Part shown: positions 1 through 64,000 of the stretch, one piece after another
Position numbering within the stretch: position 1 is the stretch's first letter
How the letters are laid out: each line of letters starts with the position of its first letter
Origin: Anaerolineae bacterium
GTDB lineage: Bacteria > Chloroflexota > Anaerolineae > UBA1429
Direction: 5' to 3'
Assembly (NCBI GenBank): GCA_963675785.1
Contig: OY776562.1
Span: 992,001-1,056,000 of the forward strand
DNA: 64,000 nt
The notes under the pieces: model-generated
Databases searched by the model: none
Seen by the model: the letters and a program-made list of their open reading frames with translations, nothing else
What the model was told of the DNA's origin: nothing
Made by a program: the position numbers and the translations under genes

Positions 1-1378
1 TGGCGACGCGCATATTATGCAAGTTCTCTGGATCTGTTCCTTCTCGTGTCCCCGGTTCGTTGGCTACCATGACCTCTCTGTAAAATCCCAAAATGTGGCA
101 CGCCGTCGTAGCAAAAGTGTCTTCGGGCGATAGACCAAGGCTACGAAGATTCGCATCACGCAATATCTTCCAGTGCAGATCAAGATTGGTAACCTCACTC
201 CAGAGATCAGACTTTTTCCTTGCTTTTCGCACAGCTTCGATTGCCCCAGGGCCAGAGAGATAGATTTCCACCGGGCGAGAGTCTCTGGTGTGACTTACCC
301 TTTCGATGGCTGGCATCTTGTCGCCCAGTTTAGCGATTGGCAGGGCAATGCGCAGCAGCGAAGCAATGAGCAGAGACTCGAGCCGATTTTGGTCAGAGAG
401 TTTTTTAGGCAGGGCTTTTGAAACATGGCCGTGATCAATACGCCTGCCAGTCAGCATCATGATACTGGCAAGCATGGTTTGATCAGTCTCTGAAAGAATT
501 GCAAAACGCCTCTGGCTTGCCAATCGATAGGCGGGTTTCCAGGGGCGTTTATAATCTATGCATTCACCTGCGCAATAGAGCAATGCGGCAGCGTTGGCCA
601 ACGATCGATGCCAGGGGGGGAGAGCATGTAGTGGTTGCAACCCATTGTAGAGCTGTTGCATGAGACTGGTTATGCTTACCTCTAGGAGTTCGGCGACGCC
701 TACTTGCCTTGCAGTCTCTTCAATTGAGATTCTTGCAGGTCCGTCGGGCCCTTCCAACAGCTCGATAGCGGCCAACAAATCCAGCCCGTGCCTGAGCTTT
801 GATGCGGGATGTGGCTTGACAGCATATTGTTGAACGAGAAGCTCTTCTATCGAATCGAGATCGTCTGGATTGCCATCAGGGAGCAGCTCACATTCGATAA
901 AATGGGCCTTGTTGCGCAGGCGGCGTCCCCGGGTGATGACCGTATCAAAGGACATTTCAGCAACACGACGGATGCCGTCTAAAACGAGGGCATAATGCCT
1001 CTTTTGTCTTGTATCGAGCAGGGGAACGAGTTCCTGTTTGTGGATTAGGGATTCTACTATGGCGGCAACATCCGGGTTGCCCCAATCTTGTGGCGCAATC
1101 GCTTTTGCGGGAACAGCGAATTCCCATTCCTCACGCGCACTGAATTTACTAGAGGCATCAGATGGGCTTTTAACGGTGACGAATCTTTTGTCGGCTATTT
1201 GACGAATTCGACAGGACCAACCTGCGCGGGTCAGATCACGATCAAGCGTATCGAGATACGTGTCATGCAGGCATTTGGTGGGCCGTGTGATCAGATGATA
1301 GCGGCCGATATTGGTGAGACTTTGAATGGAGCGAAATCTACCTACATCCGGAACAAGATAGCGGGACTCTATCTCCAT
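1..1378 (-). CDS. CYTH + central helical + CHAD domain protein, 3' end outside the window
   Basis: Not in the ORF track because it has no stop in the window. Read by hand: GGAGG RBS, then ATG at 1378 (alternative 1381), frame open to position 2. N-terminus MEIESRYL...DTYLDT..RDL...GWSCRIR...TVKG...REEWE is CYTH-like. The window-edge end EGTDPENLHNMRVA is the start of a CHAD domain. Confidence 0.85.
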   Translation of the reverse strand, partial: MEIESRYLVPDVGRFRSIQSLTNIGRYHLITRPTKCLHDTYLDTLDRDLTRAGWSCRIRQIADKRFVTVKSPSDASSKFSAREEWEFAVPAKAIAPQDWGNPDVAAIVESLIHKQELVPLLDTRQKRHYALVLDGIRRVAEMSFDTVITRGRRLRNKAHFIECELLPDGNPDDLDSIEELLVQQYAVKPHPASKLRHGLDLLAAIELLEGPDGPARISIEETARQVGVAELLEVSITSLMQQLYNGLQPLHALPPWHRSLANAAALLYCAGECIDYKRPWKPAYRLASQRRFAILSETDQTMLASIMMLTGRRIDHGHVSKALPKKLSDQNRLESLLIASLLRIALPIAKLGDKMPAIERVSHTRDSRPVEIYLSGPGAIEAVRKARKKSDLWSEVTNLDLHWKILRDANLRSLGLSPEDTFATTACHILGFYREVMVANEPGTREGTDPENLHNMRVA

Positions 1379-1438
1379 CATTTCCTCCCACACGATACGC
1401 TTATTTCATTATACCGCACAATTCGGCCTGCTCAACAC

Positions 1439-1472
1439 AAAAAAGGGCCAGCCTCGATCGAGGCTGGCCCTT
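1439..1472 (-). terminator. intrinsic terminator
   Basis: Perfect stem AAGGGCCAGCCTC/GAGGCTGGCCCTT with an A-tract on the left (U-tract on minus), just after the stop at 1483. Confidence 0.8.
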
Positions 1473-1482
1473 GCCAAGAGAT

Positions 1483-2649
1483 TTAGTTTGTTAGTGTAAA
1501 AGAGCCTGAGGCGAGATCAGCACGGATGATGATCTGCTGCTCGGCCGAATCAAAGTTTGCCGATTCCCAGGTTCCTTCTTCCTCATCATCCCCATACACA
1601 GTTCGCGTAAGGCCGCTTGGTAATTGAACACTGCCCGATCCCCGATTCTCAACGATGAGCCGAATACCGGGGTTGCCTTCGAGCACGATCTTGGTTGAGC
1701 CAGAGCCGCCGTCTAGCATAATGTCTGCTGAGGTGTTTTCTGCGAGCTTGATGTATCCGGAACCCGAGGCAGTATCCAGGTTGAGGTTCAGCGTGGTGGG
1801 CGCATCTACCGTCAGGTTATAGCTGCCAGAGCCTCCCTCCAGAATCATCTGATGATCGCCACCATTTGGCAAACTGATGCGCAACGAGCCAGATCCTCCG
1901 TTGATGTAACTTGTCAGGGTGTCCCCAAAATCAGCAGGTAATACAAGATTTGTCGGCCCCGAACCGCCCTCATATCCGAATGAGGTCAACTGCAATTCAC
2001 TGAGATTGGCCGCCACAGACCCCGAGCCGCCGTCGAGGGTCAATTCCATGGGCAAGTCGGGCGAGATTGCGAATTGCCACTTGGCATCCTGATTGAAAAT
2101 CTGGGCAAAGGAGAATACTTGTTGATGCTGAAGTATGACTTCTGCTACGCTGCCTGTTCGAGATGCCTTCCAGTTCAGCGTGCCCGAATAGTCCAGAGAA
2201 GCTGTTATCAGGTCCTCAGAATCCTGCAGCGTGTTGATTTCTACTGGCCAGGATGAAAGGCTCAGATCAATACGAGCTGATTCGGCACCATCTTTAGGTG
2301 CTGAGAGATCTTGGTGCTTGAGTTCTGAGGAAAGATTCAAGGTATTGCCTCCTAGAACCCCGCTTGTTTGTAGGTCTGGGCTTATTATGAGAATTCCCAC
2401 GACAATGGCCATAGCCAAGAAACCCAAAACAAGCCCGACGAAAGGTCTTCCCCTGCCCAGCAACAAGTCCAGGCCTATGAAGATAAGGACGAGAGGCCAA
2501 AAGGCAGTCAGTGTCTCAGCGGCCGAGATCGTTACGATGCCTGCGGCAATGAGCAACCATAGGACACCAACACCAATAAGAATGATAGGCCAGAACAAAG
2601 AGTGCCCGTGGCGGTGATGTTTTTCTGGTAATTCTTGAAAGTCGTCCAT
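1483..2649 (-). CDS. LiaF-like membrane protein with C-terminal beta-solenoid (toast-rack/DUF4097-like) repeats
   Basis: N-terminal TM block (SLFWPIILIGVGVLWLL...FWPLVLIFIGLDLL), then repeated GGSGS motifs. Start moved to MDDFQ, which abuts the upstream stop. Confidence 0.7.
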   Translation of the reverse strand: MDDFQELPEKHHRHGHSLFWPIILIGVGVLWLLIAAGIVTISAAETLTAFWPLVLIFIGLDLLLGRGRPFVGLVLGFLAMAIVVGILIISPDLQTSGVLGGNTLNLSSELKHQDLSAPKDGAESARIDLSLSSWPVEINTLQDSEDLITASLDYSGTLNWKASRTGSVAEVILQHQQVFSFAQIFNQDAKWQFAISPDLPMELTLDGGSGSVAANLSELQLTSFGYEGGSGPTNLVLPADFGDTLTSYINGGSGSLRISLPNGGDHQMILEGGSGSYNLTVDAPTTLNLNLDTASGSGYIKLAENTSADIMLDGGSGSTKIVLEGNPGIRLIVENRGSGSVQLPSGLTRTVYGDDEEEGTWESANFDSAEQQIIIRADLASGSFTLTN

Positions 2650-2650
2650 A

Positions 2651-3235
2651 TCAGTCGTCCTTGCCGGGTGTTGGCGTGCCACTATCTTTGTTGTTTGTCT
2701 GTACGCCATAGCGTACCAGCAAATAAGCTCCAGCGCCGATCAAGGCGATCGCCCAGAGGAACTGATTGACAGCGACACCAAAAATATGCCAGCCCGATAC
2801 GCCGATGATCAATTCAAAAAAGGCGAATCCTGCGGCAAGAATCAACAATCCTATCTTGACAAAATGGGTACCGGTTTCAAGCGCTTTGGGATGATTGCCC
2901 CAACTACCATGGATGACCATACCGAGGCCTACGCTGATGGGCCAAATGAATGCCCAGGCGTATGCCCAGGTAGCCCAGACGTTGAACAGGTTCTGTACGA
3001 ATATAAGCAATCCTGTCGTAGTGATGATGGCACCGGGAATGGCCAGACCGGAGACCTTTTTGCCACCAAAGAACATGCCTACAAAAAAGGCTAAACCGGG
3101 GACGATGATAAAGAGCGGCCACAGATAGTTTCCTACTCTGATATCAAAGATTTGCAGGATAACAGCCATTCCGCCGACTAAAACGAGCATTGCTCCCAAG
3201 GCAATGTTTGCCCAACGTTTGTTGTCTGTATTCAT
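2651..3235 (-). CDS. LiaI/LiaF-like (DUF5668-type) multi-pass membrane protein
   Basis: 194 aa, hydrophobic, LWPLFIIVPG and WAYAWAFIWP motifs, GGAGG RBS. Confidence 0.7.
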   Translation of the reverse strand: MNTDNKRWANIALGAMLVLVGGMAVILQIFDIRVGNYLWPLFIIVPGLAFFVGMFFGGKKVSGLAIPGAIITTTGLLIFVQNLFNVWATWAYAWAFIWPISVGLGMVIHGSWGNHPKALETGTHFVKIGLLILAAGFAFFELIIGVSGWHIFGVAVNQFLWAIALIGAGAYLLVRYGVQTNNKDSGTPTPGKDD

Positions 3236-3513
3236 AAGATTCTTTCCTCCACATGGTTGTACTCACTATACGAGAGGATTCGGATAGAGTTGCGAGTTTT
3301 TGCAGACAAGGTTGAAACGATCACTCAAGAGATAGCTCAAGAGGATTAGATATCGAATGGAATTAATCTTTTTATGCACTTTTAATCCAAGGTAACGTTT
3401 CGCTTGCGTGATCAGGCCTACTGCGTTAGGATGAATCTCGTTGGTGTCTGGGCCAGAGGGACTTGATCAATGCCTTGGCCTGAGTTTATGTTGATTTTCT
3501 ATTTCTTAAAGGA

Positions 3514-5769
3514 GTGACCTTGCAGACAAGGACGATTGTGGCGAATCGTGCCGCACGATGGTGGTTTACGCCGCTTGTTGGCATGGTACTCGTTGCTCTT
3601 ATAGGAATTTTTGTTGGTTTTGTTCACGATGATGTTTCTATCGGTCTCTCATCCGATGAACTCGTTACGGCTCTCTCTGGCGGCATTGCCTGTGCGGTAC
3701 TTTTGGGCATCAACTGCTATAGCACACGTGCAAGTGCTCAAATCAATTCAAGATCCGATTCTACATCAACCGTGGCACCCCTTGGAGTTCCGTCTTTGTT
3801 GCTGTTTGGCGAGCGACTGACTTTTGAGTTGTCCGAGGCGATTGCCAATGAGAGTGTGGGCACATTCTACGGTCGGGCTGCCGAGATACTTGTACAAGTG
3901 TTTGAGGCAGATGCTGTGGCCTTGTATCGCAAGGATGAGAACGGCACCATTTCCCTCGTCACATCCGTTCCAGAATCCAGTGGATTTGCGCCGATCGTTG
4001 AGAATTGGCCTGGGAATGATTCCGAATCGCTTGATCTTTCCGCTTTGGGCCTGGCCGATAAGGGTTTGTGGATTTTTTTCGCGGACCATTGGCTGGCTGT
4101 GACGAAATTGCCTTGCGATCGTGGATGCAACGATTCTTTAGCCTATGTGCAAGCTCAACTTGATGCAGCATTCCGTTTTGCAGAGCAAGCAGCTTATTCT
4201 ATCGAAACAACCTCTGAAACGATTTCTCGCTACGTACGACAGTTTTTTAGCTTGACAGAGAACCCCATGTGCCTTGTTGGCCCCGATGGATTCAGTATCA
4301 AGTTGAGCAATCAGGCCTTCCAGAACAAGTATGTCATTGAATCCCCAACAGAAACCGGGGATTCTCTGTTTTTGGATAATACGAGTTGCCGAGACCATTT
4401 AGAGCATTTCTATCACCTCGCCTTGGGCAAGGATGGGAGAGTAACCGAGCAGCTAGAGTTGTTGTGTTGTGATGGTGTGAGACGTGTTACTCAGATAGAA
4501 GCATTGCGTATTGTAGGTGCTCGCGGGCAGATCAATGGACATGTGATTATGTTCTTTCTAGATCTATCAGAGAGGCAGAGCCTGGAGACGCGACTTGCAC
4601 GGGCGGCTCGTATGGAAGGCATTGGTCAACTCGCCGGAGGCGTAGCCCACGACTTTAACAATATTTTGACGGTCATCAACGGCTCTGCTGAGTTTGCCTT
4701 GGAGAACCTCGACGCAGGTATGGATGTTACCAGTGACTTGGAAGAGATACTCAAGGCCGGGAGGCGTGCTGCTACGCTCACTCGCCAGCTGCTTGCGTTT
4801 AGCCGCAAGCAAGCTATGGTCATCGAGTCCTTGAACTTTAACGACCTTGTTCGCGAAATCTCCAACATGCTTCAGCGGCTCATTCAGGAAGACATCGAGT
4901 TGCGGATGCAGCTGGCGCCTGATATTGGCCTAGTGCATGCCGACACCGGGCAGATGCAGCAAGTCTTGATGAATCTGGTGGTTAATGCTCGCGATGCCAT
5001 TGGCTCTTCGGGCATCATTACCATTGAAACCGCTAATGTCGTGATCGACCAGGCTTTTTGTGAGGCACATGCTGGCGCTGAGGCAGGCCCTGCGGTGCGT
5101 TTGAGCGTTCGCGATACGGGCTGTGGCATGTCCAAAGAAGTATTGGAACATATGTTTGAACCCTTTTTTACCACCAAGGGGCCAGAAAAAGGCACAGGGT
5201 TGGGACTTGCTTCTGTTTTTGGCATTGTCAAGCAGCTTGGTGGAAACATTTATGCCTCTAGTGTCGAAGGGGTGGGCACCTGTTTTGATGTCTATCTGCC
5301 ACGCGTTGTGCAGAATATTGGACCAAGCGTCGAGGGCATACAGGCAGAGCTTTTAGATGACCTGCGGGGCGCCAGGATCATCGTGGTGGAGGATCAACAG
5401 CAGGTCCGGGACTTGACTGTCCACATGTTGCGTTCCCTTGGCTATATCGCCATAGGCGCGGAGAGTGGTAATGCGGCTCTTGCCTTTCTTACTGCACCCA
5501 GCCGGGCGGGTACTATCGATTCTCCACATTGCCCTGTTGATCTGCTTATCACGGATGTGGTTATGCCAGGGATGGGCGGCGTAGAGCTCGTCGAGCAGGT
5601 ACAACAGATGTTTCCTTCTGTTGCTGTGATGTTCATGTCTGGCCATAGCAAAGAACTCGTCACACGCGAGATGGGTGAATCTTCCGATGTCGTCCTTTTG
5701 CGCAAACCCTTTACGTTGAACGATCTTCGCAAGTGCGTCCAGGTGTGCCTCAGAGCCAGAAAGAACTAA
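3514..5769 (+). CDS. hybrid sensor histidine kinase/response regulator (TM-GAF-PAS-HisKA-HATPase-REC)
   Basis: GGVAHDFNNIL H-box, NLVVNARDA N-box, FEPFFTTK..GTGLGL, receiver LITDVVMPG...KPF. Confidence 0.93.
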   Translation: MTLQTRTIVANRAARWWFTPLVGMVLVALIGIFVGFVHDDVSIGLSSDELVTALSGGIACAVLLGINCYSTRASAQINSRSDSTSTVAPLGVPSLLLFGERLTFELSEAIANESVGTFYGRAAEILVQVFEADAVALYRKDENGTISLVTSVPESSGFAPIVENWPGNDSESLDLSALGLADKGLWIFFADHWLAVTKLPCDRGCNDSLAYVQAQLDAAFRFAEQAAYSIETTSETISRYVRQFFSLTENPMCLVGPDGFSIKLSNQAFQNKYVIESPTETGDSLFLDNTSCRDHLEHFYHLALGKDGRVTEQLELLCCDGVRRVTQIEALRIVGARGQINGHVIMFFLDLSERQSLETRLARAARMEGIGQLAGGVAHDFNNILTVINGSAEFALENLDAGMDVTSDLEEILKAGRRAATLTRQLLAFSRKQAMVIESLNFNDLVREISNMLQRLIQEDIELRMQLAPDIGLVHADTGQMQQVLMNLVVNARDAIGSSGIITIETANVVIDQAFCEAHAGAEAGPAVRLSVRDTGCGMSKEVLEHMFEPFFTTKGPEKGTGLGLASVFGIVKQLGGNIYASSVEGVGTCFDVYLPRVVQNIGPSVEGIQAELLDDLRGARIIVVEDQQQVRDLTVHMLRSLGYIAIGAESGNAALAFLTAPSRAGTIDSPHCPVDLLITDVVMPGMGGVELVEQVQQMFPSVAVMFMSGHSKELVTREMGESSDVVLLRKPFTLNDLRKCVQVCLRARKN

Positions 5770-5845
5770 GGGCCAAGGCAAGCCAATTGCAGATGTTCTC
5801 ATACCTTTTTTCTTACAGAATCTTGAAAAGAGGCCCGGAATTTGC

Positions 5846-5874
5846 TTGACATAGATAGGGCCTTATGCTAACAT
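5846..5874 (+). promoter_or_regulatory. sigma70-type promoter for the candidate ncRNA
   Basis: TTGACA (5846-5851), 17-nt spacer ending in TGc, TAACAT (5869-5874); predicted +1 near G5881. Confidence 0.65.
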
Positions 5875-5880
5875 AATGTT

Positions 5881-6096
5881 GCAGGGTCCAGAGAGATTGA
5901 TGGAACTCGGACAACGACCTAGGGATCAATGAAGCGGAAGCGGGGACAGGTAAAACTGGAACCGTGAGCCAGAGGTAAATCCAGCGCAAACTGGTGGGAA
6001 ACTGGCAGGCGAAACCCGAATTCAAGGAATAAGGAATCGCAACCGTAGAAGGAATTTTAGGTGAGTGACGAGATAACAGGTCACTTTGGATCCTGC
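5881..6096 (+). ncRNA. candidate structured ncRNA (~216 nt), family unassigned
   Basis: No credible ORF. 5' GCAGGGTCCAGAG pairs with 3' CTTTGGATCCTGC (13 bp, 2 G-U). Internal hairpins with GNRA-like loops. Promoter directly upstream, hairpin downstream. Confidence 0.7.
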
Positions 6097-6106
6097 CCTT
6101 TTGTGC

Positions 6107-6139
6107 AAAAAAACGGGGCCGACGAAAGTCGGCCCCGTT
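6107..6139. terminator. intrinsic terminator between the convergent ncRNA and epimerase gene
   Basis: AACGGGGCCGAC-GAAA-GTCGGCCCCGTT with an A-tract on the left (strongest for the minus strand). Confidence 0.8.
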
Positions 6140-6149
6140 GTCGTTTACG

Positions 6150-7169
6150 CTATATTTTGTTGGTCAAATCGTGAATCGCAGTTTTTCGATCGCTGATGAA
6201 GCGTTCTGCCAGCAGGTCCATGCGTTGAGCAAGGGCTTTGTCTATGGCGCAGTGTTTGGATTGAGCATCATGCCAGGCAACGGATTGGCGGATGCCCTCT
6301 GCAAAGGGAATCCGCGACTCGAAATCAGGAACCAAACTGTGCAGTTTGCTCATGTCAAAGATAAGGCTGTAGGACTTTTCACCCAGGATACGCTCACCCC
6401 AGTCGGGGTAGATGGCATCAATGTAATCCGAGGGGATATGCAGTAGCTCAATACCACAGCCAGCGGCCTCAGCCAGAGTGGTGTAGACTTGATCCCAAGT
6501 GAGATACTCGTTTGACATAATGTGCACGGCTTCACCTATAGCATGTGCATTGCCTGCAAGCCCCATAAAGGCCGCCGCAAAGTCACTGTTGTGGGTTAGG
6601 GTTATCAATCCCAAACCATCGCCATGAGAAATGACCGGTTTACCCTCGCGGATGCGGTGCAGCACAGCACAGTTATGCCCACCGACGGCGGCCGGAATCC
6701 AAGTCTCGCCATAGGTATAGCCGGGGCGCACAACGGTGGTAGGTAAGCCGGCCTGAGTGTAGGTAGCCAGGCGCGCCTCGCAATCGGCTTTGTCCTGGGC
6801 GTAGGGCCAGACAGGGTTGCGCAGCGGTCTATCCTCGGTGACAAAAGGTGTGCTCCCCGGTCTTTCATAGGCAGCGACACTGCTGATAAAGATGTACTGA
6901 CTGGTGTGGCTCATAAAGGCGCTGGCCGCCATGTCGACGTCATTGGGTTTGTAAGCGCAAAAATCAGCCACCAAGTCATAGTTGTTATTGGCGGCGGAGG
7001 CGAGATCTGCGGCGCTAAAACGGTCCCCCAGGATTTCGTGGATGCGTGGATCGGGCGCTGTTTGCGATTTGCCGCGATGAAACACCGTGACATGGTGTCC
7101 AAGGTCGAGGGCACGGGCTACGCAGGCTGTGCTGATGTTGCCGGTGCCGCCAATGAACAAGATTCTCAC
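6150..7169 (-). CDS. NAD-dependent epimerase/dehydratase (extended SDR)
   Basis: ILFIGGTGNIS Rossmann motif, FISS, YAQDK (YxxxK). Confidence 0.9.
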   Translation of the reverse strand: MRILFIGGTGNISTACVARALDLGHHVTVFHRGKSQTAPDPRIHEILGDRFSAADLASAANNNYDLVADFCAYKPNDVDMAASAFMSHTSQYIFISSVAAYERPGSTPFVTEDRPLRNPVWPYAQDKADCEARLATYTQAGLPTTVVRPGYTYGETWIPAAVGGHNCAVLHRIREGKPVISHGDGLGLITLTHNSDFAAAFMGLAGNAHAIGEAVHIMSNEYLTWDQVYTTLAEAAGCGIELLHIPSDYIDAIYPDWGERILGEKSYSLIFDMSKLHSLVPDFESRIPFAEGIRQSVAWHDAQSKHCAIDKALAQRMDLLAERFISDRKTAIHDLTNKI

Positions 7170-7175
7170 GTTACT

Positions 7176-7565
7176 CTACCTCTCTGCCTTTTCGATGAGT
7201 TGAATGCGCATGCGCTCGGGGCCTTCTACAAAGATGGCGCGCGTCCCGGCAAATTCTTCGGATTCTCCCCAAAAGATGCAGCCCTTGGCGGTCAATGTCT
7301 CGATTTCGGCTGCCAGGTCGTCCACATACAAGGCCAGGCTGTCGACGCCGTAGCGGGGCTGAATACAAGCGGGAAGGGCAAGTTCTCCATCCCAGGAACC
7401 GCAAACTGTTAGTGGCACCCCACCGAGTTCGAGCTCGATGGCCGGGGCGTTGCCCAAAATTGCTTCACCCAGGCGTTGTGCACCTAGAATGTAGACGAAC
7501 CACTCTGCGGTATCTCGTGGATCTTCTGATTTGACATAAATAGTGGCAAACATAGAACGACTCAT
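7176..7565 (-). CDS. VOC/glyoxalase-family protein
   Basis: 129 aa; LALYVDDL and AIFVEGPERMRIQLIE resemble the VOC betaalphabetabetabeta motif. Confidence 0.75.
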   Translation of the reverse strand: MSRSMFATIYVKSEDPRDTAEWFVYILGAQRLGEAILGNAPAIELELGGVPLTVCGSWDGELALPACIQPRYGVDSLALYVDDLAAEIETLTAKGCIFWGESEEFAGTRAIFVEGPERMRIQLIEKAER

Positions 7566-7635
7566 TGTTTATCTCCCAACGTTTCTCCTAGTGGGATGAT
7601 ACACTTGATGCGAGAGAGCGTCTACTGCGCTTTGT

Positions 7636-8667
7636 TTACCAGACTGGTACGTAGGTCGCATCACACGGGCGCCCGTCGGCCACTCGGAAACGGCGTTTAG
7701 CCGGTTCGGCGATGATCGACATCCTCGTCTTGGAAGTATCTCCCTCGTCGATGGGGCGGCATAGCCCCCCTTTGGGGCCGTAGGAAGAGAGCAGGGCCTG
7801 CATCTGCGCTATGGTATGGGGCACGTGTTCTTGAAAGAGCTTATGCTGCAAATAAGCGTAACGGAGCTCCGAGTATTCTTTGCCTTGAGGGGTGCGCAGG
7901 TCGGCATTCAGCAGGGCAGGCAGCTTGTAGGTATTGGCACAAAAAACGGCATCCTCGCCATTTTGAGGGCGCCGTACTTGTACCAGAGGGCAGGCGCATT
8001 CCAGCACTGCACCCTCGCCGCTGGCGTCTAGCACCACAAAGTTGTAGCCTTTGCCCACCCAGGCGTGTTTACGCATAAAAGTGATGGCTTCAGGCGTCGT
8101 TTGGCAAGAACAGAGCATGGCATACAGGCCCGCCTCGATGGGCGGATTCTGCAAGGTTTGCTCAAATACACTGCCTACCGAACTGCCGCCAAAGGTGAGG
8201 CCGCTGCCGTTCATGCAAGTGTCACGCGCAGTGAGTTCTCCTACCACCACCGCATGAACGATACGCAGGCCGTCCTCATAGGTCACATCGCGAATGGCGC
8301 ATTGGCGGTCCGGATTGGGTTCGAGGTCTAGATTTTTACCAAAGAGGGGAGCCTCAGGATCCAAAAAGGCGATGTTGGTGCAGCAGGGTCGATAGAGCGT
8401 ACCAACGGAGAGAAAGAGACGATGGTTGAGCAGTACGTCATCTAGGCTCAGGTTGGCTCCTTGGGCCATGCCAGCCATCTCTTGCAGGACGCGAGGAAAG
8501 AGCTCGGCGATGCTGCTCTGCATCAGATGGATATCGCTAAACCAGCGCTCGTCACGGCTGGCTGTTTCTCGGGCCAGAGCGCTCAGTCGCTGAAATTCGT
8601 CTCGACAGGCTTCGCCGTACTGATGGCCTACTTCTTGGGGCGTTCCCTTGAGCTGTAAAATAAGCAT
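7636..8667 (-). CDS. C45-family Ntn-hydrolase (acyl-CoA:6-APA acyltransferase-like)
   Basis: LKGTPQEVGHQYG N-terminus, CCTNIAF nucleophile region, GKNLD, MNGSGL, CANTY. Confidence 0.8.
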   Translation of the reverse strand: MLILQLKGTPQEVGHQYGEACRDEFQRLSALARETASRDERWFSDIHLMQSSIAELFPRVLQEMAGMAQGANLSLDDVLLNHRLFLSVGTLYRPCCTNIAFLDPEAPLFGKNLDLEPNPDRQCAIRDVTYEDGLRIVHAVVVGELTARDTCMNGSGLTFGGSSVGSVFEQTLQNPPIEAGLYAMLCSCQTTPEAITFMRKHAWVGKGYNFVVLDASGEGAVLECACPLVQVRRPQNGEDAVFCANTYKLPALLNADLRTPQGKEYSELRYAYLQHKLFQEHVPHTIAQMQALLSSYGPKGGLCRPIDEGDTSKTRMSIIAEPAKRRFRVADGRPCDATYVPVW

Positions 8668-8819
8668 GAGTGTCTCCAAATGGTGTATATGATCGCTGGC
8701 GGCATTATAGCGGCTATGCCTTCCCTCGCAAGGCGGTGTGTGCCAAATACAAACACTTGCGTATGTCGCTGTTTGCCATAGAATGACCCTAATAACCGGG
8801 GATGATTATGGAGTTGCTG

Positions 8820-9872
8820 ATGGCACAGACGATGGACATGTTCACTTTTCTCCAACAACTGCTCAATACGCCCAGCCCCACGGGGTATCATCAAGAGGCC
8901 ATCGCTTTTGTGGCCGAGGCCATTGGCGCGCTTGAATTACCCGGCCTGACCATGGAGACCACGCCCAAAGGCGCCCTGGTGGTGACGGTGCCTGGCGCAT
9001 CCGAGGATGCGCCGCGAGCTTTGTCCGGGCATATCGACACGTTGGGGGCCATGGTACGCAATGTCAAGAGCAATGGTCGGCTCATGCTCACTCAGCTTGG
9101 CGGCTATGCCTGGCAGGCAGTGGAGGGCGAGAATGTCACCGTCCTCTCAGAGGCGACACTGGCGCGTTTTCGCGGCACTATCCAGACCGTGCATCCCAGC
9201 GTGCACACCAGCGATCAGATGAGCGACGGCAAGCGCACCGACGAGAACATCGAAGTGCGTTTGGATGTGCGCGTCAGTAGCGAAAAAGAGACGCGCGACC
9301 TGGGCATAGAGGTGGGCGATTGGGTTTTCCTCGATCCCCGGGTAGAGATGACCGAGACTGGCTATGTGAAGAGCAGGCATCTGGATGATAAGGCTGGTGT
9401 GGCGGTGATGTATGGCGTGTTGTTGGAATTGGCCAAGAGCGGCAAGATGCCTGCTCAGCGCGTCACCTTCTTTTTTTCCAATTACGAAGAGGTGGGCCAC
9501 GGTGCCTCGGCAGGTATTCCTGAGGATGTCGCTGAGTTGGTGGTGATTGATATGGCCGCCAGCACCACCGGCGAGAACCAAAACTCGGACGAGTATTCGG
9601 TGGGCATTTGCGCCAAAGATAGCTCTGGCCCTTATGATCGTGAGCTGCGCCGCAAGCTAGTAGCACTCTGCGGTGAGCATGACATCCCTTACCGCATCGA
9701 CACCTACCCGCGTTACGGGTCTGATGGCAGTGCTTTGCTGCGTGCTGGTGGCAATCTACGGGTGGGCCTCATTGGCCCCGGCGTTGATGCTAGCCATGCC
9801 TACGAACGCACCCACACTGATAGCTTGATCGCCTCTCGCGACCTTGCTCTAGCCTTTGTCATGGATCGCTGA
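8820..9872 (+). CDS. M42-family aminopeptidase
   Basis: SPTG, GHIDTLG, SRHLDDK, YEEVGHG, SHAYERTH metal-ligand motifs. Confidence 0.92.
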   Translation: MAQTMDMFTFLQQLLNTPSPTGYHQEAIAFVAEAIGALELPGLTMETTPKGALVVTVPGASEDAPRALSGHIDTLGAMVRNVKSNGRLMLTQLGGYAWQAVEGENVTVLSEATLARFRGTIQTVHPSVHTSDQMSDGKRTDENIEVRLDVRVSSEKETRDLGIEVGDWVFLDPRVEMTETGYVKSRHLDDKAGVAVMYGVLLELAKSGKMPAQRVTFFFSNYEEVGHGASAGIPEDVAELVVIDMAASTTGENQNSDEYSVGICAKDSSGPYDRELRRKLVALCGEHDIPYRIDTYPRYGSDGSALLRAGGNLRVGLIGPGVDASHAYERTHTDSLIASRDLALAFVMDR

Positions 9873-9887
9873 TTCAGGGGGATAGCG

Positions 9888-11534
9888 ATGAAGATAGTTG
9901 CAGCACAGTTGGATCCAATTGTTGGTGATGTGGCCGGCAACACCAAACGCTTACTCGATACCGTCTTCCAGCATCTTGATGAGGGAGACCTCTTTTGTTT
10001 TCCCGAGCTGTTTTTATGCGGCTATCCGCCCAAGGACTTGCTTGAGCGCCGTTGGTTTGTCGAGCAGGTTGAGCAAGCCGTACGGGATATCGTCGAATAT
10101 TCGCGTAAATGCGCAGGTAAGGGCATTCTGTTTGGGGCGCCCGTCTCCACGGCCCGCTCGGCCGGCAAAGGCCTCTACAATGCCGCTGTACTCGTATCTG
10201 AAGGCCGAATTTTAAGCATTGTCCCCAAGGCTTTGCTACCCACCTATGACGTGTTCGATGAGCTTCGCTATTTTGACTCTGCGGAGGATGTGCAGGTTGT
10301 AGAGTTTGGCGGCGAATGCTTGGGCATTAGTGTTTGTGAGGACGCCTGGACGGATCCCACGGCCTGGCCTGGGCGCCTGCCATATGCCCAGGATCCTATT
10401 GCGGCTCTTGCTGTACAAGGGGCCACGGTGATGATCAACATCTCGGCCTCCCCCTTCAATGTGGGCAAAGAAAACATCCGCTACAACCTCATTAGCCGAC
10501 ATGCAGCGCGCCACGGTGTGCCCTTTATCTATGTGAATCAGGTGGGCGGCAACGACGAACTCATCTTTGATGGGCGCAGCCTGGCTGTAGACAGCAAGGG
10601 CGCTCCTGTCGCTGTGTTTCCCTCGTTTACCGAAAGTGTTCAAGTGATCGACACTGAGGCAGTGGGCGAGAAAGGCTCGTACAGGGCTGAGGAAGAGATT
10701 GCCACCGTCTGCAAGGCGCTTGAATTGGGCCTGCGCGATTATGCCAGCAAGACGGGTTTTACGCAGGCGGTGATCGGCCTCTCTGGCGGCATCGATTCTT
10801 CTGTGACTTGCGCGGTGGCGGCACGAGCCCTGGGGCCAGAGAATATTCTGGGCATCAGCCTGCCTTCGCGCTATTCGTCACAGGGTAGTTTGGATGACGC
10901 TCGCGGCCTGGCCGAGAACTTGGGCATTGACTATCGCGTGGTCAACATAGACGATATTTATGCAGCTTATCTTACTGAGCTGGCGCCGCATTTTGCTGGC
11001 ACCCAACCCGATACCGCCGAGGAAAACATCCAGGCGCGCATTCGCGGCAATATCTGGATGGCTTTTTCCAACAAGTTCGGCTATCTGCCGCTTTCGGCGG
11101 GCAACAAGAGCGAACTGGCTGTTGGCTATTGCACGCTCTATGGCGACATGAGCGGTGGCTTGGGCGTCATTGCCGATGTGCCCAAGATGATGGTCTATGA
11201 GCTGGCGCGGTACATCAACCGCGAAGGCGAGATCATTCCGGAGAACTGTCTGAAAAAGGCGCCATCTGCCGAACTCAGACCTGATCAGACCGACCAGGAT
11301 ACCCTGCCGCCATATCCCATTTTGGATGCTATTCTTGAGCTCTACGTCGAAGATGCGCTTTGTATCGAAGAGATTGCCGAGCGCGGTTACGATATGGAGA
11401 CGGTCAAGTGGGTTGCCCGACGTGTGGATCGCAACGAATTCAAGCGTCAGCAGGCGGCCCCCGGCCTTCGTGTTACCAGCAAAGCTTTTGGCTTTGGCCG
11501 ACGCATGCCCATTGCCGCGCGCTTCAGGGCTTAG
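9888..11534 (+). CDS. nadE: glutamine-dependent NAD+ synthetase
   Basis: Nitrilase domain (FPELFLCGYPP, K..LPTYDVFDE, VCEDAW) plus synthetase domain (GLSGGIDS, ENIQARIR, NKSELAVGYCTLYGD, PSAELRPDQ). Confidence 0.96.
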   Translation: MKIVAAQLDPIVGDVAGNTKRLLDTVFQHLDEGDLFCFPELFLCGYPPKDLLERRWFVEQVEQAVRDIVEYSRKCAGKGILFGAPVSTARSAGKGLYNAAVLVSEGRILSIVPKALLPTYDVFDELRYFDSAEDVQVVEFGGECLGISVCEDAWTDPTAWPGRLPYAQDPIAALAVQGATVMINISASPFNVGKENIRYNLISRHAARHGVPFIYVNQVGGNDELIFDGRSLAVDSKGAPVAVFPSFTESVQVIDTEAVGEKGSYRAEEEIATVCKALELGLRDYASKTGFTQAVIGLSGGIDSSVTCAVAARALGPENILGISLPSRYSSQGSLDDARGLAENLGIDYRVVNIDDIYAAYLTELAPHFAGTQPDTAEENIQARIRGNIWMAFSNKFGYLPLSAGNKSELAVGYCTLYGDMSGGLGVIADVPKMMVYELARYINREGEIIPENCLKKAPSAELRPDQTDQDTLPPYPILDAILELYVEDALCIEEIAERGYDMETVKWVARRVDRNEFKRQQAAPGLRVTSKAFGFGRRMPIAARFRA

Positions 11535-11547
11535 AGGAAGAGATACA

Positions 11548-12591
11548 ATGTCGGACGTTTATCATAGTTTGACCCGTGACGAGGTGGCTGCGGCCATCGA
11601 ACGCAAGAATCCACCGCGTGTGCCCATGATTCGTTGCAAGTGGTGGGGCGAAGGGCTACGCGAACAGTACGGCAGTGATTTGGATGAACTGGAAAAGTAT
11701 CCTGAGGATTGCGGCTGGCTGTGGCTGGACCCCATCGATTACAAGGCTATGAACCTGCCCTGGGACTGGGAGGCTTCTGGCGCTCACGACAGCCGGGTGG
11801 TTCTGGATGACTGGAATAAGCTGGACGCGTTTATCGAGCGTTTGCCTGATCCCTGGACGGATTCGCGTTTTGGCGACCTCGTGACTCTCGCCGAACAATA
11901 TCGCGCTGAGGATCGCTATATCATGTTCGGCTGGTGGCGACTCTTTTTCGAACGCCCTTGGGCCATCCGTGGCATGAGCTCTTTGATGATGGACTATTAC
12001 CTGGAGCCGGATAACGTCCACCGCCTGCACGAGGCGCTCTGCAAGGTTTATTGCGGCTATATCGAGCGGGCTGCCGCCGAGCTTCACCCCGATGGTTTTT
12101 GGACCAGTGATGACCTGGGGCATCAGACGCAGTTGATGATGCCGCCCAAGGTGTTCCGCAAGTTTCTCAAGCCCTATTACCAGCGGGTAGGTGAGGTGGT
12201 GCATAACCACAATTTGCATTGGTGGCTGCATTCTTGCGGCAATAACACGGAAATCCTTGGCGATCTCATTGAGGTGGGATTGAACGTATTTCACCCCGTG
12301 CAAAAGGGAACCATGGATATGGTTGCTGTGGTCGCCGAATACGGCGACCGACTGACCTTTTTGGCTGGCCTGGATGTTCAACATGCCCTTCAAGAACTCG
12401 ATCCGGAGGGTGTTCGGGCTGAGGTGCGCTGGCTCGTCGATACCTTTGATCGGCCCGATGGCGGCATGTGCATCGCGGCAGGGAACGGCATTGTGGCCGG
12501 CACGCCCTTGGAGAACATTCGAGCTTTTCTCGATGAGGCTTTTTACTATGGCGCCCGTAACGGTTTGCGTAACGAGCGCATTAGCAAGTAA
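11548..12591 (+). CDS. uroporphyrinogen decarboxylase / MtaA-CmuA superfamily protein
   Basis: SDDLGHQ..MMPP, LHSCGN, GLDVQ, PLENIRAF motifs; start at MSDVY after an AGAGG RBS. Confidence 0.85.
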   Translation: MSDVYHSLTRDEVAAAIERKNPPRVPMIRCKWWGEGLREQYGSDLDELEKYPEDCGWLWLDPIDYKAMNLPWDWEASGAHDSRVVLDDWNKLDAFIERLPDPWTDSRFGDLVTLAEQYRAEDRYIMFGWWRLFFERPWAIRGMSSLMMDYYLEPDNVHRLHEALCKVYCGYIERAAAELHPDGFWTSDDLGHQTQLMMPPKVFRKFLKPYYQRVGEVVHNHNLHWWLHSCGNNTEILGDLIEVGLNVFHPVQKGTMDMVAVVAEYGDRLTFLAGLDVQHALQELDPEGVRAEVRWLVDTFDRPDGGMCIAAGNGIVAGTPLENIRAFLDEAFYYGARNGLRNERISK

Positions 12592-12604
12592 TCGGGGTGA
12601 CGCT

Positions 12605-13543
12605 TTGAGCGAGTGGATCACAGAAAACATGGGCATTAGCCACGACGTGCAGATGAGTATTCTGGCGACGGTCATTATCCTGATCGTGCTGTTTTTGCTG
12701 CGCAGGGCGGCCAAGCGTCTGGTGATGAACAAAGTAGAGGATGCTCGTTTGCGCTATCGCTGGTTCAAGGGCGTTAGCTATGCGGCTTATGCCCTGGCCT
12801 TTATCGGCATTGGCAGTGTCTGGCTCAAGGGCATTGGTTCTTTGGCTACCTATTTAGGACTGGCTTCGGCTGGTTTAGCCATTGCTCTGCAAAACCTGGT
12901 GCTCGATCTGGCCGGCTGGTTCTACCTGGTGTCGCGTCGGCCATTTGAAGTGGGCGATCGCATTCAGGTGGGAGAGCATATCGGGGATGTGGTCGACATC
13001 GGTGCCTTTACATTCACCTTGCTCGAAGTAGGTCACTGGGTACAGGCTGATCAGAGCAGCGGTCGCGTCATCCATGTGCCCAATGGGGTTGTCTTTGATT
13101 CGCCCGTAACCAGCTACACCAAGGGATTTCGCTATTTGTGGGATGAACTGCCCGTGCTGGTAACCTTTGAGAGCAACTGGCAGGCTGCCAAGGAAATCTT
13201 GATGGATATTGTCTGCGAAAAGGCGCGGGAGGTCAGCGAGCAGGCCCGCGTGCGTTCTTACGAGCGACAGGCTGACATGATGATCTATTATGGCACATTC
13301 GATCCGACCGTCTATACCAGCGTGGCCGATAGCGGTGTTGTGTTGACCATGCGCTTTCTCTGCGAGCCGCGCCGCCGCCGCGACTTGGAGCAGAGCATCT
13401 GGGAGGCGGTGTTGATCGCCTTTGCCGATAGGGATGATATCGACTTTGCTTATCCCACAGTGCGGCACTATGACAATCAGTCCGAAGGCAAGCTCGGAGC
13501 ACGGGCCGATTCCGAATTCGCCATGGGCGATCTGCCATTCTAG
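12605..13543 (+). CDS. small-conductance mechanosensitive channel (MscS family)
   Basis: LGLASAGLAIALQ, RPFEVGDRI, GDVVDIG, IHVPN, IDFAYP; start codon uncertain (12605 TTG or 12629 ATG). Confidence 0.88.
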   Translation: MSEWITENMGISHDVQMSILATVIILIVLFLLRRAAKRLVMNKVEDARLRYRWFKGVSYAAYALAFIGIGSVWLKGIGSLATYLGLASAGLAIALQNLVLDLAGWFYLVSRRPFEVGDRIQVGEHIGDVVDIGAFTFTLLEVGHWVQADQSSGRVIHVPNGVVFDSPVTSYTKGFRYLWDELPVLVTFESNWQAAKEILMDIVCEKAREVSEQARVRSYERQADMMIYYGTFDPTVYTSVADSGVVLTMRFLCEPRRRRDLEQSIWEAVLIAFADRDDIDFAYPTVRHYDNQSEGKLGARADSEFAMGDLPF

Positions 13544-13579
13544 CCCTATCCGCGACAGCATTCAGACAAGGGAGGCAGC

Positions 13580-14128
13580 ATGCAAGTCCTTGAGGCCATT
13601 TTCAATCGCCGTAGTGTGCGCAAGTTTACCGAGGAACCAGTCAGTACGACAGATATCCGTATGCTCATGGAGGCGGCCATGGCGGCGCCCTCTGCCATGA
13701 ATCGCCAGCCCTGGGAATTTGTGGTAATCACCGAAGCCGACCAACTCAAGGCCTTGCGCCACAAGCTGCGTTTGGGGCGTTACGAAGCCCCTTTGGGCAT
13801 TGTAGTTTGCGGTAATATGCGCCGTACAGTGCCGGGGCCTCCTCGCGATTTCTGGATTCAGGATGTTAGCGCGGCGGCTGAGAATGTTCTGTTGGCAGCC
13901 GTAGAACTGGGCCTAGGTGGTGTGTGGATTGGCGTGCATCCTATCGGTCTCTTTAGCAAGGGGGTCAGCGAGGTGCTCGATTTGCCTAAACATATCGAGC
14001 CTCTGGGGTTGTTGTGGCTGGGGCATCCTGCTGAGAGCCCCGAGCCGCGAACGCAGTACAAAGAAGAATACGTACACTGGCAGCGCTACAAGGGCGAAGT
14101 AGATGTAGATGGCACCCCAGAGATTTGA
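13580..14128 (+). CDS. nitroreductase-family protein
   Basis: RRSVRKF, APSAMNRQPW, LGLGGVW. Confidence 0.92.
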   Translation: MQVLEAIFNRRSVRKFTEEPVSTTDIRMLMEAAMAAPSAMNRQPWEFVVITEADQLKALRHKLRLGRYEAPLGIVVCGNMRRTVPGPPRDFWIQDVSAAAENVLLAAVELGLGGVWIGVHPIGLFSKGVSEVLDLPKHIEPLGLLWLGHPAESPEPRTQYKEEYVHWQRYKGEVDVDGTPEI

Positions 14129-14168
14129 CGCCCAAAGGCTGCTGTGTTATAGTTTCCCTCGTCATTGT

Positions 14169-14244
14169 GGCCCCATCGTCTAGTGGCCTAGGACACAGCC
14201 CTTTCAAGGCTGCGGCCGGGATTCGAATTCCCGTGGGGCTACCA
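14169..14244 (+). tRNA. tRNA-Glu (anticodon UUC)
   Basis: Acceptor GGCCCCA/TGGGGCT, D arm GTCTAGTGGCCTAGGAC, anticodon arm CAGCC-CTTTCAA-GGCTG, T-loop TTCGAAT, encoded CCA. Confidence 0.95.
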
Positions 14245-14246
14245 AG

Positions 14247-14280
14247 AAAAGAGCCAGGCATTTGCCTGGCTCTTTTTGTT
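14247..14280. terminator. bidirectional intrinsic terminator
   Basis: AAAAGAGCCAGGCA-TT-TGCCTGGCTCTTTTT between the tRNA and a convergent CDS. Confidence 0.85.
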
Positions 14281-14287
14281 TACATGA

Positions 14288-15952
14288 CTATTTTGCGCTG
14301 CTATCAGGAAAGAAGCACAAGCGTTTGCCCGTACTATCGGCAGCAATAACCTCTTCGCCCCGCCAGGTGAAGCGCAGCTTGTGCCCACGAAACGTATAGG
14401 TGCGAACTTGCTCCTCAAAGGGTAAGGCGATATCGATGGTGTTGCCTGGTTGCGTGCCTACCAGGTACAGCCATTCCCCTGCTTGGTAGCTCTCACAACC
14501 ATTGACTCGGATGCCCTCTCTGTTGGTGTTGCCAGGGATGCGCATACGGATGTGGCAGGGTTGCTGCACGGTGATAGAGGCTTGGCCGTCGCGATCGTAA
14601 GGGTTGCGGAATCGAAGGAACTCGTTCTCGCAATCAAACAACAAATTGATACTCACTCCATCTGGGCCCCATTGGGTGAGGCTGCGGCGTAGAACCTCGC
14701 ACAATCCCCCCACAGCGCCGCCCGTGATATCCCAGTTGAAAGAGATTCTGCTGCCTGGCGAATCCTCGTGGCCCAACGGTGTGGGAAAGCCAAAGGCACC
14801 ATATACCCTCCAGGCCATGCGCGAAGTGCGCTCATCAGGGCCATCGTCGTTGGGGATAAAGCTAGTGTCCAACGCTTGAGAAGGTAAAAAATGCCCGCGC
14901 AGAATGCGCTCCGCACGAGCGTAATATCCCTCAAAACCAACCCCGCCCAAGCATAAGCAGGCTTCCATGATGTCGCTGGTGTTGTTGACCTCGCCGACCA
15001 GATCTTGGCGCTGGTCTCCTTCAAGGCACCAACCGAAATCGAGGGCTATCTCTTGAAGGCCATTCTCCATAAAGGCAACGAGCCGCTGCATGATGGCCTC
15101 GTCATGCACTACCTCGCCCAATTGCGCCAGAGATGAGAGCATGGCCGTAACCGAGTGGGTATGGGCTCCCAGTCTTGCGGCCGTGTAGGAATTGTCTGCG
15201 GGAAGGACCTGTGTAATACAGGCTTCTTTCAGCTGCAGAGCCTGTTGCAATGCCGGCTCATAACTGGTGGCACGGTACAGTTTGACCAACGGGCCAATAT
15301 AGCGACCAAAGGTGCGAGCGAACAAGGGAACGCCCATGCGCTTTTGAACTTCTTGTTGGGGCAGATCAGGATCGATCCCCATACTGCGCCGCATAGAGCT
15401 ATTGGGTGTATAGTATTGTTCCTCAGCCCCTGTGTCAGCGTGAAAGGTATCATAACGAAAAGCACAGGTTTGCGGGTCAAAGTAGCGGTTCACGCTGTCG
15501 ATCAGTGTCTTGGCGAGTTCAAAGGCGTGTTCGTCCTGGCGATAAGCGACAAGGGCGAACAGGGCGTGCATACTCTCACGCATGTTGTGCAGGTCAATGC
15601 GGCGGATAGGTTGGAGGGTTTGTAAATCTAGCATAGCTGGAAAGCCGAGATTCTCGCTTTCGTAAGAGCGATAGGTCCAGGTACGCAGGGCCTCGATGCA
15701 AGCCTCGTCGACTTTCACATCCAGTACATCTTGAGCGTTCAGCAAGGCGTTGAGCCAACGCCCTGGCACATGCGACATGCTATAGCTCGCATGGTGTGCG
15801 TCCCCAAAATCTTGAGGCGATACGATGTTCTGAAAGTAGGGCAGATTGTCGTGAGCGCTATCGTAATTCCGCTGCATTGGCAGCACACCGGCTTGGATAG
15901 CTTTTTTAGGATCGCGTTGATTGACAGTAACGTATTTGCTGTACTCGGTCAT
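14288..15952 (-). CDS. uncharacterised protein, probable (alpha/alpha)6 glycoside hydrolase (GH127/146-like architecture)
   Basis: Start at MTEYSK after AAGGAG. Helical core with LVKLYRAT..ALQQA and HTHS, C-terminal beta domain (SINLLF, IRMRIP). Family assignment is weak. Confidence 0.55.
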   Translation of the reverse strand: MTEYSKYVTVNQRDPKKAIQAGVLPMQRNYDSAHDNLPYFQNIVSPQDFGDAHHASYSMSHVPGRWLNALLNAQDVLDVKVDEACIEALRTWTYRSYESENLGFPAMLDLQTLQPIRRIDLHNMRESMHALFALVAYRQDEHAFELAKTLIDSVNRYFDPQTCAFRYDTFHADTGAEEQYYTPNSSMRRSMGIDPDLPQQEVQKRMGVPLFARTFGRYIGPLVKLYRATSYEPALQQALQLKEACITQVLPADNSYTAARLGAHTHSVTAMLSSLAQLGEVVHDEAIMQRLVAFMENGLQEIALDFGWCLEGDQRQDLVGEVNNTSDIMEACLCLGGVGFEGYYARAERILRGHFLPSQALDTSFIPNDDGPDERTSRMAWRVYGAFGFPTPLGHEDSPGSRISFNWDITGGAVGGLCEVLRRSLTQWGPDGVSINLLFDCENEFLRFRNPYDRDGQASITVQQPCHIRMRIPGNTNREGIRVNGCESYQAGEWLYLVGTQPGNTIDIALPFEEQVRTYTFRGHKLRFTWRGEEVIAADSTGKRLCFFPDSSAK

Positions 15953-16253
15953 GGACGTGTAGGCTCCTTGGATGAGATCATTTTCATAGGTTGCCACGCT
16001 TTTGTGCGTCTGTAAAGAGAAGCGGAAGAGAATCTGCGGCTGACAGAGCAAAGTGGACTTGCCTAAACTCATGACTTCTGGCACATATTTTGGGGACGTT
16101 TGGCACTGGCCAAGCATATAATTGAAGAGTACGTTAACGAAGCTGGCTATAGGGCTAAGTAGATGTAGGGCTGAGTAGATGTGGGTCGCAGCGCTTACTT
16201 GGCTTTTTTGTATGGCGTCACAGGGGAAAAAGCGGATTCTCAAGGAGAGTAGG

Positions 16254-17123
16254 ATGCAAATTGTAACAGACAGTGGGACTGATGTAACGCTGCCTCCTGA
16301 TCAAATAGCCGCACTAGATATTCACATAGTGCCTCTTGTTGTAACTCTTGAAGGCAAATCCTATCGCGAAGGAATAGATATTCGCCCGGAAGAGTTTTAC
16401 AAACTGCTGGTTGAAACGAACAGCCTGCCCATTACCTCACAGCCGTCGGTTGGAGATTTTGCCGAGGTGTATCGCCAACTCGCAGTCACCGATCCAGACA
16501 TACTATCCATCCATATCTCTTCAGGCTTGAGCGGCACCTATAATTCTGCGCGAGCGGCGGCCGAGATGGTACCTGAGGCGAACATCACACATGTGGACAC
16601 CAAAACTCTGTCGGTAGTGGCAGGATGGCAAGTTGAGGCAGCGGCTCGTGCAGTAAAGGCGGGATGGCCCAAAGAGCAGATATTGGCGTTGGTTGAACGT
16701 ATTAGCGCCGCCAGCGAGACCATGTACACACTGGACGAGCTCAAGTATTTGATAAATGGTGGACGCATCAGCCATATGAAAGGGCTGGTTGCCTCGGTGT
16801 TGCGGCTCAAGCCGCTCATTGGGGTGGAAAAAGTGAATGGGACCTATGTGCAGCTTAGCCTGATGCGTACGTTCCGGGGAGCGATCAAGGGATTGGTGGA
16901 GCAGATAACACGCCAACATGCGCCGGGTAGCGCTTTGCGTGTTCAAATAGTCCATGGACAAAATCCCGAGGGCGCAGCTCTGCTGCGTGAGCAGATTGCC
17001 CAGCAATTCAAGTGTACTTGGTTGCCTACGAGTCCCTTGTCATTGGTATTAGGCGCCCATACTGGCCCAAGCATGATAGGCGTTGCTTTTGCGCCGGTAG
17101 CGGCTTTTTCGGACTTGCCATAG
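16254..17123 (+). CDS. DegV-family fatty-acid-binding protein
   Basis: IVTDS, TSQPS, ISSGLSGTYNSA, GGRI, GAHTGP. Confidence 0.93.
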   Translation: MQIVTDSGTDVTLPPDQIAALDIHIVPLVVTLEGKSYREGIDIRPEEFYKLLVETNSLPITSQPSVGDFAEVYRQLAVTDPDILSIHISSGLSGTYNSARAAAEMVPEANITHVDTKTLSVVAGWQVEAAARAVKAGWPKEQILALVERISAASETMYTLDELKYLINGGRISHMKGLVASVLRLKPLIGVEKVNGTYVQLSLMRTFRGAIKGLVEQITRQHAPGSALRVQIVHGQNPEGAALLREQIAQQFKCTWLPTSPLSLVLGAHTGPSMIGVAFAPVAAFSDLP

Positions 17124-17258
17124 GCGAGCTCGTGCTCATATCCTGTATGATGTGCGAGGCAGATGCACCTCTCGGTTTGCGTACGTGGATTGAGCCAGCC
17201 TGAGCAGTGAATCGTCGCTCACTGCGTATGCGGCGGGCCCTCTGATACATGGATATAT

Positions 17259-17309
17259 ATGGTGATGTGGACATGCAGCGTTGCATGAAGCACATCACCA
17301 TTTGCTTTT
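17259..17309 (+). terminator. probable terminator hairpin after degV
   Basis: ATGGTGATGTG..ATGCA/TGCAT..CACATCACCAT followed by TTGCTTTT. Confidence 0.55.
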
Positions 17310-17353
17310 CCCCTTGACACATCCCCCTCCAACTCTTAACCTCTACTGCGGAG

Positions 17354-19717
17354 GTGACCATGACACGTTGGGAGATTGTGCCATTTCAACAGCCAGATAA
17401 AGCTCTGATTGATGTTGCGGGCGGTAGTTTGTTGGTGGCGATGCTGTTGCAGCAAAAGGGCATTACTACGCCTGCGCAAGCCGCTGCCTATTTGAACCCC
17501 GCGTCGTATGCTTTGGCTGTTCCAGAGGAACTCCCCGGCGTTTTGCAGGCTGCCGAACTTTTGAGAGAAACCCAGCGTGCGGGTGGTCGAGTTCGCGTCT
17601 TTGGCGATCTCGATACTGACGGCCAAACTTCTACTGCTATTCTCTATTCGGCGCTGAACCAACTGGGCTATGTTTGCGATTACGAGCTGCTCTCTCATGG
17701 TCAGGGGCGTGGATTGCCGGTCAGTGTGGTAGAGAAAGCGGCGGCAGATGGCGTGGCCCTGTTGATGACTTGCGATACCGGCACTACCGACCTAGAGGCG
17801 GTGTCTCGCGCTCGAGAGCTTGGCTTGTGTATTATCGTTACTGACCATCACGATATCCTCGATGCACTCCCCGATGCGGATGCTTTTGTATCCCCCAAAT
17901 TGTTGGATGCGAACCATCCCCTGGTGGGTCTTTCAGGGGCCGGTGTAGCCTGGGAGCTGGCTGCCTACTTGTTGAGCATCACCGGGCGAGACCAAGAGGC
18001 GCTGTCTCTGTTGGATATTGCGGCCATTGGTCTGATAGCCGACATGGCCCCCTTGCAGAATGATGTTCGCTGCCTGGTGCAGCGGGGCATAGAGGTTTTG
18101 CGCTTTGGTGAGCGGGTGGGGCTTGCCGCTATCTATAAAACCGCCAATGTTGATGTTTCCCTGCTCAATGAGGAAGCCGCGGGATACCACCTGGCCCCGC
18201 GTTTCAATGCCCTGGGGCGCCTGGGTGAGCCGCAATTGGGCGTGGAATTGTTATTGACGGATGACGACGAGCGTGCCGCTACCATTGTGGGCCGTATGGA
18301 TAGCCTCAATCAGGAGAGACGGGCGCATATTGAGGCCGCGACAAATCGCGCGATGGCTCTCATCGAGTCTGATCCGAGCGCTACCAGCCGACCGGTTCTC
18401 GTGGTGCAGGATCGCGAATGGCCTACTGGTGTATTGGGTGCCGTGGCACGCAGGTTGGTGGGCCTGTATGACCGTCCGGTGATTGTTGTTGCCGATGCAG
18501 GCGATCGGTTCGTTGCCAGCGGACGTTCTGTGGAGGGGGTTGATCTCCACGAAGCGATTTTCTCACAGGTCGATCTGCTAGAGCGGCAGGGAGGGCATCC
18601 CCAAGCAGCGGGATTCACTGTCTCAGCAGCCAACTGGATGCGGGTTCGTGAAGGTATTCAACATGCGCTCGAGGCAGAGATGGCTCAGCGTACTGAGCCC
18701 GTGCTTTCGATTAATCTAGAGTTAGGTTGGGCGGATGCAAACTTGGAAGCAGCCAGAGCGCTGGATATGCTGAGACCCTTTGGCTCGGGCAATGCCAAGC
18801 CGGTTTTTGCCCTGGGCGGCGCTCATTTTCTGCGTGCCGAGGATGTCAGTTGGAATCATGAGACGGCTCATCGCCGCCTTTATGTGGCAGGGCCAGAAGG
18901 CGAGCGATTGCAGCTCACTTGGTTCAACGCAGGCGTTTTACCTGATACTGACCAGACTGTGGATGTGGCACTAGAGCTTTCTCGCGGTTTTTATCGTGGT
19001 GAAGAGAGGCTAGAAGCTTCACTGGTTGAATGGCGGCCTGTCGAACAGATGGCTGCAGTGTCCTCTCTATTGCACACCGGACCAGAGGTCATTGATTTGC
19101 GCCGTCTATCGCGTGAGCAAGCTCTGGATGCACTTGATTCCCTGGGGATACAAGGCGTCGTATGGGAAGAGAGATTGCATTCTCGCATAGATGGTGCCAG
19201 AACGCGTAGTGAGATAAACAGTGGTGAGAGTGCCTTGCTTGGCCGCGATTTGGTGATTGCCTTTGTGCCGCCTGATCCGGCGACGGCTCGCCATGTGTTG
19301 GATGTGGTTTCACCGACGCGCATTGTCCTTTTGCCTGATACGAATGAATCACCTCTGGATGCCGACCGCCTGGTCGAACTCGTCTTGCAGATGGTGCGCT
19401 CTGCCTTGAACAAGCACGAGCCCTTGGATTTATCGCGAATGGCGGCCCGTGTGGGTACTTTAGAAGGGGCGATACTGGCGGCATTAAGGTTGCTTCAGGC
19501 GCGTGGCTTGATTGAGTTGATACGCCTGGATGAGCAGCGTTTCTCTGTTCAGCGAGGAGGCGCTGTCGAGCGCCTGGCCATGCTCGACCGAGCCAGGGAG
19601 AATGTCCTCCTACAGCTCAAAGAGATTGCGGCTTTTCGGCGTATCTGGGAGCGCGATGAGCCTGCGGCGTTGTTATCCGCTCTTGGCTCTGTCGAAGTAG
19701 GTTCTGTCCCACAGTAG
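17354..19717 (+). CDS. recJ: single-stranded-DNA exonuclease RecJ with C-terminal extension
   Basis: GDLDTDG, TCDTG, TDHH, LSGAGVA, APRFNALGRL, GGHPQAAG, PFGSGN. Confidence 0.92.
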   Translation: MTMTRWEIVPFQQPDKALIDVAGGSLLVAMLLQQKGITTPAQAAAYLNPASYALAVPEELPGVLQAAELLRETQRAGGRVRVFGDLDTDGQTSTAILYSALNQLGYVCDYELLSHGQGRGLPVSVVEKAAADGVALLMTCDTGTTDLEAVSRARELGLCIIVTDHHDILDALPDADAFVSPKLLDANHPLVGLSGAGVAWELAAYLLSITGRDQEALSLLDIAAIGLIADMAPLQNDVRCLVQRGIEVLRFGERVGLAAIYKTANVDVSLLNEEAAGYHLAPRFNALGRLGEPQLGVELLLTDDDERAATIVGRMDSLNQERRAHIEAATNRAMALIESDPSATSRPVLVVQDREWPTGVLGAVARRLVGLYDRPVIVVADAGDRFVASGRSVEGVDLHEAIFSQVDLLERQGGHPQAAGFTVSAANWMRVREGIQHALEAEMAQRTEPVLSINLELGWADANLEAARALDMLRPFGSGNAKPVFALGGAHFLRAEDVSWNHETAHRRLYVAGPEGERLQLTWFNAGVLPDTDQTVDVALELSRGFYRGEERLEASLVEWRPVEQMAAVSSLLHTGPEVIDLRRLSREQALDALDSLGIQGVVWEERLHSRIDGARTRSEINSGESALLGRDLVIAFVPPDPATARHVLDVVSPTRIVLLPDTNESPLDADRLVELVLQMVRSALNKHEPLDLSRMAARVGTLEGAILAALRLLQARGLIELIRLDEQRFSVQRGGAVERLAMLDRARENVLLQLKEIAAFRRIWERDEPAALLSALGSVEVGSVPQ

Positions 19718-19767
19718 CGGTCCCGTATGCTATACTCAAGACAGTCACGTTGCAGAAGGGGAGAACT

Positions 19768-20391
19768 ATGAAGCGAATACGCCTACTGTCCATCCTCGTT
19801 CTCATCGTCCTGTTGGTTACTTCATGTTCAGCGCCAGAGACGCAGGCAGTTGCAGAACCCACTGTAGGAATTACCCTGGCATCCTCTTGTACGCCAGAAC
19901 CCATCGTTGTGCCAACGCCCGCCGATACGCCAGGTTATGCCCAGCTCGATGAAACAACGGGACTGCATTATACCGGCATCTATGAGGATTTTGATTTTGA
20001 TAGCTGGTCACTGATCGTTGAGGGAGAGGTCTATCGCCCTTTGGCACTCACTTATGACGAGATTCGTTGCATGGAAAAGGTCGAGGATGATCCGGTTTTG
20101 GTGTGCCCCGGATTCTTTGAGGATCATTTTACCTGGGGGGGGGTGCGTCTGGCCGACGTCTTGGAGTTGGCCGGCCCTACCGAAAGCGCCACGAGTATTC
20201 GCATCTTTGGCCGTGACGGGTATTCGCAAAAAATCGATCTGGCGACGGCTATGGATGAGTCGAACCTATTAGCCTGGGAGTGGGAAGGCGAGGTACTTCC
20301 TGCTATTCACGGCTTTCCGCTGCGGGCGATTTTCCCAGACGAACAGGGCAACAAGTGGGTCAAGTGGATCGAGCGCATTCTGGTGGAATAA
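19768..20391 (+). CDS. molybdopterin-dependent oxidoreductase domain lipoprotein (sulfite oxidase/MsrP-like Moco domain)
   Basis: Lipobox LVTSC; WSLIVEGEV, LVCPG, WGGVRLADVL, HGFPLR, KWVKWI. Confidence 0.85.
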   Translation: MKRIRLLSILVLIVLLVTSCSAPETQAVAEPTVGITLASSCTPEPIVVPTPADTPGYAQLDETTGLHYTGIYEDFDFDSWSLIVEGEVYRPLALTYDEIRCMEKVEDDPVLVCPGFFEDHFTWGGVRLADVLELAGPTESATSIRIFGRDGYSQKIDLATAMDESNLLAWEWEGEVLPAIHGFPLRAIFPDEQGNKWVKWIERILVE

Positions 20392-20392
20392 C

Positions 20393-21406
20393 TCAAATCG
20401 AACTGTTCGCTTTTTCGATCTCTGCCGGGTGTTGCGTGGCTGGCCTGAGATTGAGTTCGCGGTCGATTGCTGAGCAGAGATGGGCACCAAACAAGATGAT
20501 GATGCAGCAGGTATATATCCAGACCATCAGACCGATGATCGTCCCGAGGGATCCATAGACGAGACTATATCGCGAAAGGCCGCTGTTGAGATACCAACGG
20601 TAGATGACCGTTGTGCCAAAGATGGCGGCCGAGACCAGGACTGTGCTGGTTAACACAGCGGTCCAGGTAGGGCGCTGTCGTGGCACCCAATGATAGAGTG
20701 AAGCCATTGCCAGAACGAGTATGATGATCTGTAGCACGCGCGAAAATAGGGCTTTCCAAAGGGGCGACATTTCCTTCAACTGATCTATTCCAGGAATATT
20801 CAGCCCGCTGATGAGGTTGAGTATGGTACTCCCCATCATCATCAAGTAGAGCACCAGCCCGAGTGCGACGATGCCAACAACAGCTACCAGACGACTCCTG
20901 ATGATCGACCTTCGCTTGACACCATCCCAGGCGCGTTCGACATTGCGCATCAATCCCACAAAAAAGCCCGTCGCCGACCATAGCAAAGACAATACTGCGG
21001 CGATACTCACGGCTCCACGCGATTCCAATACTTGCTGAATATTTTGTGCTACGAGGTCTCCGGCTGTCGGGATGAGTTCAACGACAAGAGACACGATCTG
21101 TGTTTGAACGTCTTCGGTTTTGAGAAAGACAGAGCCAAGCGAGATTAACACGAGCAGCAGGGGGAAGAGCGAAAACAAGGCATAATAGGCGAGGCTTGCA
21201 GAGGCTTGGGTGGCGCGCTTATCGATATAGGTGATATAGGCTCTTCTCAAGACCCTGAAAACGCGGTGCAACCTTGCGGGCATGCGTTCGCTGATCCTTT
21301 TCAAGAGCACGAGAGCCTTTTCTCCGGCATCATAGGCCGTCTGTGTACATTGTTGATAGAACGTGCGCAGACGCTGTAATAATTGTGGCGTGTCGTTGTC
21401 AGTCAT
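20393..21406 (-). CDS. YihY/BrkB-family membrane protein
   Basis: ASLAYYALFSLFPLL, YSLVYGSLG, WIY....ILFGA. Confidence 0.92.
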   Translation of the reverse strand: MTDNDTPQLLQRLRTFYQQCTQTAYDAGEKALVLLKRISERMPARLHRVFRVLRRAYITYIDKRATQASASLAYYALFSLFPLLLVLISLGSVFLKTEDVQTQIVSLVVELIPTAGDLVAQNIQQVLESRGAVSIAAVLSLLWSATGFFVGLMRNVERAWDGVKRRSIIRSRLVAVVGIVALGLVLYLMMMGSTILNLISGLNIPGIDQLKEMSPLWKALFSRVLQIIILVLAMASLYHWVPRQRPTWTAVLTSTVLVSAAIFGTTVIYRWYLNSGLSRYSLVYGSLGTIIGLMVWIYTCCIIILFGAHLCSAIDRELNLRPATQHPAEIEKANSSI

Positions 21407-21854
21407 TCAGTTGTTCAAAGGCTTTCAATGCAGCTTGCTGAACGTGCTCCAGTGGCAGGCCATAGGCACGAGCCAGTGCAGCGCAATCCTCGAATTCAGG
21501 CTTGATAGAAACGCGTTCACCATTGACGCGCTTGACCTTGATATGCACGGTTCCCCAGGAGGTTTCTACCGACGTGACCTCGCGTTCGGCAATGATTCTC
21601 TCGACCATACGCCGACGGATGCCCAGAGTGGTGGTCTCGCGCAGCATGGCTTCTGCTAGCTTGTCAGCCTCTTCTGGGCGGCACAACACCGAGAGCAGCG
21701 TCCCAGGGCGATTCTTTTTCATCTGTATGGCCGTGAACCAGGCATCCAGGGCACCCGCCTCAAAGAGGCGCTCCATGGCATACCCCAGCGCTTCTCCGGT
21801 CATGTCGTCAATATTGCACTCGAGCAAAACCACCTGTCGGGGTGTTTCACACAT
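21399..21854 (-). CDS. larC: nickel-insertion protein LarC, C-terminal domain only
   Basis: ECNIDDM.GE, MKKNRPG, ETTTLGIR, KPEFEDC; only 151 aa. Confidence 0.88.
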   Translation of the reverse strand: MCETPRQVVLLECNIDDMTGEALGYAMERLFEAGALDAWFTAIQMKKNRPGTLLSVLCRPEEADKLAEAMLRETTTLGIRRRMVERIIAEREVTSVETSWGTVHIKVKRVNGERVSIKPEFEDCAALARAYGLPLEHVQQAALKAFEQLND

Positions 21855-22589
21855 CTATTCGGCTTGACCTTTTCTGGCGGCTGCGCAACGATTGGCGATG
21901 ATACCCGCCGTCGCACCAGCGCCGATGCCATTGTCGATATTCACCACGGTAAGGCCTGGCACACAGGTTTGAAGCATCGAAAGCAGGGCAGCTTCACCGC
22001 GCCCGCCCATGCCATAACCTACCGAAGTGGGCAGGCCGATAACTGGCACTTGCACAAGGCCGGTAACCACTGAAGGCAGAGCGCCATCCATCCCCGCCGC
22101 CACGATAAGCACATCAATGCCCTCGATCATCATCTCTTCGAGCGGATCGAACAGGCGGTGCAACCCAGCGACGCCCACATCATAGACTGTCTTGACTTCG
22201 CAGCCCATCTCCAGGGCAATGAGTGTGGCTTCCTCGGCGACGGGTTGGTCGGATGTACCTGCTGTTAAAACGCCAACGCGCCCGCCCGTGGGTTCGGCAC
22301 GATGTCCGTTTTCGCGGACAATGGCTACGCGACTGACCGGGTGCCATTCCAGATGGCCGCCAGTGCCGTATTCGGCCTCCAGCGCCTGATACAAGGCATC
22401 AGAGACGCGGCTCAAGATGGCCCGCTGTGTTCTTGCCAAGAAGGAAGCGGCAATAGCCATGGATTGTTCGACTGTTTTGGTATCCGTCAGTATGACTTCG
22501 GGAACGCCTTTGCGCCGGGCTCGCTCGAAATCGGGCCGGGCTATGGGCGAATGCTTTGCATCATGAAGGGTTGTTGGCTGTGGTGTCAT
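21855..22589 (-). CDS. larB: NPN cofactor biosynthesis carboxylase/hydrolase LarB
   Basis: GVPEVI, AGTSD.PVAEEA, DVGVAGLHRL, AGMDGALPSV, PTSVGYG, VVNIDNG. Confidence 0.94.
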   Translation of the reverse strand: MTPQPTTLHDAKHSPIARPDFERARRKGVPEVILTDTKTVEQSMAIAASFLARTQRAILSRVSDALYQALEAEYGTGGHLEWHPVSRVAIVRENGHRAEPTGGRVGVLTAGTSDQPVAEEATLIALEMGCEVKTVYDVGVAGLHRLFDPLEEMMIEGIDVLIVAAGMDGALPSVVTGLVQVPVIGLPTSVGYGMGGRGEAALLSMLQTCVPGLTVVNIDNGIGAGATAGIIANRCAAARKGQAE

Positions 22590-23385
22590 CAAAACTCCCA
22601 CTCTTAAAGCCCTGCAAATCCAGGGTGACATAACGATAACCAAGTGCTGTGAGACGTGCGACAAGCTCAAAGCGCAGATCTGGCTGCACCGCTTGAACCA
22701 TGTTCTGGGGATCGAGTTCTATCCGGGCTATGGGGTAGTGGTCACGCACACGCAACTGCACATCACCCAGTAGTTCTCGCACGGTGTTCTCTGCTGCTTC
22801 GACGCGCTCCAGCCCCTCCTGAGTGAGGGGGGTATCGTACGGGAAACGCGTGGCCAGGCAAGCTGCCGAGGGCCGTGCATAGTTGGGCACGCCGCGTTCC
22901 TGAGCCAGCGCGCGGATATCCGCCTTGGTGAGCTTGGCTTCAGCTAGGGGGGCGCGAGTGCCAAGTTCAGCTGCCGCACGACTGCCGGGGCGATAGACGT
23001 GCAGGTCATCGAGGTTCTCGCCATGCACAACCACACTATCCGCTTTGGCGGCAATATGCATCAAGGCACTGAAACGCGCACGCTTGCAATGATAGCAGCG
23101 GTCACGCGGATTGGCTGCAACCAAAGGGTTGGCCAGATCGTCCATCTCTAGGATTGTATGTTCTACGCCAGCCCAATCTGCAATCTGGCGGGCAACCGCG
23201 TCCTCTTCTGCGGGGAACAAGGGTGAACGCACCGTGACGGCACGAACGCTTTCTACACCCAACACATCCACGCAGGCCGAAAGGAGATAACTGCTATCGG
23301 TGCCGCCGGAGAGAGCCACAACGACACGCCCCAGCTTGTTGATGATATCAAACAGCGCTTGTTTGCGCTGCATCAGGTTTTCCAT
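22561..23385 (-). CDS. larE: ATP-dependent sulfur transferase LarE
   Basis: SGGTDS PP-loop, RCYHCK, YRPG, CLATRFPY, RVRDH, LDLQGF. Confidence 0.93.
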   Translation of the reverse strand: MENLMQRKQALFDIINKLGRVVVALSGGTDSSYLLSACVDVLGVESVRAVTVRSPLFPAEEDAVARQIADWAGVEHTILEMDDLANPLVAANPRDRCYHCKRARFSALMHIAAKADSVVVHGENLDDLHVYRPGSRAAAELGTRAPLAEAKLTKADIRALAQERGVPNYARPSAACLATRFPYDTPLTQEGLERVEAAENTVRELLGDVQLRVRDHYPIARIELDPQNMVQAVQPDLRFELVARLTALGYRYVTLDLQGFKSGSFDDTTANNPS

Positions 23386-23527
23386 GTATTTTTGAACCTC
23401 TTTACATGCGGCCAAGGGTTGGTCTGACCACCTGCGATGGTATAATATCCTATATATTATAGAGACGGGCCGAGGCATCGTCAATCAGGGCTAGTTGCCT
23501 CCAATTGCTTTGTTGAGCGAGGGGAAG

Positions 23528-23899
23528 ATGTTTCGCATTTTGGTGTTCGGGCATGCCGATTTTGCAGAAGGCTTGACCTGTGCCGCTATGCAGATTAGCG
23601 GCGGCCATGCCGCGCTATGGGCCATCAATACGTTGCCAGATGACAGCCTGGCCCAATTGAGCACGCGGCTGCAAGTCGTTCTGGGCGAAACAGAGGACGC
23701 TGTCATCGTCCTTTGTGATATGGCCGGCGGTGCTCCGTGGCGGGCAGCTATGGAGACCATGCGTTCGCGTTCGGGCGGCGTTTTGGCCGGAGCGAACTTA
23801 CCCATGCTGCTAGAGCTGTTAGCTTTGTGCGATGGCGATGTTGCCTTGGACATGGCACTGGAGCGCGGCCGACAGGCTGGTATTGAAGGCATTCAGTGA
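23528..23899 (+). CDS. PTS mannose-class EIIA
   Basis: ILVFGHADFA (phospho-His position), CDMAGGAP, GANLPMLLE. Confidence 0.85.
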   Translation: MFRILVFGHADFAEGLTCAAMQISGGHAALWAINTLPDDSLAQLSTRLQVVLGETEDAVIVLCDMAGGAPWRAAMETMRSRSGGVLAGANLPMLLELLALCDGDVALDMALERGRQAGIEGIQ

Positions 23900-24378
23900 C
23901 GGCGGATTGGTTATGGGCGCGTGTAGATGACCGCTTGCTTCATGGCCAGGTTCTGGTGGCCTGGCTGCCTTATTTAAAGCCCCATACTGTGGCCTGTGTG
24001 CCTGCACCAGAGACCGATACCGTTTTTTTGCGCACGCTCTATCGCTCGGTTCTGCCGCCCAAAGTAGATCTATGGGTTGGCCGTGCTGAGCAGCTTGTGG
24101 AGGCAGTCGAAGAGGGTTTGCTTGATCCAACGCAGACACTGCTGGTATTGGCTCGTTTGGGTGATGCAGCACGGCTCTTCCAAGGAGGCATGTTGGGTGC
24201 AGCCTTGAATCTCGGCTGTATGGCCCCCACAGAACAGATTTCCCGGCTTTCTTCGCAGGTAGCGGTTGACGCAGAGGATGAGGCTTTGTTGCAAGTGATG
24301 GCGAACGAAAGCGTGCGCATCGTTGTACAAGCCCTACCTGACGAGCAGCCCCACATTTGGCCAAAGGATTACGCATGA
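23896..24378 (+). CDS. PTS mannose-class EIIB
   Basis: ARVDDRLLHGQV signature, LNLG. Confidence 0.88.
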   Translation: MTADWLWARVDDRLLHGQVLVAWLPYLKPHTVACVPAPETDTVFLRTLYRSVLPPKVDLWVGRAEQLVEAVEEGLLDPTQTLLVLARLGDAARLFQGGMLGAALNLGCMAPTEQISRLSSQVAVDAEDEALLQVMANESVRIVVQALPDEQPHIWPKDYA

Positions 24379-25937
24379 TTAAAGATGGCGCCACTATAGC
24401 GGTCTGGCAGGCTTTGTTGATCGCTGCCTTTTATTATCTCTCGCAAAGCTGCTGGCTTGGCGGCTTGGGCTATTGGACATTGTATCGGCCGCTCATCGGT
24501 GGTGCGCTGGTAGGCCTGGTGCTGGGGAATCCTGCGGCCGGTTTGGCGGCTGGGGCAGTCATCAATCTGGCCTATATCGGGCAAAGCGGTGTGGGTGGCA
24601 CCCTGCCCGCTGATATGGCGTTGGCGGGCTATGTGGGCTCGGCCTTGGTGGTTGCGGGTGGCCTAGACACAGAGACAGCTCTGGCTTTGATGCTGCCCGT
24701 GGGCCTATTGGGGGTGGTGCTATACCAGCTGCGCATGACCCTCTCGGCGGCTTTTGTTCGTGGCGTGGATCGGCAGGCGGCTGTGGGTAATACCAGAGGC
24801 CTTGTTCTGGCGAATGTGCTACCGTCCCAACTTTTGCTGGCGGCGCTGACCATCCCGGTGTGTTTTGCGGCCGTTTACTGGGGACCGTCTGCTTTGGATA
24901 GCGTGTTGGCTGTGGTGCCGGGATGGCTGTTGCGTGCACTAACGCTCATGGGCGGCCTGCTTCCGGCTGTGGGGTTGGCTCAGTTGATGGCCTATCTGTG
25001 GAAAGGCGACACTCTGGCGGCCTTTGCCCTGGGCTTTGTGGCCGCTGCTCTGGCTGGAATGCCCATTCTGGGGGTTTCAGTAGTCATTGCTGCGCTGGCC
25101 TGGCTGGTGACGCGACCTTTACCACAGAACGCACCTTCTCCACCTACGGCAGAGGGTGTGCTTTCTGAGGAGCAGCCCGTAGATCTGCTCAAACGCGGTG
25201 ATGTTTTTCGTTCCTGGCTGCACTGGCTGTTTTTCTCACACGCGTGTTACAACTGGGAACGTATGCAGGGCACCGGGTTCGCTCAGGCCATGGTTCCCCT
25301 CGCTCGCCGCATCCCCGATACGCACGAGCGAGCCGAACTGTTGCAGCGCCACACGGCCTTTTTCAATACTGAACCCAACCTGGGTGGGTTTATCGTCGGT
25401 GTGACTCTGGGCATGGAGGAACAGCGCCTCGCGTTGGGTGGAGATGGGAACGCAACTGAGATAACTGCCATCAAGTCGGCGCTGATGGGGCCCGTCTCGG
25501 GCATTGGCGATAGCTTGTTACAAGCGGCGTTGGGCTCGGCGCTCATCTCTGCGGCTGTCGGCGGAGCCCTTGAGGGAACCTGGTCTGCGCCGGTGCTCTA
25601 TGTGCTGGCCATGATCGCCATCATCTGGGGGGGCGGCTGGCTCTTTTTCCGCTATGGCTATCGGGCAGGCGCTGAGGGTTTGCCTCGTCTTATGGAAGGT
25701 GTCAACTATCACCGGGTTCTTGCAATCGTCGAGATGACAGGTGCCGGTGTGTTGGGGGCGCTCTCTGCCCTCTATGTATCGCTCGGTTCTCTCTCGACTG
25801 AGGGCGGTATTGTCGCCTGGTTGGGGCCACTTTTGGTGTTGTTCATCGCCTGGCTGCGGCGGCATAAGGTATCTATTCATTACATCCTGATGGGAGTTAT
25901 TTTGGTGGCGTTTGTATTGGCTCTGGCTGGGATATAG
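24375..25937 (+). CDS. fused PTS mannose-class EIIC-EIID
   Basis: IIC part (RPLIGGALVGLVLG, GGTLP.D, GGLLPAVG) continues in frame into IID motifs (YNWERMQGTGF, RHTAFFNT, KSALMGPVSGIGDS). Confidence 0.88.
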   Translation: MIKDGATIAVWQALLIAAFYYLSQSCWLGGLGYWTLYRPLIGGALVGLVLGNPAAGLAAGAVINLAYIGQSGVGGTLPADMALAGYVGSALVVAGGLDTETALALMLPVGLLGVVLYQLRMTLSAAFVRGVDRQAAVGNTRGLVLANVLPSQLLLAALTIPVCFAAVYWGPSALDSVLAVVPGWLLRALTLMGGLLPAVGLAQLMAYLWKGDTLAAFALGFVAAALAGMPILGVSVVIAALAWLVTRPLPQNAPSPPTAEGVLSEEQPVDLLKRGDVFRSWLHWLFFSHACYNWERMQGTGFAQAMVPLARRIPDTHERAELLQRHTAFFNTEPNLGGFIVGVTLGMEEQRLALGGDGNATEITAIKSALMGPVSGIGDSLLQAALGSALISAAVGGALEGTWSAPVLYVLAMIAIIWGGGWLFFRYGYRAGAEGLPRLMEGVNYHRVLAIVEMTGAGVLGALSALYVSLGSLSTEGGIVAWLGPLLVLFIAWLRRHKVSIHYILMGVILVAFVLALAGI

Positions 25938-25941
25938 CGAG

Positions 25942-27636
25942 ATGGCGCAGGTTTGGGCCACGGCCACTATCGGCGATTCGCGGGGATTGCATGCGCGCCT
26001 GGCCTGGCAGGTTCGACAGGCCGCGTTGGCTTCTGGCTGTCGGATCGTACTTACATGGCAGGGGCGTACTGCCGAGGCCGATTCTTTTGCCGAACTCCTG
26101 GCACTGGGCGCTGGATGTGGAGATGCAGTGGGTATCGCAGTGGACGGCGAGGATGCCGAGAGAGTTGCCGCTGAGCTTTGCTTTCTAGTGGAGCGCTCTG
26201 AGGAGGCAGCAGCCCTAGCTCCTATGGCCGAGAGCGTGCTGGCCCCCGGCCGGGCTAGCGGCGCGATCTATCGGGTGATTCCCGATGAAGATACGCTTCA
26301 AAGCCGTCTCCATGATGCGACCTGGCGCGATCGTGCAGCCCAAGCTTTGGCAACTGAGATTACTAGCCAAACCTGGGATGAGGATATTCGCGCTATTCTG
26401 GAAGCCTCTCTGGCTGTGCTCATCTGTACGAATGTGGATTTGCCCGAGATGTTGCGCTCGGTCCCAGTAGAGGTTCGTCGTGACGTGCTGCGTCGTGTTC
26501 AGCATTACCACAAGCCCCGTACATCCGATTCGCGTGAGTTGGTGATTGTGGGTGAGTACCTCTTGCCAGCGGACCTGCTGCCGCCGTCTGGTTGTCGCGT
26601 GGTAGGCGCCTGTTGCGTAGCTAACGGCTGGCTTTCTCATGCAGCAGTGTATGCCAGGTCGTTGGGCATCCCCATGATCGCCGTCAGTTCAGGCGAACTG
26701 GCTGCGTTGTATGACGGTCAAGATATGACTATCGGTGAGGATTTGCCGGTAAAGGCAGAGGCAATGCCACTGTGGCCTGGCTTAAACTCGAACATAGCCT
26801 TATGGTTGGATTCGGCATCTCCCGAGGAGGTGCGTGCTGGTCTGGCTAGAGGAGCAGTCGGGGTGGGTCTTGTGCGTAGCGAGTTTTTGGCGGCACAAGC
26901 TTGTGGTTGGCAGGCCAAGGGACTGACACGCGCTATATCCGAGTTGCTCGATGCTGCGGGTGATCGTCCAGTGGTGCTGCGGCTACCGCAATCTGATGGG
27001 CTGTATGGCAGCATCACAGACGAGAACTGGTTGATGCGGCATCCTGGCATTTTGCAGATGTTGCTGGAGGTATTCTCTCAGACTGCCCCCGGACATGATG
27101 TCCGCCTTGCCGTGTCGCGCGTGACCTCGCAGGAGAGTTGGCAGGCCGTTATCACCATAGTGCGCGAAGCGGGTCTGTCCTTGCCGGTTTATGCCTGCAT
27201 CGAGAGTGAGCAAGGACTGTCTGTCCTATCCTCTCTTGTGCCGCGCCCCGCTGGTTTGTTGTTGGGTACGGGAGATTTGGCTGCTGATCTGGCCGGCTTG
27301 AATCGCGAGACTGCCCCTATAAAAGATGTCTTTTACTCTATGGATTTCGTTCAGGCCGTGCGTATGCTGGTTCTTCGGGCGCAAGAGTTGGAATTACCCC
27401 TCATTGGCTGTGGGGCGGCGGCCTACCAATTACCCGAGGCAGCGTTACTGGTGGCCTTGGGGATGGGCGATCTGGCTGTGCCAGCAACGGGCGTTATTGC
27501 GTTGCGCAGCGGCTTGGCACATCTCACTCCGCACAGTGCTAATGCACTCGGCAAAGAGCTGCTCAATTGCACATCTGCGCAGCAAATACAGACAAGGGTT
27601 CAGCGCTGGCTGAAGGAGACAGGAGCTCAAGTGTGA
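25942..27636 (+). CDS. HPr-Enzyme I fusion with a degenerate PEP-binding domain
   Basis: HPr GLHAR and ADSFAELLALG; EI SHAAVYARSLGIP; GVGLVRSEF; LGTGDL; GCG. Confidence 0.8.
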   Translation: MAQVWATATIGDSRGLHARLAWQVRQAALASGCRIVLTWQGRTAEADSFAELLALGAGCGDAVGIAVDGEDAERVAAELCFLVERSEEAAALAPMAESVLAPGRASGAIYRVIPDEDTLQSRLHDATWRDRAAQALATEITSQTWDEDIRAILEASLAVLICTNVDLPEMLRSVPVEVRRDVLRRVQHYHKPRTSDSRELVIVGEYLLPADLLPPSGCRVVGACCVANGWLSHAAVYARSLGIPMIAVSSGELAALYDGQDMTIGEDLPVKAEAMPLWPGLNSNIALWLDSASPEEVRAGLARGAVGVGLVRSEFLAAQACGWQAKGLTRAISELLDAAGDRPVVLRLPQSDGLYGSITDENWLMRHPGILQMLLEVFSQTAPGHDVRLAVSRVTSQESWQAVITIVREAGLSLPVYACIESEQGLSVLSSLVPRPAGLLLGTGDLAADLAGLNRETAPIKDVFYSMDFVQAVRMLVLRAQELELPLIGCGAAAYQLPEAALLVALGMGDLAVPATGVIALRSGLAHLTPHSANALGKELLNCTSAQQIQTRVQRWLKETGAQV

Positions 27637-28121
27637 TGAAACAGGTGTTGGTCGTGGGCATCGCTGGTTGGCATAATTCGGGTAAAACGACTTTTATCGA
27701 GGCCTTGGTGCATGAACTCGTGAGCCGAGACATGCATGTAGGCGTTATTAAGCATACTCGCCAAGAGGTAGAACTCGATACTGAGGGTACGGATTCGTGG
27801 CGCATGGGGCAGGCAGGCGCCGAGCGTGTCGCCCTGGTTGGGCCAGCGGGTATGGCCTTGTACGAGTACGGCCCTGAACCTGATTTCGACGAGGTGTTGA
27901 CCAGATTCTCGCCCGGTCTCGATATTGTACTCGTCGAGGGCTACAAATCAGTGCCCATGCCGAGGATCGAAGTGCGCCGGACGGCGAGCGATGAAGCCTT
28001 GCCCTTGGATAGCGAAAGGCTCGCCATTGTTTGCAGCGAGCCTTTCAAAGCCGATGTTCCTGTATTATCCCCAGATGACATTGAAGGGATACTCGCTCTC
28101 CTGAAAGAGCGCGGCTTATGA
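27636..28121 (+). CDS. mobB: molybdopterin-guanine dinucleotide biosynthesis protein B
   Basis: GWHNSGKTT P-loop, IKH, D.EGTDSWR, LVEGYK. Confidence 0.9.
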   Translation: MKQVLVVGIAGWHNSGKTTFIEALVHELVSRDMHVGVIKHTRQEVELDTEGTDSWRMGQAGAERVALVGPAGMALYEYGPEPDFDEVLTRFSPGLDIVLVEGYKSVPMPRIEVRRTASDEALPLDSERLAIVCSEPFKADVPVLSPDDIEGILALLKERGL

Positions 28122-29147
28122 TTCTTCGGTAGTCTTGAGGGGCTTGCTGGCCACATAGATGAGCAGGCTAAGGATCAGCAGTCCGGCGGCGACGAGTACA
28201 GTGAACTTGAGCAGTCGAGAAGAAATGAGCAGCGCAGCGGCACCCAAGAGTGCCGTGATGCCATAGTACATTAGCACGATGCGGCTTTGTGGCCATCCCA
28301 GATCCTGCAGGCGAAGATGTAAATGTCCCCGTCCAGCAGTGGTAGCTCGGACTCCGCTCTTCCATCGCGAATAAACCTGCCAGATTAGATCGACGATGGG
28401 TAACCACAGCACCAACAGTGCGGTAGCCACTTTGGCGCCAGCCACAATAGACAGTGCCCCCAGGCCAAAACCGAGTACGTAGGCGCCGCCCCCCAGGAAG
28501 ATCTTGGCGGGGTGAAAATTATAAGGTAGGAACCCCACACAGCAGCCCAACAGGGCCAGTGGCAACAGTGATACGCTGTACTGCTCCAACCTGAGCATGT
28601 GGATAAAGAGGATCAATGAGGAGATGGCTGTCACGCCTGCCACTAGGCCGTCTAGGCCATCCAGTACGTTCAAGGTAATGGGAAAGCCAACTAGCCAGAC
28701 CAGAGTGATAGGGATCATGATATACCAATCCACCACGACTTGGGCATCAGTAAAGGGATTGTTGAAGCGTTCGATGAATACCTGGCAGATCATTGCTACA
28801 GCAGCGGCTAGCACCAGGCCGATGAGCTGCTTCCAGCCGGGCCAATGGTAGCGATCGTCAAGCAGGCCCATGCACCAAACGATGATCATACCTGCCAGTA
28901 CGCCAAAGAGTCGCGTCAATTCGAGAGAATCGATGCGAGGCAGCGGCACGGTAATCAATGCCGCTGCAGCAAAGGCTGGTAAGAGGCCAAGGCCGCCGAT
29001 GCGCACCACGCGTCCCTTGTGCTTGCGCCGTCCCCCGGGCTCATCAACCAGACCAAGCTGGTCGCCAATGCGTATGGACAGTGGTGTGAGCAGGTAAACG
29101 CCCAATGCGCTGATAGCAAAGACAGCAATATACCAGAGTGCGCTCAT
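28116..29147 (-). CDS. MraY/WecA/TagO-family undecaprenyl-phosphate sugar-1-phosphate transferase
   Basis: RKH, GLLDD, NVLDGLDGL, FLPYNFHPAKIFLG, HLH. Confidence 0.9.
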   Translation of the reverse strand: MSALWYIAVFAISALGVYLLTPLSIRIGDQLGLVDEPGGRRKHKGRVVRIGGLGLLPAFAAAALITVPLPRIDSLELTRLFGVLAGMIIVWCMGLLDDRYHWPGWKQLIGLVLAAAVAMICQVFIERFNNPFTDAQVVVDWYIMIPITLVWLVGFPITLNVLDGLDGLVAGVTAISSLILFIHMLRLEQYSVSLLPLALLGCCVGFLPYNFHPAKIFLGGGAYVLGFGLGALSIVAGAKVATALLVLWLPIVDLIWQVYSRWKSGVRATTAGRGHLHLRLQDLGWPQSRIVLMYYGITALLGAAALLISSRLLKFTVLVAAGLLILSLLIYVASKPLKTTEES

Positions 29148-29199
29148 CGACTACCTCGAATTCAGTATGTTCTGCTGGTTGGCAGAACGTTGAATAAGG

Positions 29200-29862
29200 T
29201 TAGGCGGTTCCGAACTGACGATCGCCTGCATCACCGAGACCCGGAAGGATATAGCCTTGCGGCGGATCGTCTGGGCTGGTAGGTGCTGGTGTCAATCGTT
29301 CATCAATCGCGGCAATGTGAATATCGACATCAGGATGGGCGGTAGCCAGTGCTCTGATGCCTTCAGGCGCGGCGATAATCCCCATATACTTGATGCGCTT
29401 GGCGCCCCATTTTTTGAGGATGTCGATGGTTGCGGTGGCAGAACCACCCGTTGCCAGCATGGGATCCAACACCAGGCAAACTTGCACAGTGGGGTTCACC
29501 GGCAGTTTGTTATAATACTGCACGGGTTCCAGGGTCTGATGGTCGCGGTACAGGCCAATGTGCCAGACTTCAGCGCCCGGCAGCAGATTCCACATACCCT
29601 CGACCATACCCAGGCCGGCACGCAGAACGGGCACCAGGCCGACTTTTTCAGCGAGACGAACGCCCGTTGTAACAGCCAAAGGCGTTTGTACGGTTCTGGG
29701 TTCGAGTTCCAAATCACGTGTAGCCTCGTATCCGAGCAACACCGAGATCTCGTTGATCAGCTCACGAAACTTTTTCGGTTCGGTCTCTACACTGCGCAGC
29801 AGCGTTACCTTGTGTTTCACGAGGGGGTGCTGTGATTCGAACACCCTGTCGCCCAAGCTCAT
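29200..29862 (-). CDS. upp: uracil phosphoribosyltransferase
   Basis: [34 protein letters not shown]. Confidence 0.96.
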
Positions 29863-29881
29863 GGCTTTCTCCTTTGCTTGC

Positions 29882-29921
29882 AAAGAGGGGTAGCGCTCTC
29901 AAAAACGCTACCCCTCTCTTT
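29882..29921. terminator. hairpin terminator after the por operon
   Basis: AGAGGGGTAGCG / CGCTACCCCTCT stem. Confidence 0.65.
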
Positions 29922-29933
29922 AACGATCCACTG

Positions 29934-30881
29934 CTACTTGGAGCACTCTTCTTCGTGCAACAAGCGCTCCCATTCCCAATCCGTACGCTCCTGAATTTCC
30001 TGGAGGAGCTGGGCATTGGCGGGGCGGAAGAGGTGACGGAACCGACCCTGCGTATTGAGCCACTCAGCGACGGGCTGTTTTTCGCGGGGCTTGTAGTTGA
30101 CGATGGTCTTGCCATTTTCAACTTCGTACAGCGGCCAGTAGCAAGTATCAGCTGCTAGCTGGCAGATGTTCATGGCCTGATCTGAAGCATGGCGCCAGCC
30201 ACGAGGGCAGGGAGCCAGGATATTCAGCACGGCCGGACCATCGGCTGCAAAAGCCTTCTTGACCTTGGTCATCAGGTCACGATAGTTGTGCGGTGCTGCC
30301 TGGGCGACGTAGGGAATGTCGTGGGCGGCCATAATGCGCGTGAACGGCTTGCGCCACTGGGGCTTGCCGGGCATCACCTTGCCAACTGGCGTGGTGGTGG
30401 TGTTAGCGCCGCGCGGCGTTGCACCAGAACGCTGAATGCCGGTGTTCATATAAGCTTCGTTGTTCAAGCACACATATACAAACTTGTGGCCGCGCTCCAA
30501 AGCGCCCGAGATGAACTGCAAGCCGATGTCATAGCTGGCGCCGTCGCCGCCGATGGCCATGAACTTGATCTCGGCATCTTCTGCGATCTTGCCAGTGCGC
30601 TTGAGCGCTTTATAAGCCGCCTCGACGCCAGAGATGGTGGTAGCAGCGTTTTCAAAGGCGGTGTGAATCCAGGGCACCTCCCACGCAGTGGTGGGGTATA
30701 CCGTGGTAGATACTTCCATACAACCAGTCGCGTTGGCGATGATGACTGGGCCATCGATAGCATGTAGGATCTGGCGCATGACGGTTGGCTCTGCGCAACC
30801 AGCGCAAAGACGGTGACCGGAAGCGAGACGCTCGGGGTCTTCAGCCATGTCGCGCAGACGAATGCGAATGTTCTCTGCCAT
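29934..30881 (-). CDS. porB: pyruvate/2-oxoacid:ferredoxin oxidoreductase beta subunit
   Basis: GHRLCAGC, TGCMEV, GGDG...NNEAYMNTGIQRS TPP motif, PCPRGW. Confidence 0.94.
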   Translation of the reverse strand: MAENIRIRLRDMAEDPERLASGHRLCAGCAEPTVMRQILHAIDGPVIIANATGCMEVSTTVYPTTAWEVPWIHTAFENAATTISGVEAAYKALKRTGKIAEDAEIKFMAIGGDGASYDIGLQFISGALERGHKFVYVCLNNEAYMNTGIQRSGATPRGANTTTTPVGKVMPGKPQWRKPFTRIMAAHDIPYVAQAAPHNYRDLMTKVKKAFAADGPAVLNILAPCPRGWRHASDQAMNICQLAADTCYWPLYEVENGKTIVNYKPREKQPVAEWLNTQGRFRHLFRPANAQLLQEIQERTDWEWERLLHEEECSK

Positions 30882-30911
30882 ATTATGCACTCCTCTTCTC
30901 TTGCTGTCCGA

Positions 30912-32108
30912 TCACTCACGCAGGCCGAGGTAGCGAACCATGTCGCCGCGCTCGCCAGAGGAGGCAATCTCCTGGAGATCGGTATAGACCGACTCGATCA
31001 TTGGCGGAACGGTATCACGGCCACCAAGACCAAAGACATAGTTGACCAGTGGTAGGCCAGTCACACCCTCGTTGTAAAGAGCCGCTGCAACGTCGAGGAA
31101 GAGCGGACCGCAGCCCATAGGCGAGCCAAAGGAAATGGCGCGGTCAAGAACGGCTACAGCCTTGCAACCCTTGATGGCGTCGATGATTGCCGTATAAGGG
31201 AAGGGGCGGAAGAGCCGCGGCTTGACGAGGCCGACCTTGAGACCCTTGGCGCGAAGGTCACGGCATACTGTGCGGGTGGTACCTGCGGTAGAACTGAGTA
31301 CGATGATCGCCACATCGGCGTCATCCATCCCAAAGGTATCGAGGATGGGCTGGGGTCGGCCAGAGAGCGCGGCGTATTCGGCACTAACCTGCTCGATAAC
31401 GGGCAGGGCCTTTTCGAGGGCCTCGGTCTGCTGGCGCTTGTGTTCAAAGTAATAGTCAGTAAAGTCCCAGGCGCCCATGGTGACCGGACGTTCTACATCC
31501 AGCAGCCAATTGGTGGGGGCATAGGTGCCGACGAATTCCTTGACGGCCTCATCGGGCAGCATACCTACGCGCTCGACACCGTGACCGGTGATAAAACCGT
31601 CCTGGCAGGACATGACCGGGGTCAACACATCGGGATGCTCGGCAACGCGCATAGACTTGATGGTGTTATCGTAGGCTTCTTGTCCAGATTCGGCATAGAA
31701 CTGAATCCAGCCGCTATCGCGGGCAGACATGGAATCGGAATGATCGCAGTGGATGTTCAAGGGGCTGGAGAGGGCACGGTTCACCACGCTCATCACGATG
31801 GGCAAACGCATACCAGAAGCGGCGTAGAGCATCTCAAACATGAGTGCAAGGCCGTTGGCGGCAGTAGCCGTCATAACACGGGCACCAGCAGCTGAAGCGC
31901 CAACTGAGGCACTCATTGCGGCGTGCTCGCTCTCAACCGGCACAAACTCGGTGTGGACGATACCATCTGCGACAAACTGCGAAAAATTCTGTACAATTGC
32001 CGTCTGCGGGGTGATAGGATACGCCGCAACGACATCTGGCTCTATTTGGCGCATGGCCTGCGCGACCGAGTTGGCTCCGTCGAGCGGCATGTACTTGCTT
32101 TCTACCAT
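30912..32108 (-). CDS. porA: pyruvate/2-oxoacid:ferredoxin oxidoreductase alpha subunit
   Basis: AYPITPQT, VESEHAA, NRALSSP, GLGGRD. Confidence 0.94.
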   Translation of the reverse strand: MVESKYMPLDGANSVAQAMRQIEPDVVAAYPITPQTAIVQNFSQFVADGIVHTEFVPVESEHAAMSASVGASAAGARVMTATAANGLALMFEMLYAASGMRLPIVMSVVNRALSSPLNIHCDHSDSMSARDSGWIQFYAESGQEAYDNTIKSMRVAEHPDVLTPVMSCQDGFITGHGVERVGMLPDEAVKEFVGTYAPTNWLLDVERPVTMGAWDFTDYYFEHKRQQTEALEKALPVIEQVSAEYAALSGRPQPILDTFGMDDADVAIIVLSSTAGTTRTVCRDLRAKGLKVGLVKPRLFRPFPYTAIIDAIKGCKAVAVLDRAISFGSPMGCGPLFLDVAAALYNEGVTGLPLVNYVFGLGGRDTVPPMIESVYTDLQEIASSGERGDMVRYLGLRE

Positions 32109-32127
32109 TTTGTTCCTCCGTTGCAGG

Positions 32128-32481
32128 CTAGTCCTGGGTGGCGTCGGACTCGGGGATCATCTGGAGCACCTTGCCAAGCTCACCAGTGACGGCGTGGGGC
32201 TCTTTGATGTCCTTGGGACAAACCGTGGTGCAAATGCCGCAACCCTTGCAGTGGATGTAATCAATGCCGACGACTTTGCCATTTTCAACAAGAATCGACG
32301 AGTCGGGGCAGGCGATCCAACATGCGAGGCAGTGGATGCACTGATCAGCATCGTGTACAGGGCGGAATGTACGCCACGTACCCGTCTGATAGGTCTCGGA
32401 AATGCCTGGTGTGGTGACAACGCCACCAGGGTTTGCTTCGGTCCAGGGCAGATCCAGACGCGGAGCTTCATATCTTGCCAT
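32128..32481 (-). CDS. porD: pyruvate/2-oxoacid:ferredoxin oxidoreductase delta subunit (2[4Fe-4S])
   Basis: TGTWR..RP, CIHCLACWIACP, CKGCGICTTVCP. Confidence 0.93.
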   Translation of the reverse strand: MARYEAPRLDLPWTEANPGGVVTTPGISETYQTGTWRTFRPVHDADQCIHCLACWIACPDSSILVENGKVVGIDYIHCKGCGICTTVCPKDIKEPHAVTGELGKVLQMIPESDATQD

Positions 32482-32526
32482 GAGTAAATCCTCCTGGATT
32501 AGGTGGTATTCAGGATGCTCTAGGGC

Positions 32527-33099
32527 TTAGCCCTGTATGCATTCATCATAGGCCCGCTGAAGGGCGCGGACGTTAGCCTCGACGACTTCGGGGCGGAGCT
32601 TGTTGCCCAGTGTTTCCCGGGTAACTTCAATAGCACATTCGATCGTGATCAGGCCGGTCGCCTTGGCGATAACACCCAACATCATCGTCGAGGGGATATC
32701 TCTTTTGAGCTCTTCGAGTGCGATATTCGATGCGGGAACTGTCCACAGTTTGCCAGTTGCGAACTTGATCCGCTTGCGCATATCTTCGGGGGGCTCGGTG
32801 GTGTTGATGATGATGAGGCCATCTTTTTTCAGGCCTTCGGTAATGTCGACAATACCGAGAAGGTTGGGATTCACTACAACTACGATGTCTGGTTCAAGAA
32901 CGGGGCAGTGCATCTCGATCGGCTCATTGTCGATGCGCGTGTAGCACTTGATGGGAGCGCCCATACGCTCGGAGCCGTACTCTGGAAAGGCCTGGAAGAA
33001 CTTGCCCCCCTTCATAGCGACTTCGGCCAGGAGCTCGCTTGCCGTGACCACGCCTTGCCCGGCGCGTCCGTGCCACCGGAATTCGGTCATCTGGCTCAT
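32527..33099 (-). CDS. porC: pyruvate/2-oxoacid:ferredoxin oxidoreductase gamma subunit
   Basis: EFRWHGRAGQG, FPEYGSERMGAP; GGAGG RBS. Confidence 0.93.
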   Translation of the reverse strand: MSQMTEFRWHGRAGQGVVTASELLAEVAMKGGKFFQAFPEYGSERMGAPIKCYTRIDNEPIEMHCPVLEPDIVVVVNPNLLGIVDITEGLKKDGLIIINTTEPPEDMRKRIKFATGKLWTVPASNIALEELKRDIPSTMMLGVIAKATGLITIECAIEVTRETLGNKLRPEVVEANVRALQRAYDECIQG

Positions 33100-33387
33100 C
33101 CTTTGATACCTCCTGCGAAAACTTAAGGGCGCTACCACGAGGTACGCCCGGAGCATTTTTGACATGGCAAGCGCTGCGCAGTGGGCACTAAATATCATGC
33201 TGCCGCGCAGTGTGTCACGCCTCTCTAGAGTCCGAGCTATTGTAAGGCTCAGGCGGGCGTGTGTCAAGATGAGAGATAGACCGTGCAAGGCTTCACAAAG
33301 TTCAGGGAGCTGGCATGGAACTGGAATGCAAGAGCGATCGTTAGTATCTATAATGGCAAGATTGATTCTCAGACACGGGAGAAGCAG

Positions 33388-34062
33388 ATGAGATCATTGC
33401 AGATTGTCGAGTTCATTCTGCGTAGCAGAGACCAGTTCTTTGTTGAGGTGAGGGAGGGCAAGCAGCTTGGCCAAAAACTAAAATCCATGATCATTGCCAG
33501 CCTTTTATGTTTGCTGGTGTACGGCGCTGTTCTGGGGTCTTCGCACAGCGCACTACAGGCCCTCAGTTCGGCCATAAAGTTACCGATTCTTTTCTTGGTC
33601 ACATTGGTGCTGACCGGACCGACCCTCTATTTCTTCAGTGTCCTCTTTGGTTCCAACCAGACTCTGACGCAAAGCTTGGTTCTGCTGATGACGGCCATAA
33701 CCGTCACGTCGGTGCTTTTGCTCAGTTTTGCGCCAATCACCCTCTTTTTTCTCCTATCCACCAGTAGTTATCAACTCTTTAAACTGCTGAATGTGCTGTT
33801 CTTTATCATAGCGGGCTTTCGGGGTGTGCGCTTTTTGGGGTATGGCATGCGCATTGTCTCGCAGGATGAGCAAGGGTTGGGCCAACGCCATCGCCTGCTG
33901 TGGTTCTGGGTGGCGCTCTATGGTTTGGTGGGCAGTCAACTGGCTTGGACGCTGCGACCCTTTGTGGGTGCCCCGGGATTACCCTTTGAGCTATTCCGCG
34001 GCTTTGGCGGCACCTTTTTTGCCAACATACTCGTAAGCTTTGGTGAATTGCTGGGCCTTTAG
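33388..34062 (+). CDS. conserved multi-pass membrane protein (Yip1-like topology)
   Basis: SAIKLPILF, FAPITLFF, YGLVGSQLAWTLRPFVG; hydrophobic. Confidence 0.75.
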   Translation: MRSLQIVEFILRSRDQFFVEVREGKQLGQKLKSMIIASLLCLLVYGAVLGSSHSALQALSSAIKLPILFLVTLVLTGPTLYFFSVLFGSNQTLTQSLVLLMTAITVTSVLLLSFAPITLFFLLSTSSYQLFKLLNVLFFIIAGFRGVRFLGYGMRIVSQDEQGLGQRHRLLWFWVALYGLVGSQLAWTLRPFVGAPGLPFELFRGFGGTFFANILVSFGELLGL

Positions 34063-34087
34063 ACGCTGGTGATATAAGGAGAAGGCG

Positions 34088-34855
34088 ATGGCTGACGAAA
34101 ACAAGCGCCACGATATCACCGAGCAATTCCTCGATGTGTTGCTGGACGCTTTGATTGAGCGGAACAACGAACGAAAACGCGTTGGGTATTCGAGTGCCCG
34201 CAAGGCTGAGACGAATACGGCACAGGCTTCTACTGAGACATCTATTGGTGGTCAAGCTGCTGTAGCGCTCACGAATCGTATGGCTGTTTCGGCGCGAGCT
34301 GCTGGTCCTGGTGAAGCGGGGTGGATTCCAGCCCCTGCTGCCACTTCTATTGGGGTGGGGCGCACTTTGTGGCGGTTACTCCTGCTGGTTGTCATACTAG
34401 CTGTGGTGATCAACATTCCGGTGACATCCCACGGCGTGAGTTTGGCCAGACTTTTGCCCGATAGAGAGGCGCTGATCATCCGCGATGGGCTCTTGCTCAA
34501 GACCGAGGGCGACGCGATTTACGTGCTGATGGACAACGAACTGCATTGGATTCCCACGATCTCGGCCTTTGGGAAGATGGGCTATAGATGGGACGACGTA
34601 CATGTGGTGGACGAAGACTTTATGAGCCAGTTTGTGATGGGTGACCCCATGCCCCAGCTCATCAAGTGCGAGGATGAACCTCATGTGTATCGCGTTAATG
34701 CCGACGGTACACGCAGTTGGATTGTGGACATCAATACCTTTGTGGCCGAGGGGTACGTGTGGGATGATGTGATGGAATTGCCCTGTGACGAGGTAGAGGT
34801 GATTCCGCTGGGAGAGAGTATTCCAGCGGGTAACGGGGCTCCGCCAAATCAGTGA
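34088..34855 (+). CDS. membrane-anchored hypothetical protein with two C-terminal ~53-aa repeats
   Basis: One TM helix, then two repeats L.K....YV.....WI....F...GY.WDDV. Confidence 0.7.
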   Translation: MADENKRHDITEQFLDVLLDALIERNNERKRVGYSSARKAETNTAQASTETSIGGQAAVALTNRMAVSARAAGPGEAGWIPAPAATSIGVGRTLWRLLLLVVILAVVINIPVTSHGVSLARLLPDREALIIRDGLLLKTEGDAIYVLMDNELHWIPTISAFGKMGYRWDDVHVVDEDFMSQFVMGDPMPQLIKCEDEPHVYRVNADGTRSWIVDINTFVAEGYVWDDVMELPCDEVEVIPLGESIPAGNGAPPNQ

Positions 34856-34896
34856 TGACTGGATTTAGGAGATTTTGCGGATTCATTGTGTAAGGC

Positions 34897-34925
34897 TTGA
34901 CATTCAGCAGCTGCTGTGATATTGT
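34897..34925 (+). promoter_or_regulatory. sigma70-type promoter upstream of the riboswitch
   Basis: TTGACA - 17 nt (ending TGa) - TATTGT. Confidence 0.55.
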
Positions 34926-35002
34926 CACTGTGGTTGAATATGACAGTTGATTACAACAGAAAAGTATATGCGTCGCCTAATGCAAACAGCATTACCGTTC
35001 AA

Positions 35003-35115
35003 TGACGAACGACTGACTGTCTGCAGCGGGGGAACCAGAATTGGGGCGAATCGTTTTCGGAACGTAGGGGCTTTCCTCTTTCTTCCCGAGCCCGTCAGCT
35101 AACCTCGCCGGCGTA
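35003..35115 (+). promoter_or_regulatory. c-di-AMP riboswitch (ydaO/yuaA class)
   Basis: Hallmark blocks in order: GCGGGGGAACCA, TGGGGCGAAT, GTAGGG, CCCGAGCCCGTCAGCTAACCTCG..GGCG. Confidence 0.92.
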
Positions 35116-35117
35116 GA

Positions 35118-35158
35118 AAAGGACACCGCACGTATTTGTACGGGCGGTGGCCTTTTTT
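35118..35158 (+). terminator. riboswitch expression-platform terminator
   Basis: AAAGG.CACCGC...GCGGTG.CCTTTTTT directly after the aptamer. Confidence 0.8.
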
Positions 35159-35224
35159 GTTGCGTCAAACTGTCTATCGTCCGCCCTATATCCGTCCATG
35201 TATGAAAAAAAGGGAGGAACCGGA

Positions 35225-37492
35225 ATGAAGGCGGAAAGCAAAGAGAACGATGATACGGCACTGATTGCAGAACAGGTGCCAACGCCAGTATTGCGATGTC
35301 TGGAGACGGAAGGTGGCAGCCCCTTCCGATTGACACTTGTATGCAAGTCCGATCTCGCACCCAACGGTGAATTTGGTGAACAATGGCTGCTCCTCGATGA
35401 AGAGACATTCTATGTGGTGAGCCGTTCCGTAGATGGGGCGGACCTTCGCTATAAATATGACCTTGCTCGTATTTCTGATGCGCACATTGAGCGCTGTGTC
35501 GGCAATGGGCTCTTGAGTTTGACTGTCGATGACGAACCGCAGGTTGTGCTTCACTTTTCCAACGAGCTTGGCAAAGAGTTTGGGGCTATCGCCCAATACC
35601 TTCATATGCGCGCATCAGAAGGTGTGGATGTGGATATCCCCGATATTCATGCTGACGCCAACCGTTGTATCTATTGTGGACGTCCTCTTCTCGATTCTAC
35701 GAGTAGAGTTTGCCCGAGGTGCATCCAAAAGAGTCAGGTGTTCAAGCGACTCATGTCACTAGCTAGCCCACACAGGGGTGCTATAGTCCTGATCACCGTG
35801 CTGCTTTTGGGCATTGTGGCGATTGACCTGACGCCGCCGTACTTGCAGCGAATCCTTATCGACCAAGTTTTGGTTCAAGGCGGCAGTTACAAGCTGTTAC
35901 TGTGGCTTGTTTTGGGGCTGTTGGGCTTGCGCATGGTGCGCGTAGGCGTGGTGATCTGGAAGAACCGCCTAACCATCGGCGTGGGCAGCCGCTTTACGGC
36001 CGAAATGCGTGAGAAACTGTTTGATCACGTCAAAGATCTACCCGTCGAGTACTTTGAAAAGGCCCAGACTGGCCGCTTGATGACCAGAATCAATACAGAT
36101 ACGGATGAGCTTCAAGGGCTGATATCCGAGTTGACCATGGCGCTTATGCGCATCATGACGGTCATTGGCATCAGTGTCGTCCTGTTCAGCATGTCGCCAT
36201 CCTTAGGTTGGTATGGGCTGATCCCGACGCCATTGGTGATGCTGGCTGCATATCTCTACTATCGGCGAATGCGTCCGCATTTTCGCAGGCGCTGGATGGC
36301 GCGCCGCCGCTTTAACGCCATGCTAAATACTTTTTTGAGCGGCGTTCGCGTTGTCAAGGCGTTTGGCCAGGAGCAACTGGAAGAGCGGCGTTACAAGGCT
36401 CATAACGACGCTTATCTGAATAGTATCTTACAGGTCGATTTAGCCTGGTCGCGCTTTTTCCCTATTGCTTCATTTGCTTTTGGGGCTGGCGGCTTGATTA
36501 TTTGGTACGTGGGCGGGCGCTCCGTCATGGCCGGGCAGATTACTGTAGGCACCCTGATCGCCTTTCTGGGTTACCTGGGTATGTTTTACGGCCCGCTCTC
36601 AGAGCTCACCAACGTCTCGCAATCGCTCAACCGCTTTGTGACGATTGCGCAGGGGCTTTTCGATCTGTTGGATGAAGAAGCTCAGCCGCAGCCGGTGCGA
36701 CCGGTGCGTCGCGAGTTGTTGAATGGCGGCATCGTGTTCGATAACGTGAGCTTTGGCTACGATCCCTACAATCCAGTGATCCGCGATCTCTCGATGAAAA
36801 TCGAGCCGGGCGAACTGATTGGTGTGGTCGGTCACAGCGGCGCTGGCAAATCGACGCTTATCAACCTACTGTGCCGCTTTTATGATGTGACCAATGGCTC
36901 TATTCGCATCGACGGTATCGACTTGCGCGATATGTCGATGGACGATATCCGCCGGAATATTGGCGTCGTGCTCCAGCAGCCTTACCTATTTGCCGGCACT
37001 GTTGCCGAGAACCTGGCATACGGTATGCCCAATGCCAAGCGAATTGACATAATTCGAGCGGCCAAGGCTGCAAACGCGCATGATTTTATCACGATGATGC
37101 CAGAAGGTTATGACACCATGGTTGGTGAGGGCGGCGGTGGTCTTTCGGGTGGAGAGCGGCAGCGCGTTTCCATCGCTCGAGCCATCTTGAACGACCCGCG
37201 CATCCTGATACTGGATGAAGCAACTTCATCGGTAGATACCAAGACCGAGCGGCAGATTCAGGAAGCGTTGGACCATCTGGTGCAGGGGCGTACCACCATT
37301 GCCATTGCCCACCGTCTTTCGACGCTTTCGAACGCGAATCGCATTGTGGTGATGAATCACGGGCGCATTGAAGAAGAGGGCGAACCGCAGGCACTTCTTG
37401 ATAAGAAGGGGGCCTTCTATGACCTGGTGCAGTTGCAGAACCGTTTCAGCCGTTACCAGGAGCATGCGGAACTACTAGGAGCAGCGAAATGA
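35225..37492 (+). CDS. ABC exporter (TMD+NBD) with N-terminal extension and CxxC...CxxC motif
   Basis: GHSGAGKST, LSGGERQR, ILDEATS, IAHRL; N-terminal CIYC...CPRC. Confidence 0.92.
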   Translation: MKAESKENDDTALIAEQVPTPVLRCLETEGGSPFRLTLVCKSDLAPNGEFGEQWLLLDEETFYVVSRSVDGADLRYKYDLARISDAHIERCVGNGLLSLTVDDEPQVVLHFSNELGKEFGAIAQYLHMRASEGVDVDIPDIHADANRCIYCGRPLLDSTSRVCPRCIQKSQVFKRLMSLASPHRGAIVLITVLLLGIVAIDLTPPYLQRILIDQVLVQGGSYKLLLWLVLGLLGLRMVRVGVVIWKNRLTIGVGSRFTAEMREKLFDHVKDLPVEYFEKAQTGRLMTRINTDTDELQGLISELTMALMRIMTVIGISVVLFSMSPSLGWYGLIPTPLVMLAAYLYYRRMRPHFRRRWMARRRFNAMLNTFLSGVRVVKAFGQEQLEERRYKAHNDAYLNSILQVDLAWSRFFPIASFAFGAGGLIIWYVGGRSVMAGQITVGTLIAFLGYLGMFYGPLSELTNVSQSLNRFVTIAQGLFDLLDEEAQPQPVRPVRRELLNGGIVFDNVSFGYDPYNPVIRDLSMKIEPGELIGVVGHSGAGKSTLINLLCRFYDVTNGSIRIDGIDLRDMSMDDIRRNIGVVLQQPYLFAGTVAENLAYGMPNAKRIDIIRAAKAANAHDFITMMPEGYDTMVGEGGGGLSGGERQRVSIARAILNDPRILILDEATSSVDTKTERQIQEALDHLVQGRTTIAIAHRLSTLSNANRIVVMNHGRIEEEGEPQALLDKKGAFYDLVQLQNRFSRYQEHAELLGAAK

Positions 37493-38004
37493 CAGCAAGT
37501 TATGAGATTCGCGAGCTGACCCCTTTTGAGGTCCGTTTTGCCAAGAATAGAGATAACCTGACATTGACCCTCTCAGACGGCACGTTTTACGGCCGTACCG
37601 AGCTTCGGCGCTGCTTTCCAATGTCTGAAGGCACACAGTTTATCTCGGTTCGTGATCCCAATACTGATGATCATGATGAGATTGGGGTCATCATGGATTA
37701 TGGTCTGCTTAGCGAGGCGGATCGGGAGTTGGTGGAAGAGGCACTGGAGCTTTTTTACTTTGTGCCCAAGATCACCCAGGTGCGCAGCGTCAAAGAAGAG
37801 TTCGGCTTTTTGTACTGGCAAGTGTTGACAGACAAAGGCGAACTAGAATTTGTTATGCGAGACAGCATCATGTCGTATGTGCGTGAGGTCAGTGCTACGC
37901 GGTATGTAGTGATTGACATCAACAAAACGCGCTACGAGATACCAGATCTACTGGCTCTTGATTCCCACAGTCAGGGGCTAGTTAGACGGATGCTGTGCAT
38001 ATAA
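37489..38004 (+). CDS. DUF1854-like protein
   Basis: RRCFP....FISV, EIG.I, YFVPKI, W.V.TDKG, DINKTRYEI; overlaps the ABC gene stop. Confidence 0.75.
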   Translation: MTASYEIRELTPFEVRFAKNRDNLTLTLSDGTFYGRTELRRCFPMSEGTQFISVRDPNTDDHDEIGVIMDYGLLSEADRELVEEALELFYFVPKITQVRSVKEEFGFLYWQVLTDKGELEFVMRDSIMSYVREVSATRYVVIDINKTRYEIPDLLALDSHSQGLVRRMLCI

Positions 38005-38036
38005 ACCGGAGTTAATCCGGCACAACCCTCCACAGT

Positions 38037-38072
38037 GCAAGAGGGGCTGGCCTTATGGCCAGCCCCTCTTGC
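38037..38072. terminator. hairpin between convergent genes
   Basis: GCAAGAGGGGCTGGCC-TTAT-GGCCAGCCCCTCTTGC, perfect 16-bp stem. Confidence 0.75.
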
Positions 38073-38075
38073 CGT

Positions 38076-38459
38076 TTATGATGGTTCAGATGCCAGACGA
38101 TGTCGTCTGATCGATGTTTCCATCTTGGAGGCACAATTGACACACAATGCCGCCTCGGGAATCAGTTCTAGCCGGGCTTCAGGAATCTCTACGCCGCACA
38201 TCTCACATGTGCCATATGTGCCATCTTCAACACGCTGAATTGCGTGTTCGACGTTGAGAAGACGTTCTCGTAGATTATTGATTAGCGATAACGTCTTGCC
38301 GCGCTCGTAAATTGCATCGGCGACATCTGCTTGATCATCATCGCCCGGTTGTGCTGTCTCGATCTCATCATGCAATGAATCTTCTTTTCGATCAATCTCT
38401 CGCACAATCTTTTCTTGCAGTGCTTGAAGCATCTGCAACGTGCTTTCGGTGTCCACCAT
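38076..38459 (-). CDS. DksA/TraR-family C4 zinc-finger protein
   Basis: DQADVA coiled-coil tip, GTYGTCEMCG..IPEARL..P.A.LCVNC. Confidence 0.9.
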   Translation of the reverse strand: MVDTESTLQMLQALQEKIVREIDRKEDSLHDEIETAQPGDDDQADVADAIYERGKTLSLINNLRERLLNVEHAIQRVEDGTYGTCEMCGVEIPEARLELIPEAALCVNCASKMETSIRRHRLASEPS

Positions 38460-38476
38460 AGCTTTTACTCCTATGG

Positions 38477-38989
38477 CTAATATTGTATGACGCTGAACAC
38501 GTCATAATCGGCCAGCTTTTCGCGGCCGTGAAGGAACAACAGCTCTACAACGAACGCTGCTCCCACGACTTGGCCGCCCAGTTGTTCAACCAGGCGGATG
38601 CTTGCCTCCGCAGAACCCCCAGTGGCAAGCAGATCATCTACGACAAGCACACGCTGCCCTGGCTTGATGGCATCTGTATGCATCTCCAGGGAATTGGTAC
38701 CATATTCCAAACTGTATTCTATGGATATGGATTCGGCAGGCAGCTTGCCTGGTTTTCGCACCGGCACAAAACCAGCACCGAGAGCTAAGGCTAGGGGTGC
38801 GCCAAAGATAAACCCTCGTGATTCGATGGCAGCCACGGCATCGATCTTTTCACTCTGATAGTGTTCGACGAGTGCATCTACAGCGGCTTTGAACCCATCC
38901 GGATCTTGAAGAAGGGTGGTGATATCTTTAAAGAGCACGCCTTCTGCAGGAAAGTCCGGAATATCACGGATGAGTGCGGCCAGGTCCAT
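38477..38989 (-). CDS. apt: adenine phosphoribosyltransferase
   Basis: PDFP..G.LFKDIT, ESRGF, RKPGKLP, LEYG, VDDLLATGGS. Confidence 0.96.
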   Translation of the reverse strand: MDLAALIRDIPDFPAEGVLFKDITTLLQDPDGFKAAVDALVEHYQSEKIDAVAAIESRGFIFGAPLALALGAGFVPVRKPGKLPAESISIEYSLEYGTNSLEMHTDAIKPGQRVLVVDDLLATGGSAEASIRLVEQLGGQVVGAAFVVELLFLHGREKLADYDVFSVIQY

Positions 38990-39146
38990 CGATCATTTCT
39001 CCCTTCAGACACCGGCGTCAATACAAGAAACGACACCCGGACGCTTCAACGCGCAAGGGTGACGTACTGGGTGCCCCAATAACTATGAATGCGGCTCGGG
39101 CAAATGCCGCGAGTCGCTTGACGTTCTGTACATTTGATTGTCGCAA

Positions 39147-39175
39147 ATTATAGCACCGCACAGAGCCAGAGTCAA
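39147..39175 (-). promoter_or_regulatory. sigma70-type promoter of apt-dksA
   Basis: Minus strand TTGACT - 17 nt (ending TGc) - TATAAT. Confidence 0.7.
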
Positions 39176-39290
39176 GGGTTTTCGCTGCATGGAATCGAAC
39201 TCGTGCAGGCTCCTTTGCTTGATGCACAAGTACTTTTCCTGTTAAACTGCGCACGCTGTGGATCAGATCAGTTTAGCCTTGGGAGAAATC

Positions 39291-40796
39291 ATGTCAGAGC
39301 GTCCGAATATTCTGTTTTTGCAGAGCGATCAACATCGTTGGGATGCCCTCGGTTGTGTTAATCCAATCGTGCAAACCCCGAATCTGGATGCGCTGGCGGC
39401 ACGCGGCATCCGTTTCGATCAAGCGGTATGCAATATTCCCATGTGTGTGCCCAGCCGCTATTCCATGATGATGGGACTCTATGGCTCGCTGGTTGGCTAT
39501 CGCCATAACACTACTTGGTCATATGCTGATGCCGATCTGCCAGCACCCGTGCTGCCCCAGATGATGGCGAATGCTGGTTATCAGACGGCAGGTTTTGGCA
39601 AGACGCACTGGTATATCGGTTATCGCATGATGCCCGAGATCGAGCCAGAGCATTCGACGCGCGGGTTTCAACACCGAGTATTGCAGAGTTATCTACGCCC
39701 TGAGAATGGCGATCATGAGGAGCCGGCTATTCTTCAGTGGGATGAGGAACGTGAGTGGGTTCAGGAACTGGAGGCAGAGCGCATGATTGATGGTGTCAAT
39801 CATGGCGGAGAGTCGGTCATTGGCTACAAGGGCTTTACCAGCGGCGTCCCTGGCCAGCATCATGCTGAAGGATATCTCACGCGCAAATGCCTGGATTGGC
39901 TCGACAAGGGTCGTGATCCCCAGCGGCCCTTCTTTCTCTACCTTTCTTTTGACAAACCCCACGCTGCCAATATTGTTCCCCCAGGTTATGAGGAGCGTTA
40001 CAATTTGGCTGATATTCCCGAGCGTCTGTTACCACCCTGGGGGCGTCCAGACGAGTTTCATGTACCCATGGATAGGCGGGCCGAGGACTGGAGCGGCCAG
40101 AGTTCTGAAGCACAGCGCCTGTGTACGTTGCGTTATTATGCCCTTTGTACTTATGTTGATGAACTCTATGGTCATGTATTGGCCGAGTTAGAGCAGCTGG
40201 GTGAGTTGGATAACACCATGATCCTTTTTACAGCGGATCATGGGGAGATGCTAGGCGATCGTGGACACCGCTTTAGCAAGTATAGCCTCTATGATGATTC
40301 AATTCGTGTTCCGCTCATTGTGGCCGGGCCGCAGGTGCCCTACGCGTCACGCGGCACGGTGGATCATCGACCTGCTGAACTGGTAGACGTGGTGCCCACG
40401 CTAATGCACGCTGTTGGGGAAGATCACGATCCCACCAGTTCGGGGATCAGTTTGTTTCGCAAACCAGAAAAGCGCGGAACTTTTACAGAAATGCATGGTT
40501 CAGGTTATGAAACTTTGCAACATGCACCGGCCTATTGCTGGCGGAGTGATGGTTGGAAACTCATCGTTTATATGGACGGCGATCTTGAGGGAGCTTTCTC
40601 TCGGGTTGGCGAGGCATCGGGTGAGCTTTACAATCTGGATGCTGATCCTGAAGAGTGGACTAACCTGTGGAATATTCAAGAATACGCGCCTCGGCGCGAG
40701 CAGCTATTGCGCGAATTGTTGATGCATCTGGCAGTGGCCAGCGCACGCTACCCTCAGTGCTGCTCACGAGCCCACATTGCTTCGCAAGGCTGTTAG
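39291..40796 (+). CDS. sulfatase (formylglycine-dependent, Cys-type)
   Basis: PNILFLQSDQHR, CVPSR (CxPxR), GKTH, KPH, ADHG. Confidence 0.92.
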   Translation: MSERPNILFLQSDQHRWDALGCVNPIVQTPNLDALAARGIRFDQAVCNIPMCVPSRYSMMMGLYGSLVGYRHNTTWSYADADLPAPVLPQMMANAGYQTAGFGKTHWYIGYRMMPEIEPEHSTRGFQHRVLQSYLRPENGDHEEPAILQWDEEREWVQELEAERMIDGVNHGGESVIGYKGFTSGVPGQHHAEGYLTRKCLDWLDKGRDPQRPFFLYLSFDKPHAANIVPPGYEERYNLADIPERLLPPWGRPDEFHVPMDRRAEDWSGQSSEAQRLCTLRYYALCTYVDELYGHVLAELEQLGELDNTMILFTADHGEMLGDRGHRFSKYSLYDDSIRVPLIVAGPQVPYASRGTVDHRPAELVDVVPTLMHAVGEDHDPTSSGISLFRKPEKRGTFTEMHGSGYETLQHAPAYCWRSDGWKLIVYMDGDLEGAFSRVGEASGELYNLDADPEEWTNLWNIQEYAPRREQLLRELLMHLAVASARYPQCCSRAHIASQGC

Positions 40797-40797
40797 G

Positions 40798-41421
40798 ATG
40801 ACTGTTTTGGTCGAGACTCCCATTTTATATGGCGAGCGTGTGTTGCTTCGGCGCGCCGTGCTGCGTGATGCCCAGGATCGCCTAGCTTGTGGCGCCGATC
40901 CCGAGCTGACTCGCCTCTACGGCGGCGATCCCTCGCAGGTTCATGCTATGACGGCGGACGATGCTGAAGGCTGGGCGCAAAAGATGATCGATAGCGATAA
41001 CCCCTATTCTTGGGTGATTGCCGTGAACGCTGGCGAGGCTGACCCGGTAGGCAAGTGCGTGGGCACAGTCCGGCTGCATTCACTCGATGCCCACGACCAT
41101 CGGGCACGTTATGCCATCGGCATTTTTGATGCACACTATCGCGGCAAGGGCTATGGCCGCGAGGTAACCAAGCTCGTGTTGGATTACGCGTTTGGCGTTT
41201 TGAACCTGCATCGTGTGGATTTACGCGTTCTTGAATTCAACAGTGTGGCCATCGCCTGCTATCAAGCCTGCGGCTTTGCAGTAGAGGGGAGAGAACGGGA
41301 GAGCTGCTGCATCCAGGGCGAGTGGTATGACGATATCATGATGAGTATTCTACAAGAGGAGTGGCAACAGCTTGATAAGCGCTATATCCATGGCCAAGAT
41401 TCTATTCGGTCATATGTGTGA
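40798..41421 (+). CDS. RimJ/RimL-family GNAT acetyltransferase
   Basis: YRGKGYGRE, LHRVDLRVLEFN..AI..Y...GF..EG..RE. Confidence 0.9.
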   Translation: MTVLVETPILYGERVLLRRAVLRDAQDRLACGADPELTRLYGGDPSQVHAMTADDAEGWAQKMIDSDNPYSWVIAVNAGEADPVGKCVGTVRLHSLDAHDHRARYAIGIFDAHYRGKGYGREVTKLVLDYAFGVLNLHRVDLRVLEFNSVAIACYQACGFAVEGRERESCCIQGEWYDDIMMSILQEEWQQLDKRYIHGQDSIRSYV

Positions 41422-41520
41422 TGCGGCTATCGACATTTGGGGATATAACTATGGCTACAGCGAGAGCGGTTTTCGATTGATCGATTGGTCTTGGACACAC
41501 ACAAAGGTATTGACATAATT

Positions 41521-42300
41521 ATGGCAAATGTGCTTTTCGTACTCAAAAAACTCGTTTCACGATTGCTATTCCCGGCACCAGTCATTGCTATTGTGTTGCT
41601 GGTTGGCGTGCTGCTGCTCTGGTTCAGCAAGCGCCGTCAAAAGTTGGGCAAAATCCTAGTTTCTGTATCGTTGGTTTTGTTTTTGTTGGGTACCAACGGG
41701 ACGGTGGTGGCCTATATATGCGCACCGCTAGACCGCATGTATGATGCTTATGGTGTGACTGACAATCCTGTGCCGGTGGATTACGTGGTAGTGTTGGGCG
41801 GTGGGCATTCCGATGATGAGACACTCTCGCCCATGGGCAAACTTGCGACGGAAACCGCGGTCAGGGTGGCTGAGGGAATTCGCGTTTACCTGATGAATCC
41901 AGGCAGTAAACTTGTCCTGGCGGGCGGCACAGTGTGGGAGCCCACGCCTGAAGCGGTCAACATGCAGGCTATGGCCATTGCCCTGGGTGTTCCTGAAGAG
42001 GATATCATTCTAGAGACGGAATCACGCGATACTGACGATCAGGCCAGGCTCATTGGTGCTATTGTGGGCGATAGTCCGTTTGCACTGGTTACTTCAGGGC
42101 TGCACATGGTGCGTTCGATGAAACTGTTTGAGGCTCAGGGCCTGGATCCGATTCCTGCACCTACGGCACAGCGCGTCAAGGGCGGCGGAGGCTTTGATCC
42201 GACGGGACTCTATCCCGATGCCAGCAAGCTGGCCGATTTGCGCATTGCCGTGTATGAATACATTGGTTTGGCCTGGGGCTGGGTTAGGGGGCTGTACTAG
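41521..42300 (+). CDS. ElyC/YdcF (DUF218) family envelope protein
   Basis: VVLGGG, ESRDT, LVTSGLHM.RS, YEYIG; N-terminal TMs. Confidence 0.88.
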   Translation: MANVLFVLKKLVSRLLFPAPVIAIVLLVGVLLLWFSKRRQKLGKILVSVSLVLFLLGTNGTVVAYICAPLDRMYDAYGVTDNPVPVDYVVVLGGGHSDDETLSPMGKLATETAVRVAEGIRVYLMNPGSKLVLAGGTVWEPTPEAVNMQAMAIALGVPEEDIILETESRDTDDQARLIGAIVGDSPFALVTSGLHMVRSMKLFEAQGLDPIPAPTAQRVKGGGGFDPTGLYPDASKLADLRIAVYEYIGLAWGWVRGLY

Positions 42301-43571
42301 GAAGCGGATGCTACCAGTTCTTCTGTCTCGTCAGGGTCTTCTTCAGTATGAGCTTGAGGCAGTACGATGGCGAGGAGAAGCGCTGGAATGCCGACAAGCG
42401 CGCCGAGCAAAAAGAACTGTTGGTAGCCTGCGTTATCGATGAGCACGCCACCACCTTGAGCAATGAGGACAAAGGCAGCGCCTGCAGAAGCACACCATAT
42501 GCCTGACATGCGGGGGCGTTCATGCGGCTTGATGAGCCGCATCTGATACTCTGAGCTTGCGGCAAAGAACAGGGCAGCGATGCTTGTTTCAGCCACAATG
42601 CTGACGACGGCGGCAATGGGCGTTCTGAACAGACCGATTGGTAGGGCGAATAAACCCATTAGTGTGACTGAGAGAACGATGCTTGTCTTTGAGCCGACGC
42701 GTTCTGTGATCGACGAAGCCGAAAACGCGGCTATTACCGCCACTGCGATGGCGGTGGCATTGATCATACTGATGGTCGGCGTGGATAGGGCGAGTTGGCT
42801 GTCTAGATATGCGTTGCCGAATATCTGTACAGCTGCCTGCGACATCACGCCAAGAAATCCGAGCAGACCAACCAAAATAAATGGTTTTCGCGTTGTGGGG
42901 GGCAGTGTCTTTTGTTGATTACTGCTAAAAGTGGGCGATTCCAACGGTCCTAATTTCAGCAGTGGCCATAACGTCAAGGCTATAATTCCAAAGGATATCC
43001 ACAATCCAAAGCTGTAAGCCGCGGCAGAATTTGCCCTAATACCGGGCAGTAACAGTGCAATCCCCGGGAGCGCCCCGGCCATTAGGACGCCGATAAGGCG
43101 GCCGATGTTGCGCACGCCGATATTCATACCAAGTGCCCGTCCGCGCTGTCGCGGTCTAGCTGATGCAGAGTAGGCTGGTGGTTCCAGCGATGTGACCAAA
43201 CCCCAACCGAGACTGGCGCTTCCGTTGATCAGGGCCATCCAGAGCGTAGGCCAGGGACCACCCAGGAATTGTGCAAAGGGAAGCAAACCCATGCCCAGGG
43301 CGATGGTCATGGCACCGAGGATAAGCGTTTTCTGCAATCCCAAGCGCTTGGCTATTTTTGCGGAGAAAAGACTGCTGAGGGCATAGCAGGCTGAGCCAGT
43401 GGCGGATACGGCGCCAATAGCGCTGGCCGAAAGTCCTAATCGTAATTGAAACAGCACACCGAGCACGCCGTTGATACCGATCAATGAGGTGCCGTAAAGT
43501 GTGGATGCTGTCAGGAGAAGATACACCTGCCTGGAGAAAGGAGGCACGAACCGCTGAAAACGCCTTATCAT
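42297..43571 (-). CDS. MFS transporter
   Basis: 424 aa, about 12 hydrophobic segments, AKRLG.K and ERVG.K loop motifs. Confidence 0.85.
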   Translation of the reverse strand: MIRRFQRFVPPFSRQVYLLLTASTLYGTSLIGINGVLGVLFQLRLGLSASAIGAVSATGSACYALSSLFSAKIAKRLGLQKTLILGAMTIALGMGLLPFAQFLGGPWPTLWMALINGSASLGWGLVTSLEPPAYSASARPRQRGRALGMNIGVRNIGRLIGVLMAGALPGIALLLPGIRANSAAAYSFGLWISFGIIALTLWPLLKLGPLESPTFSSNQQKTLPPTTRKPFILVGLLGFLGVMSQAAVQIFGNAYLDSQLALSTPTISMINATAIAVAVIAAFSASSITERVGSKTSIVLSVTLMGLFALPIGLFRTPIAAVVSIVAETSIAALFFAASSEYQMRLIKPHERPRMSGIWCASAGAAFVLIAQGGGVLIDNAGYQQFFLLGALVGIPALLLAIVLPQAHTEEDPDETEELVASAS

Positions 43572-43799
43572 GAATCCCTCATCAATCTATATACATGCAG
43601 GATCAAGCGCAACGTCAGAGGAAGAGCCGCGCATCAGAGGCAGGTAATTCACTCGTAGGGCCGTGATGCGCTTTTTGTCTGCCCCACGATGGACATACTT
43701 TATATTGTCATCTAAAATCGGCACGCCCTGCGCAAAGCAGGACATATACACGAGTCTATGGTCTAGTTGAATCCTGTCAACTTGCTATGAAGGAGTTCT

Positions 43800-45128
43800 A
43801 TGCCATTTGTGCGTACGCAGGCTGAACATTTCTCCCAGTCAATGGTGCATTGTCGTCGTGACTTTCATCAACACCCCGAGATGGGCTGGACCGAGTTCCG
43901 CACCGCTTCGCTGGTTGCGGAACGTCTTGATTCCCTTGGCTGGCAAGTTCATATTGGCTCTGAGGTGGTTGATTCAGCTTCACGAATGGGACTGCCAGAC
44001 GAGGATGTGCTCGAGACGTGCTGGCAGCGGGCCAAACAAGAGGGCGCGCCAGAGTTCTGGCTGGATCGCGTGCGCGGTGGATTTACAGGCGTGGTAGGTA
44101 TTCTTGATTGTGGCCCTGGGCCGACTCTGGCCATGCGTTTTGATATGGATGCGTTGGGTGTGCAAGAGAGTTTGGATGACGCCCATCGCCCGACGAGGGA
44201 AGGGTTTGCTTCACAGCATGACGGCGTCATGCATGCTTGCGGCCATGATGCCCACACATCGGTTGGACTGGCCGTGGCCGAGGCTTTGTACGCACTCAAG
44301 GATGATCTGCATGGACAAATTCGACTAGTGTTTCAGCCGGCAGAAGAAGGCGTGCGTGGCGCTCTCTCGATGGTCAAGGCGGGGGTTTTGGATGGGGTCG
44401 ACTATTTTGTCGGGCATCACGTAACAACGAGCCGAGCCTGCAAAGAGATGATTGCGGGCATGGGCGGCTGGACGGCAACCCAAAAGTTCGATGTTTTTTT
44501 CCGCGGTGAGCCAGCACATGCCGGTGGAAATCCACAGGGTGGGCACAATGCTCTGCTAGCTGCTGCCGCGGCTGTAACCGGCTTGTATGCCATTCCTCGT
44601 CATAGTGATGGCCCTACACGCGTCAATGTAGGTCAACTGTTCGCGGGCACGGGGCGTAATGTCATTCCTGATCGGGCGCAAATGCTCTGTGAGGTGCGCG
44701 GCGTCGATACCGAGCTCTGTGCCTATATGTATGAAAAAGCTTTGTGCGTGGTGGCTGCTGCCGCCGACATGTATGGGTGTTCTGCCGAGGTCAAGGAAAT
44801 GGGCAGTGCGCCGTCCGCTTCCAGTTCGCCCGAGTTGGCCGAGCGCGTGGTGAGTTTAGCAGCGCAGGCAATGCCTTATATCGCCTTCTTCCCGGCTGTA
44901 GCTTCTGGTGGCAGCGAGGATGCCACCTATATGATGCGGGCGGTGCAAGAAAGCAAGGGACAGGCTGTGATGATAGGCATAGGAGCAGACTATGCCATTG
45001 CTGATTATCCAGGGGCAGCGGAAAAGCCTCCTCTTGCGGCGCATACTTCGACCTTTGATATCAACGAAGGGGCTATGGTTGAAGCGCTGGATCTGTTGTG
45101 TAACCTGGCGCTAGATCTTCTGGCCTAA
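43800..45128 (+). CDS. M20D amidohydrolase (AbgA-like)
   Basis: RRDFHQHPE, RFDMDAL, MHACGHD, FQPAEEG, GSED. Confidence 0.92.
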   Translation: MPFVRTQAEHFSQSMVHCRRDFHQHPEMGWTEFRTASLVAERLDSLGWQVHIGSEVVDSASRMGLPDEDVLETCWQRAKQEGAPEFWLDRVRGGFTGVVGILDCGPGPTLAMRFDMDALGVQESLDDAHRPTREGFASQHDGVMHACGHDAHTSVGLAVAEALYALKDDLHGQIRLVFQPAEEGVRGALSMVKAGVLDGVDYFVGHHVTTSRACKEMIAGMGGWTATQKFDVFFRGEPAHAGGNPQGGHNALLAAAAAVTGLYAIPRHSDGPTRVNVGQLFAGTGRNVIPDRAQMLCEVRGVDTELCAYMYEKALCVVAAAADMYGCSAEVKEMGSAPSASSSPELAERVVSLAAQAMPYIAFFPAVASGGSEDATYMMRAVQESKGQAVMIGIGADYAIADYPGAAEKPPLAAHTSTFDINEGAMVEALDLLCNLALDLLA

Positions 45129-45133
45129 AATGA

Positions 45134-45161
45134 GAGGATGCAGTTTGTCTTCTGCATCCTC
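45134..45161. terminator. hairpin between convergent genes
   Basis: GAGGATGCAG / CTGCATCCTC. Confidence 0.6.
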
Positions 45162-45175
45162 CAATGTGGTTCTCT

Positions 45176-46195
45176 CTACTCGGAGACGATGGCTCTATAG
45201 ATCGTCTGAGCATAAAATGCGTGCCCCCAGTCTCCCGGGTGGTTGAGTCCGTTGGCATACAGACTGATGGGGCGTTTGCGCGCCAGTAACTCTTGCCAGG
45301 GTGTGGTCAGATCGGCCAGAGCACACCCTTCACCGCAGAGCGCCGCCAGGGCGTCGCGGTAATCCTCATAGAGTTCGATGCCGCTTTCGGCGCGGTTTGG
45401 GTTGCCCCACATGGTCGCTAGCAACACAAACTCGCATTCTGGCGAGACCTCACGAATGCGCCGCATTTGTTCGGCAATGTTGTCGGCATAAGTTGCCGGC
45501 GGCGTTTTGTGGAACCCATCGTTCATGCCAAAGGCGATGATGCACAAACTGGGATGCGTGGGGAGTACGTTGTGGACGTTCTCTAGCCCCCAAACTGAAG
45601 TTGTACCCGGCACAGCGATGTTGGTCAGTGTGCAGTCCAGGTCATGATTTCTTTCCAGCATCAGGCAGAGACGCTCTGGGTAGGCGGGCTGCCAGGGAGA
45701 GCGCTGGATATACGCTGAGGCGTTACCCCCCGCAGAAATACTGTCGCCCCACACAGTAATGCGCAGATCGCGTTTCTGTTCAAGGGCCTGTCTGGTACGC
45801 GGCAAAAAGCCAGCTTTATGGGCTGTGGGAATATCCCACCCGTGATGCGTATAGCTGACAAGCAGTTGCCGGCTCCGAATATAGTTCTGCTCATCCCACA
45901 AAAGCCAGCGATTCGAGCCACGCTGAGTTCCTTTGGCCATAGGAGCTTTTGCCTCTGGATAGAGCACATCGCTGGTGAAAAAGGGGATTCGGCTCTCTGA
46001 TGTGAGAATCAGCCGTTTACCATCAAGCTCAAAATCGATGCCGCGATCATAATGAAGCGTGCCATCACTGTTGCATACCGCCAGCAACTCTTGAGGTTGT
46101 AAGAGCAATTGTCCATTGGCTGGCTGGTTATTCTCAGAAATCGGCAAGAGGGGTTCTTCGTAGGCTACCGTGCTTTCGCTATAGAGCTTTTCCAC
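45176..46195 (-). CDS. SGNH/GDSL hydrolase with N-terminal extension
   Basis: WGDSIS, FGMND, NGLNHP. Confidence 0.85.
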   Translation of the reverse strand: MEKLYSESTVAYEEPLLPISENNQPANGQLLLQPQELLAVCNSDGTLHYDRGIDFELDGKRLILTSESRIPFFTSDVLYPEAKAPMAKGTQRGSNRWLLWDEQNYIRSRQLLVSYTHHGWDIPTAHKAGFLPRTRQALEQKRDLRITVWGDSISAGGNASAYIQRSPWQPAYPERLCLMLERNHDLDCTLTNIAVPGTTSVWGLENVHNVLPTHPSLCIIAFGMNDGFHKTPPATYADNIAEQMRRIREVSPECEFVLLATMWGNPNRAESGIELYEDYRDALAALCGEGCALADLTTPWQELLARKRPISLYANGLNHPGDWGHAFYAQTIYRAIVSE

Positions 46196-46207
46196 GTTGT
46201 CTTACCT

Positions 46208-47284
46208 TCAATTGATATCGAGAATCTGGCCGAATCCATTTACGGTTAGCAGGTATTCCTGATCGGGCTCAAAGGTCAGATACTCTTCCAAGCTATCGGG
46301 AGTATAAGCATAGTCTGTATCGCCATCGCTAAATACCACGGCATAAGTTTCGTAAGATTCACCCAAGCGCTGGTTAGCGACTAGAGAAGGAGTGGGCCAA
46401 CCTGTGGGCGTACCGTTGCCAGAGTTGCTCACTGTGTCGATGACGCCCCACGCTGTCGTTTCATAAGTACACCAGGGCGCATAAATTTCATAGACGCAAT
46501 CCTGAACGACCTGACCTACGCCGGTGCCCGTATCGACCACATAGGGCGTGCCACAAACTTCAACCGCTCCCTGCACCGGCTCTTCGGACGTACTCTGCAG
46601 GCGATCCTCACAAGAGAGCACCTTGGCACCAGTGGGGATCTCTTCCTCCCAATTTGCGGATTGTACAGGGACGAGACCTTCGATATCGATCGAGTAGCTC
46701 CAAGAAGTGCTGGTGACCGTGGCATTGATCTCGTCGCTCTTGTTGCATTGCGCCACGAATATGGAAATGATCAAGACGATTGCAGCCAGGATAGCAAAGA
46801 TAAGGATAGGGCGGCTTTTTTTCTGGGGTGTTCCTGCTTTTGGGGAGACACTCGGCTTGGCTAGTTTTCGCACTTCGGCCAGGCTGGCCCCACACTGAGA
46901 GCAGTTGTTGGCATTGGCAGGGTTTTCGGCACCACAGGCTGGGCAGGTGATGGATTCCGCCGTACCCTCTTCAAAGGCACCGAGCACTTGGCCCGATGCG
47001 AGCCGCTCCGCATCACTGAAATCGCCGCTACATTGCTTGCATTTGTCGGCCCCAGCGGGATTACGTGTGCCGCAGTATGGGCAAATGATATCAGCTCCGG
47101 CATTGGCGCGCGCTGCTGTTTCTGCAGAGGTATCGAGTTTGGCGCCCTGGCGCAGCTCAAAGGCGATGTCTTCAGGCATGGCTGCACCGCAGGCTTGGCA
47201 TTTCGCATCGGTGCCCTTGTTTACCGTGCCGCAAGCGGGGCAAGTCCATTCTAAATTCACATAACCAACAGTTTTGCGTACCAT
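46208..47284 (-). CDS. multi-zinc-ribbon membrane protein
   Basis: Three CxxC-(x10)-CxxC units, one TM helix, acidic extracellular domain. Confidence 0.8.
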   Translation of the reverse strand: MVRKTVGYVNLEWTCPACGTVNKGTDAKCQACGAAMPEDIAFELRQGAKLDTSAETAARANAGADIICPYCGTRNPAGADKCKQCSGDFSDAERLASGQVLGAFEEGTAESITCPACGAENPANANNCSQCGASLAEVRKLAKPSVSPKAGTPQKKSRPILIFAILAAIVLIISIFVAQCNKSDEINATVTSTSWSYSIDIEGLVPVQSANWEEEIPTGAKVLSCEDRLQSTSEEPVQGAVEVCGTPYVVDTGTGVGQVVQDCVYEIYAPWCTYETTAWGVIDTVSNSGNGTPTGWPTPSLVANQRLGESYETYAVVFSDGDTDYAYTPDSLEEYLTFEPDQEYLLTVNGFGQILDIN

Positions 47285-47299
47285 ATTTTCTCCCCGGCC

Positions 47300-47770
47300 C
47301 TACTTGGCTTCCTCAAGATGCGAGGTGCATGCAGGACAGCGAACGGCTTCCAAAGGGATTTCTGTCTTGCAGAAAGGACAGGTTTTGGTTGTCGGCGTTT
47401 CCTCAGGTGTGGCGGGTTCTGGTTTGGCCTTGAGTCGGTTCAATTGCTTGACTATCACGAAAACAACCCAGGCGATGATCAAGAAACTAATAACGGTGTT
47501 GATAAAAACGCCATAGTTCATTGTGGGAGCGCCTGCTTCTTGAGCGGCGGCCAGCGAAGCGTAATCGCCGCCATCGAGCGCCCAAAAAAGGTTGCTAAAA
47601 TCCACCTTGCCCAGTAACAGTCCGATGGGCGGCATGACGATATCATTGACCAACGAGGTGATAATATCTTTGAATGCTGCACCGATAATGATGCCAACGG
47701 CCAAATCAATGACGTTGCCTTTGACAGCAAAGTCTTTGAACTCTTGTAGTAGTCCCTTTTTCTCGGCCAT
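47300..47770 (-). CDS. mscL: large-conductance mechanosensitive channel with C-terminal CxxC...CxxC
   Basis: [37 protein letters not shown]; CPFC...RCPAC tail. Confidence 0.95.
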
Positions 47771-47782
47771 TTTGGCCTCCTG

Positions 47783-48751
47783 TCACTGAATCTCTGCGGG
47801 AGCGATATCGACAACAGCCATACTTTTGCGATCATAGGTATAGGCGATGTGGATAGTGCCATCCTGACCCTGGATGACAGCCGGGTAGGAATAGCGCCCC
47901 GGCTGATCCTCGAGCACCATGAAATCGCGCCATGTCTGGCCATCCACAGAAACTGCGGCCAGCAGTGGTGTGCGCGGGCCTCCCCATTGCCCTGGCTCGG
48001 GCCGGGTGGGATTGTAGATGAGCACGTGGCGCCCATCCGCCAGTGTGACGGCATCAACGCCCGAATTGGGATTGGGCATGTTTGTGGGCGCGGCGACAGA
48101 CCAGCTCTGCCCCTCATCACGGCTCCAACTTTGGTATAGCACACCCTGTTTGCTGCGCAAGAGTATTTGCAGAGCACCATGATGAACCAACACTGTGGGT
48201 TGGATCAGATCTGCCGGGGACGCGGCATCTGTCGGCACGGGAGTCTGCATCCACTGAGCCTGTGCCGGTGAATCCAGCAGTGCTTGCAACTCGACGCGTT
48301 CCATCACGGTGGTCCATGCAGAACTGGTTTCGAGGCTGGATGGACAGAGCAGTATGCCGTCGTCCAGCAAGATGGGTTTGTTTTTGATGGGCCCCAAAGC
48401 CTGAACAAGGCGAGTTGGGGTGGTCCACGTGCGTCCCCCGTCCCACAAAGTCATAACGTACGACCACCACTCGCGCGGGTTTGGCCCCGCACGGTAGAAC
48501 AAGAGGAGTCCGTTACCCTTCAGAGCCAGGGCAACCGGATTGTAGCAGGCATAGGTATCGTGTGCTGCGATTTGCCAGGGTTGAGCCCAAACGCCGTTCC
48601 GGCGTACAGATCCCCAGATAGTCACATCCGGGTTGCCTTCGCGTGTGCCTGCAAACCAGGCGCAAAACAATCCCCCGTCACTTAGTTCTGCCAACGTGAC
48701 GGCATGAACCTCCCCCCAAGTGCCAACCTCGAAAACCAGTTCGCGATTCAT
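47783..48751 (-). CDS. BNR-repeat sialidase-family protein
   Basis: AWFAGTREG, Asp-boxes (WDGGRTW, SRDEGQSW, SVDGQTW), GPIKNKP, YSYP. Confidence 0.88.
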   Translation of the reverse strand: MNRELVFEVGTWGEVHAVTLAELSDGGLFCAWFAGTREGNPDVTIWGSVRRNGVWAQPWQIAAHDTYACYNPVALALKGNGLLLFYRAGPNPREWWSYVMTLWDGGRTWTTPTRLVQALGPIKNKPILLDDGILLCPSSLETSSAWTTVMERVELQALLDSPAQAQWMQTPVPTDAASPADLIQPTVLVHHGALQILLRSKQGVLYQSWSRDEGQSWSVAAPTNMPNPNSGVDAVTLADGRHVLIYNPTRPEPGQWGGPRTPLLAAVSVDGQTWRDFMVLEDQPGRYSYPAVIQGQDGTIHIAYTYDRKSMAVVDIAPAEIQ

Positions 48752-49525
48752 CTACTCTGCCTTGGCCAAACGAGCAGCACGAGCTACCTTGTACAAGGCC
48801 AAAAGCGCCGCAATCAGCATAACGCAGCCGCTGACCAAGGCCACAGTGACCACAGACGCAGGCGTTGTCGAGCGGGCAGCGATACCGGTAAACGCCCATG
48901 AGAAAACCAGACCAAAGGCAGCATCCTTATTCCGAAAGACCGTGATAAGCCCAATGGCTGTGGCAATGATGAGCATGAGGATAGTCCAAACTTCTGGCGT
49001 AATGCCCCAGCCGCTCCAGCCTGCATCGACGAGGAAGAGAGCCGCGTTAGCGATGAGCGCCACCGAAATCCAGCCAGTATAGATACTAAAGGGGATATGG
49101 CACATCCAGCGATCGCGAATAGAAGCTCCCTGACGCATGGCAGCGAGTCGGATAAAGATGATCAGCAGGCTGGCAAACAGTGCGACCATCAGAATGAGGG
49201 ACAGCCAAAATGTCTCTGTGTGCCAGGCAAAAATCCAAGCGGCGTTAAAGGCGCAACTCAGCACATAGGGGAGCCAAATGGCCTCGACGCGCTTTTGTGC
49301 CTCTTCCTCATTGCGATAGGCGTATACCACAAAGGCAACCAATCCCAGATAAATAAGGCCCCAGATGGAAAAGACATAACCTGCCGGTGCAAAAAGGTTA
49401 TTGATCGAGTCTGAGACCTCGCCTGTAGTAACGCCAGCAATAGGCAAGATGTTGGCGAGTGCGTTTACTACAAGGACAACAAGTGTAGCAATCAGGATGA
49501 CAAAACTGCGCGAATTCTTTTTCAT
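48752..49525 (-). CDS. tryptophan-rich sensory protein (TspO-like membrane protein)
   Basis: FAPAGYVFSIWGLIY, N..WIF.W, PFSIY.GWISVA..AN. Confidence 0.8.
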   Translation of the reverse strand: MKKNSRSFVILIATLVVLVVNALANILPIAGVTTGEVSDSINNLFAPAGYVFSIWGLIYLGLVAFVVYAYRNEEEAQKRVEAIWLPYVLSCAFNAAWIFAWHTETFWLSLILMVALFASLLIIFIRLAAMRQGASIRDRWMCHIPFSIYTGWISVALIANAALFLVDAGWSGWGITPEVWTILMLIIATAIGLITVFRNKDAAFGLVFSWAFTGIAARSTTPASVVTVALVSGCVMLIAALLALYKVARAARLAKAE

Positions 49526-49593
49526 CGCTACCTCCCAGTGTCATAGATTCCAACATTAACCATGATACCCTACCTGAAGACACTTCTCAATAG

Positions 49594-49626
49594 AAAAAGG
49601 GGTGACTCACAAAAGTGAGCCACCCT
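49594..49626 (-). terminator. intrinsic terminator after the lyase gene
   Basis: A-tract then GGGTGACTCAC / GTGAGCCACCC. Confidence 0.65.
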
Positions 49627-49666
49627 ATCAAAAAGAGAAAAGAGCGCACATTCAACAATCTGGCGT

Positions 49667-50806
49667 CTATTGTCTTTCGTACATCAGCCAGGCGCGATTG
49701 CCGCAAACGTCGTTCAGAGGCAGCTTTTCAACAGCATCCCATAGATTGGCCTTGGGGAAGAGGCGGTTGACTTGCAAGAGGAGGGGCAGCAAATCGCCAC
49801 GGTCCATCTCGGTAATCTGAGGGTATTCCCAGGGCACAGCAGGGTCGCTGAATTGAGCCAGCCACTGCATGGCCTTGAGAATAGAGCCGCCGGCCTTGTT
49901 TTCATAGTGCCACAGATCAACGCCTGCCTGCTCTCCTTGTACGGCCAGGGTGATAAGGCCGCGCAGGTTGAATTTGCTGTAACTAAAGGCGCGTGTGCGA
50001 GCCAACTCTTCAGGCTGTCGGCCATCGGCAGTGATGTGCGGCTCAAAATGCAATACGATGGCCTGTTCCAACAGGTCTTTGGCCAAGGCCTGGTTACCCG
50101 TAAACAAGGCCATGCCCGCCATTTGTGCCGAGCACCAGGTGCCATGATTGTTGGGATGGAGGTGCTCTTGCTGACCCTTTTCGCTATCGCAGAGCCAATG
50201 CAAATAGGAGGCAAACCAGGCTTTGACGGCCCGGAAATCCTCGCTGGACAACGTGCCCAGTTCGGCGAGGACGATGGCACAATCGATGACGGGCAGCAGG
50301 CGATTGGTATCGATGATGCCAATATTACGCCCCTCACAAATGCCGGGGATGGCCTGGCCGTATTCGAGGTGCGGATTCATCCGTGTTTCCGGGCTAATGA
50401 ACCAGGTTCGCAAGAGCAGCGCGGCGTGCTGGGCGTGACGATGTCCGCCGCCATAATAGGCAGCCAGGGTCAATATGAGCACATCTTCGCTCAGATCATG
50501 GAGGGCGTCCGTGTCGCTGGCATTCCCCAAAAAGTCTGGGTTGCGCTCGCCATCGCGTCGTACATAGGGCAGGTGATCCGCTGTGTCCGGGTTTGGCCAC
50601 CAGTATGTGCCATAGCTGAGATAATCGTGCTTGTCACCCGAAGGCGGCAGGTTGGTCTTGTCCATCACGCTGTAGGGGCCGCGTTCCAGTGCCGCATTGG
50701 CCTCTCGGATCAGTACGCCATAGGCTGCGATATGACAGGGCGAGCCCGCCTCTAGCTTTTTCTTGATGGTTTCCAGTTGCTCAGTTCGAAACAACAAAGG
50801 CTGCAT
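49667..50806 (-). CDS. alginate-lyase-family protein (cytoplasmic polysaccharide lyase fold)
   Basis: SGDKHDYLS..YWWP, RMNPHLEYGQ, NNHGTW, E..RT..FSYS.FNL; no signal peptide. Confidence 0.85.
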   Translation of the reverse strand: MQPLLFRTEQLETIKKKLEAGSPCHIAAYGVLIREANAALERGPYSVMDKTNLPPSGDKHDYLSYGTYWWPNPDTADHLPYVRRDGERNPDFLGNASDTDALHDLSEDVLILTLAAYYGGGHRHAQHAALLLRTWFISPETRMNPHLEYGQAIPGICEGRNIGIIDTNRLLPVIDCAIVLAELGTLSSEDFRAVKAWFASYLHWLCDSEKGQQEHLHPNNHGTWCSAQMAGMALFTGNQALAKDLLEQAIVLHFEPHITADGRQPEELARTRAFSYSKFNLRGLITLAVQGEQAGVDLWHYENKAGGSILKAMQWLAQFSDPAVPWEYPQITEMDRGDLLPLLLQVNRLFPKANLWDAVEKLPLNDVCGNRAWLMYERQ

Positions 50807-50816
50807 AACTCAGTCC

Positions 50817-52874
50817 TCACAATTTTGCGGTGCGTACCAACACGGCGGCACCATAAGGTGAAAGGTGGATGGTATCTGTTACACTTGAATCGCTCACCAG
50901 ATCGACATAATGTCCATCCAGCGTGATCTCTTGCGGGCAATCGCCATAGTTGCCCAAGAATACATAATCAGTCTCGCCATCGGTGCGCAACTGCGCCGTA
51001 ACGCCCTCGGGCAGCGCGGCAGATAGTACAGGCTTGATGCCCAGCTTTTGGCAAAGGCCTCTGGCAAAATCGGTGTGGAAATCGGCCCCGAAACGTGCAG
51101 CCACGTAATAGGCGCGTCCCTGGCCGTATTTGTGTACCGTTAGGGCAGGGGTATCTGCGTAAAAGTCAGAAGCATAGGTGCCCAGCACGCGCGCATCATC
51201 GGTATGGATGATGTCACAATAAAGGCTGCAAGTATAGTTTTCGGCCAATCCCAGTCCGTCGTCATCTACCAGGTTCATGGTGTTGGTCTCGCCTTCGTAA
51301 AGAGCATCTGTGTCCTCATCACGGATGTCCACAACATCGGCCAGCGGTCCGGGCCGAAAGGCCATATAACAGCGGTCGTACTCGTCGACGATCCCGCTCC
51401 AGTAGGTGAGCACCAGCGTGCCGCCCTGGCGTACGAAATCAGCAATACGATCTGCGGTTTCCTGCCGCACCATGTACAGCATGGGTGCGATGAGCAGTTT
51501 GTACTGGCTCAGGTCATGGTCGTGAGCGATCACATCTATGGGCACGCCCATATCCCAGAATGGACGATAGTGGGCCAGTGCAGTTTCCTCATAATCCTTG
51601 TGCTCTCTGCGAGGTCCCTGGGCGGCTTCCAATGCCCAGCGGTTGTCCACGTCGAACATCACCGCCACCTGAGGTTCGACGCTGGTACCGACGATGCCGT
51701 CCATCCGTTTGAGCACCTCACCAACCTCGGCCACGCCGCGGAATATGCGGGTATGCTCAGTGCCGTCGTGGTTCACCACAGCGCTGTGGAACTTTTCGCT
51801 GCCGCCGCGCCCAGCTCGCCACTGAAAATACTGCACAGTGTCGGAACCATGGGCTATGGCTTGCATTGATGCCAACATGTGCATACCGGGGCGCTTGTGT
51901 TTGGCCACTGGTGTCCAGTTGGTCACGCTGGGCGCCGATTCCATCAGCATCCAGGGCTTGCCGTTCTTCATGGCCCGAAAGCGATCATACTGAAAGGCGA
52001 CAGAGGCACCAATATTGGCATTGCCCGCGGGGTTGTGCCACAGGGGGTAAACGTCCAGCGACAGCACATCCAGATGGGGTGCCCAGGCGGCATAATCCAG
52101 GCCGTCAAAATAGGGCATCATGTTGGTGGTGATGGGCACGTTGGGTGTAATCTTGCGCAGGGGGGCCGATTCGGTCAGATAAAAGTCCAGCATCTGCTCG
52201 TTGCGAAAGCGGCGCCAATCCAACATCATACCGTGGATGGATTCGTCCACCGGATTGATCTGCTCCCAGTCAGTAAAAGTGTGGCTCCAAAAGCGGGACC
52301 ACCAACAGTCGTTCAGGTTCTCGATGGTGCCATAGCGCGCTTTAAGCCACTGGCGAAACGCCGAGAGGCACAACTCGCAGTGGCAGGGTCCACCGTTGTA
52401 CTCGTTACTCACATGCCACACCAGCAAAGCGGGATGATCTTTGTAACGTTCAGCGAGGTGTGTGTTCATTTCTACGCATTTGCTGCGATAGACGGGAGAA
52501 GTGGGGCAGTGGTTATGCCGGCCGCGTTGAGGCTCGCGCTGGCCATCCTGGCGGACTCGGCAAATCTCGGGGTACTTGTCCGCCATCCATACTGGCTTGG
52601 CACCGCTGGGCGTGGCCAGCACCGCATACATGCCATTTTTCGCCAGGCGATCCATGGTACTGTCGAGCCAATCCCAGTGATATTCACCTTCATGTGGTTC
52701 CAGGGCCATCCAGCTAAAGATGGCTACGCTGGGAGCGTTGATGCCAGCCAATTTCATGAGGCGGATATCCTCTTGGAGTACCTCGGGATAGCTCTGCCAC
52801 TGGTCGGGATTGTAATCACCACCGTGGATCATGTGGGGAAATTTGGGATTGATGGGATCATATTTCAATGCCAT
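50817..52874 (-). CDS. beta-galactosidase, GH42
   Basis: GGDYNPDQW, WHVSNEY, CHCELC, LMES, YFQWR, EKFH. Confidence 0.94.
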   Translation of the reverse strand: MALKYDPINPKFPHMIHGGDYNPDQWQSYPEVLQEDIRLMKLAGINAPSVAIFSWMALEPHEGEYHWDWLDSTMDRLAKNGMYAVLATPSGAKPVWMADKYPEICRVRQDGQREPQRGRHNHCPTSPVYRSKCVEMNTHLAERYKDHPALLVWHVSNEYNGGPCHCELCLSAFRQWLKARYGTIENLNDCWWSRFWSHTFTDWEQINPVDESIHGMMLDWRRFRNEQMLDFYLTESAPLRKITPNVPITTNMMPYFDGLDYAAWAPHLDVLSLDVYPLWHNPAGNANIGASVAFQYDRFRAMKNGKPWMLMESAPSVTNWTPVAKHKRPGMHMLASMQAIAHGSDTVQYFQWRAGRGGSEKFHSAVVNHDGTEHTRIFRGVAEVGEVLKRMDGIVGTSVEPQVAVMFDVDNRWALEAAQGPRREHKDYEETALAHYRPFWDMGVPIDVIAHDHDLSQYKLLIAPMLYMVRQETADRIADFVRQGGTLVLTYWSGIVDEYDRCYMAFRPGPLADVVDIRDEDTDALYEGETNTMNLVDDDGLGLAENYTCSLYCDIIHTDDARVLGTYASDFYADTPALTVHKYGQGRAYYVAARFGADFHTDFARGLCQKLGIKPVLSAALPEGVTAQLRTDGETDYVFLGNYGDCPQEITLDGHYVDLVSDSSVTDTIHLSPYGAAVLVRTAKL

Positions 52875-52992
52875 AAGCTCCTCCTCATCTACGGAGAAAA
52901 GTACAACTGCAAGCTGCATGTTATTCGTTTAAGATGATTTTGTCGAGCTAATCTTGGATTACTCGAACAAATTTTCGTGTGCACTAGGCCAT

Positions 52993-53021
52993 TTGACAGA
53001 TATCTGGTGAGAGTGTAGGAT
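52993..53021 (+). promoter_or_regulatory. sigma70-type promoter of the leader-ABC operon
   Basis: TTGACA - 17 nt - TAGGAT. Confidence 0.65.
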
Positions 53022-53049
53022 GGGGTCATGAAAAAGGAGGTATACGGCT

Positions 53050-53169
53050 ATGTTGATTAACCAAGCACTTTTGACTGTCGGAGCTGCGCGTTTGCGTAGC
53101 GCCGTCGTCGTGCGCGTTAGCAACAGGAGAGGTGTGCCTCGTGACGGTGGGGGTCCAGTCTACATTTAA
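53050..53169 (+). CDS. 39-aa leader peptide (MLINQALLTVGAARLRSAVVVRVSNRRGVPRDGGGPVYI)
   Basis: Strong RBS AAGGAGG (53034-53040), ATG 53050, TAA 53167-53169; lies between the promoter and a terminator. Below the ORF-track cutoff. Confidence 0.7.
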   Translation: MLINQALLTVGAARLRSAVVVRVSNRRGVPRDGGGPVYI

Positions 53170-53189
53170 CCCCATCAACCAAGACTGAT

Positions 53190-53225
53190 AACCGGTCGCG
53201 AAGCACGAAAAGCGACCGGTTTTTT
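53190..53225 (+). terminator. attenuator terminator in the ABC-exporter leader
   Basis: AACCGGTCGC / GCGACCGGTT followed by a T-run, upstream of the ABC start codon. Confidence 0.8.
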
Positions 53226-53285
53226 GTGTCTTTGGTTTTTGGGTTACCCCCTTGACGAAAACCCGATTAACAGGAAACAGAGAGA

Positions 53286-55046
53286 ATGGAAAAGACAAGA
53301 GACATTCAAGTATCACAATATGGCAGAATCTTGTGGCAGTATCTCCGGCCTCACTGGCATCGGAGTTTGGGCCTAGCTGTCCTGCTTTTTGCCAGTATCG
53401 GGTTGCAGATTTATGTGCCCCAGATTCTGCAAAAGTTCATCGATTCGGCTGTGCCTGGTGTTGATGCCAATGTACTGCTGGTAGCGGCGGCTGGTTTTGT
53501 GGGGCTGAGTCTGGCCCAGCGTGTGTTTGGTATCGGCGCGACGCTCATCGGTACCGATCTGGGATGGCGCGCCACCAACGAATTGCGAGAGGATCTTGCT
53601 GAGCACTGTTTGCGGTTGGATATGACCTTTCACAAACAGTACACGCCGGGCAAACTCATTGAGCGCATCGATGGTGACGTGCTGGCCTTGGCCAACTTTT
53701 TCTCCCAGTTCGCTGTGCAGATGTTGGGCGGGGTCCTTCTTTTGGTGGGCATCTTGGCCGCACTGTATCTGGAAGATTGGCGTATTGGCCTGGCAATGAC
53801 GGGATTTGCACTGGTTAGTTTGCTCCTGCTTTCAGTGCTGCGAAACTATGCGGTTAAAGAGTCCGAGGCAGAGCGTGAGACCAGCGCTAATCTCTATGGT
53901 TTTATCGAAGAACGTCTTAGCTGCCGTGAGGACATCCGCGCTAATGGTGGTGCGCCCTATACGCTCAAGCGGTTCTATGAGACGAACAGCACCTATACCA
54001 TCACCGGCGTCAATGCCTGGGTACGGCGTTCAACGCTATGGCAACTATCGATTCTGCTCTTTTCACTGGGCTTTGTGTTTGCTCTGGCAGTGGGTGGCGT
54101 GCTCTATTCACGGGGCATCATCTCCCTGGGCACGGCTTATATCATCAGTCAGTACACGTCGCTCCTTTTTGGCCCCATCGAGCGCCTGACCGCCCAGTTC
54201 CAGGATCTACAAAAGGCGGCAGCCAGTATTGGACGTGTTACCGACCTGATGGCGATCAAGAGCAAGTTGACGAACGAAGGCTCTGATAAACTAACCGAAG
54301 GCCCTTTATCGCTCGAGTTTGATCATGTGTCTTTTACATATGACGATGGCGACGAACGAGTTTTGCAGGACATCTCCTTTTCACTGGCACCTGGCAAGAC
54401 GATGGGTGTGCTTGGGCGCACGGGTTGCGGCAAAACAACCCTCACCCGGCTGATCTTTCGCCTCTACGATGTGAGCGAGGGAGCAATCCGTGTGGATGGG
54501 CATGAACTGAGTCATCTGCCGATGGATCATCTTCGCCAGAGAGTGGGCATTGTCACACAGGATGTACAGCTTTTTGAGGGGACCGTTCGCGATAACATTA
54601 CCCTTTTTGATCATAATGTGCCTGATGACAGGTTGACTGGCTTGCTCTATCAGTTGGGATTGGGAACCTGGTTCGATTCGTTGGACAAGGGTCTGGATAG
54701 TGAACTCAGTGCCGGAGGCGGCGGCCTTTCGGCGGGCGAAGCTCAGTTACTGGCTTTTGCGCGCGTCTTTTTGCAGGATCCAGGCGTGGTCATTCTTGAT
54801 GAGCCTTCTTCAAGGTTGGACCCCGCCACTGAGCAGAAACTGGATCGCGCCATGGCCGACTTGCTAAAGGGGAGAACGGCCATCATCATCGCCCACCGTT
54901 TGGGCACTGTGGAACGTGTGGATGATATTCTGGTCATGGCCAATGGCCGCGTTGAAGAACAGGGCGATCGCCAAACACTGGCGCATGATCCCAACTCTCA
55001 CTTTTACCGACTGCTCAACACGAGCATGGAGGGTGCATTAGCATGA
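53286..55046 (+). CDS. heterodimeric ABC exporter, subunit 1
   Basis: TMD plus GRTGCGKTT, LSAGEAQ (non-consensus signature), ILDEPSS, IAHRL. Confidence 0.93.
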   Translation: MEKTRDIQVSQYGRILWQYLRPHWHRSLGLAVLLFASIGLQIYVPQILQKFIDSAVPGVDANVLLVAAAGFVGLSLAQRVFGIGATLIGTDLGWRATNELREDLAEHCLRLDMTFHKQYTPGKLIERIDGDVLALANFFSQFAVQMLGGVLLLVGILAALYLEDWRIGLAMTGFALVSLLLLSVLRNYAVKESEAERETSANLYGFIEERLSCREDIRANGGAPYTLKRFYETNSTYTITGVNAWVRRSTLWQLSILLFSLGFVFALAVGGVLYSRGIISLGTAYIISQYTSLLFGPIERLTAQFQDLQKAAASIGRVTDLMAIKSKLTNEGSDKLTEGPLSLEFDHVSFTYDDGDERVLQDISFSLAPGKTMGVLGRTGCGKTTLTRLIFRLYDVSEGAIRVDGHELSHLPMDHLRQRVGIVTQDVQLFEGTVRDNITLFDHNVPDDRLTGLLYQLGLGTWFDSLDKGLDSELSAGGGGLSAGEAQLLAFARVFLQDPGVVILDEPSSRLDPATEQKLDRAMADLLKGRTAIIIAHRLGTVERVDDILVMANGRVEEQGDRQTLAHDPNSHFYRLLNTSMEGALA

Positions 55047-56824
55047 ATTCTGTAGGGAAACAGACCGTAAAGTTGGCCAAGGCCAACAAGAGTCTGTTCA
55101 TCGTAAATATCCTTGTCTGGGGAGTCTTTCACGTCTTGCCCGTACTTACAGGTTGGCTCTCCAAGGTCTTTTTTGATGCACTGACTGGACAGGCAGAAGT
55201 GGGTTTTAACGCCTGGACTGCACTGACCATTCTGGCGGTGGCTAACATCGCTCGGGTAGGCGCGTTCCGTTATGGGTTTCGTATCTTTATGGACTTGCTG
55301 TATCGCAACGGCGGCATCCTGAGGGCCAATCTGTTTGAATGGATCATCGGCGGCAAGGGGGCCAGGCCCCTGAGCGAATCAGCCAGCCAGTCTGTGGCTC
55401 GTTTTCGTGATGATGTGTATGACATCAATGACTATGTTGAAGCCTGGGTAGATCTGATTGGCGTGCTCGTCTATGCCATTGTTGCCATGTTCATTATGCT
55501 GCGCATTGATTGGCAGGTAACCATGGCGGTGTTCGTGCCGCTGGTTGTCGTGGTGGTGGCCAGCGACCTGCTTTCTGGCAAGCTGCGTGTCTATCGCCGG
55601 GCCCACCGTGTAGCTTCGGCGCGCGTCACCGGGTTGATTGGCGAAATCCTGGGTGCTGCTCAGGTCATCAAAGTCAACAACGCCGAAGACAACGTCATGC
55701 ATCACTTTCACGATCTCAACGTGGTTCGCCGCAAGACGGCCATCAAAGACGTACTGGTGCACCAGATGATCCACGGTGTGAACAGTGTTGCGGTGGCTGT
55801 GGGTATGGGCGGTATTCTGGTGCTGAGCGGCTCAAGATTGCAGGCCGGAACCTTTACGGTGGGTGACCTGGCCCTCTTTACAACCTATCTGTTTCAACTC
55901 ACCGACCTGCTGCACTATGTGGGTGAGATGATTGCCCGTCACAAGCGCGTTTTTGTGGCTTTTGATCGTCTAAACACCTTTATGGACGGCGCGCCGGAAG
56001 GCGCTTTGGTAGAGGCGCGCGAGCTTCATATCGGTGAGGAGTATGCTGAGGTTCAGCAGGCGCAGTGCACAGAAGCAGACCGTTTGCAATTGCTTGAAGT
56101 GAATGACCTGTCGTACCACTATGGCGACAATGAGCGTGGTGTGCAGGATTTGACCTTTAGTCTACCACGGGGATCCTTTACCGTCGTAACGGGTGAGGTT
56201 GGCTCAGGCAAGACAACGCTTGTCAAAGCATTGTTGGGCCTGGTGCCGTTCCAGTCGGGAGAGATACGTTGGAATGGCGAAGCGGTGGCGGTGTTGGATG
56301 CGCATTTTCAGCCGCCTCGCAGTGCCTACACGCCGCAGGTGCCCATGCTGTTTAGCGAATCACTGCGTGATAACATCCTGATGGGCCTAAAGACTTCGGA
56401 TGATTCTGTCCAGGAGGCCATTGCTCATGCAGTCATGGAGCCTGATCTGGAAGAAATGCCCGAAGGTCTGGAGACGATTGTGGGAACACGGGGCGTGCGC
56501 CTTTCTGGCGGACAGGTGCAGCGCACTGCTGCAGCGCGCATGTTTGTGCGTGGCTCTGAGCTGTTGGTCTTTGATGATATATCCAGCCGTTTGGATGTCG
56601 AGACCGAGCAGCAGCTCTGGGAGCGCCTGTTGGATGCACCTGGTGAGCGGCCCACCTGCCTGGTGGTCTCGCATCGTCGGCCAGCGCTGTTACGTGCCGA
56701 TCAGATCATCGTGATGGAACAGGGCCACATCGTGGCCCGAGGCACGCTGGAAGAGCTCTTGGAGAGCAGCCCGCAAATGCGCGCCCTGTGGGAGACGACA
56801 GCCGTTGTAACCGAAGAGGTCTAG
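55043..56824 (+). CDS. heterodimeric ABC exporter, subunit 2
   Basis: TMD plus GEVGSGKTT, LSGGQ, LVFDDISS (catalytic Glu replaced by Asp), VSHR. Confidence 0.93.
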   Translation: MNSVGKQTVKLAKANKSLFIVNILVWGVFHVLPVLTGWLSKVFFDALTGQAEVGFNAWTALTILAVANIARVGAFRYGFRIFMDLLYRNGGILRANLFEWIIGGKGARPLSESASQSVARFRDDVYDINDYVEAWVDLIGVLVYAIVAMFIMLRIDWQVTMAVFVPLVVVVVASDLLSGKLRVYRRAHRVASARVTGLIGEILGAAQVIKVNNAEDNVMHHFHDLNVVRRKTAIKDVLVHQMIHGVNSVAVAVGMGGILVLSGSRLQAGTFTVGDLALFTTYLFQLTDLLHYVGEMIARHKRVFVAFDRLNTFMDGAPEGALVEARELHIGEEYAEVQQAQCTEADRLQLLEVNDLSYHYGDNERGVQDLTFSLPRGSFTVVTGEVGSGKTTLVKALLGLVPFQSGEIRWNGEAVAVLDAHFQPPRSAYTPQVPMLFSESLRDNILMGLKTSDDSVQEAIAHAVMEPDLEEMPEGLETIVGTRGVRLSGGQVQRTAAARMFVRGSELLVFDDISSRLDVETEQQLWERLLDAPGERPTCLVVSHRRPALLRADQIIVMEQGHIVARGTLEELLESSPQMRALWETTAVVTEEV

Positions 56825-56842
56825 GATCTATCGTTGTCTCAT

Positions 56843-56885
56843 AAAAAAGGCGGCGCTCAGAGGGTAACCTCCGAGCGCCGCCTTT
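56843..56885. terminator. bidirectional terminator
   Basis: AAAAAAGGCGGCGCTC...GAGCGCCGCCTTT. Confidence 0.8.
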
Positions 56886-56888
56886 AGC

Positions 56889-57893
56889 TTATGCGTCTGG
56901 TGCGGCGCCGGGCTGCCCGGTGCGTTCGCGGTAGCCCGCCAGTATCTGATCCATCACCCAGCTCGTCCTCGCGCCCGATTCGCCCGTAGAGGGGCAGACT
57001 CCCTTACCCAACAAGTCATTGACTACTGTTTGAATGAGGGGCAGTTGCACATGAATCGGCGTCTCTTCGGCATAGCACTCTACCTGGTCATCGGTGTATA
57101 GCTGCACCGGCTCTGTGCCAAAGCACGACCAGCGCACACTGGCTTTGGAGCCAATAATCTCGATGATGTCCTCTTCGCGGTCGGCGCAAAAGCACCACTG
57201 TCCCGAGCCCATCACGCCGGAATGATGTTGCCAGCTGGCCGAGACAATGTCCTCGGGTGTGTAGCGCCCTTCGAGATTGTCGGCAAGTCCGTATACTGAC
57301 TGAATGGGACCTAGTATATAGTCCAGCGCATCGAGGAGGTGGGAGGCGAGGTCCAAAAAGAGGCCCGCGCCGGCGATCTCTGGTACGAGCCGCCAGGGCA
57401 CGGTGTCGTGAATTTCGGGCGGGCGCAGCATACTCACGCGAACCATGCGGACGTCACCCAGGGCACCCTCGCGGATGAGCTGCTCTACTCTGAGAAACCG
57501 GGGTAGACGCCGGCGGTAATAAGCAGCGAATAACTTGACTCCTGCTTGCTCGCAGGCCTCGATCATTTGCAGGCATTCGTCATGGGTGCGTGCCATGGGT
57601 TTTTCTACATAGACGGGCTTGCCAGCTGCTGCGGCCATGCGGGTATAGGCCAGGTGAGATGAGGGCGGCGTGGCGATATAGACCGCATTGACCTGGGGAT
57701 CATCGACCAGTGCCTGTGCATCATCATACCAATTGGATACGCCGTGGCGCTGAGCATAGTCCTGTGCCAATTTCCCATTGCGCCGCATCACGGCGACCAA
57801 CTCTGAGCCCTGCACTTTTTGCAGAGCAGGCCCGCTTTTTACCTCGGTTACGTTGCCGCAACCAATAATGCCCCATCGAACGACGTTCTGCAT
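56889..57893 (-). CDS. Gfo/Idh/MocA-family oxidoreductase
   Basis: WGIIGCG, YIATPP..H, VEKPM, AYYRR, DLASH..D. Confidence 0.93.
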   Translation of the reverse strand: MQNVVRWGIIGCGNVTEVKSGPALQKVQGSELVAVMRRNGKLAQDYAQRHGVSNWYDDAQALVDDPQVNAVYIATPPSSHLAYTRMAAAAGKPVYVEKPMARTHDECLQMIEACEQAGVKLFAAYYRRRLPRFLRVEQLIREGALGDVRMVRVSMLRPPEIHDTVPWRLVPEIAGAGLFLDLASHLLDALDYILGPIQSVYGLADNLEGRYTPEDIVSASWQHHSGVMGSGQWCFCADREEDIIEIIGSKASVRWSCFGTEPVQLYTDDQVECYAEETPIHVQLPLIQTVVNDLLGKGVCPSTGESGARTSWVMDQILAGYRERTGQPGAAPDA

Positions 57894-58063
57894 GGATGAG
57901 TCCTCCTGTATGTATGGTGTATGTATGCTAGGCGCGCTTTTCTCAAGCGTCAAGGGAATGTTTGCAAGCAGGTGATAATCCACGGTTTGACGCTTTTACT
58001 CTGCAAGTGTATGATTTAGTGTTGGGCCTCGGGCCTTTTTTATGTAGTGATAGGAATGAGTGC

Positions 58064-59923
58064 ATGCTTCAAACACGCAATGACCTGCGCAATATCGCCA
58101 TTATCGCCCACGTTGACCACGGCAAGACAACCCTGGTTGATGGTATGCTCAAACAGGCGCGCGTTTTTCGAGAAAACCAGGATGTCGTCGAGCGCGTGCT
58201 CGATTCTAATGATTTGGAACGCGAGCGGGGCATTACCATTTTGGCCAAGAATACGGCCATTTCTTTGCTGCATCCCGAAACGGGTGAGCCGGTCAAGATC
58301 AATATTGTCGATACGCCAGGTCATGCTGATTTTGGCGGTGAGGTTGAACGCGTGCTCAATATGGTCGACGGCGTACTGCTGTTGGTAGATGCCGCCGAAG
58401 GCCCTATGCCGCAGACGCGCTTTGTACTGCGCAAGGCGCTCGAGATGGGCCATAAAGCTGTTGTCGTAATCAACAAGGTTGATCGCAAGGGCGCTGATCC
58501 CGACGAAGCCCTGAATAAGACCTTTGATCTTTTTATCGAGTTGGGTGCGACGGACGAGCAGGCCGATTTTGCAGTCGTCTATGCGAACGCACTGTTGGGC
58601 CATGCTGGCGATACATACGAAGTTGGCGATGACCTCGAACCGCTATTTCGCGCCATCCTCAACGAGTTGCCTGCGCCTGTGTGTGATGACGAAGGACCAC
58701 TGCAATTGTTGGTCACCACCCTCGGGTATGATGAATATCGCGGCGTAACGGCTGTTGGCCGTGTGCATCGTGGGCATATCTCAGTGGGCGATCGTGTTGT
58801 ACGTATCAAGGCAGACGGCACTGTCATACCGGATACTGCCCAGTATCTCTATGTTTTTGATGGCTTGGCGCCTCGGGAGATAACCGAAGCTCGCGCAGGC
58901 GATATTGTCATGGTGGCCGGATTACAGGACATCGGCATTGGCGAAACCCTGGCCGATCCGGAGAACCCCGAAGCCTTGCCGACCATTCATGTGGAAGAGC
59001 CGACGGTCAAGATGACTTTTGGCGTCAATACCTCACCTTTTGCTGGTCGAGAAGGTCGCTGGGGCACATCGCGGCATTTGCGCGAGCGGCTCTATCGTGA
59101 GCTGCGCAGCAATGTGGCGTTGCGTGTAGAGGATACTGAAAGCCCCGACCAGTTTGTGGTCTCAGGGCGTGGCGAGCTACATTTGGCCATTCTTATTGAA
59201 ACCATGCGGCGAGAAGGGTACGAGTTTCAGGTTTCGCGGCCGGAGGTGCTTTATCATCGCGATGAAGATGGTAACCTTCTCGAACCCTTTGAAGATCTCC
59301 ATGTTGAGACGACTTCTGAGACAGTGGGCGTGGTGATGGAAATGTTGGGTACACGCCGCGGCAAATTACAGGATATGTACGAGACGGACCGTGGTGCGAC
59401 GCATTTGACTTATTTGGTGCCCACGCGTGGTCTGCTTGGCTTTCGCTACCAGTTTTTGACGGCAACACGCGGAATGGGAACCTTACAGCCCATCTTCCAC
59501 GGCTATCTGCCCCTTGCAGGGGATATTCCTACTCGAGCCACCGGTTCGCTGGTCTCCTGGGAACCCGGTTTGGCCAGTACATTTGGCCTCAAGAATGCTG
59601 AGGAACGGGGTATGTTGTTCTATGGGGCTGGCGTGGAAGTATATGAAGGCATGGTCATCGGCGAAAGAACCCGCCCTGGTGATCTATCCATCAACGTCTG
59701 CAAGAAAAAGCACCTTACCAACATGCGCTCCTCGACGCGTGATATCGAAGTACGACTCAAATCTCCACGATCCCTCAGTCTTGATGAGGCCATCGAGTAT
59801 CTTGCTGCAGATGAACTGCTCGAGGTAACGCCGGTTGCTTGCCGTGTCCGCAAAAAGATTTTGGATACGCGTGAGCGCGGCAAAGATTTCAAGCGTGGCG
59901 TCAAAGCCACCGAGGACGAATAA
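58064..59923 (+). CDS. typA: translational GTPase TypA/BipA
   Basis: [52 protein letters not shown]. Confidence 0.97.
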
Positions 59924-59927
59924 AAAC

Positions 59928-59958
59928 AAGGGGTTGGTCAGTTATGACCAACCCCTTT
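59928..59958. terminator. bidirectional terminator
   Basis: AAGGGGTTGGTCA-GTTA-TGACCAACCCCTT. Confidence 0.8.
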
Positions 59959-59977
59959 GAATTATGGGCCTACAGAA

Positions 59978-60433
59978 TTAGCTCTTTCTGGCAATGGCGA
60001 TAGCTTTGAACAGGGTTATGCCCATTGCAGCCACTGTAGTAACAATGGCAATACCAATACGGGTCTTGTCGATAATGGGCTCGACCCACACTTCGTTTTC
60101 GCCAATGATGATAACGCCGACCGGACGAGAAATACCGCCTGTGCCTCCCCCTACGCCTTCACCGCCGCCCCAGGCCTCTACTTTATCGAGATCCTGAGCA
60201 TCTGCTTCTTCCTCATCTTCTGAGGCATCCGCTTCGCAGCATTCGCAACACTCATCCATCTCGATTCTGGCTGGTCCCTCGCCACCGCCGATGCCCAGGC
60301 CACCTGCAACTTCGGCAGCTGTGATGAGGGTATAGTTACCTACGGTCAAAGGTTTGCCAAAAACGGCCTCGACACCGGTAAATTGTTTCAGTTCTTTGAG
60401 TAGATCCTGAAGCTGGCTGATGCTTTGAGCCAT
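59978..60433 (-). CDS. YtfJ/GerW-family protein with an acidic Cys-rich insert
   Basis: VFGKP..VG...LI, GGLGIGGG, GGG.G.GG, RPVGVIII, C-terminal TM. Confidence 0.75.
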   Translation of the reverse strand: MAQSISQLQDLLKELKQFTGVEAVFGKPLTVGNYTLITAAEVAGGLGIGGGEGPARIEMDECCECCEADASEDEEEADAQDLDKVEAWGGGEGVGGGTGGISRPVGVIIIGENEVWVEPIIDKTRIGIAIVTTVAAMGITLFKAIAIARKS

Positions 60434-60437
60434 GAGA

Positions 60438-60695
60438 TTATCTCCTTGTGACGGCGCGCTCGATGAGCGCAGACAAAAGGGCCGCTGCGCACAGGCCGCA
60501 GCAGGCCATCACAACGGTTCGCGTCGGGTCAGGTATGGGGACAACACGCGTAGATTCGGGCGTTTCGATGACGACATCCATCGGACGTGCCCAGAAAAAT
60601 CCTCTGAAACGGTCGATCTGTTGTATGGCGCGTGCCCTGGGAATGATGCGCATGTCGCCAATCTGTATGGGGCTGGCTTCGACTGTCTTTAGCAT
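60438..60695 (-). CDS. small YtfJ-like hypothetical protein
   Basis: GAGG RBS; PIQIGDMRIIP, RPMDVVI....TRVVPIPD, C-terminal hydrophobic helix. Confidence 0.6.
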   Translation of the reverse strand: MLKTVEASPIQIGDMRIIPRARAIQQIDRFRGFFWARPMDVVIETPESTRVVPIPDPTRTVVMACCGLCAAALLSALIERAVTRR

Positions 60696-60721
60696 GGGAA
60701 TCCTCGTCAAACGACACAAAA

Positions 60722-60779
60722 ATGTCAGACATCGTTTGATGTCTGACATCATCATAATCAAGTGTAAAAGAGAATGCAA
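60722..60779 (-). promoter_or_regulatory. promoter with a double-palindrome operator
   Basis: Minus strand TTGCAT - 17 nt - TATGAT, immediately followed by ATGTCAGACATC-N4-GATGTCTGACAT. Confidence 0.7.
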
Positions 60780-60795
60780 GGCTCAAAGGATAAAC

Positions 60796-61359
60796 TTAGA
60801 GTGGTGTACCAAAATCGATGGTCCAATACGTTCCATAGAGGCTGCCGGATTCATAAGCCCAACCAGCGCCAAAATCGACATACGCTGTATTGAGAATGAT
60901 GGCCCGATGCCCATCGCTGTTCATCCATGCTTCTACAACCGCATCGGCATCCATATAGCCGGCGGCGATGATCTCACCGCAACGACACCATGTGTAGCCA
61001 CTTGCTGTTTCTCTATCTCCAACGCTAGAACCGTCGAGGCAACCCGTATGGCTAAAGCAACCGTTTTGCGCCATATCCACGCTGTGACTTTGTGCAGCCT
61101 GGGATAGATTTGGGTTGATAATCAATGCGGGCAGATCGTGCTCGGCGCGGACAGCGTTGATGGCGTCAAGAACCGCTCGTTCGAACTCGGCTTGCGTCTC
61201 AGTAGTAGTTCCCAGGTCAGTGTCAGGTGTGGGTTCCAAGCCGTCAAACGCCAGGGGCACAAAAAGAATATGACCGGCATCTTGCGCGCGAACAGGGGAA
61301 AGAGTTAAGAGAAGGATGGCAACAGCAATGAATACGATTATGTATCGTAAAACCTTCAT
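60796..61359 (-). CDS. secreted CAP/SCP-domain protein
   Basis: Signal peptide (VRA|QD); N..R..H.L, AQSHS.DM, FSH, GEIIA.G, WMNS.GH..IL. Confidence 0.9.
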   Translation of the reverse strand: MKVLRYIIVFIAVAILLLTLSPVRAQDAGHILFVPLAFDGLEPTPDTDLGTTTETQAEFERAVLDAINAVRAEHDLPALIINPNLSQAAQSHSVDMAQNGCFSHTGCLDGSSVGDRETASGYTWCRCGEIIAAGYMDADAVVEAWMNSDGHRAIILNTAYVDFGAGWAYESGSLYGTYWTIDFGTPL

Positions 61360-61473
61360 TTTACAGCACATCGCCTGAGTATAGGGTTTGATGGTAACGG
61401 TGCAAATCATCTTATAGTATAGTTGACACAGGCGTTACAGATGTATATGTGCCGTAAATAGCATCTGGATCGC

Positions 61474-62841
61474 TTAGGCTTCAGATGGGTTCCATTGGGG
61501 GAGCGTAAACCAGAAATCGCTTCCTTCACCAAGCACACTACTGGCGCCTACTTCACCACCGTGGGCTTGCACAAGTTGCTTGACGATGGTAAGGCCTAGA
61601 CCAGTTCCTCCAGTAGCCCTTGCTCGGGCCGAATCTGTGCGATAAAGCCTGTCGAACACGCGTATCAATTCCTGTTCCTCAAGGCCAACTCCCGTATCTC
61701 TGACGATAAAGCGTACCATGTCATCCTCGGCATTCGCTGATACGGTTACCTGGCCGCCATCCGGTGTATAGCGAAGCGCATTGCTCAGCAGATTGCGCAA
61801 TATCTCCGCCATACGCAGAGGATCGACGCGCACTGTAGGCAGATTGGGGTCGATGGTAGATACCAGTGTGATGTCTTTTTCCCGAGACTGTGCACCAAAG
61901 GCCTGTAAGGCTTCCTCCGTTGCCTCAAAGGGGATTACTTCAGCAGGCTCAATGGCTAACTGACCGGTTTCGGCCAATGATAGCTTTTGTAGATCCTGAA
62001 CAAGGCGACTCAAGAGATGAGCTTCATCGGACAACAGCGTCACGAGGCCATCGTCAGTGGGGACAACGCCATCTTGGGCGGCCTCGAGATAGCCCTGAAT
62101 ATTGGTAAGCGGCGTCCGCAACTCGTGGGCTATATCTGTAATCATGTTGCGTTGAACTTTTTGGTCTGTTTCGAGGCTTTCGGCCATGGCATTAAAGGCC
62201 TGTCCCAATTCGCCCAACTCATCCCGGCTGCTGATCTCGACACGTTGGTTGAGATTCCCGCCGGCCATGGCACGTGCAGCCGCCGTAAGGTCTTTGACGG
62301 GGTGCAAAAGATACTGAAATAAGGCAGCTACGAGGGCAATACTGACTGCCGCTGCGAGGACGCCACCTACAATAAGAAGCGAGCCAGAGTCAGAACTTCG
62401 GCTTAGCTTTTGCAGCCAGCCGCCCTGAGCCCAGCCCGGAGTCTGTTGGACGTACACCAGACCAACGGTACGCCCGGCGCGTGAAAGCACTGCGCTGGGC
62501 GGCGAAGTTGGCGTATCCATCTGTTCACCGACCATCGTGCTCTTGGAATCGGCCAAGATGATGCCTTCTGGCGAGGTAATATAGACGCGATAGTTCTCCT
62601 CGGCGTAATTCTCTACAAGCCAGTCTCCGAGATCGGTGATCGTAGCACCTTCGCCAATTCTTTGTTTGAGCGCATCTTCGAGCTGAGAAAAGGCTTCAGA
62701 AGAACGCTGCTGAATGCTCGATTCGACTTGTCGCTTGGCAGAATCATAGGCCACGAGGGTGACAAAAGTGGCCGTAGCCAGCACCATGAGGGCTGCAATG
62801 ATTAGCAAGCGGGTTCGAATACTATGCATCCAGTTCGTCAT
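61474..62841 (-). CDS. HAMP sensor histidine kinase (BaeS-like)
   Basis: Two TMs, HAMP (DELGELGQAFN.M), DIAHELRTPL, NLLSNALRY, GGTGLGL. Confidence 0.94.
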   Translation of the reverse strand: MTNWMHSIRTRLLIIAALMVLATATFVTLVAYDSAKRQVESSIQQRSSEAFSQLEDALKQRIGEGATITDLGDWLVENYAEENYRVYITSPEGIILADSKSTMVGEQMDTPTSPPSAVLSRAGRTVGLVYVQQTPGWAQGGWLQKLSRSSDSGSLLIVGGVLAAAVSIALVAALFQYLLHPVKDLTAAARAMAGGNLNQRVEISSRDELGELGQAFNAMAESLETDQKVQRNMITDIAHELRTPLTNIQGYLEAAQDGVVPTDDGLVTLLSDEAHLLSRLVQDLQKLSLAETGQLAIEPAEVIPFEATEEALQAFGAQSREKDITLVSTIDPNLPTVRVDPLRMAEILRNLLSNALRYTPDGGQVTVSANAEDDMVRFIVRDTGVGLEEQELIRVFDRLYRTDSARARATGGTGLGLTIVKQLVQAHGGEVGASSVLGEGSDFWFTLPQWNPSEA

Positions 62842-63511
62842 TCAGTTTATATCCCACACCATAAATCGTAAGCACATATTCGGGATCAGAAGGATCCCTT
62901 TCAAGTTTGCGCCGCAGATTAAGAACGTGAACGTCAACGGTCCTCGGAGCGCGTTCATACATATCATCAAAAGCAAGATCCATGAGTTGGTCTCGTGAAT
63001 AGACCTGCCCTGGATGGCGACTAAGCACTTCGAGTAGTGCAAACTCGCGTGGCGTCAGATCGACAAGCTCATTGCCGCGAATGACACGATGACGCTGCAA
63101 ATCAATCGACAAATCCCCGACAAGTCGGGTCGCAGCTTCATCTTGACGCTCTTCCATACGGCGCAGCAAAGCACGAATACGCGCCATCAGCTCGCGTGGG
63201 CTGAATGGCTTGGTCAGATAATCATCTGCGCCAGTATCAAGGCCCAACAGCTTGTCGGTCTCGGTGCTTCTTGCAGTGAGCATGATAATGCCAGCTTCGC
63301 TCTCGCCGCGGACAATGCGGCAGATATCTAGCCCGTCAATCTGTGGCAACATGAGGTCGAGAACGATGACATCTGGCTTGAATGAGCGTGTGGCAGACAG
63401 GGCCTGCAGGCCATCGTGAACCTGCATAACCGTGTGGCCTTCCCGTTCGGCATACATCGCGACAAGGTTCGATGTTTTGAGATCGTCCTCAACAATGAGC
63501 AACTTGGTCAT
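62822..63511 (-). CDS. OmpR/PhoB-family response regulator
   Basis: VEDD, LDLMLP, GADDYLTKPF, LTPREF, RTVDVHV, GVGYK. Confidence 0.95.
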   Translation of the reverse strand: MTKLLIVEDDLKTSNLVAMYAEREGHTVMQVHDGLQALSATRSFKPDVIVLDLMLPQIDGLDICRIVRGESEAGIIMLTARSTETDKLLGLDTGADDYLTKPFSPRELMARIRALLRRMEERQDEAATRLVGDLSIDLQRHRVIRGNELVDLTPREFALLEVLSRHPGQVYSRDQLMDLAFDDMYERAPRTVDVHVLNLRRKLERDPSDPEYVLTIYGVGYKLNDELDA

Positions 63512-64000
63512 TTTCGTGCCCTCTACTAGTCATCCACTTTAATTATAGTAGATAATAAAGCACCGCGCATATAGCGGTGCCCTTGGCCTGACAAAAAGAC
63601 TGGCTGCGCCGCAGCTTGGCGCCAAGTACAGTATAATGTCAAAGCCTGATGGTGTTGGACAGCGCAAGGATATGCGCACGTTTTTCATCACCATCTTAAC
63701 AATATCAGGACACTGTTCAGCACTTGTTAAGACCCGGCTGAGAAGCCGTTAGCTTGGCGTCAGCGTTTGACGCCCTGAGGCATCATTGCTACCATGCCCT
63801 GCAACTTGGGCATGGGTGAAAGGAAACACACCGTTGGTGATACCCTTGGATTCTATCCAGACTGTCACATCTTCCGATTCGGCAAAGTGGATCGGAATGC
63901 ACTGGCGCGCATACGAGAGTACTGACACGACCCGTGCGATAGCCTTTCGGCATGATGTCGTGCTAGATAGCATACCACAACGTGCCTTTATAAAAATTAC

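What the first reader, a model, noticed from the sequence alone, without database searches (positions are those of the whole stretch)
5846..6139. Free-standing ~216-nt structured ncRNA with its own promoter, possibly a new or raiA-related family
Seen: this lies between convergent genes, so it cannot be a 5' leader. A TTGACA-N17-TAACAT promoter places +1 at about G5881, the first base of a 13-bp helix (5881-5893 with 6084-6096) that closes the whole molecule. Inside are ATTGAT/ATCAAT (5896-5901 with 5925-5930), whose loop GACCT (5916-5920) is complementary to AGGTC (6078-6082), a possible long-range pseudoknot; CGG..CAG-GTAAAA-CTG..CCG; CCAG-cGCAAa-CTGG; several GAAA/GCAA loops; and GAATTC...GAATTT. 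Linkers are purine-rich. It lacks RNase P (GAGGAAAGTCC), tmRNA (tRNA-like ends), SRP and 6S (rod with central bubble) hallmarks. Inference from memory: three blocks, AGAGGTAAATCCAGC (5971-5985), GAAACTGGCAGGCGA (5998-6012) and CAGGTCA (6077-6083), resemble conserved blocks of the raiA motif RNA in the same order, but the 5' region differs. It may be a divergent relative or an undescribed structured RNA or ribozyme class.
Basis: partly seen in the sequence, partly recalled or inferred. Interest (0 to 1): 0.88.

Follow-up and report, generated by a model that had tools for sequence, protein, structure and literature searches.

The report
New multi-copy structured RNA family
This is a real, separately transcribed structured RNA gene of about 216 bases, one copy of an apparently undescribed RNA family (162 to 947 bases) found in one order of Anaerolineae bacteria, and what it does is still unknown.

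Summary
Window 5881-6096 (+) is a free-standing RNA gene with a near-consensus promoter (5846-5874) and a 13-bp closing helix, and it folds strongly on the + strand only (z -5.4). It matches no Rfam 15 family. raiA fails (best 12.9 bits in the genome, not at this locus; cut-off 101.3), and 6S, RNase P, tmRNA and SRP lie elsewhere. BLAST found no homologue, but a structure model and two independent sequence keys found at least 64 distinct copies in 33-34 of 42 genomes of one Anaerolineae order (1-5 per genome, some in tandem) and none verified outside it. All copies share a fixed promoter geometry, a purine start at helix base 1, a 17-pair terminal stem (98.7% paired, 24% G-U, several covarying positions) with near-invariant non-Watson-Crick features, and usually a U-tract straight after the stem. 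Interiors vary from about 120 to 900 nt; neighbouring genes are not conserved. Short contigs in RNA libraries lie wholly inside the RNA. My reading: a new class of trans-acting structured RNA whose conserved terminal rod is a recognition handle and probably its own terminator. The function is inferred, not shown.

The parts
5846..5851 (+). -35 hexamer TTGACA
   Evidence: Same hexamer at the same offset in 52 of 57 homologues, TTGACT in the other 5.
5866..5874 (+). Extended -10, TGC-TAACAT
   Evidence: Among homologues: spacer exactly 17 in 57 of 57, TGn in 55 of 57, TAnnnT in 57 of 57.
5881..5881 (+). Inferred transcription start, the first base of the closing helix
   Evidence: It lies 6 nt after the -10 (6 nt in 52 of 57 homologues, 7 nt in 5) and is a purine in 57 of 57. 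Inferred from geometry, not mapped.
5881..5893 (+). P1, 5' strand of the 13-bp closing helix
   Evidence: Pairs with 6084-6096. With gap-free anchoring on sequence blocks, every position pairs in at least 33 of 37 homologues, with several Watson-Crick pair types at positions 1, 4, 5, 6, 7 and 9.
5894..5894 (+). A14 of the conserved A-A mismatch, opposite A6083
   Evidence: A-A in 33 of 37, G-A in 3, A-G in 1; never a standard pair.
5895..5898 (+). P1b 5' strand, GAUU
   Evidence: Pairs with GGUC 6079-6082. Tandem U-G wobbles in 33 of 37 each; 4 of 4 paired in 54 of 57.
5899..5902 (+). Conserved GAUG: a purine-purine loop (GA) followed by the UG step
   Evidence: Positions 19 and 20 form a standard pair in only 3 and 1 of 37. 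Position 21 covaries with its partner (U-A 23, C-G 2, G-C 2, U-G 3).
5906..5909 (+). P2 5' strand, CUCG
   Evidence: Pairs with CGAG 6069-6072. 87.4% of cells pair in 35 homologues, with C-G, U-A, A-U and G-C types, on a model-fitted alignment.
5934..5937 (+). Junction-closing helix 5' strand, pairs with 6043-6046
   Evidence: MFE fold. 86.4% paired in the model-fitted alignment (helix 7). An equivalent helix appears in the independent subfamily fold.
5940..5965 (+). Hairpin A: GCGG/CCGU enclosing CAG-GUAAAA-CUG
   Evidence: The outer helix pairs in 95.8% of cells with G-C, G-U, U-A and A-U types (helix 8). The same element is found independently in A7.
5968..6006 (+). Hairpin B: CCAG(A)/CUGG(C) outer helix, a purine-rich internal loop, and inner CCAG-CGCAAA-CUGG
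   Evidence: Outer helix 95.4% paired, inner 80.8% (helices 10 and 11). The same element appears in A7.
6009..6040 (+). Hairpin C, specific to this copy
   Evidence: MFE fold only. Few homologues have letters in these columns (helices 12 and 13).
6069..6072 (+). P2 3' strand, CGAG
6077..6083 (+). Conserved 3' block CA-GGUC-A: loop partners, P1b 3' strand, and the A of the A-A mismatch
   Evidence: It also worked as an independent search key.
6084..6096 (+). P1, 3' strand
   Evidence: Two contigs from different studies end exactly at 6096, which is a weak hint.
6099..6102 (+). U-tract directly after the closing helix
   Evidence: At least 4 U in a 6-nt window within 10 nt of the helix in 49 of 57 homologues.
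6112..6139 (-). G+C-rich hairpin that terminates the convergent epimerase gene; probably not part of the mature RNA
   Evidence: The terminator scan calls it on the - strand only, with a T-run on that side. No laid contig reaches it.

Best explanation
Window 5881-6096 (+) is the single copy in this genome of an apparently undescribed family of independently transcribed, highly structured, trans-acting RNAs. The family appears confined to one order (a single GTDB family) of Anaerolineae. SHOWN: each copy has a near-consensus sigma-70-type promoter placed so that transcription should start at the first base of a 13-bp closing helix. That helix continues through an A-A mismatch, a 4-bp helix with tandem U-G wobbles, and a 2x2 purine loop into further helices, giving a long terminal rod. 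The rod's sequence and non-Watson-Crick features are nearly invariant, while the interior varies from about 120 to 900 nt and is modular, duplicated in one member. Copies number 1-5 per genome and have no conserved neighbour. INFERRED: (1) the closing helix plus the U-tract that follows it acts as the RNA's own intrinsic terminator, giving a transcript with both ends locked in a duplex and therefore stable; (2) the invariant rod is a recognition handle for a partner shared by all paralogues, most likely a lineage-specific RNA-binding protein, so the RNAs work as ribonucleoprotein scaffolds whose variable bodies carry paralogue-specific functions. The window's copy is a minimal form: the rod plus a junction with three hairpins.
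For: Real and strand-specific fold: z -5.36 on +, -3.06 on -. Family-wide, median z is -6.15 against -3.15, and the sense strand is better in 41 of 43 members. Homologues: the structure model R1 found full-length matches in 5 relatives that BLAST missed. The 5' key found 14 and then 32 of 42 family genomes. The independent 3' key found 25 of 42 at 0 mismatches with 0 control hits. Every candidate with a promoter closes 11-13 of 13, apart from truncated or very long copies, three of which close at 929, 944 and 947 nt. Every candidate without a promoter reaches at most 11 of 13. Transcription unit in 57 distinct copies: -35 TTGACA 52, spacer 17 in 57, TGn 55, TAnnnT 57, 6 nt to base 1 in 52, purine at base 1 in 57, U-tract 49. 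Terminal stem: 956 of 969 cells paired, of which 235 are G-U. Slid controls pair 30-49%. Pair types switch at positions 1, 4, 5, 6, 7 and 9, while A-A and the purine loop are almost never standard pairs. Interior: 90.6% paired against 31-44% slid on 35 sequences, model-fitted. An independent MAFFT/RNAalifold fold of one subfamily gives the same rod-plus-junction plan, with 24 of 83 pairs compensated. Not a housekeeping RNA: 6S, RNase P, tmRNA and SRP are elsewhere. No Rfam match. Free-standing: neighbours differ in 10 of 10 loci examined, except between close relatives. Transcript hint: contigs of 201, 190 and 182 nt, whole length inside 5890-6096, in libraries from different studies (two recorded as RNA, one ambiguous), plus a fourth RNA-library contig matching 5901-6025; two end at 6096.
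Against: No transcript ends were mapped. The laid runs are assembled contigs, which show neither strand, start nor level, and one of the four libraries may be DNA. No partner protein was identified, and no neighbouring gene suggests one. This copy's interior has no close relative: it is a BLAST singleton and the metagenome scan found none. Its inner helices therefore rest on a model-fitted alignment, and helices 4-7 pair only 70-86%. 8 of 57 copies lack a clear U-tract, and many loci have a separate hairpin terminator downstream, so termination at the closing helix is not proven. 8 of 42 family genomes gave no copy with either key. The restriction to one order rests on exact-pattern scans, which would miss diverged forms.
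Confidence: 0.6

Rival explanations
1. The function lies in the RNA alone: an ornate RNA that acts as a ribozyme or self-assembles into RNA-only complexes. On this view the terminal rod serves folding, end protection or oligomerisation rather than protein binding.
For: Very strong folds across the family. Sizes reach 947 nt with purine-rich, GNRA-loop-rich interiors. No candidate protein gene lies nearby. Large bacterial RNAs such as GOLLD, ROOL and OLE form RNA-only homo-oligomers (PMC12286853, search listing and start of abstract only).
Against: A catalytic or assembly core would be expected to be conserved, yet the interiors fall into 23 BLAST clusters among 39 sequences, and only the rod is universal. 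Near-invariant non-Watson-Crick features inside a plain duplex are more typical of a binding site.
Confidence: 0.2
2. A sequestering decoy RNA of the CsrB or 6S type that titrates a global regulator. The variable interior would carry different numbers of binding sites.
For: Own strong promoter, variable size, multiple paralogues, a module duplicated in L112, and many GGA-containing purine runs.
Against: No CsrA gene: best 12.9 bits, below the cut-off, inside a 721-aa frame. A canonical 6S exists elsewhere, and the fold is a rod plus a multi-helix junction, not a rod with a central bubble. Covarying long-range helices go beyond a string of hairpins.
Confidence: 0.1
3. A miniature inverted-repeat mobile element. 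The two strands of the closing helix would be DNA terminal inverted repeats around variable cargo, which would explain the multiple copies and varied neighbours.
For: 1-5 copies per genome at unrelated sites, and sizes from 162 to 947 nt.
Against: 235 of 969 stem cells are G-U, which would be A-C mismatches in DNA or on the other strand. A promoter with fixed geometry lies outside the repeat in 57 of 57. Folding is strand-specific in 41 of 43. Paralogues within a genome differ strongly in their interiors. Short contigs in RNA libraries lie wholly within the RNA.
Confidence: 0.04
4. A diverged member of the raiA motif RNA class.
For: Similar size, independent transcription, and a complex fold.
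Against: No raiA match on the locus at E<=10 or on 18 homologous loci at E<=0.1. The best raiA score in the genome is 12.9 bits against 101.3, at another place. The interior is hypervariable, whereas raiA has 51 highly conserved positions; Anaerolineae have few if any raiA genes (PMC10861870, passages).
Confidence: 0.03
5. A cis-acting element: a 3' UTR, leader or transcription insulator belonging to a neighbouring gene.
For: It sits in an intergenic gap next to a terminator hairpin.
Against: It has its own promoter in 57 of 57 copies. Flanking genes vary and lie in either orientation. In the window the flanking genes are convergent.
Confidence: 0.03

Closest known systems
raiA motif RNA (Rfam RF03072)
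   Same: About 200 nt, independently transcribed, intricately folded, function unresolved (PMC10861870, passages).
   Different: No covariance-model match. raiA has a fixed P1-P8 plan, two pseudoknots and 51 conserved positions, and occurs in Bacillota and Actinomycetota. Here only the terminal rod is conserved, size runs from 162 to 947 nt, there are 1-5 copies per genome, and the family is confined to one Anaerolineae order.
Large ornate bacterial RNAs: OLE, GOLLD, ROOL
   Same: Large, highly structured, purine-rich noncoding RNAs of unknown biochemical function. The longest members here (806-947 nt) are in that size class.
   Different: No Rfam match to any of them. Each of those classes has a conserved body (my recollection, and the abstracts listed), whereas this family has a conserved terminal handle and a variable body.
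6S RNA
   Same: An abundant, stable RNA whose 5' and 3' ends pair into a long closing stem.
   Different: This genome has a canonical 6S elsewhere (68.9 bits). The fold here has no central bubble.
Y RNA / bacterial YrlA (Ro ribonucleoprotein)
   Same: The architecture is alike: the ends pair into a conserved stem that serves as a protein handle, the interior is variable, and there can be several paralogues per genome (what I know of Y RNAs is recalled).
   Different: No TROVE/Ro gene was found in the genome, while the control genomes ring. No Rfam Y RNA or YrlA match. No tRNA-like module is evident.
Archaeal/eukaryotic box C/D RNAs (resemblance of architecture only)
   Same: A terminal stem, then a conserved purine-rich block near the 5' end facing a short conserved block near the 3' end with tandem purine-purine oppositions, around a variable interior. 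The comparison with the box consensus is recalled and was not tested.
   Different: The three-base bulge needed for a kink-turn is absent; the 5' strand runs straight from GAUU into GA. The interior is highly structured rather than a guide. This is a bacterial lineage.
CsrB/RsmZ-type sponge RNAs
   Same: Own promoter, variable length, and repeated purine-rich motifs.
   Different: No CsrA in the genome. Long-range covarying helices.

Membership tests
raiA motif RNA (RF03072) | Match to the family covariance model at or above the gathering score (101.3 bits) | tested here: not met
   No match at E<=10 on window 5750-6200. Best in the whole genome is 12.9 bits, elsewhere. None on 18 homologous loci at E<=0.1.
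raiA motif RNA (RF03072) | P1-P8 with two pseudoknots and 51 highly conserved positions (PMC10861870) | tested here: not met
   Interiors fall into 23 BLAST clusters among 39 sequences. Only about 22 nt at each end are conserved. The one proposed pseudoknot is not conserved. The figure with the raiA consensus is not held, so no position-by-position comparison was possible.
raiA motif RNA (RF03072) | Occurrence in Bacillota and Actinomycetota | tested here: not met
   All verified copies lie in one Anaerolineae order. The paper says Anaerolineae have few if any raiA genes.
6S RNA (RF00013) | Model match; rod with a central bubble; usually one main copy per genome | tested here: not met
   The 6S match (68.9 bits) is at G000:C1:2011488-2011651, not here. 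The fold here is a rod plus a multi-helix junction.
RNase P RNA, tmRNA, SRP RNA | Model match at this locus | tested here: not met
   All three are found elsewhere in the genome at 315.1, 180.7 and 72.1 bits. There is nothing at this locus.
Y RNA / YrlA | A Ro (TROVE) protein encoded in the genome, usually nearby | tested here: not met
   PF05731 gives 0 matches at E<=1 in a genome 94.84% complete, while the control genomes ring.
CsrB-type sponge | CsrA present in the genome | tested here: not met
   PF02599 best is 12.9 bits, E 0.41, below the cut-off and inside a 721-aa frame.
Any Rfam 15 family | Any model match to the RNA body | tested here: not met
   Gathering scan of the window. At E<=10 on the locus, only weak sRNA hits driven by the 6112-6139 terminator hairpin. 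Nothing at E<=0.1 on 18 homologous loci.
New family described here (terminal-rod RNA of Anaerolineae) | TTGACA-17-TGnTAnnnT promoter ending 6-7 nt before a purine at helix base 1 | tested here: met
   Window. Family.
New family described here (terminal-rod RNA of Anaerolineae) | 13-bp closing helix, A-A mismatch, 4-bp helix with tandem U-G, then a purine loop | tested here: met
   Window: 13 of 13 and 4 of 4 pairs, A-A, GA opposite CA. Family.
New family described here (terminal-rod RNA of Anaerolineae) | U-tract directly after the closing helix | tested here: met
   Window 6099-6102 UUUU. 49 of 57 in the family.

The most novel reading that the evidence does not exclude
A new class of bacterial RNAs built on a 'constant handle, variable body' plan. 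An invariant terminal rod is read by one lineage-specific partner, while each paralogue (162-947 nt, 1-5 per genome) carries a different structured body. That would make a family of ribonucleoprotein particles with paralogue-specific cargo or targets, a bacterial counterpart of Y-RNA-like or box C/D-like families. The closing helix would double as the terminator, so each RNA is born with both ends sealed.
Probability: 0.3. Interest if true: 0.9.

Novelty: categorically new. Interest (0 to 1): 0.82.

Why it matters
New classes of large, conserved bacterial noncoding RNAs are rare, and past examples (RNase P, 6S, OLE, raiA, GOLLD, ROOL) each opened a line of biochemistry. This one is present in most genomes of an order of Anaerolineae, bacteria that are abundant in digesters, sludge and sediments and little studied at the molecular level. 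It is driven by near-consensus promoters and turns up in metatranscriptome assemblies. Its plan is unusual: a nearly invariant terminal rod around a body that varies almost tenfold in size. The family is now defined well enough for direct tests, with exact ends predicted, at least 64 sequences in hand, two search keys, and a complete genome that holds a single, minimal 216-nt copy. It also shows that BLAST-level searches miss such families completely, while a single-sequence covariance model finds them.

Tried and rejected
BLAST of the 220-nt element against the window's own genome and 60 relatives found only itself; best elsewhere E 0.012, short chance pieces.

I then made a shorter 5'-domain MAFFT alignment (A5), but it misaligned two conserved elements, so I built no model from it and turned to sequence descriptors.

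The loose descriptor GAGAGRTTGATG-gap-KYGGGR was specific within the family (14 of 42, control 0). It was not specific across the class: 50 of 401 genomes matched, mostly with recurring coding-like strings, and 14 genomes had control hits. I dropped those class hits. G017 (L040) and G003 (L047) were also dropped as chance, having no promoter and no GGUCA block.

At one mismatch the 3' key gives 8 reversed-control hits in 42 genomes, so single-mismatch hits were trusted only where verified or where they recurred within a genus. G019 remains unverified.

Y RNA idea: no Ro/TROVE gene. CsrB idea: no CsrA. Divergent housekeeping RNA: all four are found elsewhere. raiA: rejected.

Coding potential: the - strand ORF 5813-6025 (70 aa) has no Pfam match. 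Long stop-free frames in the 808-947-nt copies are low-complexity, have no early start codon and no Pfam match.

Conserved neighbour: none.

Kink-turn reading of the GAUG/CARA loop: rejected because the three-base bulge is absent (seen in the table).

Metagenome scan for closer relatives of this copy's interior: none found.

In the laid runs, the stretches 5700-5889 and 6097-6300 had no cover in any of the four libraries. No DNA run was laid beside them, so the condition for the 'two contigs stop at 6096' hint (that a DNA run goes on) was not checked.

Literature: five searches found no description of this family. The one preprint naming Chloroflexota (10.64898/2026.10.21.760802, one passage read) describes tandem-repeat arrays, a different element. 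Supplementary files, including the raiA alignments, were not opened and might hold rare Anaerolineae raiA hits.

Full report
THE OBSERVATION. TTGACA (5846-5851), a 17-nt spacer and TGC-TAACAT (5866-5874) form the only promoter-like site in 5600-6400. Six bases later G5881 opens a 13-bp helix, 5881-5893 with 6084-6096. The 216-nt + strand folds at -73.5 kcal/mol, z -5.36, and none of 200 dinucleotide shuffles does as well; the reverse strand gives z -3.06. The flanking genes are convergent: a hybrid histidine kinase/response regulator at 3514-5769 (+) and an NAD-dependent epimerase at 6150-7169 (-). The hairpin at 6112-6139 is called as a terminator on the - strand only, so it belongs to the epimerase gene.

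NOT A KNOWN RNA. No Rfam 15 family reaches its gathering score at the locus. With permissive filters on 5750-6200, the only hits up to E 10 are weak sRNA matches driven by the 6112-6139 hairpin. The genome has a canonical 6S (68.9 bits), RNase P RNA (315.1), tmRNA (180.7) and SRP RNA (72.1) at other places. The raiA model scores at most 12.9 bits anywhere in the genome against a cut-off of 101.3, and not at this locus. The raiA paper defines that class by P1-P8, two pseudoknots and 51 highly conserved positions, and states that Anaerolineae have few if any raiA genes (PMC10861870, passages read).

FINDING RELATIVES. BLAST found nothing in 60 relatives. A covariance model built from this one sequence and its MFE structure (R1) found full-length matches in five other genera of the same family, at E 5.5e-12 to 3e-3. 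These share a 5' block GAGAGRUUGAUG and a 3' block AGGUCACUU, and every one has a TTGACA-17-TGnTAnnAT promoter at the same offset.

I then used two independent sequence keys. The 5' 22-mer RCAGRRYCNNGAGAGRTTGATG, scanned exactly over one genome for each of 185,579 species, gave 37 hits. Eighteen have the promoter: 17 are titled Anaerolineae, Anaerolineales or Chloroflexota, and one is a contig binned as WS1 whose RNA and printed flanks are identical to a Chloroflexota contig. Sixteen of the 18 close the helix with 11-13 of 13 pairs. The two exceptions are cut by a contig end or very long. The other 19 hits, from unrelated lineages and one Caldilineaceae, have no promoter and reach at most 11 of 13. 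About 35 chance hits are expected for a 35-bit pattern in 1.2e12 positions.

Allowing two mismatches within the family raised the count to 32 of 42 genomes, against 5 reversed-control hits. On inspection, every candidate with a promoter closed 13 of 13 apart from three very long ones, and every candidate without one reached at most 10. The three long ones close at 929 and 947 nt and 944 nt (coordinates).

The 3' key, never used before that point, hit 25 of 42 genomes exactly with 0 control hits. It added G014, G005, G026, G063 and G064, all of which verify with 13 of 13 pairs and a promoter. G019 has an unverified one-mismatch hit.

Together, 33 of 42 genomes have a verified copy (one of them cut off by a contig end), and 34 counting G019. 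No copy was found in G061, G002, G035, G024, G009, G004, G007 or G025, which are 87-95% complete. The order holds the same 42 genomes as the family. In a class-wide sample the exact 3' key hit 11 of 21 family genomes and 2 of 379 others. Both of those two fail verification, and about 3 are expected by chance.

A metagenome scan gave 80 matches in 79 contigs. Twenty-eight have a promoter; 22 of those close, and 5 of the other 6 are cut by a contig end. Fifty-one lack a promoter, 4 of which close at 12 or more of 13 (the chance level over a 1,200-nt range), and 1 is too close to a contig end to judge. The scan added 20 new distinct sequences.

WHAT IS CONSERVED. In 57 distinct copies: -35 TTGACA in 52 (TTGACT in 5), spacer 17 in 57, TGn in 55, TAnnnT in 57, a distance of 6 nt (52) or 7 nt (5) from the -10 to helix base 1, a purine at base 1 in 57, and at least 4 U in a 6-nt window within 10 nt after the helix in 49. 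Seven further verified copies were not in that table.

I anchored the two strands on the sequence blocks only, with no gaps and no structure model. On that basis the 17 terminal pairs form standard pairs in 265 of 272 cells for 16 sequences, against 30-49% when slid, and in 956 of 969 cells for 57 sequences: 721 Watson-Crick, 235 G-U and 13 mismatches. Positions 1, 4, 5, 6, 7 and 9 switch between Watson-Crick types; position 9 shows C-G 18, U-A 16 and A-U 3 among 37. In contrast, A14 opposite A is never a standard pair (A-A in 33 of 37), U17-G and U18-G are wobbles in 33 of 37 each, G11-U in 33 of 37, and the next two positions are purine oppositions that pair in only 3 and 1 of 37. Position 21 covaries with its partner.

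The G-U content and the sense-strand bias of folding (median z -6.15 against -3.15; sense better in 41 of 43) show that this is RNA-level pairing on the + strand.

WHAT VARIES. Lengths run from 162 to 947 nt. The interiors fall into 23 BLAST clusters among 39 sequences, and the window's copy is a singleton. All are purine-rich on the sense strand, 54-66%. A hairpin GGAG-RWGAMA-CUCC followed by an A-rich AACGA stretch occurs in 9 of 16 members and twice in L112, but not in the window's copy. Copy number is 1-5 per genome, with tandem pairs in G020 (376 nt apart) and G034 (369 nt), and a pair 2.9 kb apart in G001. The window's genome has one copy. Neighbouring genes are unrelated across the 10 loci examined and lie in either orientation. 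Stop-free frames in the long copies are compositional and match no Pfam family.

INTERIOR OF THE WINDOW'S COPY. Aligned to R1, 35 members pair in 90.6% of cells against 31-44% slid, and 52 of 63 pairs show changes on both sides. That alignment is fitted to the structure, so it leans towards it. The best-populated helices are P2 (5906-5909 with 6069-6072, 87%), hairpin A (5940-5943 with 5962-5965, 96%) and hairpin B (5968-5972 with 6002-6006, 95%). Model helices 4-7 are weaker, at 70-86%. An independent MAFFT/RNAalifold fold of the eight-member L117 subfamily gives the same plan: a terminal rod running through several helices, a junction-closing helix, and hairpins equivalent to A, B and C, with 24 of 83 pairs compensated.

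TRANSCRIPTION. Four runs from four studies hold part of the 601-nt stretch: three are recorded as RNA and one is ambiguous. When laid, each gives one contig: 201 nt at 5896-6096, 190 nt at 5908-6096, 182 nt at 5890-6071, and a 212-nt contig matching 5901-6025 and then diverging. All are at least 99% identical. Three contigs therefore lie wholly inside the predicted RNA, and two from different studies end at its last paired base. These are assembled contigs. They show neither strand nor ends reliably, DNA can be present in RNA libraries, and I laid no DNA run beside them. I treat this as a hint of an abundant transcript and a weak hint of a 3' end near 6096.

HOW IT MOST LIKELY WORKS. Shown: a self-contained transcription unit and a conserved terminal rod around a variable, structured body.

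First inference: because the start falls on the first base of the helix, and a U-tract follows its last base in 49 of 57 copies, the closing helix probably acts as the intrinsic terminator. That would leave an RNA with both ends in a duplex, which should resist exonucleases.

Second inference: the rod keeps specific non-Watson-Crick features in every paralogue while its ordinary pairs drift. That is the signature of a recognition site, so I think it is a handle for a shared partner, most likely a protein, with the bodies providing paralogue-specific functions.

The rivals are an RNA-only ribozyme or assembly (0.2), a decoy or sponge (0.1), a mobile inverted-repeat element (0.04), a raiA relative (0.03) and a cis element (0.03).

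NOVELTY. No Rfam 15 model matches the window's copy or 18 homologous loci. Five full-text searches found no description (and one passage read). Supplements were closed and were not seen. I rate it as a new RNA class.

Noticed in passing
window 34986-35128 (+): c-di-AMP riboswitch (RF00379), 71.2 bits against a gathering score of 38, full-length match.
   Followed up: no
window 14169-14241 (+): tRNA gene, 59.1 bits.
   Followed up: no
window 6112-6139: A 12-bp G+C-rich hairpin with an A-run on one side and a T-rich stretch on the other. It is called as a terminator only for the - strand epimerase gene, and it drew the weak Rfam sRNA hits.
   Followed up: partly
L112 (= G013, L140), 454-nt copy: The interior module is duplicated: two GGAGGAGAnACUCC hairpins, each followed by a CAACGAG stretch, about 188 nt apart.
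   Followed up: partly
L132 (G020), L147 (G034), G006:C41:12182-12703, G001:C137:1681-4854: Tandem or closely spaced paralogues on one strand, each with its own promoter. The upstream copies in G020 and G034 lack the U-tract.
   Followed up: partly
L154, L262, L256, L263 (genus g20); L114, L146, L165 (genus g24): Genus-wide long forms of the family: 806-809 nt in g20 and 929-947 nt in g24. These are in the size class of OLE and GOLLD.
   Followed up: partly
L108 against L100: A contig binned as 'candidate division WS1' carries an RNA copy and printed flanks identical to those of a Chloroflexota contig, which suggests mis-binning.
   Followed up: no
L193, 279-300 and 6941-6962 (-): One metagenome contig has two copies with the same first 30 bases and promoters. 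One closes at 283 nt. For the other, no closing strand was found within 1300 nt (best 10 of 13), so it may be a disrupted or very long copy.
   Followed up: no
L139 2438-2589 (+) (G021): Cobalamin riboswitch (68.5 bits) about 700 nt downstream of that genome's copy of the RNA; unrelated to it.
   Followed up: no
upstream of the -35 in many copies, for example L086, L100, L105, L117: A recurring A-rich stretch (AAAACCC) sits directly upstream of TTGACA, like an UP element of strong promoters. I saw it in the output but did not count it.
   Followed up: no
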